From the NCBI GenBank assembly GCA_902618695.1, contig CACNCB010000003.1, positions 17,790 to 81,789 on the forward strand: a stretch of 64,000 bases of DNA. The letters run 5' to 3'. The position numbers and the translations under genes are program-made. Within the stretch, counting starts at the first letter, position 1; each line of letters starts with the position of its first letter. The notes beneath the pieces are model-generated. The model was given only the letters and a program-made list of their open reading frames with translations. It had not been told where the DNA came from and did no database searches. Positions 1 through 64,000 of the stretch are shown piece by piece. This DNA is from an uncultured Pelagibacteraceae bacterium. Its GTDB lineage: Bacteria > Pseudomonadota > Alphaproteobacteria > Pelagibacterales > Pelagibacteraceae.

Positions 1-738
1 GTGAGTAATGTAAACATAAACTTCTTTGGCACCTCGATTTTTAAGAGCCTTAGCTGCGTTTACAATTGTACCACCTGAATCGATTATATCGTCAACAAGA
101 ATACAAGTTTTTCCTTTAACATCTCCAATAATATTCATTACTTGAGATTGACCTGGCTTTGGTCTTCTTTTATCTACAATTGCTAGTCCAACATTTAAAA
201 TCTTTCCTAGTGCTCTAGCTCTCTCAGTACCACCAACATCTGGTGCAACACAAATTAGATTTTTACTTTTTATCTTTTTTTTTACATGTCTTGCAAAAAT
301 AGGTGTTGCGAACAAGTTATCTACTGGAATATCAAAAAATCCTTGAATTTGTCCTGCATGCAAATCAACAGTAACAACTCTATCTGCTCCTGCTTTAGTA
401 ATTAGATTTGAGACAAGTTTTGCTGAAATTGAGGTTCTTGGTGCAACTTTTCTATCTTGTCTAGCATAACCAAAGTACGGAATAACAGCAGTAATATTTT
501 TTGCTGACGATCTCTTAAGTGCATCAATACATAGCAGTAATTCCATCAGGTTATCATTTGCAGGAGATGAAACAGATTGAATTAAAAAAATACTATTACC
601 TCTAATATTTTCATTTATTTCTACATAGATTTCTCCATCAGAAAAATTTCTAATACTAGAGTTTACTAATTTCGATTTTAGATATTTAGCAATACTCTTA
701 CTTAATGGTTTGTTGCTATTTCCGGATAATAATTTCAT
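1..738 (-). CDS. prs: ribose-phosphate pyrophosphokinase (3' end runs off the window)
   Basis: Manual translation from ATG at 738: [12 protein letters not shown]...NFSDGE...NDNLMELL...[11 protein letters not shown]...[11 protein letters not shown]...[11 protein letters not shown], all PRPP synthetase motifs. Absent from the ORF track because the stop lies outside the window. Confidence 0.96.
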
Positions 739-747
739 TAAAAAAGC

Positions 748-1506
748 CTAATAAAGCATAATTATTGAAATATTTCTACCATAATCATCATGATTTAGCC
801 TTAACGCTCTTCTTGCACTGAAAAAATTATTATTAATATCAAATGTATCAATATTTAAAGACTCAATATTTTTTATTTTATTCTTTAAAAGACATGATTT
901 TACATATGTGGGTAAATCAAAATAAAGCTTTTTGTACTTAACTTTAAAAAATTTATTATTTTTTTTATCCTTTTTTATAAATTTTCTTTTAAAATCTGCT
1001 TTTACTTCATAATTTTTAGCCGAGATAGCAGGTCCAATAGCTGCAGTAATATTTTTAGGATTAGATCCTTTTTTGATCATAAATTGGATTACTTTGCTAA
1101 TTATATCTTTGTATGCACCTTTCCACCCCGCATGAATTGCTGCAACTAATTTTGTTCTTTCATCACAGATTAAAATTGGGACACAATCAGCAGTTAAAAC
1201 GCCAATTGGCATGTTTTTTTGATTTGTAATTACTGCGTCTGCTTTTGGTTTTGATTTAAATGTGTTTTTTTCATCAATATAAACAAATTTATTACTATGT
1301 ATTTGATGAAGTAAAAAAATACTTTTAGCGGTACTTTTTATTTTTTTTATAACTATTTTTAAATTTTTTTTAACATCTGACGGATTGTCTTTAGAACCAA
1401 GACCACAGTTTAAACTTTTATAAATTTTTTTTGATTTACCGCCAGTTTTATTAAAAAAACCATGTTTAATAGCTTTAATTTTTGAGAGTTTTTTTGATTT
1501 TATCAA
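748..1506 (-). CDS. pgeF: peptidoglycan editing factor / YfiH-family purine nucleoside phosphorylase
   Basis: HQIHS, TADCVP, AIHAGWKG, FFSARR motifs. Confidence 0.92.
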   Translation of the reverse strand: MIKSKKLSKIKAIKHGFFNKTGGKSKKIYKSLNCGLGSKDNPSDVKKNLKIVIKKIKSTAKSIFLLHQIHSNKFVYIDEKNTFKSKPKADAVITNQKNMPIGVLTADCVPILICDERTKLVAAIHAGWKGAYKDIISKVIQFMIKKGSNPKNITAAIGPAISAKNYEVKADFKRKFIKKDKKNNKFFKVKYKKLYFDLPTYVKSCLLKNKIKNIESLNIDTFDINNNFFSARRALRLNHDDYGRNISIIMLY

Positions 1507-2555
1507 TTTTGAAAACCTGTTCTAAAATTATTTTTCTTATTTTTTATAAGCATGACTTTGAATAATTCACCCATCTGCTTTTTATCTATCAAACGTCTTA
1601 CCCTGTAAAATAAATCTGCTTTTTTAGAAAATGCTATATTTTTGCTGATTATTTCTGCCCTTTGAAGAATACCCATACTTGTTAAAAATTTTTTTTGATT
1701 TGTAAAAATTGAATTAATTTCTTTAAACTGACTTATAAATTTCTCAAAAGAATGAAAGTTTATATTGTAAGTAATATCAGAGTCTCCAATATTTTCTAAA
1801 ATGTTAGAATATTTATGGTTATTTACCGCCTGAAGGGTTTCATGCATTTTGCTGTCTGCATAACCATAATCAATTATTAACATTCCTCCATCATTTTTTT
1901 GCACTAGGTCGCAAATTTTTCTTAAATATTTAAAAGTGTCTGGTGAATATTCTATTATGTTCTGATTTTTTGATATTTCAAAATTTAGATATTTATCAAT
2001 TTTTTCTATATCTATTTTTTCTTCTTTAAATTCAGCTTTTTTTGCATCATTCATAAACACGTATCTTTCAAACCAACCATCTTTTTTTTTAAAAAATTGT
2101 TTGATTGGTACGGCATCAAAGAATTCATTAGCTAAAAAAATTGTTGGGTTAGAGTTTATTTTTTCAATATCTTTTAACCATGAAAATTTTTTTGAATTTA
2201 AATTTTTTTTTTGTTCATTTATTAAAAAATCACTTTTTTCATAAATTACAAAACTGCAGGCATTGTAACATTCGGGAAAATTTATAAGTGTCTCATCAAT
2301 GACTTTCATCATTTCGCCATTTCCAGCTCCCAGTTCTAGCAAATTAAATTTTTTTGGAGAGCCTAAACTTTTCCAAAAAGTAATTGTCCAAATTGCAATA
2401 ATCTCTGAAAATAATCTTGTGATATTGGGAGCAGTAATAAAATCTCCACCTTCACCAAAAGGATTCTTTTTCATATAAAAACCTTTATCCTTATCGTAAA
2501 GAGCAAAATTTATAAATTGATCTAATGGTAAATTATTTGTTTTAGCGAGTTTCAT
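1503..2555 (-). CDS. MidA/NDUFAF7-family SAM-dependent methyltransferase
   Basis: GDFITAP, ELGAGNG, ANEFFDAVP, IDYG, MGELFKV; lies between lgt and pgeF as in other alphaproteobacteria. Confidence 0.88.
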   Translation of the reverse strand: MKLAKTNNLPLDQFINFALYDKDKGFYMKKNPFGEGGDFITAPNITRLFSEIIAIWTITFWKSLGSPKKFNLLELGAGNGEMMKVIDETLINFPECYNACSFVIYEKSDFLINEQKKNLNSKKFSWLKDIEKINSNPTIFLANEFFDAVPIKQFFKKKDGWFERYVFMNDAKKAEFKEEKIDIEKIDKYLNFEISKNQNIIEYSPDTFKYLRKICDLVQKNDGGMLIIDYGYADSKMHETLQAVNNHKYSNILENIGDSDITYNINFHSFEKFISQFKEINSIFTNQKKFLTSMGILQRAEIISKNIAFSKKADLFYRVRRLIDKKQMGELFKVMLIKNKKNNFRTGFQN

Positions 2556-3312
2556 ATTTTAAATAAAATAAGATTACCCCTGATAATATAAATATTAAAC
2601 TTACTACTTGCCCCATCGTTAAGTTTAAAAATATATAACCTAGCTGTTCGTCTGGTACTCTATAAAATTCAACAATAAATCTGAAGATTGAGTAAATTAT
2701 TAAAAATAATCCTGAAATTACGCCAGGTTTATTTGAAAATTTGTTTTTAAAATAAATTAATAATAAAAATAAAAATAAACCCTCTAATAGTGCCTCATAT
2801 AATTGCGAGGGATGCCTAGGAAGATTATCTACCTGAACAAATGTTACTGCCCAGGGTACATTAGTTATAGTTCCATACAACTCCGAATTTATAAAGTTTG
2901 CTATTCGTCCAAAAAATAATCCGACTGGAGCTACTAAAGCAACAATATCTAAATATAAGAATGGGTTTTGATTATTTTTTTTAGCGAAAAATATAGATGC
3001 GAAAATAACTCCAATTAAACCACCATGGAAGGACATTCCTCCTTGCCAAATTTTAAATATATCTAATGGATTATTTATATAAAAACTTAAATTATAAATA
3101 GTAATATAACCAAGTCTTCCTCCTAAAATTATACCTATAATTAAATAAGTTAAATAATCATCAAATTTATTTTTAACTTCTATGTCTTGGATAAATAATT
3201 TTTTTGCGAGAATCCAGCCCAATATAATTCCAAATATATAAGCTAAAGAATACCATCTGATTTCTAAAGAAAATATTTCTAAGGCTACTGGGTCAAAATT
3301 ATTAATGAACAT
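2542..3312 (-). CDS. lgt: prolipoprotein diacylglyceryl transferase
   Basis: IRWYSLAY, GGRLGY, GGMSFHGG, GRIANFINSELYG, RHPSQLYE. Confidence 0.97.
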   Translation of the reverse strand: MFINNFDPVALEIFSLEIRWYSLAYIFGIILGWILAKKLFIQDIEVKNKFDDYLTYLIIGIILGGRLGYITIYNLSFYINNPLDIFKIWQGGMSFHGGLIGVIFASIFFAKKNNQNPFLYLDIVALVAPVGLFFGRIANFINSELYGTITNVPWAVTFVQVDNLPRHPSQLYEALLEGLFLFLLLIYFKNKFSNKPGVISGLFLIIYSIFRFIVEFYRVPDEQLGYIFLNLTMGQVVSLIFILSGVILFYLKYETR

Positions 3313-3344
3313 TTTTAATAATACTTATAATGTATATCTTAATT

Positions 3345-3596
3345 ATGAAAAATTCTAAATTTATAATTGATAAGTTTGCTAAATTAATAGAGCAGGGACT
3401 AGTATCCTCAAAAGACTTAACTACTGAATTATTTAATATCTTAAAATCTAAAAGAGATGAGTTTGTTTTTAAAATGAAACTTACAAGTAAAGATGAGTTT
3501 GAAGTACTTTCAAAACGTGTTGAAAACCTTGAAAATAAAATAAATAAACCTGAGAAAAAAAAAAATAAAAAAATTAAAAAGGCAAGAAAACTTTAA
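3345..3596 (+). CDS. UbiK/BMFP-family accessory coiled-coil protein
   Basis: KMKLTSKDEFEV resembles the LDLVTREEF motif, followed by a coiled coil; divergent from lgt. Start moved to ATG 3345 (track start 3330). Confidence 0.65.
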   Translation: MKNSKFIIDKFAKLIEQGLVSSKDLTTELFNILKSKRDEFVFKMKLTSKDEFEVLSKRVENLENKINKPEKKKNKKIKKARKL

Positions 3597-4893
3597 CTCT
3601 TAAACCATCCATCTTTGATTTTTCTAACATTATATTTCCTCCATGAGATTTTATAATGTCCGAAGAAATTGATAAACCAAGACCAACACTTGATTTAGAA
3701 TTTGCTCGGCCTTTATCTATTTTATAGAAAGGTTTAAATACATTTTCATACTCATTTTTTGGTATTCCAGGACCATCATCATCAATAATAATGAATAAAT
3801 TTGTATTTTTTTTACTTAAGCTAATTTCAACTTTATTTGCATATTTCAGGGAATTATCAATAAGATTATTTAGACATCTATTAATCAAATTTTTCCTGCC
3901 ATTAAAGTAAATTCTAGGTGTTAAGTTTTGTGAAATATTTTTGTTATCGTATTTTTCAATAACTTCTGAAATTAATCCAGATAGATTAAACATTTCATCT
4001 TTTTCAACATACGATGAGCTGGTAAATTGTAAATATTCATTTAACATTTTTTCCATTTCATTGATGTCTTCTGTTAATTTATTAACGGTTTCTTTATCTT
4101 TTATAAAAGCTAATTGTAGTTTCATCCTTGTTAATGGCGTCCTTAAATCATGACTTATTCCAGATAACATTTCTGTTCTTTGATTTATGTGTCTTTCGAT
4201 TCTCTTTCTCATTTTATCAAATTCATGTCCTGCTTGTCTTATTTCAAGAGCTCCAGAAGGTTTAAACTCTTCAATATTTTCTCCTTTACCAAACCTTTCA
4301 GCCGCACGAGCAAGGTTAGTGATAGGTCTGGTTTGATTTTTTAAAAATATTAAAGAAATAATCACCATTATAATTGCAGGTACTGTGATCCAAAGTGCAA
4401 ATATTCTTGCTGAAGAACTTGCAACTCTATCTTTAGGAACTAAAAATTTAAAATAACCATCTTCATATTTAATTCTTAAATCAATTAATTCCTTATAACT
4501 TGTTGTATCAAACCAGTATTCATTAAATCCAAATTTAGATTTTAGCTCTCTTCTTAAAGTTCTATCTATAGGACTAAACCATCGCTCAGTATCTTTATTT
4601 TGCAATTTTTCGTTATTGGTGAATTCAATATTTAAATCTAAAAATATGGAAAAAAGATCTAGCAGCTCTTGTTTATTTTCTTGATCACTTCCATAAGCTT
4701 CAATAAATGTGCTAATTTCATTTACTAAAGTTCTTGTCATACCTTTGTTTGTTTTGATCCAAAGGCTATCAAAAAAAACAATTGTAATTATTAGTTGTAG
4801 AAATAAAACTGGAATAGCAACAATAAGAAGTGCTCTATAAAATAATCTCTTTGGTAATATTTTTTTAAAGAAATCACTCAATCCAGAGAACAT
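3574..4893 (-). CDS. envZ: EnvZ-like sensor histidine kinase (HAMP, HisKA, HATPase)
   Basis: Two TM segments, H-box SHDLRTPLTR, N-box NLIDNSLKY, DDGPG, GLGL. Likely start ATG 4893 (track start 4902). Confidence 0.85.
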   Translation of the reverse strand: MFSGLSDFFKKILPKRLFYRALLIVAIPVLFLQLIITIVFFDSLWIKTNKGMTRTLVNEISTFIEAYGSDQENKQELLDLFSIFLDLNIEFTNNEKLQNKDTERWFSPIDRTLRRELKSKFGFNEYWFDTTSYKELIDLRIKYEDGYFKFLVPKDRVASSSARIFALWITVPAIIMVIISLIFLKNQTRPITNLARAAERFGKGENIEEFKPSGALEIRQAGHEFDKMRKRIERHINQRTEMLSGISHDLRTPLTRMKLQLAFIKDKETVNKLTEDINEMEKMLNEYLQFTSSSYVEKDEMFNLSGLISEVIEKYDNKNISQNLTPRIYFNGRKNLINRCLNNLIDNSLKYANKVEISLSKKNTNLFIIIDDDGPGIPKNEYENVFKPFYKIDKGRANSKSSVGLGLSISSDIIKSHGGNIMLEKSKMDGLRVKVFLPF

Positions 4894-5551
4894 ATCCTGC
4901 ACCTCTTATTGTTTGTAAAAATTTTGGATTTTTTGGGTCAATTTCAATCTTTTTTCTAAGCCGAGTAATAATAACATCTATTGATCTTTCTTTATCTAGA
5001 TTAATTAATTGACCAATATCTGCTCTTGAAAATGTTTTACCTGGATTATTAATCATTTTTTCTAAAATTGTTTTTTCAGTTGCATTAATCTTAAACTCTT
5101 TCTCTTTTTTGAATATTAAAAGTTTATTCAAATCAATTTTCACATTCTCAAATTCTATAACTCTTTTCTGATCAGTTTTAATAGTTTTATTTAATATGTT
5201 TTGTATTCTTAGAATTAATTCTTTTGGTTCAAACGGTTTCGGTAAGTAATCATCTGCACCAATCTCTAAGCCTTCAACCCTTTCATTTGCTTCACCTTTA
5301 GCAGTTAGAAGTATAACCGGTGTGTCTATTTTTTTTTGATTTTCTTTTAAAAATTCCAGCCCACTTTTACCAGGCATCATAATATCCAAAACTATTAAAT
5401 CAAACTTAATTATTTTTAGTTTCTCTAATGCATTTTCAGCATTTTCAGCAGTAGTGACTAAGAATTTATTTTCATTTAAATACTTTTTTACAAGAGATCT
5501 AATTCCATCATCATCATCAACCACTAGTATATGTGCTATAAACTTATCCAT
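4874..5551 (-). CDS. ompR: OmpR/PetR-family response regulator
   Basis: Receiver VVDDD...LDIMMPG...GADDYLPKPF and winged helix RSIDVIITRLRKKIE...TIRGAGY. Confidence 0.85.
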   Translation of the reverse strand: MDKFIAHILVVDDDDGIRSLVKKYLNENKFLVTTAENAENALEKLKIIKFDLIVLDIMMPGKSGLEFLKENQKKIDTPVILLTAKGEANERVEGLEIGADDYLPKPFEPKELILRIQNILNKTIKTDQKRVIEFENVKIDLNKLLIFKKEKEFKINATEKTILEKMINNPGKTFSRADIGQLINLDKERSIDVIITRLRKKIEIDPKNPKFLQTIRGAGYVLWIE

Positions 5552-5981
5552 TAATTATTTTACTTAATACATTATCAAAATTTATAACTTCTTCAGAACT
5601 TGAATTTAATAATGCATTATAAATTCTCTTTTTTTGTATCTTAAAAATTTCACTAAAAATTCTTTTACCTTTATCATTAAGAAAGACATGCTTTACCCTA
5701 GTATCCTGATCATCTTTTTTAAACATAATGATTTCAAGTTTAATTAAATCTTTGAGTACACGATTTAAGCTTTGTTTTGTGACTTTTAGTCTCTTAAGTA
5801 ACTCTGAAATTGAGATCCCTTCATACATTGACAGTAAATGTATTACTTTATGGTGTGCTAGACCAATTGAATATCTATCTAATATTTTTTTAGAGTCAGA
5901 AAAGGTTTCTCTATAACTTACGAATAGTTTTTCAATAAGATCTTTAAGCTGATCATCTTTTAAATATAAAAGTTCTTTCAT
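5544..5981 (-). CDS. MarR-family regulator (PetP-like)
   Basis: GLAHHKVIH, LKVTKQSLNRVLKDL winged HTH, DxR wing; first gene of the MarR-RR-HK operon. Confidence 0.85.
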   Translation of the reverse strand: MKELLYLKDDQLKDLIEKLFVSYRETFSDSKKILDRYSIGLAHHKVIHLLSMYEGISISELLKRLKVTKQSLNRVLKDLIKLEIIMFKKDDQDTRVKHVFLNDKGKRIFSEIFKIQKKRIYNALLNSSSEEVINFDNVLSKIING

Positions 5982-5982
5982 A

Positions 5983-6025
5983 ATAGGTAAGTTATATTGA
6001 CATATTAAAGATACAAAGATATTTT
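5983..6025 (+). promoter_or_regulatory. sigma70-like promoter for ilvE overlapped by an imperfect dyad (candidate MarR operator)
   Basis: TTGACA at 5997-6002, 17-bp spacer, TATTTT at 6020-6025; partial inverted symmetry ATAGGTAAGTTATATTGACATAT at 5983-6005. Confidence 0.5.
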
Positions 6026-6053
6026 TCAGTTATAAATTAAAAAATTTTCATAC

Positions 6054-6935
6054 ATGATACCTTACGATAAGCGATCTGGAAAAATATGGTACAACAACGA
6101 ATTAGTTGATTGGGCTGATGTTAAACTGCATGTTTTAAGCCATGGTATGCACTATGCTAGTTGTGTGTTTGAAGGTGAGAGAGTCTATGATGGTTCAATT
6201 TTCAAATTAGAAGAGCACACAGCTAGATTTTTTCATTCTGCTAAAAGAATGGGTTTTGAAATTCCATATACAGAAGAAGAAATCAATAATGCATCAAATA
6301 AAATTATAGCAACTCAAAAAGTAGAAAATGGTTATGTAAGACCTGTTGCTTGGAGGGGTAGTGAGATGATGGCTATTTCTGCCCAACAAACAAAAATACA
6401 TGTTGCAATTGCAACATGGGAATGGGGATCATATTTTGATCCTAAACTTAAAGTAGAGGGAATAAGATTAAACATTTCAAATTGGAGAAGACCAGCACCT
6501 AATACAATCCCATGGGATACTAAGGCATCAGGTCTTTATATGATTTGTACTCTCTCAAAACATGAGGCAGAAAAGCAAGGATATACAGATTCTTTAATGC
6601 TTGATCACGAGGGGAATATTGCTGAAGCAACTGGAGCAAATATTTTTTTCAAAGATAAAAATGGAGAAATTCATACTCCAATACCAGACTCTTTTTTAGA
6701 TGGTATTACAAGAAGAACTGTAATTAAAATTGCGAAATCAAAAAATATAAAAGTACATGAAAGAAAAATTAGTCCTACTGAATTAAAAGATTTTGTTGGA
6801 TGTTTTTTAACAGGAACAGCAGCAGAGGTAACACCAGTATCTTGTATTGCTGAAAATCAATTTAAAGTTTGTGATACTATTATTGATTTGAATGAAAGTT
6901 ATCAAGCATTAGTTAGGAAGAAAAAAGCAGCTTAG
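6054..6935 (+). CDS. ilvE: branched-chain amino acid aminotransferase
   Basis: HYASCVFEG, KASGLY, EATGANIFF, LDGITR, FLTGTAAEV (class IV PLP fold). Confidence 0.95.
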   Translation: MIPYDKRSGKIWYNNELVDWADVKLHVLSHGMHYASCVFEGERVYDGSIFKLEEHTARFFHSAKRMGFEIPYTEEEINNASNKIIATQKVENGYVRPVAWRGSEMMAISAQQTKIHVAIATWEWGSYFDPKLKVEGIRLNISNWRRPAPNTIPWDTKASGLYMICTLSKHEAEKQGYTDSLMLDHEGNIAEATGANIFFKDKNGEIHTPIPDSFLDGITRRTVIKIAKSKNIKVHERKISPTELKDFVGCFLTGTAAEVTPVSCIAENQFKVCDTIIDLNESYQALVRKKKAA

Positions 6936-7516
6936 TCTTTACTGTCCTCAGACATGGCGTGATCAATACCTTTTCGCATATAGTCATATGCAGTGAAAAG
7001 TGTTAAAGCAGCAGATAACCACAAAAGAATTATACCTATAGTTTGAGCATTATAATCTTGGAAATTAATTATTTTATTTCCTGTATCTCCAGATAATAAA
7101 AGAGCTATCGATACCATCTGTAACACTGTTTTAAGTTTAGCAAGGTTTGAAACAGGAAGTTTTATTTTTCCCTTTGCTAAAAATTCTCTTAAACCTGAAA
7201 TTAAAATTTCTCTTATAAGAATTATTATTGCTGCTATTACCTCATAATTTCTGATTGTTCCATCCATAACTAAAAGTATTAATGCTGTAGCAACAATAAT
7301 TTTATCAGCTATTGGATCTAATAATTCTCCAAGTTTTGACTCTACACCAAACATTCTAGCCAACATTCCATCTAAAAAGTCTGTAAATGATGCAACAATA
7401 AATAATATTAAAGCAGTAAGATCACCATAAAAACCTGGAAGATAAAAAGCTAAAACAAAAAAGGGAACAATTAAGATTCGTCCTATCGTTAATATGTTTG
7501 GAATTTTTTTTAGCAT
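6932..7516 (-). CDS. pgsA: CDP-diacylglycerol--glycerol-3-phosphate 3-phosphatidyltransferase
   Basis: PNILTIGR, DFLDGMLAR...GELLDPIADK; follows uvrC. Confidence 0.96.
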   Translation of the reverse strand: MLKKIPNILTIGRILIVPFFVLAFYLPGFYGDLTALILFIVASFTDFLDGMLARMFGVESKLGELLDPIADKIIVATALILLVMDGTIRNYEVIAAIIILIREILISGLREFLAKGKIKLPVSNLAKLKTVLQMVSIALLLSGDTGNKIINFQDYNAQTIGIILLWLSAALTLFTAYDYMRKGIDHAMSEDSKD

Positions 7517-7518
7517 AA

Positions 7519-9354
7519 TTATTCGTGAAAAAAGTTATATATCTTTTTTGCTACTTTTTCCTCAACACCTTCTACAGATTTTATTTCATCTAAGCTAGCT
7601 GACTCAACGGATCTTGCAGATCCAAAATGGTTCAATAAAGCTCTTTTTCTTATAGCCCCAATTCCCTCTATTTGGTCTAACAGAGATTTGCTGATACCTT
7701 TTTTTCTCTTTGCTCTGTGAGCGCTTATGGCAAATCTATGTGATTCATCTCTTATTCTTTGAAGAAAAAATAGGGTAGGGTCATTTCTAGTGAATTTATA
7801 TTCTTTACCATTGTGAAAAAAAGTTTCATTTCCACTATTTCTAAATTTACCTTTTGCTATTGCAATAATTGGGATGTCATGAAGTCCTAATTCATTAAGG
7901 CTCTCTCTAGCTACAGAATATTGACCTTTTCCCCCATCTACTAGAACCAAATCAGGAAAGGCAAGGTAATTATCTTTTTCTTGAACTGCTCTTTTAAACC
8001 TTCTATTCAACACTTCTCTCATCATTCCATAATCATCTTGCTCATTTTTTTTGTGTTTAATATTAAATTTTCTATATCTTTTTTTAATAAATCCTTCATC
8101 ACCGTATGCTATTAAAGCTCCAACACTATTCGTACCTTGTATATGACTATTATCGTAAACCTCAATTAAATTTATATTGTTTTCTAAGTTAAATTTTTGA
8201 GCTACTGAATCGAACAATTCTTTATTATTCTGACTTTCATAAAGTTTTCTATTAAGACTATCTTTTGCATTTTTTATTGCTTGATTAATAACCTTTAGTT
8301 TTGACCCTTTTTTTGCAACTGAAATGTTTACCTGTTTACCCTCTTTTTGTGTTAGTGTTTTTTCAATTAATGCCTTTTCCCTTATTTCTTCTGAAAGAAT
8401 TACCGATGAAGGAACACTTTTGTTTTCATAAAATTGAGAAACAAACGAATTCAGGATTTCACTAAATTTTTCATCAGGATCATGTTTTGGGAAAAAAGCT
8501 TGATTACCCCAATTTTGTTTTGATCTATAAAAAAATACTTGAATGCAAGTTTTTCCAGATTCTTTGTATCCCGCAATCACATCTGCCTCAACTAAGTTTG
8601 CTTCATTAATTCTCTGTGAGGATTGAATTATGTTCAATGCTTTAATTCTATCTCTTAAAATTACTGCTTTTTCAAAATCAAGATCATCACTTGCTTTTTC
8701 CATTTGATTAGATAGATTTTTTTGAATTTTCCTGGATTTGCCTGAAACAAATTCAATAGCATCCTCTACTGTTTGAATATAATCCTCTTTTTTAACGTAT
8801 CCCACACAAGGTCCAGAACATCTTTTTATTTGATATAAAATACACGGTCTTTCTCTGTTTTTGAAAACAGTGTCATCACAAACTCTTAAATGAAAAATTT
8901 TTTGAATCATTTTGATTGTCCAATTAGCTGAACCTGCAGAGGCAAAAGGTCCAAAGTAAAAACCTTCTTTTGTTTTTTTTCCTCTATGTCTTTTTATTTG
9001 AGGCCATTTATCTTTATTGCCAATAAATATAAATGGAAATGACTTGTCATCACGTAAAAGGATATTAAATTTTGGCTTATGCTTTTTAATTAAATTTGCC
9101 TCTAGAAGTAATGCTTCACTTTCATTAGATGTTGTTGTTATCTCTAATTTTTTTGTTTGAGATAACATTCGTTCAGTTCTAATTATATGATTTTTCTCTG
9201 CAACATAACTCTTTAATCTATTAGGTAAGTTTTTGGCTTTACCTACATAAAGAATTTCATTCTTTTCATTAAGCATCCTATATACGCCTGGAAGTTTTGG
9301 TACTAGAGGTAGCTCTTTTTTAATTACTTCTTTTCCTATTTCAGAGCTTATCAT
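7519..9354 (-). CDS. uvrC: excinuclease ABC subunit C
   Basis: [39 protein letters not shown], HhH domain. Likely start ATG 9354 (track start 9384). Confidence 0.97.
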
Positions 9355-9766
9355 GGCTTCTCTTTTTGGTAATTTGAATACCAACAGATGAACACTGTTT
9401 TAAGATTTCTAATTTTTCGATTTTCAACATTATTTTAGCAATCCTTTTGTCTTTAAATAGTTCGTCAAAAACAGCTTCTGCCAATGTTTCTAAAAAGTTA
9501 TAATGTTTCTTTTTTACAAGTTTAGTAATTAATTTTACAATTGTTCCATAATTTACAATAGATTTTATATCTTTATCGCTAGAAGGTTTTTTATCCTCAT
9601 AGTCTATTTCAAGACTAAATTTTACTTTTTGTGATTTTTCTTTTTCAGAGTCGTAATAACCAAGTTTTAAATCTAAAATTAACTCATTAATTAGTATTTT
9701 TTTCTCATAATTAAATAAAGTCTTATTTTTATCTATTTTGACAATTTTTAAATTATTTTTTTTCAT
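9341..9766 (-). CDS. folB: dihydroneopterin aldolase
   Basis: GYYDSEK..Q, SIVNY, FLETLAE, KIEK, SVGIQI. Confidence 0.85.
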
Positions 9767-9912
9767 TATTTAGTTCCAAAAATAGTAAGATTCCAACATG
9801 CATTCCCATCCTCAATACGAACATAGCAACCAAAAAATGACATTATTTTAAATGCAAAAAAACCACCAATTAAAATTATTACTGCCGCAAGAAAAGGATT
9901 AATTTTTTTCAT
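9766..9912 (-). CDS. 48-aa hypothetical single-pass membrane microprotein
   Basis: Manual translation [48 protein letters not shown]; ATGA overlap with the SDR stop and TAATG overlap with the folB start. Confidence 0.8.
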   Translation of the reverse strand: MKKINPFLAAVIILIGGFFAFKIMSFFGCYVRIEDGNACWNLTIFGTK

Positions 9913-10645
9913 TCTTTCCCTCTCATTATATCTGGTGTTTGCCAGTTTAAATTCTGTCCACTATCTATTGCTAAAACTTGTCCTGTAATAGATATATTTT
10001 TTATAAAAAAGTCAACAGCATTACATATTTGTTCTACATCAACTTGTCTTTTTAAAGGGGTTGCTAAGTATTGTTTTCTAAAATGTTTTTCAGATTGTCT
10101 TTGATTTTTAATAGTTGGACCAGGTGCTATACCGTTTACTCTAATTTTTGGAGCGAAACTCATAGCACTAGTTTTAGTTAAAGTATAAAGTCCAGTTTTA
10201 CTAATTGTGTAAGAAAAAAAATAGGGAGTTAGTTTAAATACTCTTTGATCAATAATATTAATTATATTGTTATTTTTTCCTTTAACATTTTTTGCAAATT
10301 CTTTAGATAATAATGCAGGTGTTCTTAAATTTGTTCTTAAATGTTGCCCCCAACTATCTGTTGTAAAGTTTTCTAATTTATCATTTTCAAATAAAGAAGC
10401 GTTATTAATAAGACAATCAAAATATTTAAGTTTTGATTTTGCATATTTTACAATTTTATTTACATCATTTTCTTTACTCAAATCACCTTTAACTAAGTAA
10501 ACTTTAGTACCACCATTTGACAGTTCTTTTTTTAACTTCTCAGCTTTTAATTTTGACTTATTAAAATGAATGAGAATTTCTTTATTAGGGCCAGATAATT
10601 TTTTTGCAATCGCAGCACCAATTCTTGTTGCTCCACCTGTAATAA

Positions 10646-10664
<19 letters not shown>
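9909..10664 (-). CDS. short-chain dehydrogenase, pteridine reductase (FolM/PTR1-like)
   Basis: TGGATRIG (Arg variant typical of pteridine reductases), NNAS, YTISK, VNGIAPG; upstream of folB. Confidence 0.8.
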
Positions 10665-14055
<3,391 letters not shown>

Positions 14056-14056
<1 letters not shown>

Positions 14057-14712
14057 TGAAAACAGCCATAGTATTTGGTTCCACTGGATTAATTGGTGGC
14101 CATTTAGTTAATCAATTAATTCAAGATAATTATTACTCTAAAATTAAGATTTTCGTTCGTTCACAAACTTCAATTAATAATGAAAAAGTTGAGGTTATAA
14201 ATATTGATTTTAATAATCTAGGAAATCATAAAACTGAAATTACAGGGGATGATTGCTTTTTTTGTATTGGTACTACAAAGCAAAATTCTCCTGATAAAAA
14301 TGATTACCAAAAAGTAGAGTTAGATATTCCAAAAGAAATTGCACAAATTGCAAAAGCTAATTCAGTTAAGTCATTTATTTTTATTTCATCAATATATGCT
14401 AATCCAAATAGTTCAGGGAATTATGTGAAATTTAAAGGTTTAGTTGAAGAAGAATTAAAAAGATTAAACTTCTCTAAATTAGGAATATTAAGACCTTCTT
14501 TTTTAATGGGGAAAAGAAAAGAGAACAGAGTAGGTGAAAAAATAGGTATTTTGACTTTTAGGGCACTGTCACCTTTATTACTTGGGCCACTTAAAAAAAT
14601 GAGACCGATCAATTCGGAAAAAGTTGCAAAAGCAATGATTAAGATTTCTAATGGTGACTTTAGACAACAAGTATTCGAGTCTAATGAAATAGTGGAAATT
14701 AGTAATAATTAA
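14056..14712 (+). CDS. atypical SDR, NAD(P)-binding (CC3/TIP30/YraR-like)
   Basis: GSTGLIG, CIGTT, Y..FKG.VE, RPSFLMG.R. Confidence 0.75.
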
Positions 14713-14715
14713 TTT

Positions 14716-15129
14716 TTAAAATTTAAAATATTCTTTAATGTCTTTTTGAAACAATAAATAAATACAAGAAATCTGAAATAATGTATTCAAACTTAAAATA
14801 AATCTAACAACCAATTCATTAAATCCTATTTCTGGTATAGGTCCATAAGGAGCAGCAAAACTTACATTTATTGCCCCAATTAAATCTAGCAAACCAATCA
14901 CATTCCAAGACACCAAAAGACCCCATAGTATAGTACTTGGTTTTTTTATAATGTAGTAAACCAAAAATAAAGCAGTTACTCCAATAAAAAAGTCACCCAC
15001 AAAAGGAATTATCCATTCGGACGGTGCTGAACGTTCATTTTGGGTAAAAATCCAAAACAAAAACAAACCTGACCCAACTGCTCTGAATGACATCCATCCA
15101 GTTACAAAAATAATCCAATTTAATTTCAT
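14716..15129 (-). CDS. hypothetical membrane protein (about 4 TM)
   Basis: 137-aa ORF with four hydrophobic stretches, 3 bp downstream of trxB. Confidence 0.7.
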   Translation of the reverse strand: MKLNWIIFVTGWMSFRAVGSGLFLFWIFTQNERSAPSEWIIPFVGDFFIGVTALFLVYYIIKKPSTILWGLLVSWNVIGLLDLIGAINVSFAAPYGPIPEIGFNELVVRFILSLNTLFQISCIYLLFQKDIKEYFKF

Positions 15130-15132
15130 TTT

Positions 15133-16077
15133 TTAGTGAGATAAAAATTTTTCTGCCTCAAGTGCAGCCATACATCCCATACCTGCAGCGGTTACAGCTT
15201 GTCTAAATGTTTTGTCTTTTACATCTCCAGCCGCATAAACACCAGGAACATTAGTTTCTGTTGAGTCAGGTTTGGTAATTAAATATCCCTCATTATCCAT
15301 TTTTAATTGATCTTTAAAAAGTTGAGTAGCTGGATCATGACCAATAGCAATGAATACGCCATCAAGTTTTAATTCTTGTATTTTATCTGTTTTAACATTT
15401 TTTATCTTTATTCCTTTGACATTTTTAGGATCTTTATCACCTAACACATCTTCAACTACAGAGTCCCAAATTATTTCTATTTTTTTATTTTCCATTAATT
15501 TTTTTTGAAGCATTTTTTCAGCTCTTAAACTATCTCTTCTGTGGATTAATTTTACTTTAGATGCAAACTTTGTAAGGAACATTGCTTCTTCAACCGCCGC
15601 ATTACCTCCTCCAACTACAGCAACTTCTTTATTTTTAAAAAAGAAACCGTCACAAGTTGCACAAGCAGAAACTCCAAATCCTCTAAATTCCTGTTCTGAT
15701 TTTATATTTAACCATCTTGCTTGAGCACCTGTTGAAATAATTATGCTATCAGCACTATATTTTTGTCCACTGTCGCCGATTGCTTCGAAAGGTTGTGATT
15801 TCAAATTCACAGATGCAATATGATCCTCAATCATTTCTGTTCCAACTGCTTTAGCTTGATCTTTCATTTGATCCATTAACCATGGACCCTGGATTACGTC
15901 TGCAAATCCCGGATAATTCTCTACATCTGTTGTAGTTGTTAATTGTCCACCAGGTTCTGCACCATAAACTAAAATTGGATTTAACATTGCACGAGCAGCA
16001 TATACCGCGGCTGTGTATCCGGCTGGACCAGATCCAATTATTAACACTTTTGTGTGTTTAGTTGGATTTTGACTCAT
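15133..16077 (-). CDS. trxB: thioredoxin reductase
   Basis: GSGPAG, SACATCDG, GGGNAA, AAGDV. Confidence 0.97.
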   Translation of the reverse strand: MSQNPTKHTKVLIIGSGPAGYTAAVYAARAMLNPILVYGAEPGGQLTTTTDVENYPGFADVIQGPWLMDQMKDQAKAVGTEMIEDHIASVNLKSQPFEAIGDSGQKYSADSIIISTGAQARWLNIKSEQEFRGFGVSACATCDGFFFKNKEVAVVGGGNAAVEEAMFLTKFASKVKLIHRRDSLRAEKMLQKKLMENKKIEIIWDSVVEDVLGDKDPKNVKGIKIKNVKTDKIQELKLDGVFIAIGHDPATQLFKDQLKMDNEGYLITKPDSTETNVPGVYAAGDVKDKTFRQAVTAAGMGCMAALEAEKFLSH

Positions 16078-16098
16078 ATGAGAGCTATATAGTGATTA

Positions 16099-17043
16099 AT
16101 GACTAAATTAAAAGGTATTTTATTAACACAAGGTATGCATGGAATGATAAGCCAAGTTGAAGGTTTGGCAAAAGCTTTAGATATTGAATTTACACACCAT
16201 AAGGTTGAACTAAATAATTTTTGGAATTTGCTCCCTCCAAAATTTACTCTTATTTCACAAAATGTTTATAAAAAAATTGATCATTTAGATTTTGATGTAA
16301 TTATATCTTGTGGAAGAAAGAGCGTAATTCCATCAATTCATTTAAAAAGTATTTCAAATAAAAAAGTATTTAATATCCATATCCAAGATCCAAAAGTAGA
16401 TTTAAATCATTTTGATTTTGTAATAGCTCCTGAACACGATGGAATAAAAGGCTCAAATGTAATTACCACTAAAGGGGCCATACACTATTTAACAACGAAA
16501 GAAATCGAGGATAATAAGCATTATTTAAATTCATTTATAAAAAAAGATGATAGAAAAATTTGGTCTTTAATTTTGGGTGGGCCTACCAAATACTATGATT
16601 ATTCAACAAAAAATATGAAACATATTTTTTCAATTTTTTATAAATTATTAAAGAAGCATAACTTTCAACTTGTGGTGATTCCATCACTGAGAACACCATT
16701 GAATACCATTCACTATGCTAAAGAATTTTTTGGCGAAAATCACACAATTATCATGAATGTTGATAAAAAAGCTTATTTATCAGCCCTAGGTTTATCTGAA
16801 AATATTGTGGTTACCTGTGACTCTAGCTCAATGATATCAGAAGCAGCTTTAACAGGTAAACCAATTTATGTAGCAAATATTTTACCGAAAAGAAATGATA
16901 AGAGATTTCAAAATTTTAGGAATTTATTTAGAGAATTAAACATTACAAGAAATTTAGGAGAAGAAATAGAAAATTGGAACTATGAAAAACTTGATGAAAC
17001 GAATAGAGTTGCAAAAATATTAAAAAGTAAAATTCAAAGTTAA
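16099..17043 (+). CDS. ELM1/GtrOC1-family (DUF1022) putative glycosyltransferase-like protein
   Basis: GMISQVEGLA, ISCGR, HIQDP..FDFVIAPEHD, VTCDSSSMISEAALTGKP. Confidence 0.8.
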   Translation: MTKLKGILLTQGMHGMISQVEGLAKALDIEFTHHKVELNNFWNLLPPKFTLISQNVYKKIDHLDFDVIISCGRKSVIPSIHLKSISNKKVFNIHIQDPKVDLNHFDFVIAPEHDGIKGSNVITTKGAIHYLTTKEIEDNKHYLNSFIKKDDRKIWSLILGGPTKYYDYSTKNMKHIFSIFYKLLKKHNFQLVVIPSLRTPLNTIHYAKEFFGENHTIIMNVDKKAYLSALGLSENIVVTCDSSSMISEAALTGKPIYVANILPKRNDKRFQNFRNLFRELNITRNLGEEIENWNYEKLDETNRVAKILKSKIQS

Positions 17044-17705
17044 TGTCATTTTTAAACTCAATTAAAAGTAATTCAAAACAATACAATTTCCCTTTTGATC
17101 ATTGGGAATATAGCAATGCTTTATCTGAGGAAGCAATTGATGAAATAGTTAAAGCAGATATTCCTGATGTAAGTAAACACAATCTTAATTACGATGGCAC
17201 TAGAGCAATAGATGGTGGAGCTGCAGAATTTAGAGAAGGAATAGCCTCGGGAGGACAAGCAATAAAATTTAGATGTTTTATAAACAAAGAAAACTCTAAA
17301 CAATTTCCAAATTTAGTTAAATTTATAAATGAACTTCAGTCTAAAGAAACATATGAAGCAATTTCAAAAATGATAAATAAAGATTTATCAAATTCTTATG
17401 TAAGAGTTGAAGTTATATGTGATCGAGAAGGTTTCTGGCTTAAACCTCATTGTGATATAAAAGAAAAACTTATGTCAGGATTGATATTTGTTAATAAAAC
17501 AAATGAGTCTGAGGATTTAGGTACTGACTTTTATAATGAAAAATTAGAGAAAGTTAAGACACTTCCTTATAAACACAATTTTGGTTATCTGTTTACTAGT
17601 GGACCAAATACCTGGCATGGAATGGAAAAAAAAAAAATTTTAAAAGAAAGACGATGTTTGCAAGTTAATTATGTGACATTTGAAACTGATTGGAGAGTTG
17701 AATAG
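17043..17705 (+). CDS. 2OG-Fe(II) oxygenase superfamily protein
   Basis: WLKPHCD (HxD), TWHG (distal His), RRCLQVNY (2OG-binding Arg); TAATG coupling to the ELM1 gene. Confidence 0.75.
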   Translation: MSFLNSIKSNSKQYNFPFDHWEYSNALSEEAIDEIVKADIPDVSKHNLNYDGTRAIDGGAAEFREGIASGGQAIKFRCFINKENSKQFPNLVKFINELQSKETYEAISKMINKDLSNSYVRVEVICDREGFWLKPHCDIKEKLMSGLIFVNKTNESEDLGTDFYNEKLEKVKTLPYKHNFGYLFTSGPNTWHGMEKKKILKERRCLQVNYVTFETDWRVE

Positions 17706-17708
17706 TTT

Positions 17709-18434
17709 TTATTTTTCCCAATCAAACCTTGGAAAAGAGTCGAAAACTTTAAAAATACCCTCAGACCATTGATTACAAACCTTTGAATAATTTTCATCTG
17801 TAATATTTAAACACTCAAGTGTAGATAGATTATCTGCATCTTTTTTTAGCACTGCAAAATCTATTGGAGGCCCAACAGTAAGATCACTTTTTAAAGTAGA
17901 ATCCATTGAAATCAGAGCACATCTTGATGCATCACCAATTGAAACATTTGGTTTAATAACCCTATCAAGAATTGGTTTTCCATATTTGACCTCCCCAATT
18001 ACAAGATAAGGTTTGCTGTCTGCAGGTCTTATATAATTTCCTTGTGGATATATTAAATATAGCTCGTGTTGCTGACCTTTGATTTGTCCTCCAACTATAA
18101 ATGTTGAACCAAGTAAGACATTATCTGTATTAATTCCTTGAGGTGAGGAGTGCTCAATATTAAGTGAACCAATGTAGGAAGCTATTTGTTCGAAATCAGA
18201 GCATGTGTTTAAGTTCATAATCCCGGTTGAGCTTTTTAAATCTTTCTCAATTGATTTGTAAACTGCTTGAGAGGTACCTAAATTTCCCGAAGTAACTATT
18301 ACAACTGTTCTATCACCTACATCGTGAGTCATCATTTTGGAATAAATATTTACATTATCTAATCCAGCATTTGTTCTTGAGTCTGAGGCAAACACAAGAC
18401 CGTCATTTGTTTTAATTCCTATGCAGTAAGTCAT
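17709..18434 (-). CDS. Anbu proteasome-type Ntn-hydrolase peptidase
   Basis: M-TYCIG (Thr1 nucleophile), SDSRTNAG.DN, SGNL, IYPQGNYI, GE.KYGKPILDR, SMDST.KS.L.VGPP.D. Confidence 0.9.
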   Translation of the reverse strand: MTYCIGIKTNDGLVFASDSRTNAGLDNVNIYSKMMTHDVGDRTVVIVTSGNLGTSQAVYKSIEKDLKSSTGIMNLNTCSDFEQIASYIGSLNIEHSSPQGINTDNVLLGSTFIVGGQIKGQQHELYLIYPQGNYIRPADSKPYLVIGEVKYGKPILDRVIKPNVSIGDASRCALISMDSTLKSDLTVGPPIDFAVLKKDADNLSTLECLNITDENYSKVCNQWSEGIFKVFDSFPRFDWEK

Positions 18435-18483
18435 TGAGTAAAATAATTAGTTAATTATAACATTTTTTTAAAATCAATTAAAA

Positions 18484-18507
18484 GCATAACAGATATATCT
18501 AAAATGC
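18484..18507. promoter_or_regulatory. 24-bp dyad, candidate operator of the divergent Anbu / ATP-grasp promoter
   Basis: GCAT-N3-AGATATATCT-N3-ATGC. Confidence 0.35.
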
Positions 18508-18546
18508 ATTTGCTTATTTAATTTAAGTATTAAACACTAAAATTCT

Positions 18547-19992
18547 ATGATTTCAAAACTTTGGAAAAACTATAATTCAAGTCATGCTTATGATGGTTAT
18601 TTTACTAAAGATAATAAACTTCGGAAACATGCTGCAATAATTTCATCAATTTTAGAAAGATACGGTAAAAAAAAACTTCAAGAAATTGAAAAAAATTGTC
18701 AAAGTACAATTAGTGCCAGAGGTATTAATTTTAGAGTATACGCAGCTAACAATAGGGCAGAAGAAAAAAAATGGCCTCTTGATATAATACCAAGAATAAT
18801 ACCTAAAACACAATGGAACAAAGTTTCAAAGGGTTTAAAGCAGCGTGTAAAGGCGTTAAATTTATTTATTGATGATGTTTATAATCAAAAAAAAATATTC
18901 AAAGATAAAGTAGTACCAAAAGAAATTATTTTTAATTCTCCATTTTATGTAAAGGAATGTGAAGGTTTTTCTCCTAAACACAAAGCTTGGTCAAATATTT
19001 CTGGAATTGATTTAATTAGAAATACTAATGGTGATTATTTAGTTTTAGAGGATAATTTAAGAGTACCCTCGGGTGTATCTTATATGCTTGAAAACAGGAT
19101 GGTGATGCGAGATGTATTTCCTGAATTATTTACAAGATATAAAGTTGCATCAATTCATCAATACACAAATAAATTATTTAACTGCATGGTTGAATGTATT
19201 CCAAAAAAAACTTCAAACCCTCATATGGTAGTTTTAACACCCGGTATATATAACTCTGCTTATTTTGAGCACTCTTTCTTAGCTGAACAGATGGGCATTG
19301 CTTTGGTTGAGGGAAAAGATTTATTTGTTGAGAACGATATTGTTTATATGAAGACTGTCAAAGGTCCATTAAAGGTTGATTGTATCTATAGACGTCTTGA
19401 TGACAATTTTTTAGATCCAAAAGTATTTTTCAAAGATTCACTGATTGGGGTGCCAGGATTATTTAAAAGCTGGCGCAAAGGAAATGTTGGTATAATTAAT
19501 GCAATTGGGACAGGTGTTGCTGACGACAAGGTAGTTTATTCTTATGTTAACAAAATGATTGTTTATTATCTAGGTGAACAACCTATCTTAAATCAGGTAG
19601 AAACATACTTATGTCATAATAAAAATGAGAGAAACTATGTTATTGAAAATATTTCTAAGTTAGTCGTTAAACCTGCTAACGCATCTGGTGGTTATGGTAT
19701 AATGATTGGTCCTAAAGCAGACAAAAAAGAAAGAGATGAGGTAATAGCTAAAATCAAAAAAAATCCAAGAGAATACATTGCACAACCTCTCGAAACTCTT
19801 TCAACTGCGCCTACAATTACTGAAAATGATATTGAACCAAGACATCTTGATTTAAGACCATTTGTACTTAGTGGAAAAACTACATATGTCAGCACAGGAG
19901 GATTAACTAGGGTTGCGCTTAGGAAAGGGAGCACAATTGTAAATAGTTCACAAGGTGGAGGGTCTAAAGACACTTTAATTGTTGATGTATAG
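18547..19992 (+). CDS. circularly permuted type 2 ATP-grasp protein (glutathione-synthetase-like peptide ligase)
   Basis: WPLDIIPRII, VLEDNLRVPSGVSYMLENR, LTPGIYNSAYFEH, YRRLDD..LDP, GTGVADDK, KP...GGYG, DLRPF, NSSQGGGSKDT. Confidence 0.9.
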   Translation: MISKLWKNYNSSHAYDGYFTKDNKLRKHAAIISSILERYGKKKLQEIEKNCQSTISARGINFRVYAANNRAEEKKWPLDIIPRIIPKTQWNKVSKGLKQRVKALNLFIDDVYNQKKIFKDKVVPKEIIFNSPFYVKECEGFSPKHKAWSNISGIDLIRNTNGDYLVLEDNLRVPSGVSYMLENRMVMRDVFPELFTRYKVASIHQYTNKLFNCMVECIPKKTSNPHMVVLTPGIYNSAYFEHSFLAEQMGIALVEGKDLFVENDIVYMKTVKGPLKVDCIYRRLDDNFLDPKVFFKDSLIGVPGLFKSWRKGNVGIINAIGTGVADDKVVYSYVNKMIVYYLGEQPILNQVETYLCHNKNERNYVIENISKLVVKPANASGGYGIMIGPKADKKERDEVIAKIKKNPREYIAQPLETLSTAPTITENDIEPRHLDLRPFVLSGKTTYVSTGGLTRVALRKGSTIVNSSQGGGSKDTLIVDV

Positions 19993-19994
19993 AT

Positions 19995-22900
19995 TTATAT
20001 ATCTTGAAGAGAATTAACTTCTAATTTTTTAGTTTTAAGTGATTTTATTGCTTCCAGACATGCTTGAGCAGTAGACATATTAGTACAATAAGGAACTTTA
20101 TTTTTAAGCGTTGCTCTTCTTAATGCTATAGCATCACTTAATCGATATTCAGTGTTTCCACCTCCAGTATTTATTACCAATGCAATCTTTTTGGAGTCTA
20201 AAACATCCACTATGTGAGGAGTGCCACTGCTAACTTTATTAATAATTTTACATTTCATTCCATGTTTTCGAATATATTCAGCAGTTCCTTTAGTTGCACA
20301 TAACTTAAATTTAAGTTTTAAAAGATCTTTTGCTAAATCCAATCCTTCGTCTTTATGTGAGTCTTTTAGAGATATGAAAGCCAATCCTTCTTTTGGTAAT
20401 GAGTTAGCTGCCGCTATTTGACTTTTGGCAAAAGCCATTCCAAAATTTTTATCAAATCCCATAACTTCACCAGTTGATTTCATTTCTGGTCCTAACAACA
20501 AGTCACTATTTGGAAATTTATTAAATGGGAATACAGCTTCTTTAACCGCATACATACCTTTGGATCTATCCTTTAAATTGAACTTAGATAATTTTTCACC
20601 AGCCATTACTCTTGATGCAATTTTAGCTAGAGGCAAACCTTTTGCTTTTGATACAAAAGGAACTGTTCGACTGGCTCTTGGATTAACTTCAATCACATAA
20701 ATTTCATCTTTTTTTATTGCAAATTGTATATTCATAAAACCTTTAACATTTAATGCTATTGCTAATTTTTTTGTTTGATTTTCAATTTCTTTAATAAGGT
20801 AAGGTTTGATAGATACAGGGGGAAGACTACATGCTGAATCTCCTGAATGAATTCCGGCCTCCTCGATATGCTGCATAATACCCGCAACATGCACTTGTTT
20901 TCCATCTGATATAGCATCTACATCTACTTCCATTGCATGATCAATAAATTTATCAATTAAGATTGGATTTTCTTCTGCAGCTTTAAATGCCTCTTCAACA
21001 AATTTTTTAAGTTGATTTTTTTCATGAACAATTTCCATTGCTCTTCCTCCTAAAACATACGAAGGTCTTACCATTAATGGCAATCCTATTTTATCTGCAA
21101 TTTTTATTGCTTGGTTAAATGTCTTTGCAATTCCGCTCTCTGCCTGCTTAAGTTTTAATTTATTTAATAAATTTCTAAATCGGTCTCTATCTTCTGCTAA
21201 ATCAATAGAGGCATACTGTGTTCCTAAAATTGGAAGTTTGTTGTCATGTAAAAATTTAGCAAGCTTAATTGGAGTTTGGCCACCAAACTGGGCTATTACA
21301 CCTATAAGATTTCCTTTTTCTTGTTCTTTTTTGATTATATTAAAAACGTATTCTTCTTTTAAAGGTTCAAAGTATAATCGATCACTCGTATCATAGTCTG
21401 TTGATACTGTTTCAGGGTTACAATTAACCATGATAGTCTCAAAACCTGCGTCTTTTAATGAAAAACTTGCCTGACAACAGCAATAATCAAACTCAATTCC
21501 TTGACCAATTCTATTTGGTCCACCTCCAAGAATAATTATTTTTTTCTTATTTGATGGATCGGCTTCACATTCAGAGTTAATTGAAAAATTTCTTTGATAA
21601 GTTGAGTATATATATGGAGTAAAAGATTTGAATTCGGCTGCACAAGTATCTACTTTTTTATAAACTGGATTTATTTTAAGCGCTGATCTTTTTCTTCTAA
21701 CAACGTCTTCAGAAATTTTAGTTAATTCTGAAAGTTTTTTATCTGAAAATCCTATTGATTTTATTTTATTAAATTCTACAAAATCTTTTGGAAGTCCTTT
21801 ATTTTTTATCTGTTTTTCACAATCAACTATTTCTTTAATTTGTTCTAAAAACCAAGGGTCAATTTTAGATAAATTGTATATTCTCTTTAAGTTTATTTTT
21901 TTTCTAATTGCTTCAGCGACTAGCAATAGCTTATTCGGAATAGTTTCTTTAAGTTTCTTCTCAATTTGTTTTTTATTTAAATCAAAAATTCTGTCTAAAC
22001 CTGAAAAACCTGTCTCCAGAGACACCAAAGCTTTTTGAAGAGATTCTTTAAAATTTCTTCCTATTGCCATTGCTTCACCTACTGATTTCATAGATGTTCC
22101 TAAAGTTGCAGGAGAAGTTGAAAATTTTTCAAAAGTAAATCTTGGAATTTTAGTTACCACATAATCTATACTTGGTTCAAATGATGCAGGAGTAACTTTA
22201 GTTATTTCATTTTTTAATTCATCCAGAGTAAAACCAACCGCTAATTTTGCAGCTACTTTCGCAATTGGAAATCCAGTTGCTTTTGATGCAAGTGCTGATG
22301 ATCTTGACACACGTGGATTCATTTCAATGATAACCATTCGACCATTTTTAGGATTGATAGCAAACTGAACATTTGATCCTCCAGTTTCAACTCCAATTTT
22401 TCTCAAACATGTAATAGATGCATTTCTCATTACTTGGTATTCTTTATCTGTAAGTGTAAGAGCTGGTGCAATTGTTACTGAGTCACCCGTATGAATTCCC
22501 ATTGGATCTATATTTTCAATAGAACAAATGATGATACAGTTATCTTTCTTATCTCTTACAACCTCCATCTCAAATTCTTTCCAACCCTCTAAACATTCCT
22601 CTACAAGCACTTGGCTTACTGGAGATTCATGCAATCCATTTTTAACAATCTTAAAATAATCTTTTTTTGTTTTAGCTATTCCCCCACCAAGCCCACCAAG
22701 TGTAAAAGCAGGTCTTATAATTGCAGGTAAACCAATTTTTTTTAATACTTTCGATGCTTGATTATTATTATTCACGATTTCTGATTTTGGTAAATCTAAA
22801 CCAATATCTATCATATTTTTTCTAAATTTCTTTCTATCCTCGGCATTAGAAATTGCTTTAGAATTTGCTCCTATCAACTCAATTTTGTATTTTTTTAAAA

Positions 22901-23219
22901 TTCCTTTTTTCTCTGCTTCCATTGCAAGGTTAAGCGCAGTTTGTCCCCCCATTGTTGGAAGAATTGCATCGGGTTTTTCTTTCTTTAGAATTTTTTCTAA
23001 TACATCTAGTGTAATTGGTTCAATATAAGTTTTATCCGCAACATCTGGATCAGTCATAATTGTTGCAGGATTTGAATTTATTAAGACTACTTTATAACCC
23101 TCATCTTTAAGAGCTTTACACGCTTGTGTCCCTGAATAATCAAATTCACACGCTTGTCCTATAATTATTGGACCAGCTCCCACGACTAAAATTTTTTCAA
23201 TATCTTTTCTTTTTGGCAT
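19995..23219 (-). CDS. carB: carbamoyl-phosphate synthase large subunit
   Basis: [15 protein letters not shown], duplicated ATP-grasp halves, [12 protein letters not shown] domain. Confidence 0.98.
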
Positions 23220-24393
23220 TTTTTTTCATGTTGTTAATAAATTCTTGAAACAAATAAACACTATCTTGGGGTCCAGGATTAGATTCTGGATGATATTGGA
23301 CTGAAAATATTGGTTTATTTTTTAGCTTTATTCCTTCAATAGTATTATCAAACAGAGATTTATGAGTTACTTCAATTTTTTTTGGTAAAGTTTCTTCAAC
23401 TACTACAAACCCATGATTTTGACTGGTAATTTCAACTTTGTCTTGTACTAAATTTTTAACAGGATGGTTTGCACCTCTATGTCCTAACTTCATTTTTTTT
23501 GTTTTGCCACCTAAAGCTAATGCCAAAATCTGATGACCTAAACAAATACCAAATATAGGTAAATTATTTTTTACAAGTTCATTAATTATAGCGATTGAAT
23601 ACTTTCCAGTTGCGGCTGGGTCTCCTGGTCCATTGGATAAAAAAATTCCATTTGGTTTCAAACTTAGTATTTTTTGTGCATTTGTTTTGCAAGAAACAAC
23701 AGTGACCTTGCAGTTGAAGTCAGAGAAATATCTTAATATATTTTTTTTTATTCCATAATCAATTGCAACTACATGAAATAAATTTTTATTATTCTTTTTA
23801 TATCCTGTCCCTTTTTTCCAGGTTTGAAGACCTCTCCAAGTATAATTTTTCTTAGTAGAAACTACTTGTGCAAGATCTAAATTTTCTAATCCACTCCATT
23901 TGATTGTGTTATTAGTTAGTTTTCTAATATTAAATTTGCCATTTTTTGAATAATATATTGTTCCCTTAGGTGCCCCTTTATCTCTTATAAAGTTTGTAAG
24001 ACTTCTGGTGTCTAAGCCAGTAATTCCAACAATTTTATTTTTCTTTAACCAAGCGTCTAAATGTAGAAAAGATCTATAGTTTGAGGGTGACGTTATTTCT
24101 GAGTTAATTATTACTCCTTTTGCCCATATTTTATCAGACTCATGATCTTCCTTATTGGTCCCAACATTTCCTATATGAGGAAAGGTAAAGTTAATAATTT
24201 GACCCGCATATGAAGGATCAGAAATGATTTCCTGATACCCTGTTAATGATGTATTAAAGCAAACTTCGCCTGTTGCTTCTCCTTGGTATCCAACTCCAAT
24301 TCCTTTAAATACCTTTTTATTTTCAAGAACTAAAACGCCTGTAATGATTTTTGATTTTATATTTGAGTTAGTTTTTTTTGCTTTTTTCTTCAA
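23197..24393 (-). CDS. carA: carbamoyl-phosphate synthase small subunit
   Basis: [26 protein letters not shown]; TTG start. Confidence 0.97.
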
Positions 24394-24518
24394 TTACAAC
24401 TCATGAGTTAAAGGTTAATACAATAATTGCTTTATTATCGCAACAGAGATGTAATATAAAATTGTAAAAAAACAATTTTTCTTTTGAAGAATTTTTTCTT
24501 TAAAGTAGATTAAAAATT

Positions 24519-24980
24519 ATGTCATTAAAACAGACTATCGAAAACGAATATAAAAATGCTTTAAAATCTAAAGATAAAAATAAAATATCAACCTATAGGT
24601 TAATATTATCTTCTATTAAGGATTTGGACATTGTTAACAGATCAGGACCTAATAAAAAGGAAACTGATGATGAGGACATTAAGAAGCTTTTGAAAAAAAT
24701 GGTTAAGCAACGAGCCGAATCGATCGATATTTATAAAAAAAATAATAGAACAGATCTTTTAGAGGTTGAGCAAAATGAATATGATATTTTAACAAGTTTC
24801 CTCCCAAAGCAGCTCAGTGAAGAGGAAACAAAGAAAATTTGTGAAGATGTTATTTCGAAAATTGGAGCAAACTCATTAAAAGATATGGGAAAAGTTATGG
24901 GCGAACTTAAAAAAACTCGTGCAGATGAAATTGATTTTTCTAAAGCAGGATCAATCATCAAAGAATTGTTGAACAAATAA
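24519..24980 (+). CDS. GatB/YqeY domain protein
   Basis: K.ALKSKD, KQRAES...Y, LPKQLSEEE, KDMGKVMG. Confidence 0.9.
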   Translation: MSLKQTIENEYKNALKSKDKNKISTYRLILSSIKDLDIVNRSGPNKKETDDEDIKKLLKKMVKQRAESIDIYKKNNRTDLLEVEQNEYDILTSFLPKQLSEEETKKICEDVISKIGANSLKDMGKVMGELKKTRADEIDFSKAGSIIKELLNK

Positions 24981-26755
24981 TGAAATACCCAAAAGAGTAT
25001 CTTGATGAAATTAAAAAAAGGTTGAAAGTTTCAACGGTAGTATCAAAGATTGTTTCATTAAAAAAAAGAGGCAAAGAATATTTAGGTTTATCACCTTTCA
25101 AAAATGAAAAAACACCCTCATTTACTGTAAATGATGAAAAAGAATTCTATCATTGTTTTGCAACCTCAGAACATGGCAACATTTTTGATTTTGTGATGAA
25201 AACTCAAAATTTAAAATTTGGAGAGGCAGTTAAATACTTAGCTCAACTGGCAGGGATGCAGCCATATATGTTTTCAAAACAAGATGAAGAAAGAGAAAAA
25301 AAGTGGAATGAGTATAAATCCATTTTTAATCAATATGTTGAATTTTATCATAATGAACTTTTAAAAAATGAAAATTATTCAATTGCTAGAGATTATTTAA
25401 AAAATAGATCACTAGGTAAAGATGAAGTAAAAAAATTTAAAATAGGATACATAGAAAAAAATCCAAATTTTTTCGAAAAATTAAAACAAGATTATAGTGA
25501 ACAAACTCTAGTCGAGACTGGTTTATTCTATTTAGATGAGAAAAAAAAAATTTATGTCGAAAGATTTAGAGGTCGATTAATATTTCCAATCAATAATATT
25601 TCTGGTCAACCAATAGCATTAGGTGGAAGAATAATTGAAAATTTAGATTACTTAGCTAAATATATAAATTCACCTGAAACAAACTTTTTTAAAAAAGGAT
25701 CAAATTTATATAATTTAGATTTAGCAAGAAAACTTTCTAATAAAGTTGATCATATTTATCTGGTAGAGGGATATATGGATGTAGTAGGTCTAAGTAAAAA
25801 TGGAATAGATAATGCAGTAGCAAATCTTGGTACGTCTTTAACCGACAAGCAAATTTTAACTTTAAACCAATTTTTTGATGATATAATAATATGTTTTGAT
25901 GGTGATGAAAGTGGATATAAAGCTGCTCTTAGAGCCGCTGAAAATTCGATAAAGGAACTAAAACCTGAAAAACAAATTTCATTTTTGTTTCTTCCAAATA
26001 AAGAAGACCCAGATAGCTATGTAAATAAAAACGGCAAGGCTGATTTTTTAGAATTTACAAAGCAGGCCAAATTATCAATTCATCAATTTATTTTTAGTCA
26101 TTACAAAAAACAAACCAAAAATAATCCCTCATCGATGGCTATTTTTGAGAAAAAACTAAGAGAAATTGCAAATACAATAAAAGATGATTTTATAAAAAAA
26201 TATGTTTTAGAATACTTTTTGGAAAAAATTTCTGAGTTAACACCATATTCTAACCAAAATAATAAAAGATTTTATTCAAAGAAAAGAAAATCTTTAGAAA
26301 GCACAAAAAAATACTTTCAAGAAAGTCAGTCTTTGACCGGAGTTGAATTAAAAGAGTTCTCTTTATTATACTTGATCATAAATAAATTAGATTTGTTGCA
26401 AGCGAATATTCATTTGATTGAAAATATTAAATTATTTACTGAGTTTAATAAAAAAATTTTTGAAATGATTGTTGTAAAATTAAAATCTAGTTCACAAATT
26501 ACAATCCAAGATCTTGAATTAGATGTTCAGCTAATAGAAAAAATAAACAAATTTGCTCCGATCAAACATATTTTAAAAAATCAATATAATGATGATCAAA
26601 AAATAATTGGTATGTTAGAAGACATTTCTAGAGATTTAATGAATTACGATCTTGAGTTTAGAATTCAAGAATTAGAATCGAAGTTTTTAACCGATATGAG
26701 CGAGAATACATTTAATCAGCTAAAAGAGCTAAAAAAAAAGCAGAATCTCAATTAA
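24980..26755 (+). CDS. dnaG: DNA primase
   Basis: SPFKNEKTPSF..YHCF, RFRGRLIFPI, KYINSPET, TOPRIM VEGYMDV / FDGD. Confidence 0.96.
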   Translation: MKYPKEYLDEIKKRLKVSTVVSKIVSLKKRGKEYLGLSPFKNEKTPSFTVNDEKEFYHCFATSEHGNIFDFVMKTQNLKFGEAVKYLAQLAGMQPYMFSKQDEEREKKWNEYKSIFNQYVEFYHNELLKNENYSIARDYLKNRSLGKDEVKKFKIGYIEKNPNFFEKLKQDYSEQTLVETGLFYLDEKKKIYVERFRGRLIFPINNISGQPIALGGRIIENLDYLAKYINSPETNFFKKGSNLYNLDLARKLSNKVDHIYLVEGYMDVVGLSKNGIDNAVANLGTSLTDKQILTLNQFFDDIIICFDGDESGYKAALRAAENSIKELKPEKQISFLFLPNKEDPDSYVNKNGKADFLEFTKQAKLSIHQFIFSHYKKQTKNNPSSMAIFEKKLREIANTIKDDFIKKYVLEYFLEKISELTPYSNQNNKRFYSKKRKSLESTKKYFQESQSLTGVELKEFSLLYLIINKLDLLQANIHLIENIKLFTEFNKKIFEMIVVKLKSSSQITIQDLELDVQLIEKINKFAPIKHILKNQYNDDQKIIGMLEDISRDLMNYDLEFRIQELESKFLTDMSENTFNQLKELKKKQNLN

Positions 26756-26827
26756 TCAGCTAAAATTAGTGATGGATTTTTATATAATTGAGATTATATA
26801 AGATCCTTCAATTTACATTTAATTGCT

Positions 26828-28651
26828 GTGGAAAGAATAATTACTAAATCATTCGCTAGATTAATGGGTCGTGGAACTCATAGAGGGTTCATAACTTATG
26901 AAGAGTTAAGTAAATCTTTAGGAAAAAGAAATTTATCAGATGAAAATCTTGCCCAAGCATTTATTCATATTTTAGACGAAAATATTACCTTAGTAGAAAA
27001 AAAATCCGATTTTAAAGTTTTAAGAAAAAAAGAAAATTCCAATAAAGAAGAGGGTAAAACTATTGAAAAAAGTGACGACCCTATCCGAATGTATTTACGA
27101 GAAATGGGAGGCGTTGAACTACTTTCGAGAGAAGGAGAAATTGCGATAGCAAAAAGAATAGAGGCAGGAAAAGATGTAATGCTGATTGCACTTTCTCAAA
27201 GTCCAATAACTGCTCAACAATTTTTCGAGTGGAATACACAATTGCAAGAGGACAATATCTTAGTAAGAGAAATTATAGATATAGATACAAACTATATGGA
27301 AGATGAGTCAACTGGGCCAAGCGCTAAACAAAAAAATTCAGGAGAAAGTGAAAAAGAGGATGGATCTAATGATGAGGAAGAAGATTTTAACCCAACACTT
27401 GCTGCTATGGAAAGTGAAATAAAGCCAAAAGTGTTAAAAACTATCAATACTCTAACAAAAGAATATTCTAAATTAATTAAGTATCAAAAGGAAAAACTTG
27501 AATGTGTATTGAATTTAAAAAATTTTTCACCTGCAAAAGAAAGAGGATATGAGAAAATCGTCAATGATATATTAGAAAACATTAAATCATTACAGTTGTC
27601 TCCATCTGTTTTAGAAGGATTGGTTCAAAAACATTATGTTGAAAATAAAAAAATTATTTCTTTAGAAGGTAACTTACTTAGATTAGCAATGGATTATAAA
27701 ATACCAAGGAATGAATTTATTAAATTTTATGTTGGAAATGAAATTAACCCTAATCTAAAAAAATTTTTAGATACAAATAATATTTGGAAATTGTTTTTTG
27801 CAAAAAATAAAGAAGAATTTAAAAACATTAGAGAGCGTTTGATAGAAATCAGTAATAAACTTGGAATATCTGTTACAGATTTTAAAAAGTTGGTAAGTAG
27901 AATTCAAAAAGGTGAGAAAGAGTCTAGAATAGCAAAAAAAGAGATGGTGGAAGCTAATTTGAGATTGGTAATATCTATAGCAAAAAAATATACTAATAGA
28001 GGTTTACAATTCCTAGATCTAATTCAAGAGGGAAATATTGGTCTTATGAAAGCAGTAGATAAATTTGAATATAGAAGAGGTTATAAGTTTTCAACATATG
28101 CAACATGGTGGATAAGACAGGCAATAACAAGGTCAATAGCTGATCAAGCTAGAACTATTCGTATACCAGTTCATATGATTGAAACTATAAACAAAATTGT
28201 AAGAACACAGAGGTTGATATTAAGTGAATTTGGTAGAGAGGCAACACCTGAAGAATTAGCTAAGAAACTTAGAATGCCGCTAGATAAAGTTAGAAAAGTA
28301 TTAAAAATTTCTAAAGAGCCAGTTTCTTTAGAAAAACCTGTTGGTGATGAGGAAGACAGTAGTTTAGGAGATTTTATTGAAGATACAAAAGCTTTAGCAC
28401 CATTAGAGCAAGCGATTAAATCAAATTTGGGAGAAGCAACTACCAAAATACTTTCAACACTTACTCCAAGAGAAGAAAGAGTTTTAAGAATGAGATTTGG
28501 TGTGGGTATGAATACAGACCATACATTAGAGGAAGTAGGCCTCCAGTTCTCAGTTACAAGAGAAAGGATAAGACAAATTGAGGCAAAGGCACTTAGAAAG
28601 TTAAAGCACCCAAGTAGGTCTAAACAATTAAAAAGTTTCTTAGAAAGTTAA
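26828..28651 (+). CDS. rpoD: RNA polymerase primary sigma factor
   Basis: [49 protein letters not shown]; GTG start. Confidence 0.98.
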
Positions 28652-28655
28652 TATA

Positions 28656-28730
28656 GGGCCGTTAGCTCAATAGTAGAGTACTGCATTGACATTGCAGGGG
28701 TAGTTGGAGCGTAACCAACACGGCCCACCA
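28656..28730 (+). tRNA. tRNA-Val(GAC) with atypical D- and T-loops
   Basis: Acceptor GGGCCGT/ACGGCCC, anticodon arm CTGCA-TTGACAT-TGCAG, T stem GTTGG/CCAAC, encoded CCA. Confidence 0.88.
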
Positions 28731-28785
28731 TTTATTATCTTTAATTGATATATATAAAAATATGATGTAACTAATAATAGATTTT

Positions 28786-28862
28786 GGGCCTGTAGCTCAG
28801 TTGGTTAGAGCAGTACACTCATAATGTATTGGTCCCAGGTTCGAGTCCTGGCGGGCCCACCA
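28786..28862 (+). tRNA. tRNA with CAT anticodon, most likely tRNA-Ile2 (lysidine-modified)
   Basis: GGGCCTG acceptor, loop CTCATAA, GTTCGAGTC, CCA; no initiator features; position after rpoD matches ileX-type genes. Confidence 0.85.
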
Positions 28863-28874
28863 TTAAAATTTAAA

Positions 28875-29468
28875 TCAATTTTTTGAAAATTCCTCTAAAG
28901 TTTTAAACAAAATATTAATGTTTCCATCATTAGAATTTAAAATAGAAGAGAATTCCTCTCTCTGTGTTCTTGCCAAACTTAGTCCCTCAATAATTAAATC
29001 TCTTATTAAAGGACTTTCTGGATCTTTTGTATAAACTCTCCAATCAATATTTACTTGCGGTCTTTCAGAAGTGCTAACCAAAATACTTTTAACAATTGTA
29101 TAATTTTTATTTAATATTTGTTTGCCCATTACTTCAATTTCAGGATTTGTATATTCTGCTAATCTGCTTGAAAAACTTTTTAAAAAATAAGATTCAAATA
29201 AGTTTGAATAAGTTATTTTTTGTTCATTATCTAAATTTTTTCTAGCAGATCCCAAGGAGTAGAAACCGACACCTTTTATATCAACTGTTTCTTTTGCAAT
29301 TATTTTAAGTTCTTCGATTTTTTCCTCTTTTGAGATATTTTGTGATAATATTTGTGATGCTCTATTGACTGTAGATTGAATAAATACATCTGGTGAAATA
29401 GAGTAGGCAAAATTAAAGTTTGCTAGAGTAAATACTAAAAATAGATTTAAAATAAATATTCTTTTCAT
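28875..29468 (-). CDS. mlaC: MlaC/Ttg2D periplasmic phospholipid-binding protein
   Basis: Signal peptide, IDWRV, IRDLIIEGLSL..TQREEF. Confidence 0.85.
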   Translation of the reverse strand: MKRIFILNLFLVFTLANFNFAYSISPDVFIQSTVNRASQILSQNISKEEKIEELKIIAKETVDIKGVGFYSLGSARKNLDNEQKITYSNLFESYFLKSFSSRLAEYTNPEIEVMGKQILNKNYTIVKSILVSTSERPQVNIDWRVYTKDPESPLIRDLIIEGLSLARTQREEFSSILNSNDGNINILFKTLEEFSKN

Positions 29469-29480
29469 CTCATTTTTTAT

Positions 29481-30272
29481 CTATTTTGAGTCTATTTCTT
29501 CCCAACCTTCGTCTTCTTTATATATTACTTCTATGCTCCCCCTTTGATTATTTTTTATTTTATTTTCTCTATCTTGATTGTATAGACTTCTAACTGAAGC
29601 ATAAAAATCTACTGAATTTTTTTCTAAATTATCAAATGACTCAATGTTTGTTGCTCTAAATTCTACAGCTGACAACATCTTTGTAGCAGCATACAGCTCA
29701 CCATCTAAATATTCGTTATTTCCATTTACTGATATATTGTAATAAGGATCTCCGCCCATTACATTTATAAACATCCCTGCAGTATCCCTAATTGTTGATG
29801 GACCTAAAACTGGTAAAACTAAATAACAACCTGGGCCAACTCCCCAAGTTCCTAGTGTTTGTCCATAATCCTCTTTAACATAAGATGGAAATCCCATTTC
29901 AGATGCAACATCAAATATTCCAAGTATTCCAATTGTTGTATTTACAATTAGTCTTCCAGTATTTATTCCAGCCATTTTAATATCGCCTTGTAGTACATTG
30001 TTTGGGATGGTTATTAAAGTTGAAAGATTGTTTAAAACATTACCAGTTCCTTTTTTTAATGGTGACGGTAAAGATCTGTATCCTTTAGCAACTGGTTTAA
30101 AAAAAACTTTATCTAATCCCTGATTCAATGCAAATGTTGCTCTATTTAGAGGTTCAAAGCAATCTTTGGTAGAATTATTTTTTTTTGATAATTCTAATTC
30201 TCCATCTGATCCAGCTACAGCGCTGGTAGCAATGAAAAAAGATAAAAAAGTTATTTTTAAAAATTTTACCAT
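29481..30272 (-). CDS. mlaA: MlaA/VacJ outer-membrane lipid asymmetry protein
   Basis: D.FEPLNR, NTTIGILGIFDVA, EDYGQTLG.WG, YLVLPVLGPST.RD. Confidence 0.92.
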   Translation of the reverse strand: MVKFLKITFLSFFIATSAVAGSDGELELSKKNNSTKDCFEPLNRATFALNQGLDKVFFKPVAKGYRSLPSPLKKGTGNVLNNLSTLITIPNNVLQGDIKMAGINTGRLIVNTTIGILGIFDVASEMGFPSYVKEDYGQTLGTWGVGPGCYLVLPVLGPSTIRDTAGMFINVMGGDPYYNISVNGNNEYLDGELYAATKMLSAVEFRATNIESFDNLEKNSVDFYASVRSLYNQDRENKIKNNQRGSIEVIYKEDEGWEEIDSK

Positions 30273-30373
30273 TTCTTTATAACTATATAGTGAATGTGCA
30301 TCTAAAGTAAATCAAGATTTAGTGCTAAAAATGACTTAAATATGGCCTAAAATAATCTAATAATACAACTATT

Positions 30374-31117
30374 ATGAGATTAAAAAATTTTTCTAATTAC
30401 TCACCAAATTTTAATTCAATAAAAAGAAAAAAAACCCAAATAAAATTTTTAATTTTTCATTACACAGGAATGAAAAAAGAATCTAACGCTATAAAAAAAT
30501 TAACTAGCTTAGGATCTGATGTTAGTTGCCATTATTTTATAAAAAAAAATGGAGAAATTTTAGTATTGGTACCTGATTTGTATATTGCATGGCATGCTGG
30601 CAAGTCTCGATGGAAAAATTATAAATCTCTAAACATTAACTCTATCGGTGTAGAAATAAGTAATCCTGGACATGACTTTAATTACAAGAAATTTTCAAAA
30701 AAACAAATCCAATCAATCATAAAATTAAGTAAATATTTAATAAATAAATATAATATTAAATCTAAAAATATTTTAGGGCACTCAGATATTTCGCCAGAAA
30801 GAAAGAAGGACCCGGGAGAAAAATTCCCCTGGAAAGAACTTGCTAAAAAAGGTGTAGGTTTGTGGCACTCAATTTCTATACAAAAATGTAAAAAAAATAG
30901 AAAAATTCAATTAGACAAAATTTGTGCAAGATTATTTTATGATAATTTATCTAAAATTGGTTATACGATAAAAAAAACCTTCAATATAAAAAATAAAAAA
31001 TTTAATAATAATGTTGTGAAAGCTTTTCAAAGAAGATTTAGACAAGAATTAGTGAATAATAAGCTTGATAAAGAATGTTTAATTATCAGCAAGAATTTAC
31101 TTAAAAAATTTAATTAA
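30374..31117 (+). CDS. N-acetylmuramoyl-L-alanine amidase (Amidase_2 with PG-binding domain; AmpD/AmiD-like)
   Basis: IFHYTG, VSCHY, AWHAG.S.W, SIGVEI, GHSDI.P.RK.DPG, VKAFQRRFR. Confidence 0.9.
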   Translation: MRLKNFSNYSPNFNSIKRKKTQIKFLIFHYTGMKKESNAIKKLTSLGSDVSCHYFIKKNGEILVLVPDLYIAWHAGKSRWKNYKSLNINSIGVEISNPGHDFNYKKFSKKQIQSIIKLSKYLINKYNIKSKNILGHSDISPERKKDPGEKFPWKELAKKGVGLWHSISIQKCKKNRKIQLDKICARLFYDNLSKIGYTIKKTFNIKNKKFNNNVVKAFQRRFRQELVNNKLDKECLIISKNLLKKFN

Positions 31118-31154
31118 ACTTCTTGAAGTTTAAAAAATTAGTATTAAATTAAAA

Positions 31155-31513
31155 GTGCCAGATAAATGACTTATCACTTTAATTAAATTTAAAGAGGAAA
31201 GTCCGGGCTCTACAAGGACACAGTGCCAGGTAACGCCTGGCGGGGGAAACCCTAGGGACAGTGCCACAGAAAATAAACCGCCATAACATGGCAAGGGTGA
31301 AAAGGTGTGGTAAGAGCACACCGGTTCTATTGGTAACAATGAACGCTGGAAAACCCCACTGGGAGCAAGACTAAGTAGAGATGACATTGTTGAAAAACTA
31401 AAAGCCGTCCTTGGCTAGTCATCAGGGTTAGTTGCTTGAGCTTAAGAGTGATCTTAAGCCTAGACAAATGATAGGTTTAAATGACAGAACCCGGCTTATA
31501 GTTTATCTGGCGC
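31155..31513 (+). ncRNA. rnpB: RNase P RNA (class A)
   Basis: GAGGAAAGTCCGGGCT, CAGTGCCACAGAAA, GGGTGAAAAGGTGTGGTAAGAGCACAC, ACAGAACCCGGCTTA; P1 GTGCCAGATAAA pairs with TTTATCTGGCGC. Confidence 0.97.
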
Positions 31514-31604
31514 TTCAAATTAAAATATCACTAAAAGTTTCTTAGTTTGTTCTCATTTTATAAGTAACAGTGCCTATTTTCTTTTATTACTAAAATAATA
31601 GGTA

Positions 31605-31660
31605 TTGACGTCTAGTTGTAAAACCCATAATATCCCATAAATTCCCATTAATATGGGAAT
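31605..31660 (+). promoter_or_regulatory. dcw promoter with MraZ-type 10-bp-periodic repeats
   Basis: -35 TTGACG at 31605-31610, -10-like TAATAT at 31628-31633; CCCAT at 31624, 31634, 31644, then ATGGG at 31653. Confidence 0.7.
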
Positions 31661-31677
31661 AAAAGAATTTATGTTTT

Positions 31678-32136
31678 ATGTTTTTATCAACATACGAAAA
31701 CAAATTAGACAAAAAAGGGAGAGTATCTGTGCCTGCTAGTTTTAGGTCACATTTATCCAACTTAGGTTATAACGGTGTTATTTGTTATCCATCATTTAAT
31801 AACTCATCTATAGAAGCATGTTCTCAAGATAGAATTGAAAAAATTTCTTCAGCAATTGACTCCTTAAATCCCTTTGAGGAAAAAAGAGATTATTTTGCAA
31901 CAGCAATATTAGCAGAAAGTATAAATTTACAATTTGATAGTGAGGGTAGAATTTCACTTTCATCAAAATTATTAAAACATGCAAAAATAAAAAATAGCAT
32001 GTTGTTTGTTGGTCAAGGCCAAACATTTCAAATATGGGAACCAACAGCATTTGAAAAATTTAAGATAACAGCGAGGAAAAAAGCAAATATTAATCGTGGT
32101 AATCTTAAATGGGAGCTTCAACATAACAAACAATAG
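31678..32136 (+). CDS. mraZ: division/cell wall cluster transcriptional repressor
   Basis: MF..TYENKLDKKGRVSVPA, FDSEGRI, FVGQGQTFQIW. Confidence 0.96.
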   Translation: MFLSTYENKLDKKGRVSVPASFRSHLSNLGYNGVICYPSFNNSSIEACSQDRIEKISSAIDSLNPFEEKRDYFATAILAESINLQFDSEGRISLSSKLLKHAKIKNSMLFVGQGQTFQIWEPTAFEKFKITARKKANINRGNLKWELQHNKQ

Positions 32137-32146
32137 GGGATAAAAG

Positions 32147-33628
32147 ATGACAATTAATTTTAAAGCACCAGAGATAAAAGAACTACAGCCACGACTACTA
32201 GTTTTAGGAGTTGGAGGAGCTGGCGGAAATGCAATTAACGAAATGATAGAAAATAATCTACAAGGAGTAGAATTTATTGCAGTAAATACTGATGCTCAAG
32301 ATTTGAAGCTTAGTAAAGCAAAAACGAGAATTCAAATTGGATTAAATTTAACGAAAGGTTTAGGAGCAGGTGCAAAACTTGATATAGGACAAGCTGCAGC
32401 TGACGAATCTTTAAATGAAATTGTAAATACACTTCAAGGCGCAAATATGGTTTTTATTGCAGCTGGTATGGGTGGTGGAACGGGCACTGGTGCTGCTCAT
32501 GTCATCGCAAGAGCTGCTAAAGAATTAAATATCTTAACTGTAGGTGTTGTGACTCTTCCATTTTTATATGAAGGCCCCTCTAGAATGAGAAGAGCACAAC
32601 AAGGTTTGGAGGAGTTAAGAAAACATGTTGATACAATAATTGTTATACCTAATCAAAACCTATTTAAAATAGCTAACGAACAGACTACTTTTGAAGAATC
32701 CTTTAACCTTTCAAATAATGTTTTAATGCATGGCGTTCAAAGTATAACTGATTTGATGGTTAGACCTGGTTTAATCAACTTAGATTTTGCTGATGTTGAA
32801 ACTGTTATGGCGGCAATGGGCAAAGCTATGATGGGAACAGGCGAAGCTGAGGGAGAAGGTAGAGCTCTAAAAGCGGCAGAGATGGCTATTAGCAATCCAT
32901 TAATTGATGATTATACTTTAAAAGGAGCAAAAGGATTACTAGTAAATATTACTGGTGGCAAAGATCTTAAACTTTTTGAAGTTGATGAGGCTGTAAATAA
33001 AGTTAGGGCAGAAGTAGACCCAGAGGCAGAGTTAATTATTGGAGCGATTACTGACACAGAATTAGACGGCAAGATGAGAGTTTCAATTGTTGCAACCTCA
33101 TTAGATGGTCAACAACCTGAGTCAAAATCTGTAGTAAATATGGTTCATAGAATTCAAAACCGTAACCCAGGTTATTCTGATTTTTCAAACATCGGGTCAT
33201 CTCAATCTTTCAATTTTTCAAACACAACAACGTCAAATCCAATAACGCATGGCGCTAATGCTTTAAAACTTGAAAATGAAATAATCCAACAGGATCAAAC
33301 AGAAAGTTCTCATAATCAAATGTTTAATGAGGCTGTTCATCAAAACACCAGTATGGAAAGCGAGAGTATAGTTGAGGATAGTTCTGTTAATGAGATGGAA
33401 AAATCTTTTACTCAAGAGGCAATGGAAGCAACTCGTGAAGAATCTGGAGAGAATAATTTTGAACAAGAAACATCCAATGATCTGAGAGAATTTGGAGTTG
33501 ATTCTGATTCACCAGATTTATTCAGTTCAGAAATAGATACATCAAGTTCAGATGAACTTTTATCTTCTGAGCATGAGGAAGAAGATGATCTTGAGATACC
33601 AGCATTCTTAAGAAGACAAAAAAATTAA
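32147..33628 (+). CDS. ftsZ: cell division GTPase FtsZ
   Basis: [26 protein letters not shown]-terminal [12 protein letters not shown]. Confidence 0.98.
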
Positions 33629-33646
33629 TGGTCTTCCAAGAAATAA

Positions 33647-34657
33647 ATGGACGCCACCATAGTATCGAAAATGCAAAAGCATTATCCGGTACTGCTAAAA
33701 GAAATTATTAGCGTTATTTCCCCTCAACATGGTGGCACATTTATTGATTGTACATTTGGTCAAGGTGGTTATACCAAAAAAATATTAGATTTTAAAAATA
33801 CAAATGTAATTGCCCTAGACAGAGATATAGAGAGTGCAAAAATTGCAAATCAATTAAAAGAAAATTTTGAAGATAGATTTATTTTTAAAAATATTAAATT
33901 TAGTGAATTAAATAATTTAAAGCTCAAAAATGAAAACATAAGAGGAGTAATTTTTGATCTTGGTTATTCCTATGCTCAAATTAAAGATCCAAAAAAAGGA
34001 TTATCATTCGATAACAGTGGAAAATTAAATATGCAGCTCGGATTAAATAGTTACTCGGCAGAAGACGCAGTCAATAAACTTGATGAAAAAGAATTAGAAA
34101 AAATTTTCAAATTTTTTGGAGATGAAAAAGAAGCAAAATATATCGCACGTAATATCATAAATGAAAGATCTAAAAAAATAATTGATACTAAAGTTTTGGT
34201 AGAAATTATAGATAAATCTAAAAAAAGAAAAAATTTTAAAGTTCATAATGCAACCAAAGTTTTTCAAGCACTTAGAATCTTTGTAAATAAAGAAATAAGT
34301 GAATTAATTCATGGACTAATTAATGCTACTAAAGTTTTAAAAAAAGGAGGTGTTTTAGGCGTAGTTACTTTTCATTCTTTAGAGGATAAAATAGTAAAAT
34401 ATTTTTTTAAAAGTCTTTCTGAAAATGAAAGTATTTCACGGTATAGCCCTGCTGTAAAACAAGCAGATACATTATTTAATTTAATTAGAAAAAAACCAAT
34501 AATTCCTTCAGAAGAAGAGTTAAGTGAAAATCCACCATCTAGATCTGCTAAATTTAGATACGCAATAAAAAAAACTGATTTTTATAATTTTGATACCAAT
34601 ATAGAGGATCAATTCAAAAATTATATTGAAATTGAAAATTATGGAGACAAACTGTGA
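33647..34657 (+). CDS. rsmH: 16S rRNA m4C1402 methyltransferase
   Basis: [43 protein letters not shown]. Confidence 0.95.
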
Positions 34658-34959
34658 AAAAGTTTGCTTTAGCAGTAGTGATTTTTTTTTTAGTCCTATC
34701 AACTGCAATAATAAAAAATACGACTAAACAGATTGAAGATGAAATATTTACAACAAAAGAAAATATTAGAATTTTAAAGACTGATTTTGAAAATGTATCC
34801 TTGGAATATGATTATTTAAGTTCTTCAGAAAGGTTACTTGAATATCAGTCTCAGTATTTTGAGGATGAGTTAATTCAAAAAAATTTAAATGATATAAGGG
34901 TCTACAATATTTTAAATGATGTAAATAAAATCCACAATTTTAAAATTATTAAAGAGTAA
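34654..34959 (+). CDS. ftsL: cell division protein FtsL-like
   Basis: N-terminal TM then coiled coil, EYDYLSS.ERL; lies between rsmH and ftsI. Confidence 0.7.
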
Positions 34960-36650
34960 TGGTTGATAATAAATCGAAATTAACTATAGAGGATTATAAA
35001 AGTGATTTTACATTTAAGAAAAAAGAAAATGGATTAAATATTCAATTTAATCGTGTAGCTTTCATTTTCTTTGTTTTTTTTATTATATATTTAATTTACA
35101 CAATACACTTGGTTCACCTAGGTTCACGAAAGAGTAAATTAGAAAAAATCAATAATCTTCCTGGATCTAAAAATCAGCTTTATCGAGCAGACATCATAGA
35201 CATTAATGGAAATTATTTAGCTAAGACAGTTAAATCGATTGATATTGGTTTAAAAACTTCAGATATAATCAATGAAAAAAAATTACTTCTAAGTTTAAAT
35301 ATTATTTTTCCTGATAAAAATTTTGATGAAATTAAAAAAAAAATAAAAACTAAGAATTTTTTTTATTTAGAGAAGAAAATTTCAGAGAAAAATTATGAAA
35401 AAATAATGAAATTAGGAGACAAATCTTTGGTTCCAGAAGAAAGAGTTTTAAGAATATATCCACAAAAAAATCTTTTTAGTCATGTTTTAGGTCAGATAGA
35501 TGATGACAATAATGGTATTTCTGGATTGGAAAAATCTTTAAATGATGAACTTAGAAAATCAAAAGATTCAATTAAACTTACATTAGATAAAGATATTCAA
35601 TTTTTAATTAGAAAAGAATTAATTAAATATCAGGAAATTTTTAAAAGCAAAGGTAGTGCAGCTATTTTAATGGATGTTAATAATGGCAATATTTTATCAT
35701 TAGTTTCTTTGCCAGATTTCAATCCAAATGAAAGGCAAAATATTACAGATGTAAATTATATTAACAGGGTAACTAAAGGAACATATGAACTTGGGTCTGT
35801 ATTTAAAGCATTTACTTTTGCTAGCGCCTTAAATGAAAAGGTAATTGAACCAGAAACTGAATTTTTAGATTTACCCAAATCAATTAAATGTGACAAATAC
35901 AGAATAGGTGAGTACGACAATGAAATACCATCAGATTTAACTGCTGAGCAAATTTTAATTAGATCTGGAAATATAGGATCAGTAAAAATTGCTCAAAAAG
36001 TTGGCTCAGAAAAATTTAAATTATTTTTAGAAAAAGTTGGTGTGTTAAGTGATATTGATTTTGATATTGAAGAAGTTGCTCCTCAAAAAAATTATGATTT
36101 TGGAAAGTGCAGATTAGCTACAGCTTCTTTTGGACATGGAATAGCAACTACAATTCTTCAATTAGCAAAAGGTTACTCTGTTTTATCAAATGGTGGATAT
36201 GAAATTAAACCAACATTAATTTATAAAGAAAACAATTTAAATAAAAAAAATAAAAGAATATTAAACAGAGGTATTTCTGAACAAGTTGTTAGCGCTTTAA
36301 GAAAAATTGTAAATACTGAGGAAGGGACAGCTAAATTTGCAGATGTTCAAAATTATGAAATTGGTGGAAAAACAGGAACCGCTGATCAGCCTGAGGGAGG
36401 AGCATATTCTGAGGCAAAAATAAATACTTTTGCCTCTATTTTTCCTACATCAAATCCACAATTTGTTTTTGTTGTAATGCTAGATACTCCAAAAAAATCT
36501 AAAGATTATTATTATAAGTATAGACATCGAAAAGGAGGGTGGAAAGGTACACTTTATAATACTGCTGGCTGGACCTCAGTAGAGGTAGCTGGAAAAGTTA
36601 TAGACAAAATTGGGCCTATTTTAGCCACAAAATATATAGAGGTTAATTAG
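34959..36650 (+). CDS. ftsI: septal transpeptidase PBP3
   Basis: RADIIDING..LA, SVFK (SxxK), SGN (SxN), KTGTA. Confidence 0.92.
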   Translation: MVDNKSKLTIEDYKSDFTFKKKENGLNIQFNRVAFIFFVFFIIYLIYTIHLVHLGSRKSKLEKINNLPGSKNQLYRADIIDINGNYLAKTVKSIDIGLKTSDIINEKKLLLSLNIIFPDKNFDEIKKKIKTKNFFYLEKKISEKNYEKIMKLGDKSLVPEERVLRIYPQKNLFSHVLGQIDDDNNGISGLEKSLNDELRKSKDSIKLTLDKDIQFLIRKELIKYQEIFKSKGSAAILMDVNNGNILSLVSLPDFNPNERQNITDVNYINRVTKGTYELGSVFKAFTFASALNEKVIEPETEFLDLPKSIKCDKYRIGEYDNEIPSDLTAEQILIRSGNIGSVKIAQKVGSEKFKLFLEKVGVLSDIDFDIEEVAPQKNYDFGKCRLATASFGHGIATTILQLAKGYSVLSNGGYEIKPTLIYKENNLNKKNKRILNRGISEQVVSALRKIVNTEEGTAKFADVQNYEIGGKTGTADQPEGGAYSEAKINTFASIFPTSNPQFVFVVMLDTPKKSKDYYYKYRHRKGGWKGTLYNTAGWTSVEVAGKVIDKIGPILATKYIEVN

Positions 36651-36652
36651 AA

Positions 36653-39496
36653 ATGCTTCTAGGAAACTATTTTCATAACATAAATAAAAAATATAAAAAT
36701 TTTTCTTTTTCAGGAATTTCGTTTGACACGAAGAGTATTAAAAAAAATAATATTTTTTTTGCAATCAAAGGAAATAATATAGATGGAAATAAATTTATTC
36801 CAAAAGCAATTAAAAAAGGATCTAAAATTATTGTAACTGAAAACAAACCGAATCAATTTCAAAATGGAATTTTGTATATTAATACAAAGAATATAAGAAA
36901 ATTATTAGCTGAAACTGCTTTTAAAATTTACAATAAAAAACCAAAAAATTTAATCGCAGTTACAGGTACAAATGGAAAATCATCAGTTGCAGATTTTTAT
37001 TATCAAATATTAAAATTTAATCATAAAAAGGCTGCTTCAATTGGAACATTAGGTGTTAAATCAAAAAGCATTAATTTGAATTTATCTAATACCACAATAG
37101 ATCCAATCAAATTGGCTAAAATATTAAGCAAGTTAAAAAACCAAAAAATAGAAAATGTAATTATGGAAGCTTCAAGTCATGGTTTAAAGCAAAATAGACT
37201 AGATGGTTTAAAGTTTAATTCAGGTATATTTACCAATCTATCCCAGGATCATCTTGATTATCATAAAAATTTAAAAAATTATTTAAAAGCAAAACTTTAT
37301 TTATTTGAAAACCTAATCTCAAAAAGAGGAAATGTAATCACAGATCAATTAATACCTGAGTTTAAAAAGATAAAAAAAATTGCAATAAAAAAGAAATTAA
37401 AATTGCATACACTTAATGATGAGAAAAATAATCTAGAGCTTTTATCTCATAACTTTAAAGGAGAAGGTCAATTTCTTAGAATTAAATTAAATAGCTCAAT
37501 AAGGGATATAAATTTAAATTTAATTGGAAAAATACAATTAAAAAATGTTTTGATGGCAATAATTGCAGCAAAATATAGCGGTATAAGTTTAGATAAAATT
37601 TTAAATACAATTCCAAAATTGAAACCAGTTGAAGGAAGATTTGAAAAAGTAGGTAAAATTAAAAATCAATCAAAAGTAATTCTCGATTATGCTCATACGC
37701 CTGATGCTTTAAAAACGTGTCTTTTAAATCTTAGAGAACAATTCCCTGATAAAGCAATCACAGTGCTATTTGGTTGTGGCGGAAATAGAGATCAAAATAA
37801 AAGATCAAAAATGGGTAAAGTAGCTAGTGATTTTTCAGACAGTATCATTCTTACAAATGATAACCCTAGATTTGAAAATCCTCAAAAAATAAGAAGAGAT
37901 ATAAAAAAAGGTATAAAAAAAAAAAGAATTACTGAAATTGCTAATAGAGCAATAGCAATAAAACGATCTATCTATAATTTGAATTCAGGTGATATTTTGT
38001 TAGTCGCTGGAAAAGGCCATGAGAAAACGCAAGATATTGGAAATAAGAAAATTTTCTTTTCTGATAGAAAAGTAATTTTAAATGCTATTAAGAATAAAAA
38101 TAATAATTTATCAAATAATTTAAAATTAAATGTGATTAAAGAGGCAGTTAAAATTAAAAAATTATCTTCCTCTACATCTTTAAAAACAGCAAGAATTAAT
38201 TCTCAAGAAGTTACTAAAAAAGATATTTTTTTTGCTATTAGAGGAAAAAAAAATGATGGTAATAAATATGTTGCACAATCATTCAAGAGAAAAGCATCGT
38301 TAGCTGTAGTAAACAAAATCCAAAATAACTTAAATAAAAATCGCCAGATTAAAGTAAAAAATACTTTAAAGTTCCTAACAGATATTTCGAAAACTTTTAG
38401 AAAAAGTATTGATACAAATATTATAGCGATTACAGGTAGTTGTGGCAAAACCACACTTAAAGAATTGCTAGGCAATGTATTAAGTAAAATTTCAAAAACA
38501 AGTATTTCTCCAAAATCTTATAACAATAAATTTGGAGTTCCTTTGAGTCTTTTTAATTTAAAACAAAATGATGAATTTGGAATTTTAGAAGTTGGAATGG
38601 ATAAAAAAGGTGAAATTGATTATTTATCAAAAATAATAGAACCAGATGTTGGAGTAATAACAAATATAAATTATGCACATGCTAAAAATTTTAAAAATAT
38701 CAAACAGATTGCTTTGGCAAAATCTGAAATTATTAACAACATTAAACCGTATGGTTATATTGTATTGAATGCAGATGATAACTTTTTTCAATTGCATAAA
38801 AATATTGCCAAAGAAAATAAAATTAAAGTAGTTTCTTTTGGTATTAAAAATAACAAAGCAGACATTAAATTACTTAATACAAAGACTTTTGGAAAAAAAT
38901 TTAAAATTAATATTCAGTTAAATAATAAAAAAAAGTATTTCATATTATCAAACGATTTTCAAAACAATATATATAATACACTTTCTGCCTTATCAGTTAT
39001 TAGTATTTATAAAAATATATTTAAACTTAAAGAAAATATTTTTCTTAATTTTAAAATTCCAGGAGGAAGGGGAGACCATTCTATAATAAAAATTAATAAT
39101 AAAAAAATTAATTTAATTGATCAAAGTTATAATTCAAATCCTCTATCATTAAAATCATCAATAAAAAATTTTGATAAAATAAACTCAAAAAAATCAAATA
39201 AATATTTACTAATTGGTGACATGTTAGAGCTGGGTCGTCATTCTAAAAAACTTCATAAATCTATTGCTCCAATAATTAATCAAACCAAGATAGACAAGGT
39301 ATTTGTAAAAGGTAAAATGGCATCTATAATATTTGATAGTATCTCAAAAGCCAAAAAGGGCCGGATTTTATTAAACAAATCTCAAATTATTGAATTGATC
39401 AGAAAAGATTTAAATAATAATGATTATTTAATGATTAAAGCCTCACTTGCGACAGGATTCAACGACATAGTAAAAGACCTGAAAGGATTACATTAA
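36653..39496 (+). CDS. murEF: bifunctional MurE-MurF ligase fusion
   Basis: MurE half: GTNGKSS, EASSHGL, DYAHTPD, DNPR, AGKGHE. MurF half: GSCGKTT, SYNNKFGVP, D.SYNSNP, GDMLELG, IKAS. Confidence 0.92.
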   Translation: MLLGNYFHNINKKYKNFSFSGISFDTKSIKKNNIFFAIKGNNIDGNKFIPKAIKKGSKIIVTENKPNQFQNGILYINTKNIRKLLAETAFKIYNKKPKNLIAVTGTNGKSSVADFYYQILKFNHKKAASIGTLGVKSKSINLNLSNTTIDPIKLAKILSKLKNQKIENVIMEASSHGLKQNRLDGLKFNSGIFTNLSQDHLDYHKNLKNYLKAKLYLFENLISKRGNVITDQLIPEFKKIKKIAIKKKLKLHTLNDEKNNLELLSHNFKGEGQFLRIKLNSSIRDINLNLIGKIQLKNVLMAIIAAKYSGISLDKILNTIPKLKPVEGRFEKVGKIKNQSKVILDYAHTPDALKTCLLNLREQFPDKAITVLFGCGGNRDQNKRSKMGKVASDFSDSIILTNDNPRFENPQKIRRDIKKGIKKKRITEIANRAIAIKRSIYNLNSGDILLVAGKGHEKTQDIGNKKIFFSDRKVILNAIKNKNNNLSNNLKLNVIKEAVKIKKLSSSTSLKTARINSQEVTKKDIFFAIRGKKNDGNKYVAQSFKRKASLAVVNKIQNNLNKNRQIKVKNTLKFLTDISKTFRKSIDTNIIAITGSCGKTTLKELLGNVLSKISKTSISPKSYNNKFGVPLSLFNLKQNDEFGILEVGMDKKGEIDYLSKIIEPDVGVITNINYAHAKNFKNIKQIALAKSEIINNIKPYGYIVLNADDNFFQLHKNIAKENKIKVVSFGIKNNKADIKLLNTKTFGKKFKINIQLNNKKKYFILSNDFQNNIYNTLSALSVISIYKNIFKLKENIFLNFKIPGGRGDHSIIKINNKKINLIDQSYNSNPLSLKSSIKNFDKINSKKSNKYLLIGDMLELGRHSKKLHKSIAPIINQTKIDKVFVKGKMASIIFDSISKAKKGRILLNKSQIIELIRKDLNNNDYLMIKASLATGFNDIVKDLKGLH

Positions 39497-40582
39497 ATGC
39501 TATATCAATTTTTATTAAATTTTGTTGATACTTTTAGTTTTTTAAATGTATTTAAATATTTAACTTTTAGAACGGGTTTATCTTTTTTCACCTCATTGGT
39601 TATTGTGCTAATTATTGGGGGTCCTTTTATTAAATTTTTTTCAAGACAAAAAATTTTAAATCCAATACGGGACGATGGACCTGAAGATCATATAATTAAA
39701 AAAATTGGTACACCAACAATGGGAGGTTTGATAATTTTATTTGGTTTGTTGGTATCAGTAATATTTTGGGCTGATTTATCAAATATTAATATATTATTTT
39801 GCATCTACATAGCAATTACTTTTGGTTTATTGGGAGCATATGATGACTTTAAGAAGATTAAATACAGTAACTCATCAGGAATTTCTTCAAAATTTAAAAT
39901 AATTTCACAAATAATATTTGCAATTATTGGTGTAAGTTTTTTTGTTTACTTAAACGATTATCAAGATTTAAATAATTTATACTTTCCATTCTTTAAAAAT
40001 TTAATCATAAACCTTGGGTGGTTTTTTATACCATTTGCAATATTCGTAATTATTGGTTCGTCAAATGCTGTTAACCTTACGGATGGATTAGATGGCCTAG
40101 CAACAGTGCCTGTAATATTAGTTGCAGCATGTTTTGCTTTTATAAGTTATGTTACTGGAAACATCGTATTTTCAAATTATTTACAAATACCCTACATAGA
40201 AGGAACCGGTGAAGTATCAATTTTTTGTGGGGCAATTATAGGCTCATGTTTGGGTTTTCTATGGTTTAATGCACCACCTGCAAAAATTTTTATGGGTGAT
40301 ACAGGCTCATTATCTCTTGGAGGGTCTTTAGGTGCAGTAGGAATTATCACAAAGCATGAAATTGTTTTAGCTATTACTGGTGGACTTTTTGTACTAGAGG
40401 CAGTTTCGGTAATGGTTCAGGTGATTTCGTTTAAACTTACTGGGAAAAGAATTTTTAGAATGGCGCCTATTCATCATCATTTTGAGAAAAAGGGATGGCC
40501 AGAGTCTACTGTTGTAATTAGGTTTTGGATTATCTCAATCATCCTAGCAATGATTGGTCTAGCTACCTTAAAATTAAGATAA
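39497..40582 (+). CDS. mraY: phospho-N-acetylmuramoyl-pentapeptide transferase
   Basis: GTPTMGG, NLTDGLDGL, FMGDTGS, APIHHHFE. Confidence 0.97.
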   Translation: MLYQFLLNFVDTFSFLNVFKYLTFRTGLSFFTSLVIVLIIGGPFIKFFSRQKILNPIRDDGPEDHIIKKIGTPTMGGLIILFGLLVSVIFWADLSNINILFCIYIAITFGLLGAYDDFKKIKYSNSSGISSKFKIISQIIFAIIGVSFFVYLNDYQDLNNLYFPFFKNLIINLGWFFIPFAIFVIIGSSNAVNLTDGLDGLATVPVILVAACFAFISYVTGNIVFSNYLQIPYIEGTGEVSIFCGAIIGSCLGFLWFNAPPAKIFMGDTGSLSLGGSLGAVGIITKHEIVLAITGGLFVLEAVSVMVQVISFKLTGKRIFRMAPIHHHFEKKGWPESTVVIRFWIISIILAMIGLATLKLR

Positions 40583-41880
40583 TGAAAATATTTAATAATA
40601 TTTTTTTAAGAAAAAAAATATTAATTTATGGTTTAGGCAAGAGTGGAATCTCATCCTATAAATTCTTAAAAAATAAGTCTGATGTGTATTTATTTGATGA
40701 TAATCAAAAAAATAATTTAAAATTCAAAAAAAAAATAATTAGATACGAACAAATTCAAAAAATAAACTTTGATATAATTATTGTTAGTCCTGGAATTGAT
40801 ATCACAAATTGCAAATTATCAAAATTTTTAAAGAAAAATTTTAAAAAAATTCATACCGACCTTGATGTATTGTTTTCATTTTATAACAATGAAAGTATTA
40901 CGATTACTGGAACTAACGGTAAATCTACAACTGCAAAAATTTTACATGATGCTTTAATCGATCAAAAAAGAGATTCAAGACTTATTGGGAATATTGGCAA
41001 TCCAGCATTATCAGAAAAAAATATTACAAAAAAAACAATCTTTGTAATAGAGGCTTCTTCTTATCAGTTAGAATACAGTAGCGTATTTAGATCAAAATAT
41101 GCGATAATTTTAAACATAACTGCAGACCACATTGAAAGACATAAAAGTTTAAAGAATTATGTGAATGCAAAATTTAAATTGTTAAAATCTCAAGTAAGAG
41201 GATCTTTTGCATATGTAAAAAAAGAGGATGAACTAATAACTAAGAAATTAAATAAAAATAAATATAATTCAAAAATCTACAGAGTACAGACTTCAAGTAT
41301 AAATAAAAAGTTTAATAAAATTACTAATAAATATTTTTTATCTGATGGCAATAAAGAAAATTTATCATTTATATTAAAAATTGCTCCAAGATTAAAACTT
41401 AATTACAAAAAATTAATTAAAACTATTAATAAATTTAAAGGCCTAGATTTCAGACAACAAATTATATTTGATAAAAAAAATCTCACAATAATTAACGACT
41501 CTAAATCTACAAGTTTTGCTTCTTCGGAAAATATATTAAAAAATTTAAATCACGCATTTTGGATTTTAGGAGGAATTCCCAAAAAAGGAGATAAATTTAA
41601 ACTATCAAAAATAAAGTGTGAAAATATCAAAGCTTATATTTTTGGATCACATCATAGAAAATTTATAAAAATTTTAAAAAATAGATTAAAAATTAAAAAT
41701 TTTGCAAATTTAAAAGAAACTCTTAAAGTTATTTTTTCAGAAATTAATATTCAACAATCAAAAAAAAATATTATTTTTTTCAGTCCAGCTGGAGCTTCAT
41801 TCGATAGTTTCAAAAATTTTGAAGATAGAGGATATTATTTCAATCAGATAATTAAAAAATATATAAATGCAAAGCGATAG
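40582..41880 (+). CDS. murD: UDP-MurNAc-L-Ala--D-glutamate ligase
   Basis: GLGKSG, SPGI, GTNGKSTT, EASSYQL, NDSKST, SPAGASFDSF.NFEDRG. Start moved to the TAATG-coupled ATG 40582 (track start 40525). Confidence 0.93.
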   Translation: MKIFNNIFLRKKILIYGLGKSGISSYKFLKNKSDVYLFDDNQKNNLKFKKKIIRYEQIQKINFDIIIVSPGIDITNCKLSKFLKKNFKKIHTDLDVLFSFYNNESITITGTNGKSTTAKILHDALIDQKRDSRLIGNIGNPALSEKNITKKTIFVIEASSYQLEYSSVFRSKYAIILNITADHIERHKSLKNYVNAKFKLLKSQVRGSFAYVKKEDELITKKLNKNKYNSKIYRVQTSSINKKFNKITNKYFLSDGNKENLSFILKIAPRLKLNYKKLIKTINKFKGLDFRQQIIFDKKNLTIINDSKSTSFASSENILKNLNHAFWILGGIPKKGDKFKLSKIKCENIKAYIFGSHHRKFIKILKNRLKIKNFANLKETLKVIFSEINIQQSKKNIIFFSPAGASFDSFKNFEDRGYYFNQIIKKYINAKR

Positions 41881-42988
41881 TATTGTTTACAAATTTTATT
41901 ATCAGTGGTGGAAAAACATAGATAAATCTATTTTTTTACTAATAAGTTTATTATTTATTATTGGATTATTTTTTTCTTTAGTTTCAACTTCTCTAATAGC
42001 TTCTGATAAATTAGATACCAACAGTTATTTCTTCTTTTTTAAACATTTGATTTATGTGTTAATTGGAATATCTCTTATTTTTATATTTTCATCATTAAAT
42101 TCAGATCAATTATATAAATACTCTATTATTCTTTTTTTTGTTTCACTTATTTCTTTATTTTTAGTTCCATTCATTGGTGTTGAAGTTAAAGGTTCTAAAA
42201 GATGGATAGACTTATTTTTTTTACCAAGATTTCAGCCCATAGAAGTTCTAAAACCATTTTTGATAATAATTTTAGCAACTATTCTATGTGATATAAAATC
42301 AAATATTTTATTTAAGTATTTGATATCTATTTTTTTGATATCTTTCATTTCTTTATTGTTAATAGCTCAACCAGATATCGGCCAAACTTTATTAGTGATA
42401 TTTTGTTGGGCAGTTCTAATCTTCACATCAGGAATTAATATATATATTCTTTTAGCAATATTTATTGCTGGTGCGTCTTTGCTTACTTATCTTATTATTT
42501 ATGTTCCAAGGTTTGATTATATTCAAGGACGTATTTTTTCATTTTTTAATAGAGAAACTGGTACTCATAACTTCCAATCTGATAAAGCAATAGAGTCAAT
42601 TACAAGTGGAGGCTTTTTTGGAAAAGGTATAGGTGAAGGAGTTCTTAAAAATAGAGTTCCCGAAGCTCATACTGACTACATTATTTCAGTAATTTCTGAA
42701 GAGTTTGGTGTTGTTGCCATAATGTTAATATTATTATTGTTTTTGATCTTAATTTATATGGTTTTTAAAAAAATAAGTTTTGAGACAAATGATAAAGTAA
42801 AACTTATTTTAATAGGATCAATAAGTTTAATATTAATGCAGGCCACAATTCATATTGGAGTTAATATAAGATTATTTCCAACTACTGGAATGACATTACC
42901 TTTTTTAAGCTATGGTGGTTCATCGATAATAAGCACATCAATATTAGGTGGAATAATTTTAAATTTAACAAAAAGAAAAATAACTTAA
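41867..42988 (+). CDS. ftsW: SEDS peptidoglycan glycosyltransferase
   Basis: GSKRWI, QP.E..K, QPDIG, PEAHTDY, LPFLSYGGSS. Confidence 0.95.
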   Translation: MQSDSIVYKFYYQWWKNIDKSIFLLISLLFIIGLFFSLVSTSLIASDKLDTNSYFFFFKHLIYVLIGISLIFIFSSLNSDQLYKYSIILFFVSLISLFLVPFIGVEVKGSKRWIDLFFLPRFQPIEVLKPFLIIILATILCDIKSNILFKYLISIFLISFISLLLIAQPDIGQTLLVIFCWAVLIFTSGINIYILLAIFIAGASLLTYLIIYVPRFDYIQGRIFSFFNRETGTHNFQSDKAIESITSGGFFGKGIGEGVLKNRVPEAHTDYIISVISEEFGVVAIMLILLLFLILIYMVFKKISFETNDKVKLILIGSISLILMQATIHIGVNIRLFPTTGMTLPFLSYGGSSIISTSILGGIILNLTKRKIT

Positions 42989-42991
42989 TAA

Positions 42992-44056
42992 ATGACAAAA
43001 AAAGTTTTAATTTCCACAGGTGGATCTGGAGGTCATGTGATACCAGCAATTACAATTTATAATCATATAAAGCATAAGCATGAAACCTTGATTACTACTG
43101 ATATAAGAGGCCTTGCATATTTAGACAAGGATTATAAAGTATTTGTAATCAATACCCCAAAATTAAATAATTACTTTTTACTTCCTTTTTCATTTTTAAA
43201 AATACTTTTTCTCACTGTTAAATCTTTTTTTATTTTAAAAAAAAATAAAATTTCAATTTTAATTTCTACAGGTGGCTATATGTCTTTGCCAATATGTTTG
43301 GCAGCAAAAATATTGGGAATTAATATTTTTTTAATTGAACCAAATATGGTTCTTGGAAGAGCAAATAAATTTTTTTTAAATTTTTCAAGAAAATTAATAT
43401 GTTATTCAAAGAATTTAATTAATTTACCATCTGGAATTAATCACAAATTAACTACTGTCAAACCTTTGATACGAAAAGAATATTACGAAACTAATGCGCA
43501 TCAAAAAACTGATAATTTATTCACAATTATAATTATAGGAGGTAGTCAGGGTGCAAAAATCTTTGATGAGCTTTTAAATAAATTTTTTGTGAGTATAGCA
43601 AAACAGGTTTCTATAAAAATTATTCATCAAACAAGTGAGAAAAATATTAATTTTTTAAAAAATTTTTATTCTCAAAATAATATTGAAAGTAGAGTTTTCA
43701 GTTTTGATCACAATCTTAATGAAGTTTTAAAACAGGGGGATTTATGCATAACGAGAGCAGGTGCATCAAGTTTAGCTGAACTATCTTTTTTAAATATTCC
43801 ATTTATAGCAATACCACTTCCGTCATCAAAAGATAATCACCAGTATGAAAATGCAAAATATTATGAGGAACAGGATTGTTGTTGGATAATTGATCAAAAA
43901 AATTTTGACGACCAAAAATTTGAGAAATTTTTATTAGAATTGACAAATAAAAGCCAGGATTACATGACAAAAAAAAATAATTTACAGAAATTAAATTATC
44001 AAAATACATGGAATAATGTTAATCAAAAAATATTAAAAATTATTAATGAACATTAA
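42992..44056 (+). CDS. murG: lipid II GlcNAc transferase
   Basis: GGSGGHV.P, GGY.S, GGSQGA, RAGASS, HQ..NA. Confidence 0.95.
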   Translation: MTKKVLISTGGSGGHVIPAITIYNHIKHKHETLITTDIRGLAYLDKDYKVFVINTPKLNNYFLLPFSFLKILFLTVKSFFILKKNKISILISTGGYMSLPICLAAKILGINIFLIEPNMVLGRANKFFLNFSRKLICYSKNLINLPSGINHKLTTVKPLIRKEYYETNAHQKTDNLFTIIIIGGSQGAKIFDELLNKFFVSIAKQVSIKIIHQTSEKNINFLKNFYSQNNIESRVFSFDHNLNEVLKQGDLCITRAGASSLAELSFLNIPFIAIPLPSSKDNHQYENAKYYEEQDCCWIIDQKNFDDQKFEKFLLELTNKSQDYMTKKNNLQKLNYQNTWNNVNQKILKIINEH

Positions 44057-45443
44057 ATTAGCAAAAACAGAACTTATACATTTTGTAGGAATAGGTGGAA
44101 TAGGTATGAGTGGCTTAGCACTTATTATGAAAGGTAAAGGTTTTAAAGTTCAAGGCAGCGATATTGCAAATAATAAAAATATTGAAAGATTAAGAAAAGA
44201 AAAAATAAAAGTTTTCATTGGACATAAGAAACAAAATATAGAAAAGGGGACTATCCTAGTTGTATCTTCTGCTATTAAAAAAAATAATCCCGAGCTTGTT
44301 GCGGCTAAAAAAAAACAATTACCAATTTATAAAAGAGGAGAGATGCTTGCCAATACTGTTTCTCTAACAAAAAATATTGTAGTAGTTGGATCACATGGTA
44401 AAACAACGACAACATCTTTGATAGCATCTATATTTCAAGAAACAAAAATTGATCCTACGATAATTAATGGTGGAGTAATAAATTCAATTAATAATTCCGC
44501 AAAACTTGGGAAAAGTGAGTGGTCTATATTAGAGGCAGACGAGTCAGATGGAAGTTTTGTTTTTATACCTCCAACATATTCAATCATCACCAATATAGAT
44601 CGAGAGCATATGGATTATTACGGTAGTATTGATAAATTAAATAAATATTTTGTGAATTTTGTAAAAAAAGTTCCTTCATTTGGAAAATCATTTATTTGTT
44701 TAGATGACAAAAATAACAAATATTTAATTAAAAATATCAAAAATAAAAACTTCTATACATATGGCTTGGATACCAAATCAAATTTTTGTATCAAAAATGT
44801 AAAACAATTAAAACACTACTCTGAGTTTGACCTAAATATAAAGTTACCTAATAAAAAAAAACAAGTAATAAAAAAATTCAAAATTCCTTTATTAGGAAAA
44901 CATAATATTAAAAATTCTGTAGCTGCAGCTGCATTAGCTTTAACTGTCGGCCTACCAATAAATAAAATAAAAAAAGGACTTAAAAATTTTAAAGGGGTAC
45001 AAAGAAGATTTAATAAAATTTTCAATTTTAATAATGTAGATTTTTATGACGATTATGCCCATCATCCTACAGAAATCAAAGAAGTATTGGATGGTGTAAA
45101 AAATGTTTACAAAGATTATGAAAAAATATGTATTTTCCAACCGCATAGAATATCAAGATTAAAAGATTTAAAAAAAGAATTTACTTACGCTTTTAAAAAT
45201 GCAGATAAAGTTATCTTGTTTCCAATTTATACTGCTGGAGAAAAAATAAAGCTTGGATTTAGTTATATTAATTTTTCGAAAGAAATAATTAAAAATTCAA
45301 GAGTCCAATTATTTTTGGTTGATGATAGATTTCAATTAGCAAAATTTATTAAGGCAAACATATATGGAAAAAAAATTGTTATAGGAATGGGTGCAGGGAC
45401 TATTTCCAGTTGGATGCGAGAATTACCTAAATTGTTATCATGA
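44046..45443 (+). CDS. murC: UDP-MurNAc--L-alanine ligase
   Basis: GIGGIGMSG, GSHGKTTT, EADESD, DDYAHHPTE, FQPHR. Confidence 0.97.
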   Translation: MNIKLAKTELIHFVGIGGIGMSGLALIMKGKGFKVQGSDIANNKNIERLRKEKIKVFIGHKKQNIEKGTILVVSSAIKKNNPELVAAKKKQLPIYKRGEMLANTVSLTKNIVVVGSHGKTTTTSLIASIFQETKIDPTIINGGVINSINNSAKLGKSEWSILEADESDGSFVFIPPTYSIITNIDREHMDYYGSIDKLNKYFVNFVKKVPSFGKSFICLDDKNNKYLIKNIKNKNFYTYGLDTKSNFCIKNVKQLKHYSEFDLNIKLPNKKKQVIKKFKIPLLGKHNIKNSVAAAALALTVGLPINKIKKGLKNFKGVQRRFNKIFNFNNVDFYDDYAHHPTEIKEVLDGVKNVYKDYEKICIFQPHRISRLKDLKKEFTYAFKNADKVILFPIYTAGEKIKLGFSYINFSKEIIKNSRVQLFLVDDRFQLAKFIKANIYGKKIVIGMGAGTISSWMRELPKLLS

Positions 45444-46345
45444 AAAGTGATTTAAAAGAGCTGATTCCAGATTTTAACAATAATTTAAAATTAGATTATG
45501 ATTTAAAAAAAAAAAATTGGTTTAACATAGGAGGTAAAACTAAAGCTTTTTATAAGGCGGGTGATTTAAAAGAATTAATTAAATTTCTTAAAAAAATCCA
45601 AGATAAAGAAAAAATATTTATATTAGGAGCTGGTTCTAATACACTTATATCAGACAACAAATTTGATGGAGTTGTAATAAAACTTACTCAAAATTTTAAC
45701 AATATATCATTACATTCTGAAGAGATCATAGTTGCTGGAAGTGCGGTCATAGATAAATCATTATCTCAATTTGCAATGGAAAATAGCTTAGGCGGTTTTG
45801 AGTTCCTTTCTTGTATACCTGGCACAATAGGTGGTGGCATTAAAATGAATGCAGGTTGTTTTAAAAGGGAGTTCAAAGATATTCTTATTTCTATTCAAGC
45901 AGTGAATAAATCAGGTCAAGTAATTACTATACCTGCAAAAGATATTAATTTTAAATATAGAGACAGTGGATTATCTGAAGATCTTATTTTTTTAAGTGCA
46001 TCATTTAAAGGTTTTAAGAAAGATAAAAATTTAATTAAAAATGAAATAAAGTTTCTTAAAGAAAAAAAAGAGCAAGCACAACCAACTAAAATTAAAACTA
46101 GTGGTAGTACATTTAAAAATCCCATAGAACAAACTAATAAAAAAGTTTGGCAATTAATAAAAGAGTCTGTGCCGTTAGAAAAATCATTTGGAGATGCATC
46201 AATTTCTAAAAAACACTGTAATTTTTTTGTAAATAAAGGTAATGCTAAGTTTGAGGATATGAAAAAATTGATAAATTTTGTGTCTGAAAGTGTATTCAAG
46301 AAAACAGGAATTAAACTAGAAACTGAAATAAAAATATTAGAATAA
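45440..46345 (+). CDS. murB: UDP-N-acetylenolpyruvoylglucosamine reductase
   Basis: GAGSN, IPGTIGG..MNAG, GSTFKNP, KHCNF. Confidence 0.95.
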   Translation: MKSDLKELIPDFNNNLKLDYDLKKKNWFNIGGKTKAFYKAGDLKELIKFLKKIQDKEKIFILGAGSNTLISDNKFDGVVIKLTQNFNNISLHSEEIIVAGSAVIDKSLSQFAMENSLGGFEFLSCIPGTIGGGIKMNAGCFKREFKDILISIQAVNKSGQVITIPAKDINFKYRDSGLSEDLIFLSASFKGFKKDKNLIKNEIKFLKEKKEQAQPTKIKTSGSTFKNPIEQTNKKVWQLIKESVPLEKSFGDASISKKHCNFFVNKGNAKFEDMKKLINFVSESVFKKTGIKLETEIKILE

Positions 46346-46346
46346 G

Positions 46347-47258
46347 TTGAAAAAAATACTAATAATATCAGGGGGGGTATCGAAAGAGAGACTAATTAGT
46401 CTTGATACAGGGCAACAGGTTGCTAATGAGCTAAAAAAAAATGGTTATAGAGTTAAAATCATTGAACCGGATAATAATTTAGAAAAAAATATTAAATTTT
46501 TTAGACCAAATGTAATTTTTAATGCCCTGCATGGCCAATTCGGTGAAGATGGTTATATTCAAACTATTCTAGAGAGGTTTAAAATTCCTTATACTCATTC
46601 AGGTGTAATTGCATCGTCTATTGCAATGGATAAAGAAATTTCAAAAAAAATATTCATTAAAAATAAAATAAATACACCAAAATTTTTTACACATTCTTAC
46701 GATGTTAAAAATGAAGATTTAATAAAAAAAATAAAAAAAGAATTAAAATTTCCAGTAGTTGTAAAGCCTTTAAATGAAGGTTCTAGTGTTAACGTATATA
46801 TTTGTAATGAAAAAAATATAATTAAAATTATTAATTCAATCAAAAAATATAAAAAAGTTATGATTGAAGAATTTATTGGTGGAAGGGAAATACAAGTTGC
46901 AATAATGGGAAATAAAAAACTAGGAGCAATAGAACTAAAACCAAAGAGAAAATTTTATGATTATAAAGCAAAATATAATTCTAGCGCGAAAACTGAACAT
47001 ATAATTCCAGTTGATTTACCCAAAGCTAAAATGGATATGGTCATGAATATGGCGTATAAAGCTCATAAATTGATTGGTTGTCGGGGCGTCACAAGATCTG
47101 ATTTTAAATTTTTTAATGATAAATTTTATCTTTTAGAAATAAATACTCAACCAGGTATGACTAAACTTTCACTTGTACCTGAAATTGCAGAATATAGGAG
47201 TATTAGTTTTTTAGAGTTAATCGAGTGGATAATGCAAGATGCATCAAAGAAAAAGTAG
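46347..47258 (+). CDS. ddl: D-alanine--D-alanine ligase
   Basis: LHGQFGEDG, EGSS, FYDYKAKY, LEINTQPG. Confidence 0.96.
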   Translation: MKKILIISGGVSKERLISLDTGQQVANELKKNGYRVKIIEPDNNLEKNIKFFRPNVIFNALHGQFGEDGYIQTILERFKIPYTHSGVIASSIAMDKEISKKIFIKNKINTPKFFTHSYDVKNEDLIKKIKKELKFPVVVKPLNEGSSVNVYICNEKNIIKIINSIKKYKKVMIEEFIGGREIQVAIMGNKKLGAIELKPKRKFYDYKAKYNSSAKTEHIIPVDLPKAKMDMVMNMAYKAHKLIGCRGVTRSDFKFFNDKFYLLEINTQPGMTKLSLVPEIAEYRSISFLELIEWIMQDASKKK

Positions 47259-47910
47259 GAAGTTATTAATTTATTTTTTTTTGTTAATAATAATAAGTTC
47301 AACTAATAACATTTCTTTAAAAAATTTAGAATTTAAAAAAGTTAAAGATATTGAAGTTTCAGGACTAGGTGAAATGGAAAATAAACTCATAATTGATAAA
47401 ATAAAAAATCTTAACTTAAGTAATATTTTTTTTATTAATAAATCAGAGATCAATAATTTAATAAGTTCAAATCCACTAATTGAAAAATATCAAATTTTTA
47501 AAAGTTATCCATCAGCTATAAAAATTATGATTAAAAAAACAAAATTTTTAGCTAAAATAAATCACAATAATGAAATATTTGTAATTGGTTCAAATGGCAA
47601 ATTAATACCCAATAATTTCCAAACATCTGATTTGCCATATATTTTCGGCAAACCAGAAACTCAAGAGTTTTTGAAATTTAAACAAGTAATAGACCAATCT
47701 AAATTTTCATTTGATGAAATTGAGAGTTTGTATTTTTTTCCATCTAAAAGATGGGACATTAAACTAAAAAATAACATTTTATTAAAATTATCTAATACTT
47801 CAACCATGGACTCTTTAAATTATGCTTATGAATTTTTAGAGGATAACAATGTTAGAAAATTTACCACAATTGATATTAGAATAAACAATCAAATTATATT
47901 AAATGAATGA
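47239..47910 (+). CDS. ftsQ: cell division protein FtsQ/DivIB (divergent, short)
   Basis: N-terminal TM, POTRA-like IEVSG...YPSAIKI, RWDI, C-terminal IDIR; follows ddl. Confidence 0.8.
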   Translation: MHQRKSRKLLIYFFLLIIISSTNNISLKNLEFKKVKDIEVSGLGEMENKLIIDKIKNLNLSNIFFINKSEINNLISSNPLIEKYQIFKSYPSAIKIMIKKTKFLAKINHNNEIFVIGSNGKLIPNNFQTSDLPYIFGKPETQEFLKFKQVIDQSKFSFDEIESLYFFPSKRWDIKLKNNILLKLSNTSTMDSLNYAYEFLEDNNVRKFTTIDIRINNQIILNE

Positions 47911-48604
47911 AATTTCTGAGTTTGAAACTTATTTAAGCATTTCTCAAAGTAAATTTGGAATTTATTTGTATGATACAAAAAATAGAAATAACTTTTATGA
48001 TAAAGAGGTAACTTTTGAAAAAACAAATTTTATTAATTACTCTCATCTAAAGCAATTTCTTGATGATAATGTTTTTAGAATAGAAAAATTAGCAGGAAAA
48101 TTTATTGAGAATATTTATATACTTATTGATGATGAAAATATTTTAAATACCCAAATAGGGATTAAACAAAAAAATTATCAACCTTCGAAAAGCAAAGTTT
48201 ATCTTCAAAGTTCTATAACTAACGCAAAAGATTTGTTTAAAGAAAATTATCCTGATGAAAAAATTATGCATATCATAATAAATAAATATTTAATTGATGG
48301 TAAAAACTATTTTTATCTAAAAGATAATCTACAGTACGAGCAGTTAAATTTAGTCATTCAATTCAAATCTATATCAAATGAAATTACATATAATTTAAAT
48401 AAAATATTACAAAATTATCAAATAAATATTATTAAGTTTTTAGATGGAAATTATGTTAAAAATTTTTTTAAAGATAAAGACATTAAAGTATCAAAAATGG
48501 CTTTTGAGATTTTAAATGGTTGTAATGTGAATGAAGTCTTGGTTCTACAAAAAAATACAAAAAAATTAGGTTTTTTTGAAAAATTTTTTCAACTATTTAG
48601 TTAG
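47903..48604 (+). CDS. truncated, divergent FtsA-like protein
   Basis: Occupies the ftsA position; IEKLAGKFIENIYI and KIMHIIINKYLIDG resemble FtsA subdomains 1A/1C; C-terminal amphipathic GFFEKFFQLFS. Confidence 0.6.
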   Translation: MNEISEFETYLSISQSKFGIYLYDTKNRNNFYDKEVTFEKTNFINYSHLKQFLDDNVFRIEKLAGKFIENIYILIDDENILNTQIGIKQKNYQPSKSKVYLQSSITNAKDLFKENYPDEKIMHIIINKYLIDGKNYFYLKDNLQYEQLNLVIQFKSISNEITYNLNKILQNYQINIIKFLDGNYVKNFFKDKDIKVSKMAFEILNGCNVNEVLVLQKNTKKLGFFEKFFQLFS

Positions 48605-48670
48605 TTTTTTGTATTTTCTTGAAATAATTGTTGTTTTTAGAAAGATCAAATCTTTTGGTATTTCTTGTGA

Positions 48671-49585
48671 ATGCTTAATCAAAAAACTATACAAAGTCCC
48701 ATCAATATAACTGGTATCGGACTTCATAGTGGTAAGCAGGTTTCTTTAAAAATTTTACCCTCAGAGCCAAATACTGGAATTTTATTTAAAAGAGTAGATC
48801 TAAAAGAAAACAATATAATTATTCCAAATGCATACAATGTATCAAGTACAAATTTATGCACCACTATATCTAATGGATATGGTGTTAAGGTATCAACTAT
48901 TGAACATTTAATGGCAGCTTTGTTTGTTCTTGGTATAGATAATTTGATTATTGAAATAGATAATTTAGAAGTTCCTATCTTAGATGGGTCTTCAAAAGAA
49001 TTTGTTAAAGAAATTAAAACTGTAGGCATCAAAGATCAAAAAATTCCTCTTAAAATTATTTCTATTAATAAAAAAATTACATATTCAGAAGGCAAAAAGT
49101 TTATTTCAATAGAGCCAAGTAACACTAACTTGTTAATTGATTTTGAAATAAAGTATGAAAATAGTTTAATTGGTGTTCAAAGAAATCAAATTGATGTTTA
49201 TAATTCTGATTTATCAGAAATTTTAGAATCCAGAACCTTTTGTTTATTTGAAGATGTAGAAAAACTAAAAAAAATGGGATTGGCGCTTGGTGGAAGTCTT
49301 GATAATGCAATTGTTGTAAAGAATAATAATGTATTAAATAAAAATGGCTTAAGAAATGAAAAAGAATTTGTAAATCATAAAATTTTAGATTGTATAGGTG
49401 ATCTTTATTTATCTGGTTATAAGGTAATTGGAAAAATTAAATGTTCTCAAGGAGGTCATAGTCTAACTAATAACCTCTTAAGAAAGGTTTACTCAAATAA
49501 GGAAAATTTCTCATTGCATCAAATAAACGAAAAAATACTGTCAAACACTTTAATAAATAAAGTGTTATTAAGATCAATTGCATAA
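48671..49585 (+). CDS. lpxC: UDP-3-O-acyl-GlcNAc deacetylase
   Basis: GIGLHSG, TIEHLMAAL, PILDGSS, SRTF, HKILD. Confidence 0.96.
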   Translation: MLNQKTIQSPINITGIGLHSGKQVSLKILPSEPNTGILFKRVDLKENNIIIPNAYNVSSTNLCTTISNGYGVKVSTIEHLMAALFVLGIDNLIIEIDNLEVPILDGSSKEFVKEIKTVGIKDQKIPLKIISINKKITYSEGKKFISIEPSNTNLLIDFEIKYENSLIGVQRNQIDVYNSDLSEILESRTFCLFEDVEKLKKMGLALGGSLDNAIVVKNNNVLNKNGLRNEKEFVNHKILDCIGDLYLSGYKVIGKIKCSQGGHSLTNNLLRKVYSNKENFSLHQINEKILSNTLINKVLLRSIA

Positions 49586-49624
49586 AACTTTAGAAAATTT
49601 ATAATTCTGTTAAATAAATACAGA

Positions 49625-50464
49625 ATGAAAAATTTATTAATATTTCCAATAATATTATTTTTAATTTTAAATAGTTGTACAAAAAATAATAAAACTATTT
49701 CCACTCAATCAAAAATTGTTAATGATGAAATTGAGTCTCAGATGATCAAATCATACGAAGAAGGATTAAATGAATTTAATAAAAAATTTTATCTCGAGGC
49801 TGCTAAAAAGTTTAATGAGGCTGAAATTTTATTTCCCCAATCAGAATGGGCTCCAAAAGCATCCCTTATGGCAGCATATTCATATTTCTCTGATGGTTAT
49901 AATAATGATGCAATAAGAGAATTAGAGAGTTATCTTAAAAAATATCCAAACGACAAAAGAATAGTTTATGCTCACTACCTTATGGCAATGGCTTATTACA
50001 ATAATATAGTTGATGAAAAAAAAGATCTTCAACCACTCTTAAACTCAAAAAAAAAATTTGAGTTTATTTTAAAAAATTTTCCTAATACTGATTTTGCATT
50101 AGACTCGAAATTTAAATTAGATCTTATAAATGAAATGATCGCTTCAAAAGAAATGTTTATTGCAAGACATTATATTAAAAAACAAAAATGGATACCTGCA
50201 ATAAATAGGTTAAAATTTGTTGTGCAAGAATATGATAATACAATATTTGTTGAAGAAGCTTTACATAGATTAGTTGAAATTTACTATAAAATTGGTTTAG
50301 AGAACGAGTCAAAAAAGTACGCAGTTTTGTTGGGATACAATTATCCTGACGGTGAATGGTACGAAACTTCTTTTAAAATTTATAACAAAAATTATAAGTT
50401 AAAAAAATATAAGAATTCAAACAAATCAAGTGTATTTGATAAATTTAAATCTCTTATTAATTGA
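49625..50464 (+). CDS. bamD: outer membrane protein assembly lipoprotein
   Basis: Lipobox LNSC, TPR repeats, FP.T.FA.D, KEM.IAR.Y, AINR, EALHRLVE. Confidence 0.92.
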   Translation: MKNLLIFPIILFLILNSCTKNNKTISTQSKIVNDEIESQMIKSYEEGLNEFNKKFYLEAAKKFNEAEILFPQSEWAPKASLMAAYSYFSDGYNNDAIRELESYLKKYPNDKRIVYAHYLMAMAYYNNIVDEKKDLQPLLNSKKKFEFILKNFPNTDFALDSKFKLDLINEMIASKEMFIARHYIKKQKWIPAINRLKFVVQEYDNTIFVEEALHRLVEIYYKIGLENESKKYAVLLGYNYPDGEWYETSFKIYNKNYKLKKYKNSNKSSVFDKFKSLIN

Positions 50465-50465
50465 G

Positions 50466-52496
50466 ATGGAAAAAAATAATATTCAAAATATTTACGAAAA
50501 AAAAATAAAACTTTATCAAAAATATAACAAGTTTTATTACGAAAACAACAAGCCAAAAGTACCGGACTCAGAATATGATAAATTAAAAAAGGAAATTTTA
50601 AACATAGAGACAAATTATAAAGTTATTTTATCAAAATTATCTCCTTCAAAATCAGTTGGCTTTAAACCGTCAAAAAATTTTAAAAAATCATTACACAAAG
50701 TGCCAATGTTGTCTTTAGGGAATGCATTTAATGAGGAGGATTTAATTAGTTTTGAAAAAAAAATTATTAATTATTTATCAATGTCAAAAAATTTTAAAAT
50801 TAATTATAGTGCAGAACCCAAAATTGATGGAATATCTGCTTCCTTAACATTTAAAAAAGGTAAATTTTACAAAGGTCTTTCTAGAGGTGATGGAAAGGAG
50901 GGCGAGGATATAACCGAAAACCTTGCAACAATAAATGACATACCAAAGTATATATCATCAAAAGATTTCCCTGAAGAAATCGATATTAGAGGAGAAGTTT
51001 TTATTCAAAATAATGATTTTGAAAATTTGAAAGAAAAATTTGCTAATCCTAGAAATGCTGCATCAGGATCTTTAAGACAAAAAAATCCAGAAGATACAAA
51101 AAAAATACCACTGAAGTTTATTGCATACACGTTTGGGTATGAAAAAGGTCTAGAGGTAAATAATCAATATGATTTTATTAAGAAATTAAGTGAGTGGGGA
51201 TTTAAAACCAATCCATTAAATAAATTGATTTCTGGAATAAAAAATTTAATTAAAAACTATCATGAGATAGAAAAAAAAAGAACTAACCTAGAATTTGATA
51301 TAGATGGAATAGTTTATAAGGTTAATGATTTTTCACTTCAAAAAAGATTGGGTAATGTAGCCAATGCTCCAAGATGGGCAATAGCTCATAAGTTTTCATC
51401 TAATAAAGCAATTTCTAAAATATTGGATATTGAAATACAAGTTGGTAGAACTGGAGCGTTAACACCGGTAGCAAAAATTAAACCAATAAATATTGGTGGA
51501 GTTGTTGTCTCGAATGCAACACTTCATAATGAAGACGAGATAAATAGAAAAGATATAAGAATTGGTGATACAGCTGTTATAGAAAGAGCAGGTGATGTAA
51601 TACCTCACATACTTTCAATTGACTCAAAAAAAAGACCAAAAGAAAGTAAAAAATTTTTATTTCCAACAAAATGTCCTTCTTGTGGATCAGAAACAGTTAA
51701 AGAATTTAATATTTTAACAAAAAAAACTGATGCTGTTAGAAGGTGTTCTAGCGAAGGTTATTATTGTGAAAAAATTTCAATCGAAAAATTAAAACATTTC
51801 GTTTCAAAAGAAGCATTTAATATAGATGGTTTAGGAAAAAAAATAGTTGAAAATTTTTGGAAATTAAAATTAATTAAATATCCTCAAGATATTTTTAATT
51901 TAGATTTTTCAAAAATTGAAAATTTAGAAGGTTGGGGAAAACTTTCTGTTCAAAATTTAAAGTATTCAATCGAACAAAAAAAAAATATTTCTTTAGAAAG
52001 ATTTATATATTCTCTAGGTATAAGACATATAGGTTTAGAAAATGCGAAATTATTGTCTAAACATTTTGTATCATTCTCAAAATTTAAAAATTTATCTAAA
52101 CAAATTGATTATGAAGATATGCTAAATATTGATGGAATTGGTGAAACACAAGTCAGTTCAATTAAGAGTTTTTTTTTAAATATGGATAACAAAAAAGTTA
52201 TAAATGCATTGGGAAATGTTTTGTTAATTAAAGATGCTGTTCAAAATTCAGACGATGGTTTATTAAAAAATAAGACTTTTTTAGTTACTGGTAAATTAAA
52301 TGTAATTAGTAGAGCAGAAGTTAAATCTATGATAGAGGAAAATTCTGGAAAAACAATTAGCAGTGTATCAAAAAAACTAAATTTCTTAATTGTTGGCGAA
52401 AAACCAACTAAAAAAAAAGTAGATTATGCCAAACAGTTAAAAATAAAAATAATTGACCAAGCTGAGTTTTTGAAAATGCTAAATAAAACTAGCTAG
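50466..52496 (+). CDS. ligA: NAD-dependent DNA ligase
   Basis: PMLSL, EPKIDG, ANPRNAASGSLRQ, RAGDVIP, Zn finger, BRCT. Start moved to ATG 50466 (track start 50430). Confidence 0.97.
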   Translation: MEKNNIQNIYEKKIKLYQKYNKFYYENNKPKVPDSEYDKLKKEILNIETNYKVILSKLSPSKSVGFKPSKNFKKSLHKVPMLSLGNAFNEEDLISFEKKIINYLSMSKNFKINYSAEPKIDGISASLTFKKGKFYKGLSRGDGKEGEDITENLATINDIPKYISSKDFPEEIDIRGEVFIQNNDFENLKEKFANPRNAASGSLRQKNPEDTKKIPLKFIAYTFGYEKGLEVNNQYDFIKKLSEWGFKTNPLNKLISGIKNLIKNYHEIEKKRTNLEFDIDGIVYKVNDFSLQKRLGNVANAPRWAIAHKFSSNKAISKILDIEIQVGRTGALTPVAKIKPINIGGVVVSNATLHNEDEINRKDIRIGDTAVIERAGDVIPHILSIDSKKRPKESKKFLFPTKCPSCGSETVKEFNILTKKTDAVRRCSSEGYYCEKISIEKLKHFVSKEAFNIDGLGKKIVENFWKLKLIKYPQDIFNLDFSKIENLEGWGKLSVQNLKYSIEQKKNISLERFIYSLGIRHIGLENAKLLSKHFVSFSKFKNLSKQIDYEDMLNIDGIGETQVSSIKSFFLNMDNKKVINALGNVLLIKDAVQNSDDGLLKNKTFLVTGKLNVISRAEVKSMIEENSGKTISSVSKKLNFLIVGEKPTKKKVDYAKQLKIKIIDQAEFLKMLNKTS

Positions 52497-54173
52497 CCAT
52501 CTTCTCTCATTTGGGCTTAAATATTTTGATATCTTTGAATAAACTTCTAAATGATAATTAAACAAGTAGTTTTTCTCATCAATTGTTAATAAATTAAAAT
52601 TTATCAAATCTTTCTCTATAGGTGCCATTGTTAAATTTTGGAATGACAAATTTTTTTTTGTTTTTTTAACATAAACTAAATTTTCAATCCTAATTCCATA
52701 TTCATTGGTTTTATAATATCCAGGTTCATTACTTAAGATCATACCTTCTCTTATTTTTACTGTATTTATTTTTGTAATAGATTGAGGTCCTTCATGAACA
52801 TTAAGAAAAAAACCAACACCGTGCCCCGTACCATGCGCATAATCTAGGTTACTTTTATTTAAAAATTTTCTTGCTCTTTTGTCAATTTTTTTGCCCGTGT
52901 CATTTTTATTAATATCAGTTGTAGCAACAGCAATGTGACCTTTTAATACTTTTGTGAAAATATTTTTGATACTATGTTTCTGTTTAGAAAAACATATTGT
53001 CCTTGTAACATCAGTTGTTCCGTATTTATATTGACCACCTGAGTCACATAGCAAAATATCATTTCTATTAATAGTTCTACATTTTTCTTTTTTTGCATGA
53101 TAATGTACAATAGCACCATTTTTACCTGAGCCTGCTATTGTATCGAAACTAGGATAGAGAAAGTTTTTATTTAATTTTCTAAAATTTTCTAATTTCTTAG
53201 CTGCTTGTACCTCTGTAATTTTTTTTTTATTAATTTTTTTTATCCAAAATAAAAATTTAGTTAATGCTACTCCATCTAAGATATGAGCATTAATCATATT
53301 TTTAATCTCTGTTTTATTTTTTATTGCTTTTAAAAGATAAATTGGATCTTCTCTTTTTATGATCTTAAATTTAGATTTAATTAAATTTTCATAAAATATT
53401 GAACAAGATTTATCATCTACAATAAAGTTTTCCCCTTTAAGATGTAGTATTTTACTTGGTAAAGTATTTATATCTAAAAATTCGTCTTTCTTAATAATTT
53501 TATTTTTTAATAATTGCTTACACTTTTTAAGATTACTTATAAATAGTATTTTCTTTGATTTACTTACTATCAATCTTGAATTGGGAATTGGACTGTTGGG
53601 ACCATCTCCACCTCGTACATTTAAAGTCCACGCAACATTTTCTGGTGCACTAATAAAAATATAATCAGATTTATTTTTTTTTAAGTGTTTAGTTATTTTA
53701 TTTAATTTAGAATTAGTACTTTCACCAACAATATTTTTATCTAAAGAAAAAAATGGTATAGAAGTATGTTCTTTCTGTTTTTTAATTTCATCAATTAGAT
53801 TTTTTTCAACATATTTGATTTTATTGTGTTTTAAAAAATAATTTTTAATTTGAGTATTAGTAAACAACTTTGGATCTATACCTAGTGTAAGATTTTTAAA
53901 CAAACTACAATTTATTAATTTTTCAAATCCATAAATTTTAAAATTTTTTCCGCTCTCAATTTTACTTTGAATTGTATATCTTCCATCTGTAAACAAATAA
54001 TTCTTATTTTTAAGAATTATGGCTAAACCAGCAGATCCACTAAAGTTTGAGATAACTTGTAAACGATTTAATTTTGAATATTCTGTAAAATAATCGTCAT
54101 TTTTTGGAATTACATACCCATCAATTTCATATTTCTTAAATTTACTTTTTAATTTTTTTAAGCAATTTTTCAT
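52479..54173 (-). CDS. Xaa-Pro aminopeptidase (M24B)
   Basis: DGRY, DSGGQY..GTTDVTRT, HGTGHGVG, HEGP, NEPGYY, RIEN. Confidence 0.92.
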   Translation of the reverse strand: MKNCLKKLKSKFKKYEIDGYVIPKNDDYFTEYSKLNRLQVISNFSGSAGLAIILKNKNYLFTDGRYTIQSKIESGKNFKIYGFEKLINCSLFKNLTLGIDPKLFTNTQIKNYFLKHNKIKYVEKNLIDEIKKQKEHTSIPFFSLDKNIVGESTNSKLNKITKHLKKNKSDYIFISAPENVAWTLNVRGGDGPNSPIPNSRLIVSKSKKILFISNLKKCKQLLKNKIIKKDEFLDINTLPSKILHLKGENFIVDDKSCSIFYENLIKSKFKIIKREDPIYLLKAIKNKTEIKNMINAHILDGVALTKFLFWIKKINKKKITEVQAAKKLENFRKLNKNFLYPSFDTIAGSGKNGAIVHYHAKKEKCRTINRNDILLCDSGGQYKYGTTDVTRTICFSKQKHSIKNIFTKVLKGHIAVATTDINKNDTGKKIDKRARKFLNKSNLDYAHGTGHGVGFFLNVHEGPQSITKINTVKIREGMILSNEPGYYKTNEYGIRIENLVYVKKTKKNLSFQNLTMAPIEKDLINFNLLTIDEKNYLFNYHLEVYSKISKYLSPNERRWLASFI

Positions 54174-56206
54174 TTAATTCTCTTTTGATATCTAATCCAG
54201 CCAGGACTTCTTGTACCTTCTTCAATTTCAAAATCTTGATTAAATTCAAAATCATCATCATTATTAATTTCTTCATCAAAAAAAGAGTTTTTCTCAATAT
54301 TTTTTTCAGGTAATTCTTCTATAAATCTTGAGGCCATACTGTCTATCCAGTCTCCTTGATAAAATCTATTCATAGAAAAAGATATTATAGCTTTTTTCTT
54401 AGCTCTGGTAATTCCCACATAAGCTAAACGTCTTTCTTCTTCTAAGCCATTTTGACCTTTTTCCTCAATAGATTTTTGATGAGGAAACAAACCCTCTTCC
54501 CAGCCTGGAAGAAAGATAACATCAAACTCTAGTCCTTTAGCAGCATGCATTGTCATCATATTTATTTTTTCACCATCCCATTCTTGATCTACTGAAGTTG
54601 CTAAAGATACATGTTCTAAAAAACTTTCTAAATTATCAAATTCTTTCATGGCACTTAATAATTCTTTAATATTTTCCAATCTATTTTCATTATCTACATC
54701 TTTTTTATTTTTTAACATTGCTGAGTATCCAGACTCGTCTAAGACTATTTGTAATAATTTAATATGGTTTGATTTCATTATTTTTATATCATTTCTCCAT
54801 TTACTTAGAGAATTTATAAATAAATTTAAACCAATTTTAGCTTTCGGTTTAATCAAATTTTGTTCAAGCATTTTTTTAGAGGCTTTTTCTAAATTTAAAT
54901 TGTTTTCTTTTGCAAATTCATGAATATTTTTTAAGGTACTATCTCCTATAGATCTTTTTGGGTTATTAACAATTCTTTCAAAAGCAAGATCATCTTTTTC
55001 CTGGTTAATCAATCTTAGATAAGCTACACAGTCTTTTATTTCAGCTCTTTCATAAAATTTTGTGCCACCTAATATTCTATAAGGCATACCTATTTTAAGG
55101 AAACGTTCTTCAAATTCACGTGTTTGAAAAATAGCTCTTACAAGTATTGCTATGTTATTATAAGAAAATTTTTTTTTAATATTTTTTTCTATTTCGTCTG
55201 AAATTCCAATTGCTTCATCTTTTCCGTTTTTAAAACAGTTTAGTTTAACCAAATCACCTTCGTCCATAGTTGTAATTAATGTTTTACCAACTCTATTTTG
55301 ATTATTAGAAATAAGATTTGAGGCAACTGTTAAAATATTTTGTGAAGATCTATAATTTTGTTCTAATCTAATTACTTTTGTATTTTTATAAACTTGGTCA
55401 AATTCTAAAAAATTTTTAATCTCTGCTCCTCTCCAGCTATAAATCGATTGGTCATCATCCCCAACACAACAAATATTTTTGTTTTTTTCTGCCAATAATT
55501 TAAGCCATTTGCTTTGTATAAAATTAGTATCTTGATATTCATCAACAAGAATATATTTAAAATTTTTTGAATATATTTCTCTAATGTCTGAATTGAATTC
55601 CAAAATTTTAACAGCATGCAATATAAGGTCACCAAAGTCACAAGAGTTTAGGTCAATTAATTTTTTTTGATAAATTTTGTATAGTGGAAGAATTGTTTTT
55701 TCATAAAGATCTTTTTTATTTATTACTACTTCATTTGGATAAAATCCTTTATTTTTCCAACGATCAATTATTGCTAATATAAACCTTGGAGATAATTGTT
55801 TGATGTCAATATTTTCAGCCTTACAAATATTTTTAATAAGTCTGATCTGATCGTCTGTGTCCACTATAGTAAAATTGGAATTAAGATTTGCTGCTGAAGC
55901 ATGTTTTCGCAATAATTTCGCACAAATAGAATGAAATGTGCCTAGCCATGAAAGTCCGACTGCAGTAGATCCAAGTATTTTGCTCACTCTATTTTGCATC
56001 TCTTTAGCAGCTTTATTTGTAAATGTTACTGCCAAGATTTGATTTGGAAATGCCTTTTTTTCTTTAATAATATTAGCAATTCTAGAAGTTAAAACTTTTG
56101 TTTTTCCTGATCCGGCCCCAGCCACAATCAAAAGTGGGCCATCTAGATGAAGAACAGCTTCTTTTTGGGCATCATTTAAATTTCCTAAATAATCTTTGTT
56201 TATCAT
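54170..56206 (-). CDS. uvrD: UvrD/PcrA superfamily 1 helicase
   Basis: AGAGSGKT, VDEYQDTN, GDDDQSIY, NYRS, HAAKGLEF, EEERRLAYVGITRA. Confidence 0.95.
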   Translation of the reverse strand: MINKDYLGNLNDAQKEAVLHLDGPLLIVAGAGSGKTKVLTSRIANIIKEKKAFPNQILAVTFTNKAAKEMQNRVSKILGSTAVGLSWLGTFHSICAKLLRKHASAANLNSNFTIVDTDDQIRLIKNICKAENIDIKQLSPRFILAIIDRWKNKGFYPNEVVINKKDLYEKTILPLYKIYQKKLIDLNSCDFGDLILHAVKILEFNSDIREIYSKNFKYILVDEYQDTNFIQSKWLKLLAEKNKNICCVGDDDQSIYSWRGAEIKNFLEFDQVYKNTKVIRLEQNYRSSQNILTVASNLISNNQNRVGKTLITTMDEGDLVKLNCFKNGKDEAIGISDEIEKNIKKKFSYNNIAILVRAIFQTREFEERFLKIGMPYRILGGTKFYERAEIKDCVAYLRLINQEKDDLAFERIVNNPKRSIGDSTLKNIHEFAKENNLNLEKASKKMLEQNLIKPKAKIGLNLFINSLSKWRNDIKIMKSNHIKLLQIVLDESGYSAMLKNKKDVDNENRLENIKELLSAMKEFDNLESFLEHVSLATSVDQEWDGEKINMMTMHAAKGLEFDVIFLPGWEEGLFPHQKSIEEKGQNGLEEERRLAYVGITRAKKKAIISFSMNRFYQGDWIDSMASRFIEELPEKNIEKNSFFDEEINNDDDFEFNQDFEIEEGTRSPGWIRYQKRIK

Positions 56207-56240
56207 TTAAAATAATCCTTTATAAGATTTCTTGATTGTT

Positions 56241-57731
56241 ATGAGCAAAACAAATTTTTTAGTAAAACATTTAAAAAACATTAATAATTTTATTAATAAT
56301 CTTTTAGAAAAAAATTTAAACAAGTTAAATTTTAAGAATCTAAGCTTTTTATTAAAAAATAATAAAATAATTTTAACTTTTGTCGCACTTTTTGTCATTT
56401 TTATTTCTTATTTATTAATACCCACTTTTTATAATCAAAATGATGTTTCAAAGGAGCTGAAAAATGAGCTTCTACGTAAATTTGATTTAAATTTTAATTT
56501 TTCAAAAAATATAAAATATAATTTTTTTCCCAAACCTCATTTTATAATCACAGATTCTAAAATTCTTGATAATGAAAAAGAAATTTCTAAAATTAGTAAA
56601 TTAAAAATTTTTATTTCATTTGATGATCTTTTTTCTTTAAAAAATATTGGAGTAAAAGATTTAATTTTAGAAAATGCTAATTTCCATTTAAACACAAAAA
56701 ATTATAATTTTTTTATAAAACTACTTGATGAAAATTTCAAAAATGGAAATTTAATAATTAAAAATAGCAATGTTTTTTTTAGAAATTCAGCAGATGAAGT
56801 TTTGTTTATAACCAATATTTTCAAAATGAAATATTATTTTGACTCAAAAGAATTAAAAAATATTTTCTATTCAGAAAATGAAATATTTAATATTCCTTTC
56901 TCAGTGATGTCTTTTTTTAGTAAAAATAATAGGAAAAATTTATCTACAATTAATCTTAATTTAATGAAACTAAATATTGAAAATGAATTGATCTTTGAGA
57001 ATGATAAAAAAGTTGGCAAATCAAAGTTCAATTTTAATAAAACAAAAAGATTTGTAGATTATAAAATTCATAAAAATTCATTTGATTTTCAGATATTTGA
57101 TAAAATTGATCAAACAGATGTAACTTATAAAGGTAAATTTAATTTCAAACCTTTTTATGCAAATTTAGAGGGTAGCTTAGATCAACTTAATATGAATTAT
57201 CTATTTGGCAATAATGCCATTGTAGCTCAACTTCTGAAAACAGAAATATTTAATAATAAAAACATAGATTTTAAACTAAAAATAAATGCAGAAAATGTTT
57301 ACGATAATTTTAATTTTAAAAATATTAAAATAAATTCGAAAATTCAAGAAGGTTTAATCGATACAGATAAGACAAAATTTGAATGGAGAAATATTGCGGA
57401 TTTTGAGTTATCGGAAAGTTTAATTTTTGTGAGAAATGGAGAGTTAGTTTTGGATGGAAAATTAAAAATAAATATTAAAGATTATAATGAGTTGTATAAA
57501 TTTCTTTTAACCCCTAAAAATTATAGAAATAAAATTGATCAAATAGATTTAAATTTTACTTATAATTTTGATCAAAAAATAGCTGCTTTAAATGATATTA
57601 AAGTTGATAACAATATTAATCAGAATATTAATAAAATTTTAAGTAATATAATTATAAAAAAAGACGACTTACAAAACAAAATTTATTTTAAAAACTTATT
57701 AAATGAAGCAATTAGGAGTTATGCAGGATAA
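56241..57731 (+). CDS. hypothetical membrane-anchored beta-rich protein (AsmA-like N-terminus)
   Basis: One TM, then YNFFPKPHFII and alternating beta-strand patterns. Start moved to ATG 56241 (track start 56232). Confidence 0.55.
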   Translation: MSKTNFLVKHLKNINNFINNLLEKNLNKLNFKNLSFLLKNNKIILTFVALFVIFISYLLIPTFYNQNDVSKELKNELLRKFDLNFNFSKNIKYNFFPKPHFIITDSKILDNEKEISKISKLKIFISFDDLFSLKNIGVKDLILENANFHLNTKNYNFFIKLLDENFKNGNLIIKNSNVFFRNSADEVLFITNIFKMKYYFDSKELKNIFYSENEIFNIPFSVMSFFSKNNRKNLSTINLNLMKLNIENELIFENDKKVGKSKFNFNKTKRFVDYKIHKNSFDFQIFDKIDQTDVTYKGKFNFKPFYANLEGSLDQLNMNYLFGNNAIVAQLLKTEIFNNKNIDFKLKINAENVYDNFNFKNIKINSKIQEGLIDTDKTKFEWRNIADFELSESLIFVRNGELVLDGKLKINIKDYNELYKFLLTPKNYRNKIDQIDLNFTYNFDQKIAALNDIKVDNNINQNINKILSNIIIKKDDLQNKIYFKNLLNEAIRSYAG

Positions 57732-59107
57732 ATCATTTTTTTAGGGTTAACTATCCTGTTGTAATCTTTTTCATTAATTAAACCTGTTTTTAAAGACTCA
57801 TATTTGAGAGTTGTATTATTTTTAAGAGCAGTTTTTGCTATCTTTGCAGCATTATCGTAGCCAATATGTGGAGCTAAAGCAGTAACTAGCATCAATGAAT
57901 TATCTAGATGCTGCTGTATTTTTTTCTTGTTAGCTTTTATTCCTTTAACACAATAAAAAGCAAAATTTTTAGTACTATCTGCGATCAAGTCAACTGATTG
58001 TAAAATGTTGTGAGCAATTAAAGGCTTAAAAACATTAAGTTCAAAATGCCCGTGAGATCCTGCCATAGTTATCCCGTTGTGGTTTCCAATAACTTTTACA
58101 CAAACCATTGTTACAGCTTCACATTGCGTCGGGTTAACTTTTCCTGGCATAATAGATGAACCTGGTTCATTTTCGGGTAGAATTAATTCTCCATAACCTG
58201 CTCTTGGACCAGACCCTAAGAAACGAATATCATTAGATATTTTCATTAAAGCAACTGCACACGTATTTAAAGCACCAGAAAAATTTACTATTGCATCATG
58301 AGCAGCAAGTTCAGCAAATTTATTTGGGGCCGGTTTGAATTTAATTTTTGTAAATTTAGCAATTTCTTTTACAATTTTTTTATCAAAATTTTTCTTCGAA
58401 TTTATCCCTGTGCCAACTGCAGTACCTCCTTGGGCAAGAAATAGTATTTCTTTTAAAGCATATTTTATTCTTTCAATACTTTTTTTAATTTGAAAATGAT
58501 ATCCTGAAAACTCTTGTCCAAGAGAAAGTGGAGTAGCATCTTGTAAATGAGTTCTCCCAATTTTAACTATGTTTTTAAATTCATTAGATTTTCTTTTTAG
58601 CTCCTTTTCTAAAATTTTTAAGCTTGGCAGCATTTTGGAAATAGTTTCTTTAGCAACAGAGATATGCATTGCAGTTGGAAACACATCATTTGTAGATTGA
58701 GATTTGTTTACATGATCGTTTGGATGAACTGGCTTTTTTGTACCTTTTTTTCCACCTAAAATTTCTATTGCTCTATTTGCAATTACCTCATTAACGTTCA
58801 TATTTGTTTGTGTACCAGAACCTGTTTGCCAAACTTTTAAAGGAAAATTTTCATCTAACTTACCTTTAATTACTTCGTCAGATGCTTTGATTATTGCTTT
58901 AGAAATATTGTTATCAATTAATTTGTCTTTTGAATGAACTATTGCAGCAGATCTCTTGATAATTGCAATTGATTTAACGATTGAACTATTAACTAAAATT
59001 TTACCTATATTAAAAAATTTATTAGATCTTTGAGTGGATGCACCCCAATATTTATCATTTGGGACATTTATACTTCCAATACTGTCAAATTCTTTTCTTA
59101 ATTTCAT
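57719..59107 (-). CDS. fumC: fumarate hydratase class II
   Basis: WQTGSGT, GRTHLQDA, GSSIMPGKVNP. Confidence 0.98.
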   Translation of the reverse strand: MKLRKEFDSIGSINVPNDKYWGASTQRSNKFFNIGKILVNSSIVKSIAIIKRSAAIVHSKDKLIDNNISKAIIKASDEVIKGKLDENFPLKVWQTGSGTQTNMNVNEVIANRAIEILGGKKGTKKPVHPNDHVNKSQSTNDVFPTAMHISVAKETISKMLPSLKILEKELKRKSNEFKNIVKIGRTHLQDATPLSLGQEFSGYHFQIKKSIERIKYALKEILFLAQGGTAVGTGINSKKNFDKKIVKEIAKFTKIKFKPAPNKFAELAAHDAIVNFSGALNTCAVALMKISNDIRFLGSGPRAGYGELILPENEPGSSIMPGKVNPTQCEAVTMVCVKVIGNHNGITMAGSHGHFELNVFKPLIAHNILQSVDLIADSTKNFAFYCVKGIKANKKKIQQHLDNSLMLVTALAPHIGYDNAAKIAKTALKNNTTLKYESLKTGLINEKDYNRIVNPKKMIYPA

Positions 59108-59174
59108 TGATTAATTTTTAAGTAACAAATAATTATTAACATACATTAATTTTTTAAAAACATACAGGAGCATT

Positions 59175-59546
59175 ATGTCGAATTTTAGAAAAGTAGGTAC
59201 TTTCATGAAAACATTTGGCCAGGAAGTTAAAACCAAACCATCATTTAGCACTGAAAAAATAAATAAATTAAGAATAGATCTTATTAAAGAAGAGTTAGAG
59301 GAACTTACGGAAGCTATGAATAATATGGACTTATTGGAAGTTGCCGATGCGTTGACGGATATATTGTATGTGACTTATGGGGCAGGGCATGCGTTTGGAA
59401 TAGATTTAGACAAATGCTTTAATGAAGTCCAAAATTCAAATATGAGTAAATTAGGTGAAAATGGTAAACCAATTTATAATGAGTCTGGAAAAGTTATGAA
59501 AGGTCCTAACTATTTTAAACCAGATTTATCTAAGTTTGTAAATTAG
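59175..59546 (+). CDS. MazG-like all-alpha NTP pyrophosphohydrolase
   Basis: LIKEELEEL, EVADALTDILYV, V..SNMSK, GKVMKGPNY; Shine-Dalgarno CAGGAG. Confidence 0.8.
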   Translation: MSNFRKVGTFMKTFGQEVKTKPSFSTEKINKLRIDLIKEELEELTEAMNNMDLLEVADALTDILYVTYGAGHAFGIDLDKCFNEVQNSNMSKLGENGKPIYNESGKVMKGPNYFKPDLSKFVN

Positions 59547-60376
59547 ATTTCTAATTTAAAGTCTACCGCACGAGCACTGTGTGTAATACTACCAACAGAA
59601 ATTCTATCAACACCAGTAGAGGCAATTGCTTTAACAGTTTTTAGGCTAACATTTCCAGAGGCTTCAGTCTCATAATACTTTTTAGCAATCTTAACACTAT
59701 CTCTCAAATTTTTAATATTCATATTATCAAATAGAATAGTATTAAATTTTAGACCTAAAATTGATTTAAGTTGTTTGATTGTATCCACCTCAACTGTAAT
59801 TTTTTTTCCTTTTTTATTTTTAATAGCTTTTAGAACTAAATATTTTATATCTGAGCTAGCAATATGGTTATCTTTAATTAAATATTCATCGCTTAAATTA
59901 AATCTATGATTTGTACCGCCTCCTAATTTAACGGCATATTTTTGGATGACTCTTAAATTAGGAATTGTCTTTCTTGTGCAACAAATTTTAGTTTTTTTAC
60001 CTGCTAATTTAACAAACTCATTTGTTTTAGTTGCTATTCCAGAAATATGAGACAAAAAATTTAAAGCTACTCTTTCAGCGATTAGAATATTTTTTGCATT
60101 ACCTTTAATTAATGCTACTAAATCACCTTTTTTAACTGTAGAACCATCTTTTTTCTTAATAATAAATTTTATTTTATTATCAATTAATGCAAAAGCTTGA
60201 TTAGCAAATATCAATCCTCCAACAATTGCATTTTGATTTGATATTAATTTAATTGTAACTACTTTTTCATCATTAATTAAACTTGAAGTGATATCTCCTG
60301 AAGGATAAAGATCTTCATTCAATGCAAGCTTAACTGTACTTTTAATAAATTCTTTGCTTAATTTAATTTTTGACAC
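59543..60376 (-). CDS. nadC: quinolinate phosphoribosyltransferase
   Basis: GDITS, ER.ALN, TRKT.P, HR..LSD..LIKDNH, EASG. Confidence 0.96.
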   Translation of the reverse strand: MSKIKLSKEFIKSTVKLALNEDLYPSGDITSSLINDEKVVTIKLISNQNAIVGGLIFANQAFALIDNKIKFIIKKKDGSTVKKGDLVALIKGNAKNILIAERVALNFLSHISGIATKTNEFVKLAGKKTKICCTRKTIPNLRVIQKYAVKLGGGTNHRFNLSDEYLIKDNHIASSDIKYLVLKAIKNKKGKKITVEVDTIKQLKSILGLKFNTILFDNMNIKNLRDSVKIAKKYYETEASGNVSLKTVKAIASTGVDRISVGSITHSARAVDFKLEI

Positions 60377-60380
60377 TTAA

Positions 60381-61370
60381 TTATCTGCCAATGGCTGCCA
60401 TTCTTTCTACAGATATTCTGGCTTTATCAATAGTTTCTTTGTCCATAATTATTTCACCAGTTTCATTCTCAAGACAATCTAATATCTTTGGAAGTGTAAT
60501 TTTTTTCATGTGAGGGCACATATTACATGGTTTAACAAAGTCTACATTTGGATTTTCTATCTGGATATTGTCACTCATTGAGCACTCAGTGACCATCATT
60601 ACTTTTTTTGGTTGATTATCTTTTACATATTTTATCATTCCAGATGTTGATCCAGCGAAATCACTTGCTTCAATTACATCAGGTGGGCACTCTGGGTGTG
60701 CTATAATTTTTATCCCTGGATTATTTTTTCTAATGTCGTCTATTTCTTTTTTATTAAATTGATCATGAACAATGCAAATTCCTTTCCAAGAAATAATTTC
60801 AACATCTGTCTGAGAAGCTACATATTTAGCTAAATAATCATCAGGTAAAAATATTACTCTTTTTACCCCAAGTGATTTAACTATTTTGACTGCATTGGCA
60901 GAAGTACAACAAACATCTGTTTCTGCTTTAACCTCTGCTGATGTGTTGACATAAGACACAACAGGAACGCCTGGGTATTTTTCTTTCAATAGTCTTACAT
61001 CTTTACCTGTAATAGATGATGACAAAGAACAGCCAGCATCCATATCAGGAAGAATAACTTTTTTATCAGGGCTCATTAATTTTGCAGTTTCTGCCATGAA
61101 ATGTACCCCAGCCATTAAAATAATATCAGCTGAAGTTTTTGAAGCTTCAATTGCTAATGCTAAAGAGTCTGCAGAAAAATCAGCTACACCATGATAAATT
61201 TCTGGTGTTTGATAATTGTGTGCAAGAATTACAGCATTTTTTTCTTTTTTTAATTTATTTATTTTATGAATATACGGAGCATGCACTGACCATTCAATTT
61301 CAGGCATAACCTTAGAAATCTTTTGATAAATAGGATCTGTTGCTTTACGTACTTCTTGTGTAAATTCCAT
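60381..61370 (-). CDS. nadA: quinolinate synthase A
   Basis: LAHNYQ, GVHFMAE, AGCSL, YVNTSA, AHPEC, CPHMK. Likely start ATG 61370 (track start 61385). Confidence 0.96.
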   Translation of the reverse strand: MEFTQEVRKATDPIYQKISKVMPEIEWSVHAPYIHKINKLKKEKNAVILAHNYQTPEIYHGVADFSADSLALAIEASKTSADIILMAGVHFMAETAKLMSPDKKVILPDMDAGCSLSSSITGKDVRLLKEKYPGVPVVSYVNTSAEVKAETDVCCTSANAVKIVKSLGVKRVIFLPDDYLAKYVASQTDVEIISWKGICIVHDQFNKKEIDDIRKNNPGIKIIAHPECPPDVIEASDFAGSTSGMIKYVKDNQPKKVMMVTECSMSDNIQIENPNVDFVKPCNMCPHMKKITLPKILDCLENETGEIIMDKETIDKARISVERMAAIGR

Positions 61371-61425
61371 GGGGATTTTTACCAATTTGAAACATGATTG
61401 TCATTCATTTATTATGGGACATATC

Positions 61426-61511
61426 GCGGTCGTGCTGAAATTGGTAGACAGGCACGGTTGAGGGCCGTGTGGACCTAGTCCATGAGAGTTCGAGTCTCTC
61501 CGACCGCACCA
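61426..61511 (+). tRNA. tRNA-Leu(GAG)
   Basis: Acceptor GCGGTCG/CGACCGC, CACGG-TTGAGGG-CCGTG, long variable arm TGGAC/GTCCA, GTTCGAGTC, CCA. Confidence 0.95.
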
Positions 61512-61537
61512 AAGTGAATTTTATAGAGGAGTTTTTG

Positions 61538-61699
61538 ATGGATAAATTGCTTTCAGTAATATTTATGATTGGAGTTTTACTTTTAGTTCTACCAAGTTTT
61601 TTACAATCAAATTCTCAATTAAAGCAATTTCTTAAAAATCTCAGTATATGGATTATTGTAGTTTTTATTATTTTAATGATTTTTTATTTATTTAAATAA
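61538..61699 (+). CDS. 53-aa hypothetical two-TM membrane protein
   Basis: Shine-Dalgarno GAGGAG ending 6 nt upstream of ATG 61538; MDKLLSVIFMIGVLLLVLP...LSIWIIVVFIILMIFYLFK. Confidence 0.7.
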   Translation: MDKLLSVIFMIGVLLLVLPSFLQSNSQLKQFLKNLSIWIIVVFIILMIFYLFK

Positions 61700-61704
61700 G
61701 AAAA

Positions 61705-62595
61705 TTAGTTTTTTATCCAATCAGGTTTATTAATGTTTATTGAACTTTCTTTAGTTTTAAAATTTGCTTTTTCATTAAAGTTTTCGTTTAGGTATTTTAC
61801 CAAAGCAAAAGGGTAGTCGCCATCAATTAAAACCTTACCTATTTCAATTTCATTATTATAAATACTTTCCCCTTCGTGTAGTTTTCCATTAATTACATTT
61901 ATTGGAAATAATCTTTTTGAAAGCTTGTTCTTTAATTTAATTCGCGCTGTATTTTCTTGGCCAACATAACAGCCTTTTTTGAAATCAATTCCATTTAATT
62001 CCTCAAAATTACACTCAATACCAAACAATTTGTCTTTCAATTTATTTAAATCTTTTGGAACTATTCCAAGCCCATGACTTAATGAATAATATTCTTTAAG
62101 ATCAGCATCATGAAGATCTAGTTTTTTTAAAGATAAATAAAGTTTTTCTAAATTAATAATTAATCTGGCACCTAAATTCTTATTTCTTGGATCTAAAAAA
62201 ATTGGATCTTCTTTATATTTAATTGTACATCCAGGTCGATCTTTTGCTGTATCAAAAGTTAAGAATTTTTCATGAGAAAATGCTGCTACAACAAATTCAT
62301 TACTTAAATTAAGAATTTCAACTCTTGATCTTAACTTATACAGGGATAATTGTTTGAATAACTCCTCTACCTGAGGTTTTTCGCAATCCAAAAGATATCC
62401 AGACTTATGTTTTACAATTATAAACTCATATAAAAATTTACCTTGGGGTGTAAGTAATGAACTAAAACAGCTATTTACATCACTTACTTTGTTTATATCG
62501 TTACTAATAAGATTTTGAAGAAACTCTTTTGCATCTTCTCCATTAATATAAAGAATTGCTCTGTCACCTAAAATGTAAACGTTTTTGATATTCAT
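61705..62595 (-). CDS. ygfZ: folate-binding Fe-S/tRNA-modification protein
   Basis: FLQ.LISNDI, LTPQGK, KGCYVGQE signature. Confidence 0.93.
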   Translation of the reverse strand: MNIKNVYILGDRAILYINGEDAKEFLQNLISNDINKVSDVNSCFSSLLTPQGKFLYEFIIVKHKSGYLLDCEKPQVEELFKQLSLYKLRSRVEILNLSNEFVVAAFSHEKFLTFDTAKDRPGCTIKYKEDPIFLDPRNKNLGARLIINLEKLYLSLKKLDLHDADLKEYYSLSHGLGIVPKDLNKLKDKLFGIECNFEELNGIDFKKGCYVGQENTARIKLKNKLSKRLFPINVINGKLHEGESIYNNEIEIGKVLIDGDYPFALVKYLNENFNEKANFKTKESSININKPDWIKN

Positions 62596-62638
62596 AATTG
62601 ATTAATTATAAAATGTAATATAATAACAATTTCTCGAA

Positions 62639-63946
62639 ATGTTAGATCTTATAATTAAAAACGGACAATGTTACGTCGATGGTGAGTTAAAAGATGTTGA
62701 TGTTGCTATAAAAGATGGAAAAATTCAACAGATTGGTCAAATTTCAGAAGATGCAAATGAGACAATTAATGCAGAGGGTCATACAGTATTACCTGGTTGT
62801 ATAGATACTCAAACACACTTTAGGGAGCCAGGATCAACAGATACTGAGGATCTTCATTCAGGTAGTAGAGCGGCAATAGCGGGAGGAATAACCAGTGTAT
62901 TTGAAATGCCTAATACTAATCCGCCAACTTCAAATATGAAAGAATTTCAAAGAAAACTAGATCTCGCTAAAAATAGAATGTATTCCAATTATGCTTTTTA
63001 TTTTGGAGCAACAGCAGACAATGCAGATGATTTAGCAAGTCTAGAAGGTTTAGAAGGTTGTTGTGGAATTAAACTTTTTGCAGGGTCATCAACTGGTAAT
63101 TTATTGGTTGCTGAAGAAGGCGATATAGATAAAGTTTTTCAAAACGCCTCTAAAGTTGTTGCAGTTCATTCTGAAGATGAGGCAATCTTAAATGCAAACA
63201 AGAAATTAATAAAGGAGGGCGATGTTCATTCCCATCCAGTATGGAGAAGTGCAGAATGTGCAATAGCATCTACAAGACGAATTGTTCGAATTGCAGAAAA
63301 GCACAACAAGAAAGCTCATGTACTTCATATTACAACAAAAGAAGAAATTGATTTTCTATCACAACATAAAGGAAACATTACATTTGAGATTACTCCCCAA
63401 CATTTAACTCTTTATGCTCCAGATTGTTATGACAAGCTTGGAACTTATGCTCAGATGAATCCACCATTAAGAGATAAATCTCATTATGATAGATTATGGT
63501 ATGGAGTGAGAAATAATTTCAATGATACGATTGGGTCAGATCATGCTCCTCATTTAAAAGAAAATAAAGATAAAGTATATCCAAATACTCCTTCAGGAAT
63601 GCCAGGAGTTCAAACTTTGATGCCCGTAATGTTAAATCATATTAATGATGGAAAATTATCTCTTAACCAATTGATGAATTTTGTTTGTGAAAATCCAGTA
63701 AAGATTTTTGGAATTAAAAATAAAGGATTTATTAAAAAGGGTTATGATGCAGATTTTACTATTGTAGATATGAACAAAACTATTGAAATTAAGAATGAAA
63801 ATATTGAAAGCAAATGTAAATGGTCACCATTTCATGGATTTAAATTTAAAGGAACGCCTACCCACACCATTATTGCTGGAAGAATTAAAATGCAAGACGG
63901 AAAAATTTTAGGTGATCCTGATGGAGCCCCTCTACAGTTTAGCTAA
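62639..63946 (+). CDS. pyrC: dihydroorotase (amidohydrolase superfamily)
   Basis: PG.ID.QTHFREPG, EMPNT.P, GIKLF, HSED, MNPPLR, SDHAPH. Confidence 0.85.
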   Translation: MLDLIIKNGQCYVDGELKDVDVAIKDGKIQQIGQISEDANETINAEGHTVLPGCIDTQTHFREPGSTDTEDLHSGSRAAIAGGITSVFEMPNTNPPTSNMKEFQRKLDLAKNRMYSNYAFYFGATADNADDLASLEGLEGCCGIKLFAGSSTGNLLVAEEGDIDKVFQNASKVVAVHSEDEAILNANKKLIKEGDVHSHPVWRSAECAIASTRRIVRIAEKHNKKAHVLHITTKEEIDFLSQHKGNITFEITPQHLTLYAPDCYDKLGTYAQMNPPLRDKSHYDRLWYGVRNNFNDTIGSDHAPHLKENKDKVYPNTPSGMPGVQTLMPVMLNHINDGKLSLNQLMNFVCENPVKIFGIKNKGFIKKGYDADFTIVDMNKTIEIKNENIESKCKWSPFHGFKFKGTPTHTIIAGRIKMQDGKILGDPDGAPLQFS

Positions 63947-64000
63947 GTTTTCCAGTAAAACTATTTACCAAAATTACACCTATAACAATTAAAAACAAAC
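63939..64000 (-). CDS. 3' end of a membrane protein, probably an SMR/DMT-family transporter (partial)
   Basis: Manual translation ...LFLIVIGVILVNSFTGKLS* resembles the SMR last helix (LIxxGVxxxN). Confidence 0.5.
   Translation of the reverse strand, partial: LFLIVIGVILVNSFTGKLS

Follow-up and report, generated by a model that had tools for sequence, protein, structure and literature searches.

FtsA is considered the conserved actin-like tether of the Z-ring, and its ATP-dependent polymerisation and the contact of its subdomain 2B with FtsZ are central to models of divisome assembly and activation. The locus described here raises the question of what remains of FtsA when the gene in the ftsA position encodes 233 amino acids. 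We analysed 64,000 nucleotides of a contig (CACNCB010000003.1) from an uncultured Pelagibacteraceae bacterium, referred to below as the window. An initial annotation, made from the sequence alone, had read one frame in the ftsA slot as half of an FtsA overlapping the ftsQ stop codon. The frame is intact and lies where it was described, between ftsQ and lpxC; its ATG overlaps the end of ftsQ by 8 nt, and 66 bp separate it from lpxC. The coordinates of all features are summarized in Table 1. Contigs from two marine metatranscriptome runs, matched by small shares of words, covered parts of lpxC and none of ftsA.

Table 1 Features of the window discussed in this study.
Feature	Position	Strand	Evidence or remark
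ftsZ	32147..33628	+	TIGR00065 at 390 bits; between mraZ and rsmH, not after ftsA
Second FtsZ linker motif (L..F......P.LF)	33482..33523	+	Five invariant positions in 15 Pelagibacter FtsZ tails
FtsZ C-terminal peptide	33584..33625	+	Core E-I-P-A-F-L-R-R-Q
ftsQ	47239..47910	+	POTRA_1 and FtsQ_DivIB_C domains; translational overlap with short ftsA
Short ftsA (233 aa, domain-1-only FtsA)	47903..48604	+	ORF list, homologues, AF2 model, dN/dS
Residues 1-80, N-terminal 1A (three strands, helix 46-64, strand 70-76)	47903..48142	+	Model
Residues 81-158, subdomain 1C (SHS2-type insert)	48143..48376	+	Collinear with 1C in TIGR01174 and in E. coli/Vibrio FtsA
Residues 159-195, return to 1A (helix, fifth strand, helix)	48377..48487	+	Alignment, model
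Approximate deletion junction	48487..48488	+	Alignment, BLAST split, VIA
Residues 196-207, final actin-fold helix packing back on 1A	48488..48523	+	Model helix 196-207
Residues 208-222, linker with conserved N-x-N-E-V motif and K217	48524..48568	+	Conservation, alignment
Residues 223-233, amphipathic helix (G-F-F-E-K-F-F-Q-L-F-S), predicted membrane-targeting	48569..48601	+	Conservation, hydrophobic moment, model

Single-sequence searches did not reveal the homology to FtsA, which became evident only once the long forms from sister species were brought in. A Pfam search gave no match at E values up to 10, and phmmer against PDB sequences returned chance matches only (T-cell receptor, autolysin). 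TIGR01174 aligned with residues 44-176 at 12.6 bits (E 0.053), below its curated cut-off of 175.85. The sole source name seen for the protein is "hypothetical protein" and it has no Pfam domain; therefore, surveys may score such genomes as FtsA-less. BLASTP against the 368-391-aa FtsA of sister species, which are Pfam-certified and occupy the same slot after ftsQ, gave an E value of about 1e-10 over residues 6-190 and a second match at the C-terminus. A profile combining short and long forms matched solved FtsA at E 9e-9, and FtsA still occupied the first three ranks when the profile was built from short forms only. In sister Pelagibacter species (368-394 aa) and in the neighbouring genus (400 aa), full-length FtsA is a positional orthologue in the order ddl-ftsQ-ftsA-lpxC-bamD. 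These long proteins share 24-28% identity with the short form in the N-terminal half, and their C-terminal helix, linker and membrane helix match. They retain domain 2, with the D-x-G, D-I-G-x-x-K-T, G-G-x-H-I-T-x-D-I and G-x-G-S motifs.

The AlphaFold (AF2) model of the short form (pLDDT 86.9, pTM 0.79) is a single RNase-H-like lobe. When this model was used as a Foldseek query, the top 19 matches were all FtsA, with E values from 6.5e-11 to 5.7e-8. VIA comparison with FtsA chains gave Z scores of 12-15 over about 200 residues from the N-terminus to the last helix, and the alignment spanned the FtsA chains from residue about 2-8 to about 371-392. The predicted fold thus agrees with the structural similarity to FtsA that had been proposed.

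We compared the protein with canonical FtsA from E. coli, Vibrio maritimus, Thermotoga maritima and S. aureus (PDB 7Q6D, 7Q6F/7Q6I, 1E4F/4A2A and 3WQT; family models TIGR01174 and PF14450 with PF02491). Like canonical FtsA, the short form follows ftsQ in the dcw cluster and shares common descent (BLAST, tree), which runs through the 368-394-aa Pelagibacter FtsA. It also has in common with canonical FtsA subdomain 1A with the 1C (SHS2) insert (AF2 model, fold matches), the final helix, the predicted C-terminal amphipathic membrane-targeting helix (motif, moment, predicted helix) and the E61/K62 and H123 positions. Unlike canonical FtsA, it has no second actin-fold lobe (2A) and no 2B (alignment, model), has none of the phosphate-1, phosphate-2 and adenosine motifs, and is not recognized by the curated family models. 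The 233-aa gene is an FtsA orthologue in derived form, cut down to domain 1.

The subdomains were mapped from the model and from an alignment of 12 short with 9 long forms. Subdomain 1C shows a strand-helix-strand-strand pattern in the model, and H123 within it is conserved across short and long forms. Residue 195 ends where the phosphate-2 strand of 2A starts in long forms. At this junction, about 135 residues (2A and 2B) present in the 368-394-aa relatives are missing. The deleted stretch holds phosphate-2, the GG..IT.DI motif and the G.GS adenosine motif, and Pfam FtsA PF14450 falls in long forms exactly in the part missing from the short form. BLAST split the query in the same way, aligning residues 6-187 with long-form residues 5-182 and residues 166-232 with 304-368. 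The junction column itself is ambiguous, as MAFFT settings placed the gap after residue about 195 or about 214. We prefer about 195 because both BLAST and a 244-aa intermediate short form (L047) align residues 196-214 with the long-form C-terminal helix. The 244-aa intermediate makes plain that helix 196-207 is the counterpart of the C-terminal I-C-Q-x-G-F helix in long forms. The terminal G-F-F-E-K-F-F-x-L-F motif is present in more than 90% of the sequences and is near-invariant in both forms; with a hydrophobic moment of 0.54 and a model helix at 224-232, it is predicted to target the membrane.

Alignment, tree and structure therefore support the proposed composition of 1A, 1C and a membrane helix with neither ATPase lobe nor 2B. 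Two details of the initial annotation required correction. The chain does not jump directly from 1C to the tail, as 1A keeps its return strand, the helices next to it and its final helix (159-207). The protein is shorter than canonical FtsA, as stated; the loss relative to the FtsA of its own lineage (about 369 aa) is about 135 residues, not 190.

We examined the residues of the ATP site in both forms. Position 12 of phosphate-1 is Asp in 20 of 21 long forms (Asp or Glu in all 21) versus Asp or Glu in 5 of 165 short forms, and Gly occupies position 14 in 20 of 21 long versus 20 of 165 short forms. The protein of the window has Ser12 and Ser14 in place of the long-form Asp and Gly, so that phosphate-1 has decayed. 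Short and long forms alike conserve E61 and K62. The alignment and motif counts bear out the claimed absence of phosphate-1, phosphate-2 and 2A/2B, and the adenosine motif is absent too. Half of the nucleotide cleft is lost and the phosphate-1 Asp/Gly pair has decayed, and therefore the short form cannot bind ATP as FtsA does. As domain 2 is missing, it follows in the same way from the structure that the short form has neither the IIA-IIB surfaces for longitudinal filament contact nor the 2B pocket in which the FtsZ peptide sits. The decay of the remaining phosphate-1 residues supports the label "ATP-independent", as judged from sequence.

The short forms comprise one clade (SH-aLRT 90) that is sister to the 369-aa forms (96), a topology that fits a single deletion, and the LpxC tree is compatible with a single origin. 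One in-frame deletion of domain 2 in an ancestor within the genus Pelagibacter thus produced the short form, and some two thirds of the Pelagibacter species sampled now have this FtsA. Homologues of conserved length were found in 1184 clusters at 90% identity, and dozens of full-length 50% clusters have 229-237 aa. Some close relatives do carry a full-length ftsA in the same slot, yet the short forms are an old, diverse clade of their own and do not reflect a recent break.

Neutral evolution of this gene, a possibility raised at the outset, was not seen. The dN/dS of short ftsA was 0.18-0.28, similar to that of FtsQ and long FtsA; identity and dN/dS of ftsQ and short ftsA track each other, and their evolutionary rates are equal. 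The corresponding value for lpxC was 0.05-0.1. This faster evolution relative to its neighbours would suit a decaying, functionless remnant kept only by its location inside the dcw operon, as would a frameshift at a poly-A run in one complete isolate genome. Such a reading is very improbable, as its dN/dS is well under 1 and no different from the value for full-length FtsA, length is kept across 165 sequences with identity down to 22%, and the membrane helix and several core residues are near-invariant in an old and diverse clade. The single frameshift falls within a homopolymer, where a sequencing error may explain it. The short form has diversified under purifying selection after the deletion.

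A full-length ftsA was found neither in the genome of the window (89.5% complete) nor in five complete short-form genomes of relatives, in line with the absence of a second copy expected from the initial annotation. PF14450 matches in the five complete genomes were rejected as a second FtsA, being MreB within mreBCD. The same search bears on a split gene, in which domain 2 would be encoded separately elsewhere and assemble with the short half. PF14450 covers domain 2 and gave only MreB in the five complete genomes and nothing in the genome of the window, and the gap before lpxC is only 66 bp. Nothing speaking for a split gene turned up; this reading is already largely refuted, and we give it almost no weight.

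We then considered how FtsZ would be anchored. The placement of ftsZ away from ftsA is common to long-form and short-form relatives. FtsZ retains its C-terminal peptide, as had been noted; the core is invariant in 16 genomes carrying either FtsA form, with single substitutions only at the flanks. SepF, ZipA, FtsE and SPOR (FtsN) were looked for and not found, in agreement with a previous report (bioRxiv 10.1101/2025.06.25.661606). As no SPOR (FtsN) protein was found, the usual partner of 1C seems to be absent.

A heparinase II/III-family protein of 541 aa is encoded outside the window (PF07940, 149.7 bits). It has no signal peptide by eye, which suggests a cytoplasmic location, and it carries the heparinase II/III-like C-terminal domain expected of an FzlC-like protein. 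PF07940 proteins of this kind occur in 89 of 90 family genomes, with both FtsA forms; in one long-form genome the gene looks disrupted, which may be an artefact. Caulobacter FzlC presumably belongs to the same family, and in a control search PF07940 was above cut-off in Caulobacter and not in E. coli or B. subtilis. Through PF07940, the 541-aa protein is a candidate relative of FzlC of Caulobacter crescentus. FzlC in Caulobacter binds the FtsZ C-terminal peptide and the membrane (10.1101/171280), and in Agrobacterium an FzlC homologue exists and FtsA arrives late (10.1101/412759). The 541-aa protein is thus a candidate alternative anchor of FtsZ.

The invariant FtsZ peptide in short-form genomes and the conserved second linker motif could also mean that the short form still tethers FtsZ, through a new 1A/1C interface for either element; the membrane helix is kept, and one face of helix 1 (F52, N56, I60, F67) is conserved solely in short forms. 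We regard this as unlikely. Long-form genomes conserve the peptide and the linker motif just as well, and both elements are older than the deletion, so that no new partner is needed for them. Subdomain 2B, the only known FtsZ site on FtsA, is deleted, and another known type of peptide-binding anchor, the FzlC-like candidate, is encoded. A complex prediction that paired residues 1-214 of short FtsA with the 70 C-terminal residues of FtsZ reached 0.03, the mark being 0.32, and counts neither for nor against such an interface.

The best explanation, to which we assign a probability of roughly 60%, is that short FtsA is a nucleotide-free membrane adaptor acting through its 1A-1C module, with FtsZ anchored otherwise. 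In FtsA filaments, lateral contacts are IC-IC and longitudinal contacts IIA-IIB, and the FtsN tail binds the IA-IC cleft (PMC7613929). The retained module would keep this cleft for the cytoplasmic tails of bitopic divisome proteins, along with the lateral 1C-1C face. It may contact or regulate late divisome proteins, the FtsI tail of about 30 residues being one candidate. Another anchor would tether FtsZ, most probably the FzlC-like protein. As alphaproteobacterial FtsA arrives late and the early anchoring of FtsZ falls to FzlC, tethering by FtsA would already have been redundant when domain 2 was lost. The more complete version, in which most Pelagibacter have an FtsA cut to 1A-1C and the membrane helix that neither binds ATP, polymerises head-to-tail nor holds FtsZ, and in which anchoring falls entirely to an FzlC-type protein, has slightly less than an even chance in our estimate. 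The fast evolution of short FtsA, which shows 55% identity where the FzlC-like protein keeps 90%, could also mean a reduced or changing role, and the F52/N56/I60/F67 set hints at a new interface, which could equally be for FtsZ.

The actin fold is built of two related RNase-H-like lobes, and the loss of domain 2 exposes the former interdomain surface. The working unit might accordingly be a dimer, pairing through the exposed 1A face into a two-lobed actin mimic or through 1C-1C, for which the double filaments of FtsA offer twofold-symmetric contacts (PMC7613929). We consider this improbable. The phosphate-1 residues are lost, and a reconstituted ATP site in the dimer is therefore unlikely; the dimer is compatible with the nucleotide-free adaptor and not exclusive of it.

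Known proteins offer partial parallels to such an adaptor. The next-best structural matches (Z about 10-11) were the cytoplasmic domain of GspL/EpsL (1W97, 1YF5, 4PHT) and PilM (2YCH, 5EOU). Both have an FtsA-like actin fold with a 1C-type insert and act as membrane-associated adaptors, the role proposed for short FtsA. The IA-IC cleft of PilM takes up the tail of a bitopic partner, and GspL works without ATP. However, GspL, a secretion protein, keeps the second RNase-H-like lobe and has a transmembrane anchor, and PilM, a pilus protein, is full length and binds ATP. In the polar-recruitment experiments of Corbin et al. in 2004, the isolated 1C subdomain of E. coli FtsA reportedly recruited late division proteins. 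That fragment lacks the FtsZ-binding lobe and has the activity proposed here for the short form, but it was engineered and present alongside wild-type FtsA, whereas the short form is the only FtsA of the cell.

Literature on FtsA of SAR11, Pelagibacter and HTCC1062 and on truncated or shorter FtsA contained no description of a half-length form. One preprint lists "FtsQ-FtsA" among the fast-diverging gene pairs of Pelagibacterales, with length unmentioned, and the list of missing SAR11 divisome genes in bioRxiv 10.1101/2025.06.25.661606 does not mention a short ftsA. The half-length FtsA of most Pelagibacter (SAR11) species suggests that their division ring is probably anchored some other way, which bears on how SAR11 divides with so few regulators. 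Pelagibacter is among the most numerous organisms on Earth, and an abundant lineage that keeps FtsZ and its docking peptide but has its FtsA reduced to domain 1 reveals which activities of FtsA are naturally dispensable. The short form points to the 1A-1C module as the core of FtsA. If the adaptor reading is true, it is a natural experiment that defines the minimal indispensable part as a tail-binding, regulatory module. Species with the 369-aa form and the 233-aa form occur as matched natural pairs, including cultured HIMB and nBUS isolates, and such pairs would be useful to cell-division researchers for biochemical comparison.

The short ftsA, encoding a half-length FtsA, overlaps ftsQ by 8 nt, as its ATG lies within the final codons of that gene. 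The product of ftsQ carries POTRA_1 and FtsQ_DivIB_C domains in Pfam. lpxC starts 66 bp past the end of short ftsA, leaving no room for a frameshifted remainder of ftsA. The gene order in the window is mraZ, ftsZ, rsmH, ftsL, ftsI, a murE-murF fusion, mraY, murD, ftsW, murG, murC, murB, ddl, ftsQ, short ftsA, lpxC, bamD, and ligA. The division cluster is headed by an Amidase_2 gene ~560 bp before mraZ begins, a position common to relatives.

Table. Coordinates of the features discussed (window positions unless a contig is named).
Feature	Position	Strand	Description
Amidase_2 gene	30374-31117		N-acetylmuramoyl-L-alanine amidase
mraZ-ftsZ-rsmH	31678-34657		Head of the dcw cluster
ftsZ	32147-33628		Encoded protein ends in [14 protein letters not shown]
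Second FtsZ linker motif	33482-33523		L..F......P.LF, ~24 residues upstream of the C-terminal peptide
FtsI N-terminal tail	34959-35060		Cytoplasmic, ~30 residues before the membrane helix
murE-murF fusion	36653-39496		Single 947-aa ORF; two Mur ligase middle and two C-terminal domains
ftsQ and short ftsA	47239-48604		Jointly diverging pair
Short ftsA	47903-48604	+	Open frame, 233 codons
FzlC-like protein gene	C1:204340-205962 (other contig of the same genome)		541 aa; PF07940, 150 bits

As a single sequence, short FtsA had no Pfam match, and its match to the FtsA model TIGR01174 was weak and collinear (E = 0.053, residues 44-176 on model 44-174). In a scan, 151 genomes from the same taxonomic order were searched for genes in the short-ftsA slot. 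Within the window's genus, the slot held two kinds of genes, with products of ~222-245 aa and 368-394 aa, and 400-aa forms occupied it in a neighbouring genus. The long forms exceeded the Pfam FtsA (PF14450) threshold exactly in the segment absent from the short form. BLASTP aligned residues 6-190 of the window protein with long-form residues 5-187 (E of about 1e-10) and, as a separate match, residues 166-232 with the final 65 residues of the long forms. A profile of short and long forms matched solved FtsA structures (E = 9e-9), and three FtsA entries ranked first with a profile of short forms only (E = 0.015-0.12). The window protein is a derived orthologue of FtsA. Several family-defining features are missing from it: it has neither a second lobe nor nucleotide motifs, and it scores below the curated thresholds.

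Multiple alignment of both forms located the loss in one block of ~135 residues, absent from every short form and containing the D-I-G-x-x-K-T phosphate-2 strand, the G-G-x-H-I-T-x-D-I motif, the 2B helices, and the G-x-G-S adenosine motif. The initial annotation had reported the phosphate-1 DIG and phosphate-2 motifs and subdomains 2A/2B as absent; the alignment agrees, and the phosphate-1 site is decayed. Its position held Asp in 20 of 21 long forms and Glu in the other, versus D/E in 5 of 165 short forms, which mostly carried Tyr, Ile, Phe, Ser, or Leu. The Gly after this position was found in 20/21 long forms versus 20/165 short forms. As judged from these residues, the surviving half of the ATP site is decayed in short forms, beyond the deleted motifs. 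E61/K62 (helix 1), H123 (1C), Y184, G206, K217, and a G-F-F-E-x-F-F-x-x-F tail were conserved in both forms. Conserved in short forms only were F52, N56, and I60 on one face of helix 1, F67 just after it, K88, and N208/N210/E211, which may mark a surface of increased importance after the deletion.

An AlphaFold2 model of short FtsA was built on 42 short forms (mean pLDDT 86.9, pTM 0.79). It comprised the first part of 1A (three strands, helix, strand), 1C (strand-helix-strand-strand), the rest of 1A (helix, strand, helix), a helix at 196-207, a lower-confidence linker, and a terminal helix at 224-232. The FtsA fold proposed earlier was recovered by Foldseek against the PDB, where the top 19 matches were all FtsA (E = 6.5e-11 to 5.7e-8, ~190 aligned columns, query TM of about 0.55-0.64), followed by GspL/EpsL cytoplasmic domains and PilM. 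VIA-align against FtsA gave Z of 12-15 and spanned the first FtsA chain residues to 371-392, yet aligned only about 200 positions, indicating that the model represents domain 1 together with the last helix, which returns to 1A. The correspondence of the C-terminal helix to that of the long forms was fixed by a 244-aa short form of one species, whose helix and linker are nearly long-form.

We found no published description of a short SAR11 FtsA in the literature searched; its database records are without a Pfam domain, and "hypothetical protein" was the one source name found there. In a large protein database, 1184 clusters at 90% identity were found, and the best 120 of these were all 232-233 aa. 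An exhaustive search of 50%-identity representatives gave 1177 matches, including dozens of full-length 229-237-aa clusters. Short forms were 220-244 aa long (mode 234, 165 sequences), with identity down to 22%. All 80 short-form loci from reference genomes belonged to Pelagibacteraceae or Candidatus Pelagibacter, and carriers included single-cell genomes and cultured HIMB1456, HIMB1485, HIMB1611, HIMB1695, nBUS_33, nBUS_36, and nBUS_49. In a 77-species sample of the genus, ~47 had an intact short form and 20 a long form, and in ~6 the frame was interrupted or only a fragment lay at a contig end; 5 had no match to the window-protein query. In one complete genome, short ftsA was split by a frameshift at an A run (Lys-Lys-Lys codons); either a sequencing error in the homopolymer or a true disruption may account for it.

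In a tree on shared columns, short forms grouped in a single clade (SH-aLRT 90) whose sister was the 369-aa forms (96); the 387-391-aa and 400-aa forms branched outside both. The tree of the neighbouring LpxC required no second change, and a single deletion is therefore the simplest history of the domain-2 loss. Pairwise dN/dS in close pairs was 0.18-0.28 for short ftsA, 0.19-0.29 for ftsQ, 0.16-0.26 for long ftsA, and 0.05-0.10 for lpxC. Neutral evolution, which the initial annotation had raised as a concern, does not describe the gene: purifying selection acts on short ftsA and is relaxed to the degree seen in the full-length FtsA of the genus, not beyond it. ftsQ and short ftsA diverged jointly and far faster than their neighbours; identity to one relative was 56% for ftsQ, 55% for ftsA, 79% for ddl, and 90% for the FzlC-like protein. 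The dS of ftsQ and ftsA was below that of lpxC in some close pairs, which suggests recombination of an ftsQ-ftsA cassette. FtsQ-FtsA is described as a fast-diverging pair in Pelagibacterales in one preprint, and this pattern fits the account of a "metaparalog" (bioRxiv 10.64898/2026.10.07.757358).

A full-length ftsA elsewhere, which the initial annotation named as a refuting condition, was not found in the window's genome or in five complete short-form genomes. FtsA models found no other FtsA in the former (1.23 Mb, 89.5% complete); they weakly matched one 648-aa ORF only. An MreB query also matched this ORF weakly, so that we rejected it as a second FtsA and read it as another actin-fold protein, probably DnaK. 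In each of the five complete genomes, PF14450 detected one protein, rejected likewise as it was the MreB encoded ahead of mreC and mreD. These searches gave no sign of a split ftsA either. The 89.5% complete assembly yielded no MreB with PF14450 or a relative's MreB; as mreBCD was present in the five complete relatives, it probably lies in the unassembled part.

The FtsZ peptide site of FtsA lies in 2B (T. maritima complex, PDB 4A2A). The IA-IC cleft of FtsA binds the FtsN cytoplasmic tail, just as that of PilM binds PilN; lateral contact of FtsA is IC-IC, and longitudinal contact is IIA-IIB (PMC7613929). By these structures, short FtsA retained the cleft and the lateral contact region and lost the longitudinal contact and the 2B site. 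With 1A-1C and the membrane helix kept and domain 2 lost, it would sit on the membrane through its amphipathic helix and offer the 1A-1C module to tails of membrane divisome proteins. It would do so without head-to-tail polymerisation, ATP use, or FtsZ binding of the known type. We give this reading, a membrane-bound 1A-1C adaptor, a probability of about 0.6. In function it would resemble an engineered E. coli FtsA 1C fragment and the actin-fold-derived adaptors GspL (nucleotide-free) and PilM. The FtsI tail is one possible ligand of the cleft among several candidates; long-form and short-form species share the tail pattern E-D/E-Y..(x)F.(F/Y)KK....L.I.FNR.

FtsZ in the window retained its C-terminal peptide, as first annotated. 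The core E-I-P-A-F-L-R-R-Q was identical in 16 genomes with either FtsA form, with single substitutions at flanking positions only. Binding of FtsZ by short FtsA through a new interface is unlikely, and all other readings have little probability. Under the adaptor reading, FtsZ would be held by another anchor. Searches of the window's genome yielded no SepF, ZipA, or SPOR-domain protein, and no ABC ATPase there reached the FtsE cut-off; ZapA was present. The same absences are described across SAR11, with FtsA length unmentioned (10.1101/2025.06.25.661606). The suggested genome search for other anchors did yield a cytoplasmic 541-aa FzlC-like protein, which has no evident signal peptide and whose C-terminal domain is heparinase II/III-like. 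Its gene is flanked by those of ribulose-phosphate 3-epimerase and the AICARFT/IMPCHase bienzyme (purH-type). We take FzlC to be a heparinase II/III family member, and in a control tally PF07940 was above the cut-off in Caulobacter but in neither E. coli nor B. subtilis; on these two grounds, the 541-aa protein is a candidate FtsZ anchor of the FzlC type. In Caulobacter, the C-terminal peptide of FtsZ is bound by FzlC, which brings FtsZ to membranes ahead of FtsA arrival (10.1101/171280), and Agrobacterium, which has an FzlC homologue, forms Z-rings without FtsA (10.1101/412759). The 541-aa protein was present in 89 of 90 family genomes, with either FtsA form. In one long-form genome, stops break its gene into two parts, a disruption that may be true or an assembly artefact.

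ftsZ is flanked by mraZ and rsmH and does not follow ftsA. This order was found in 15/15 relatives examined, including long-form species and the neighbouring genus, and the relocation of ftsZ is therefore older than the FtsA deletion. The second linker motif of FtsZ had five invariant positions in 15 aligned Pelagibacter tails, and the rest of the linker was variable.
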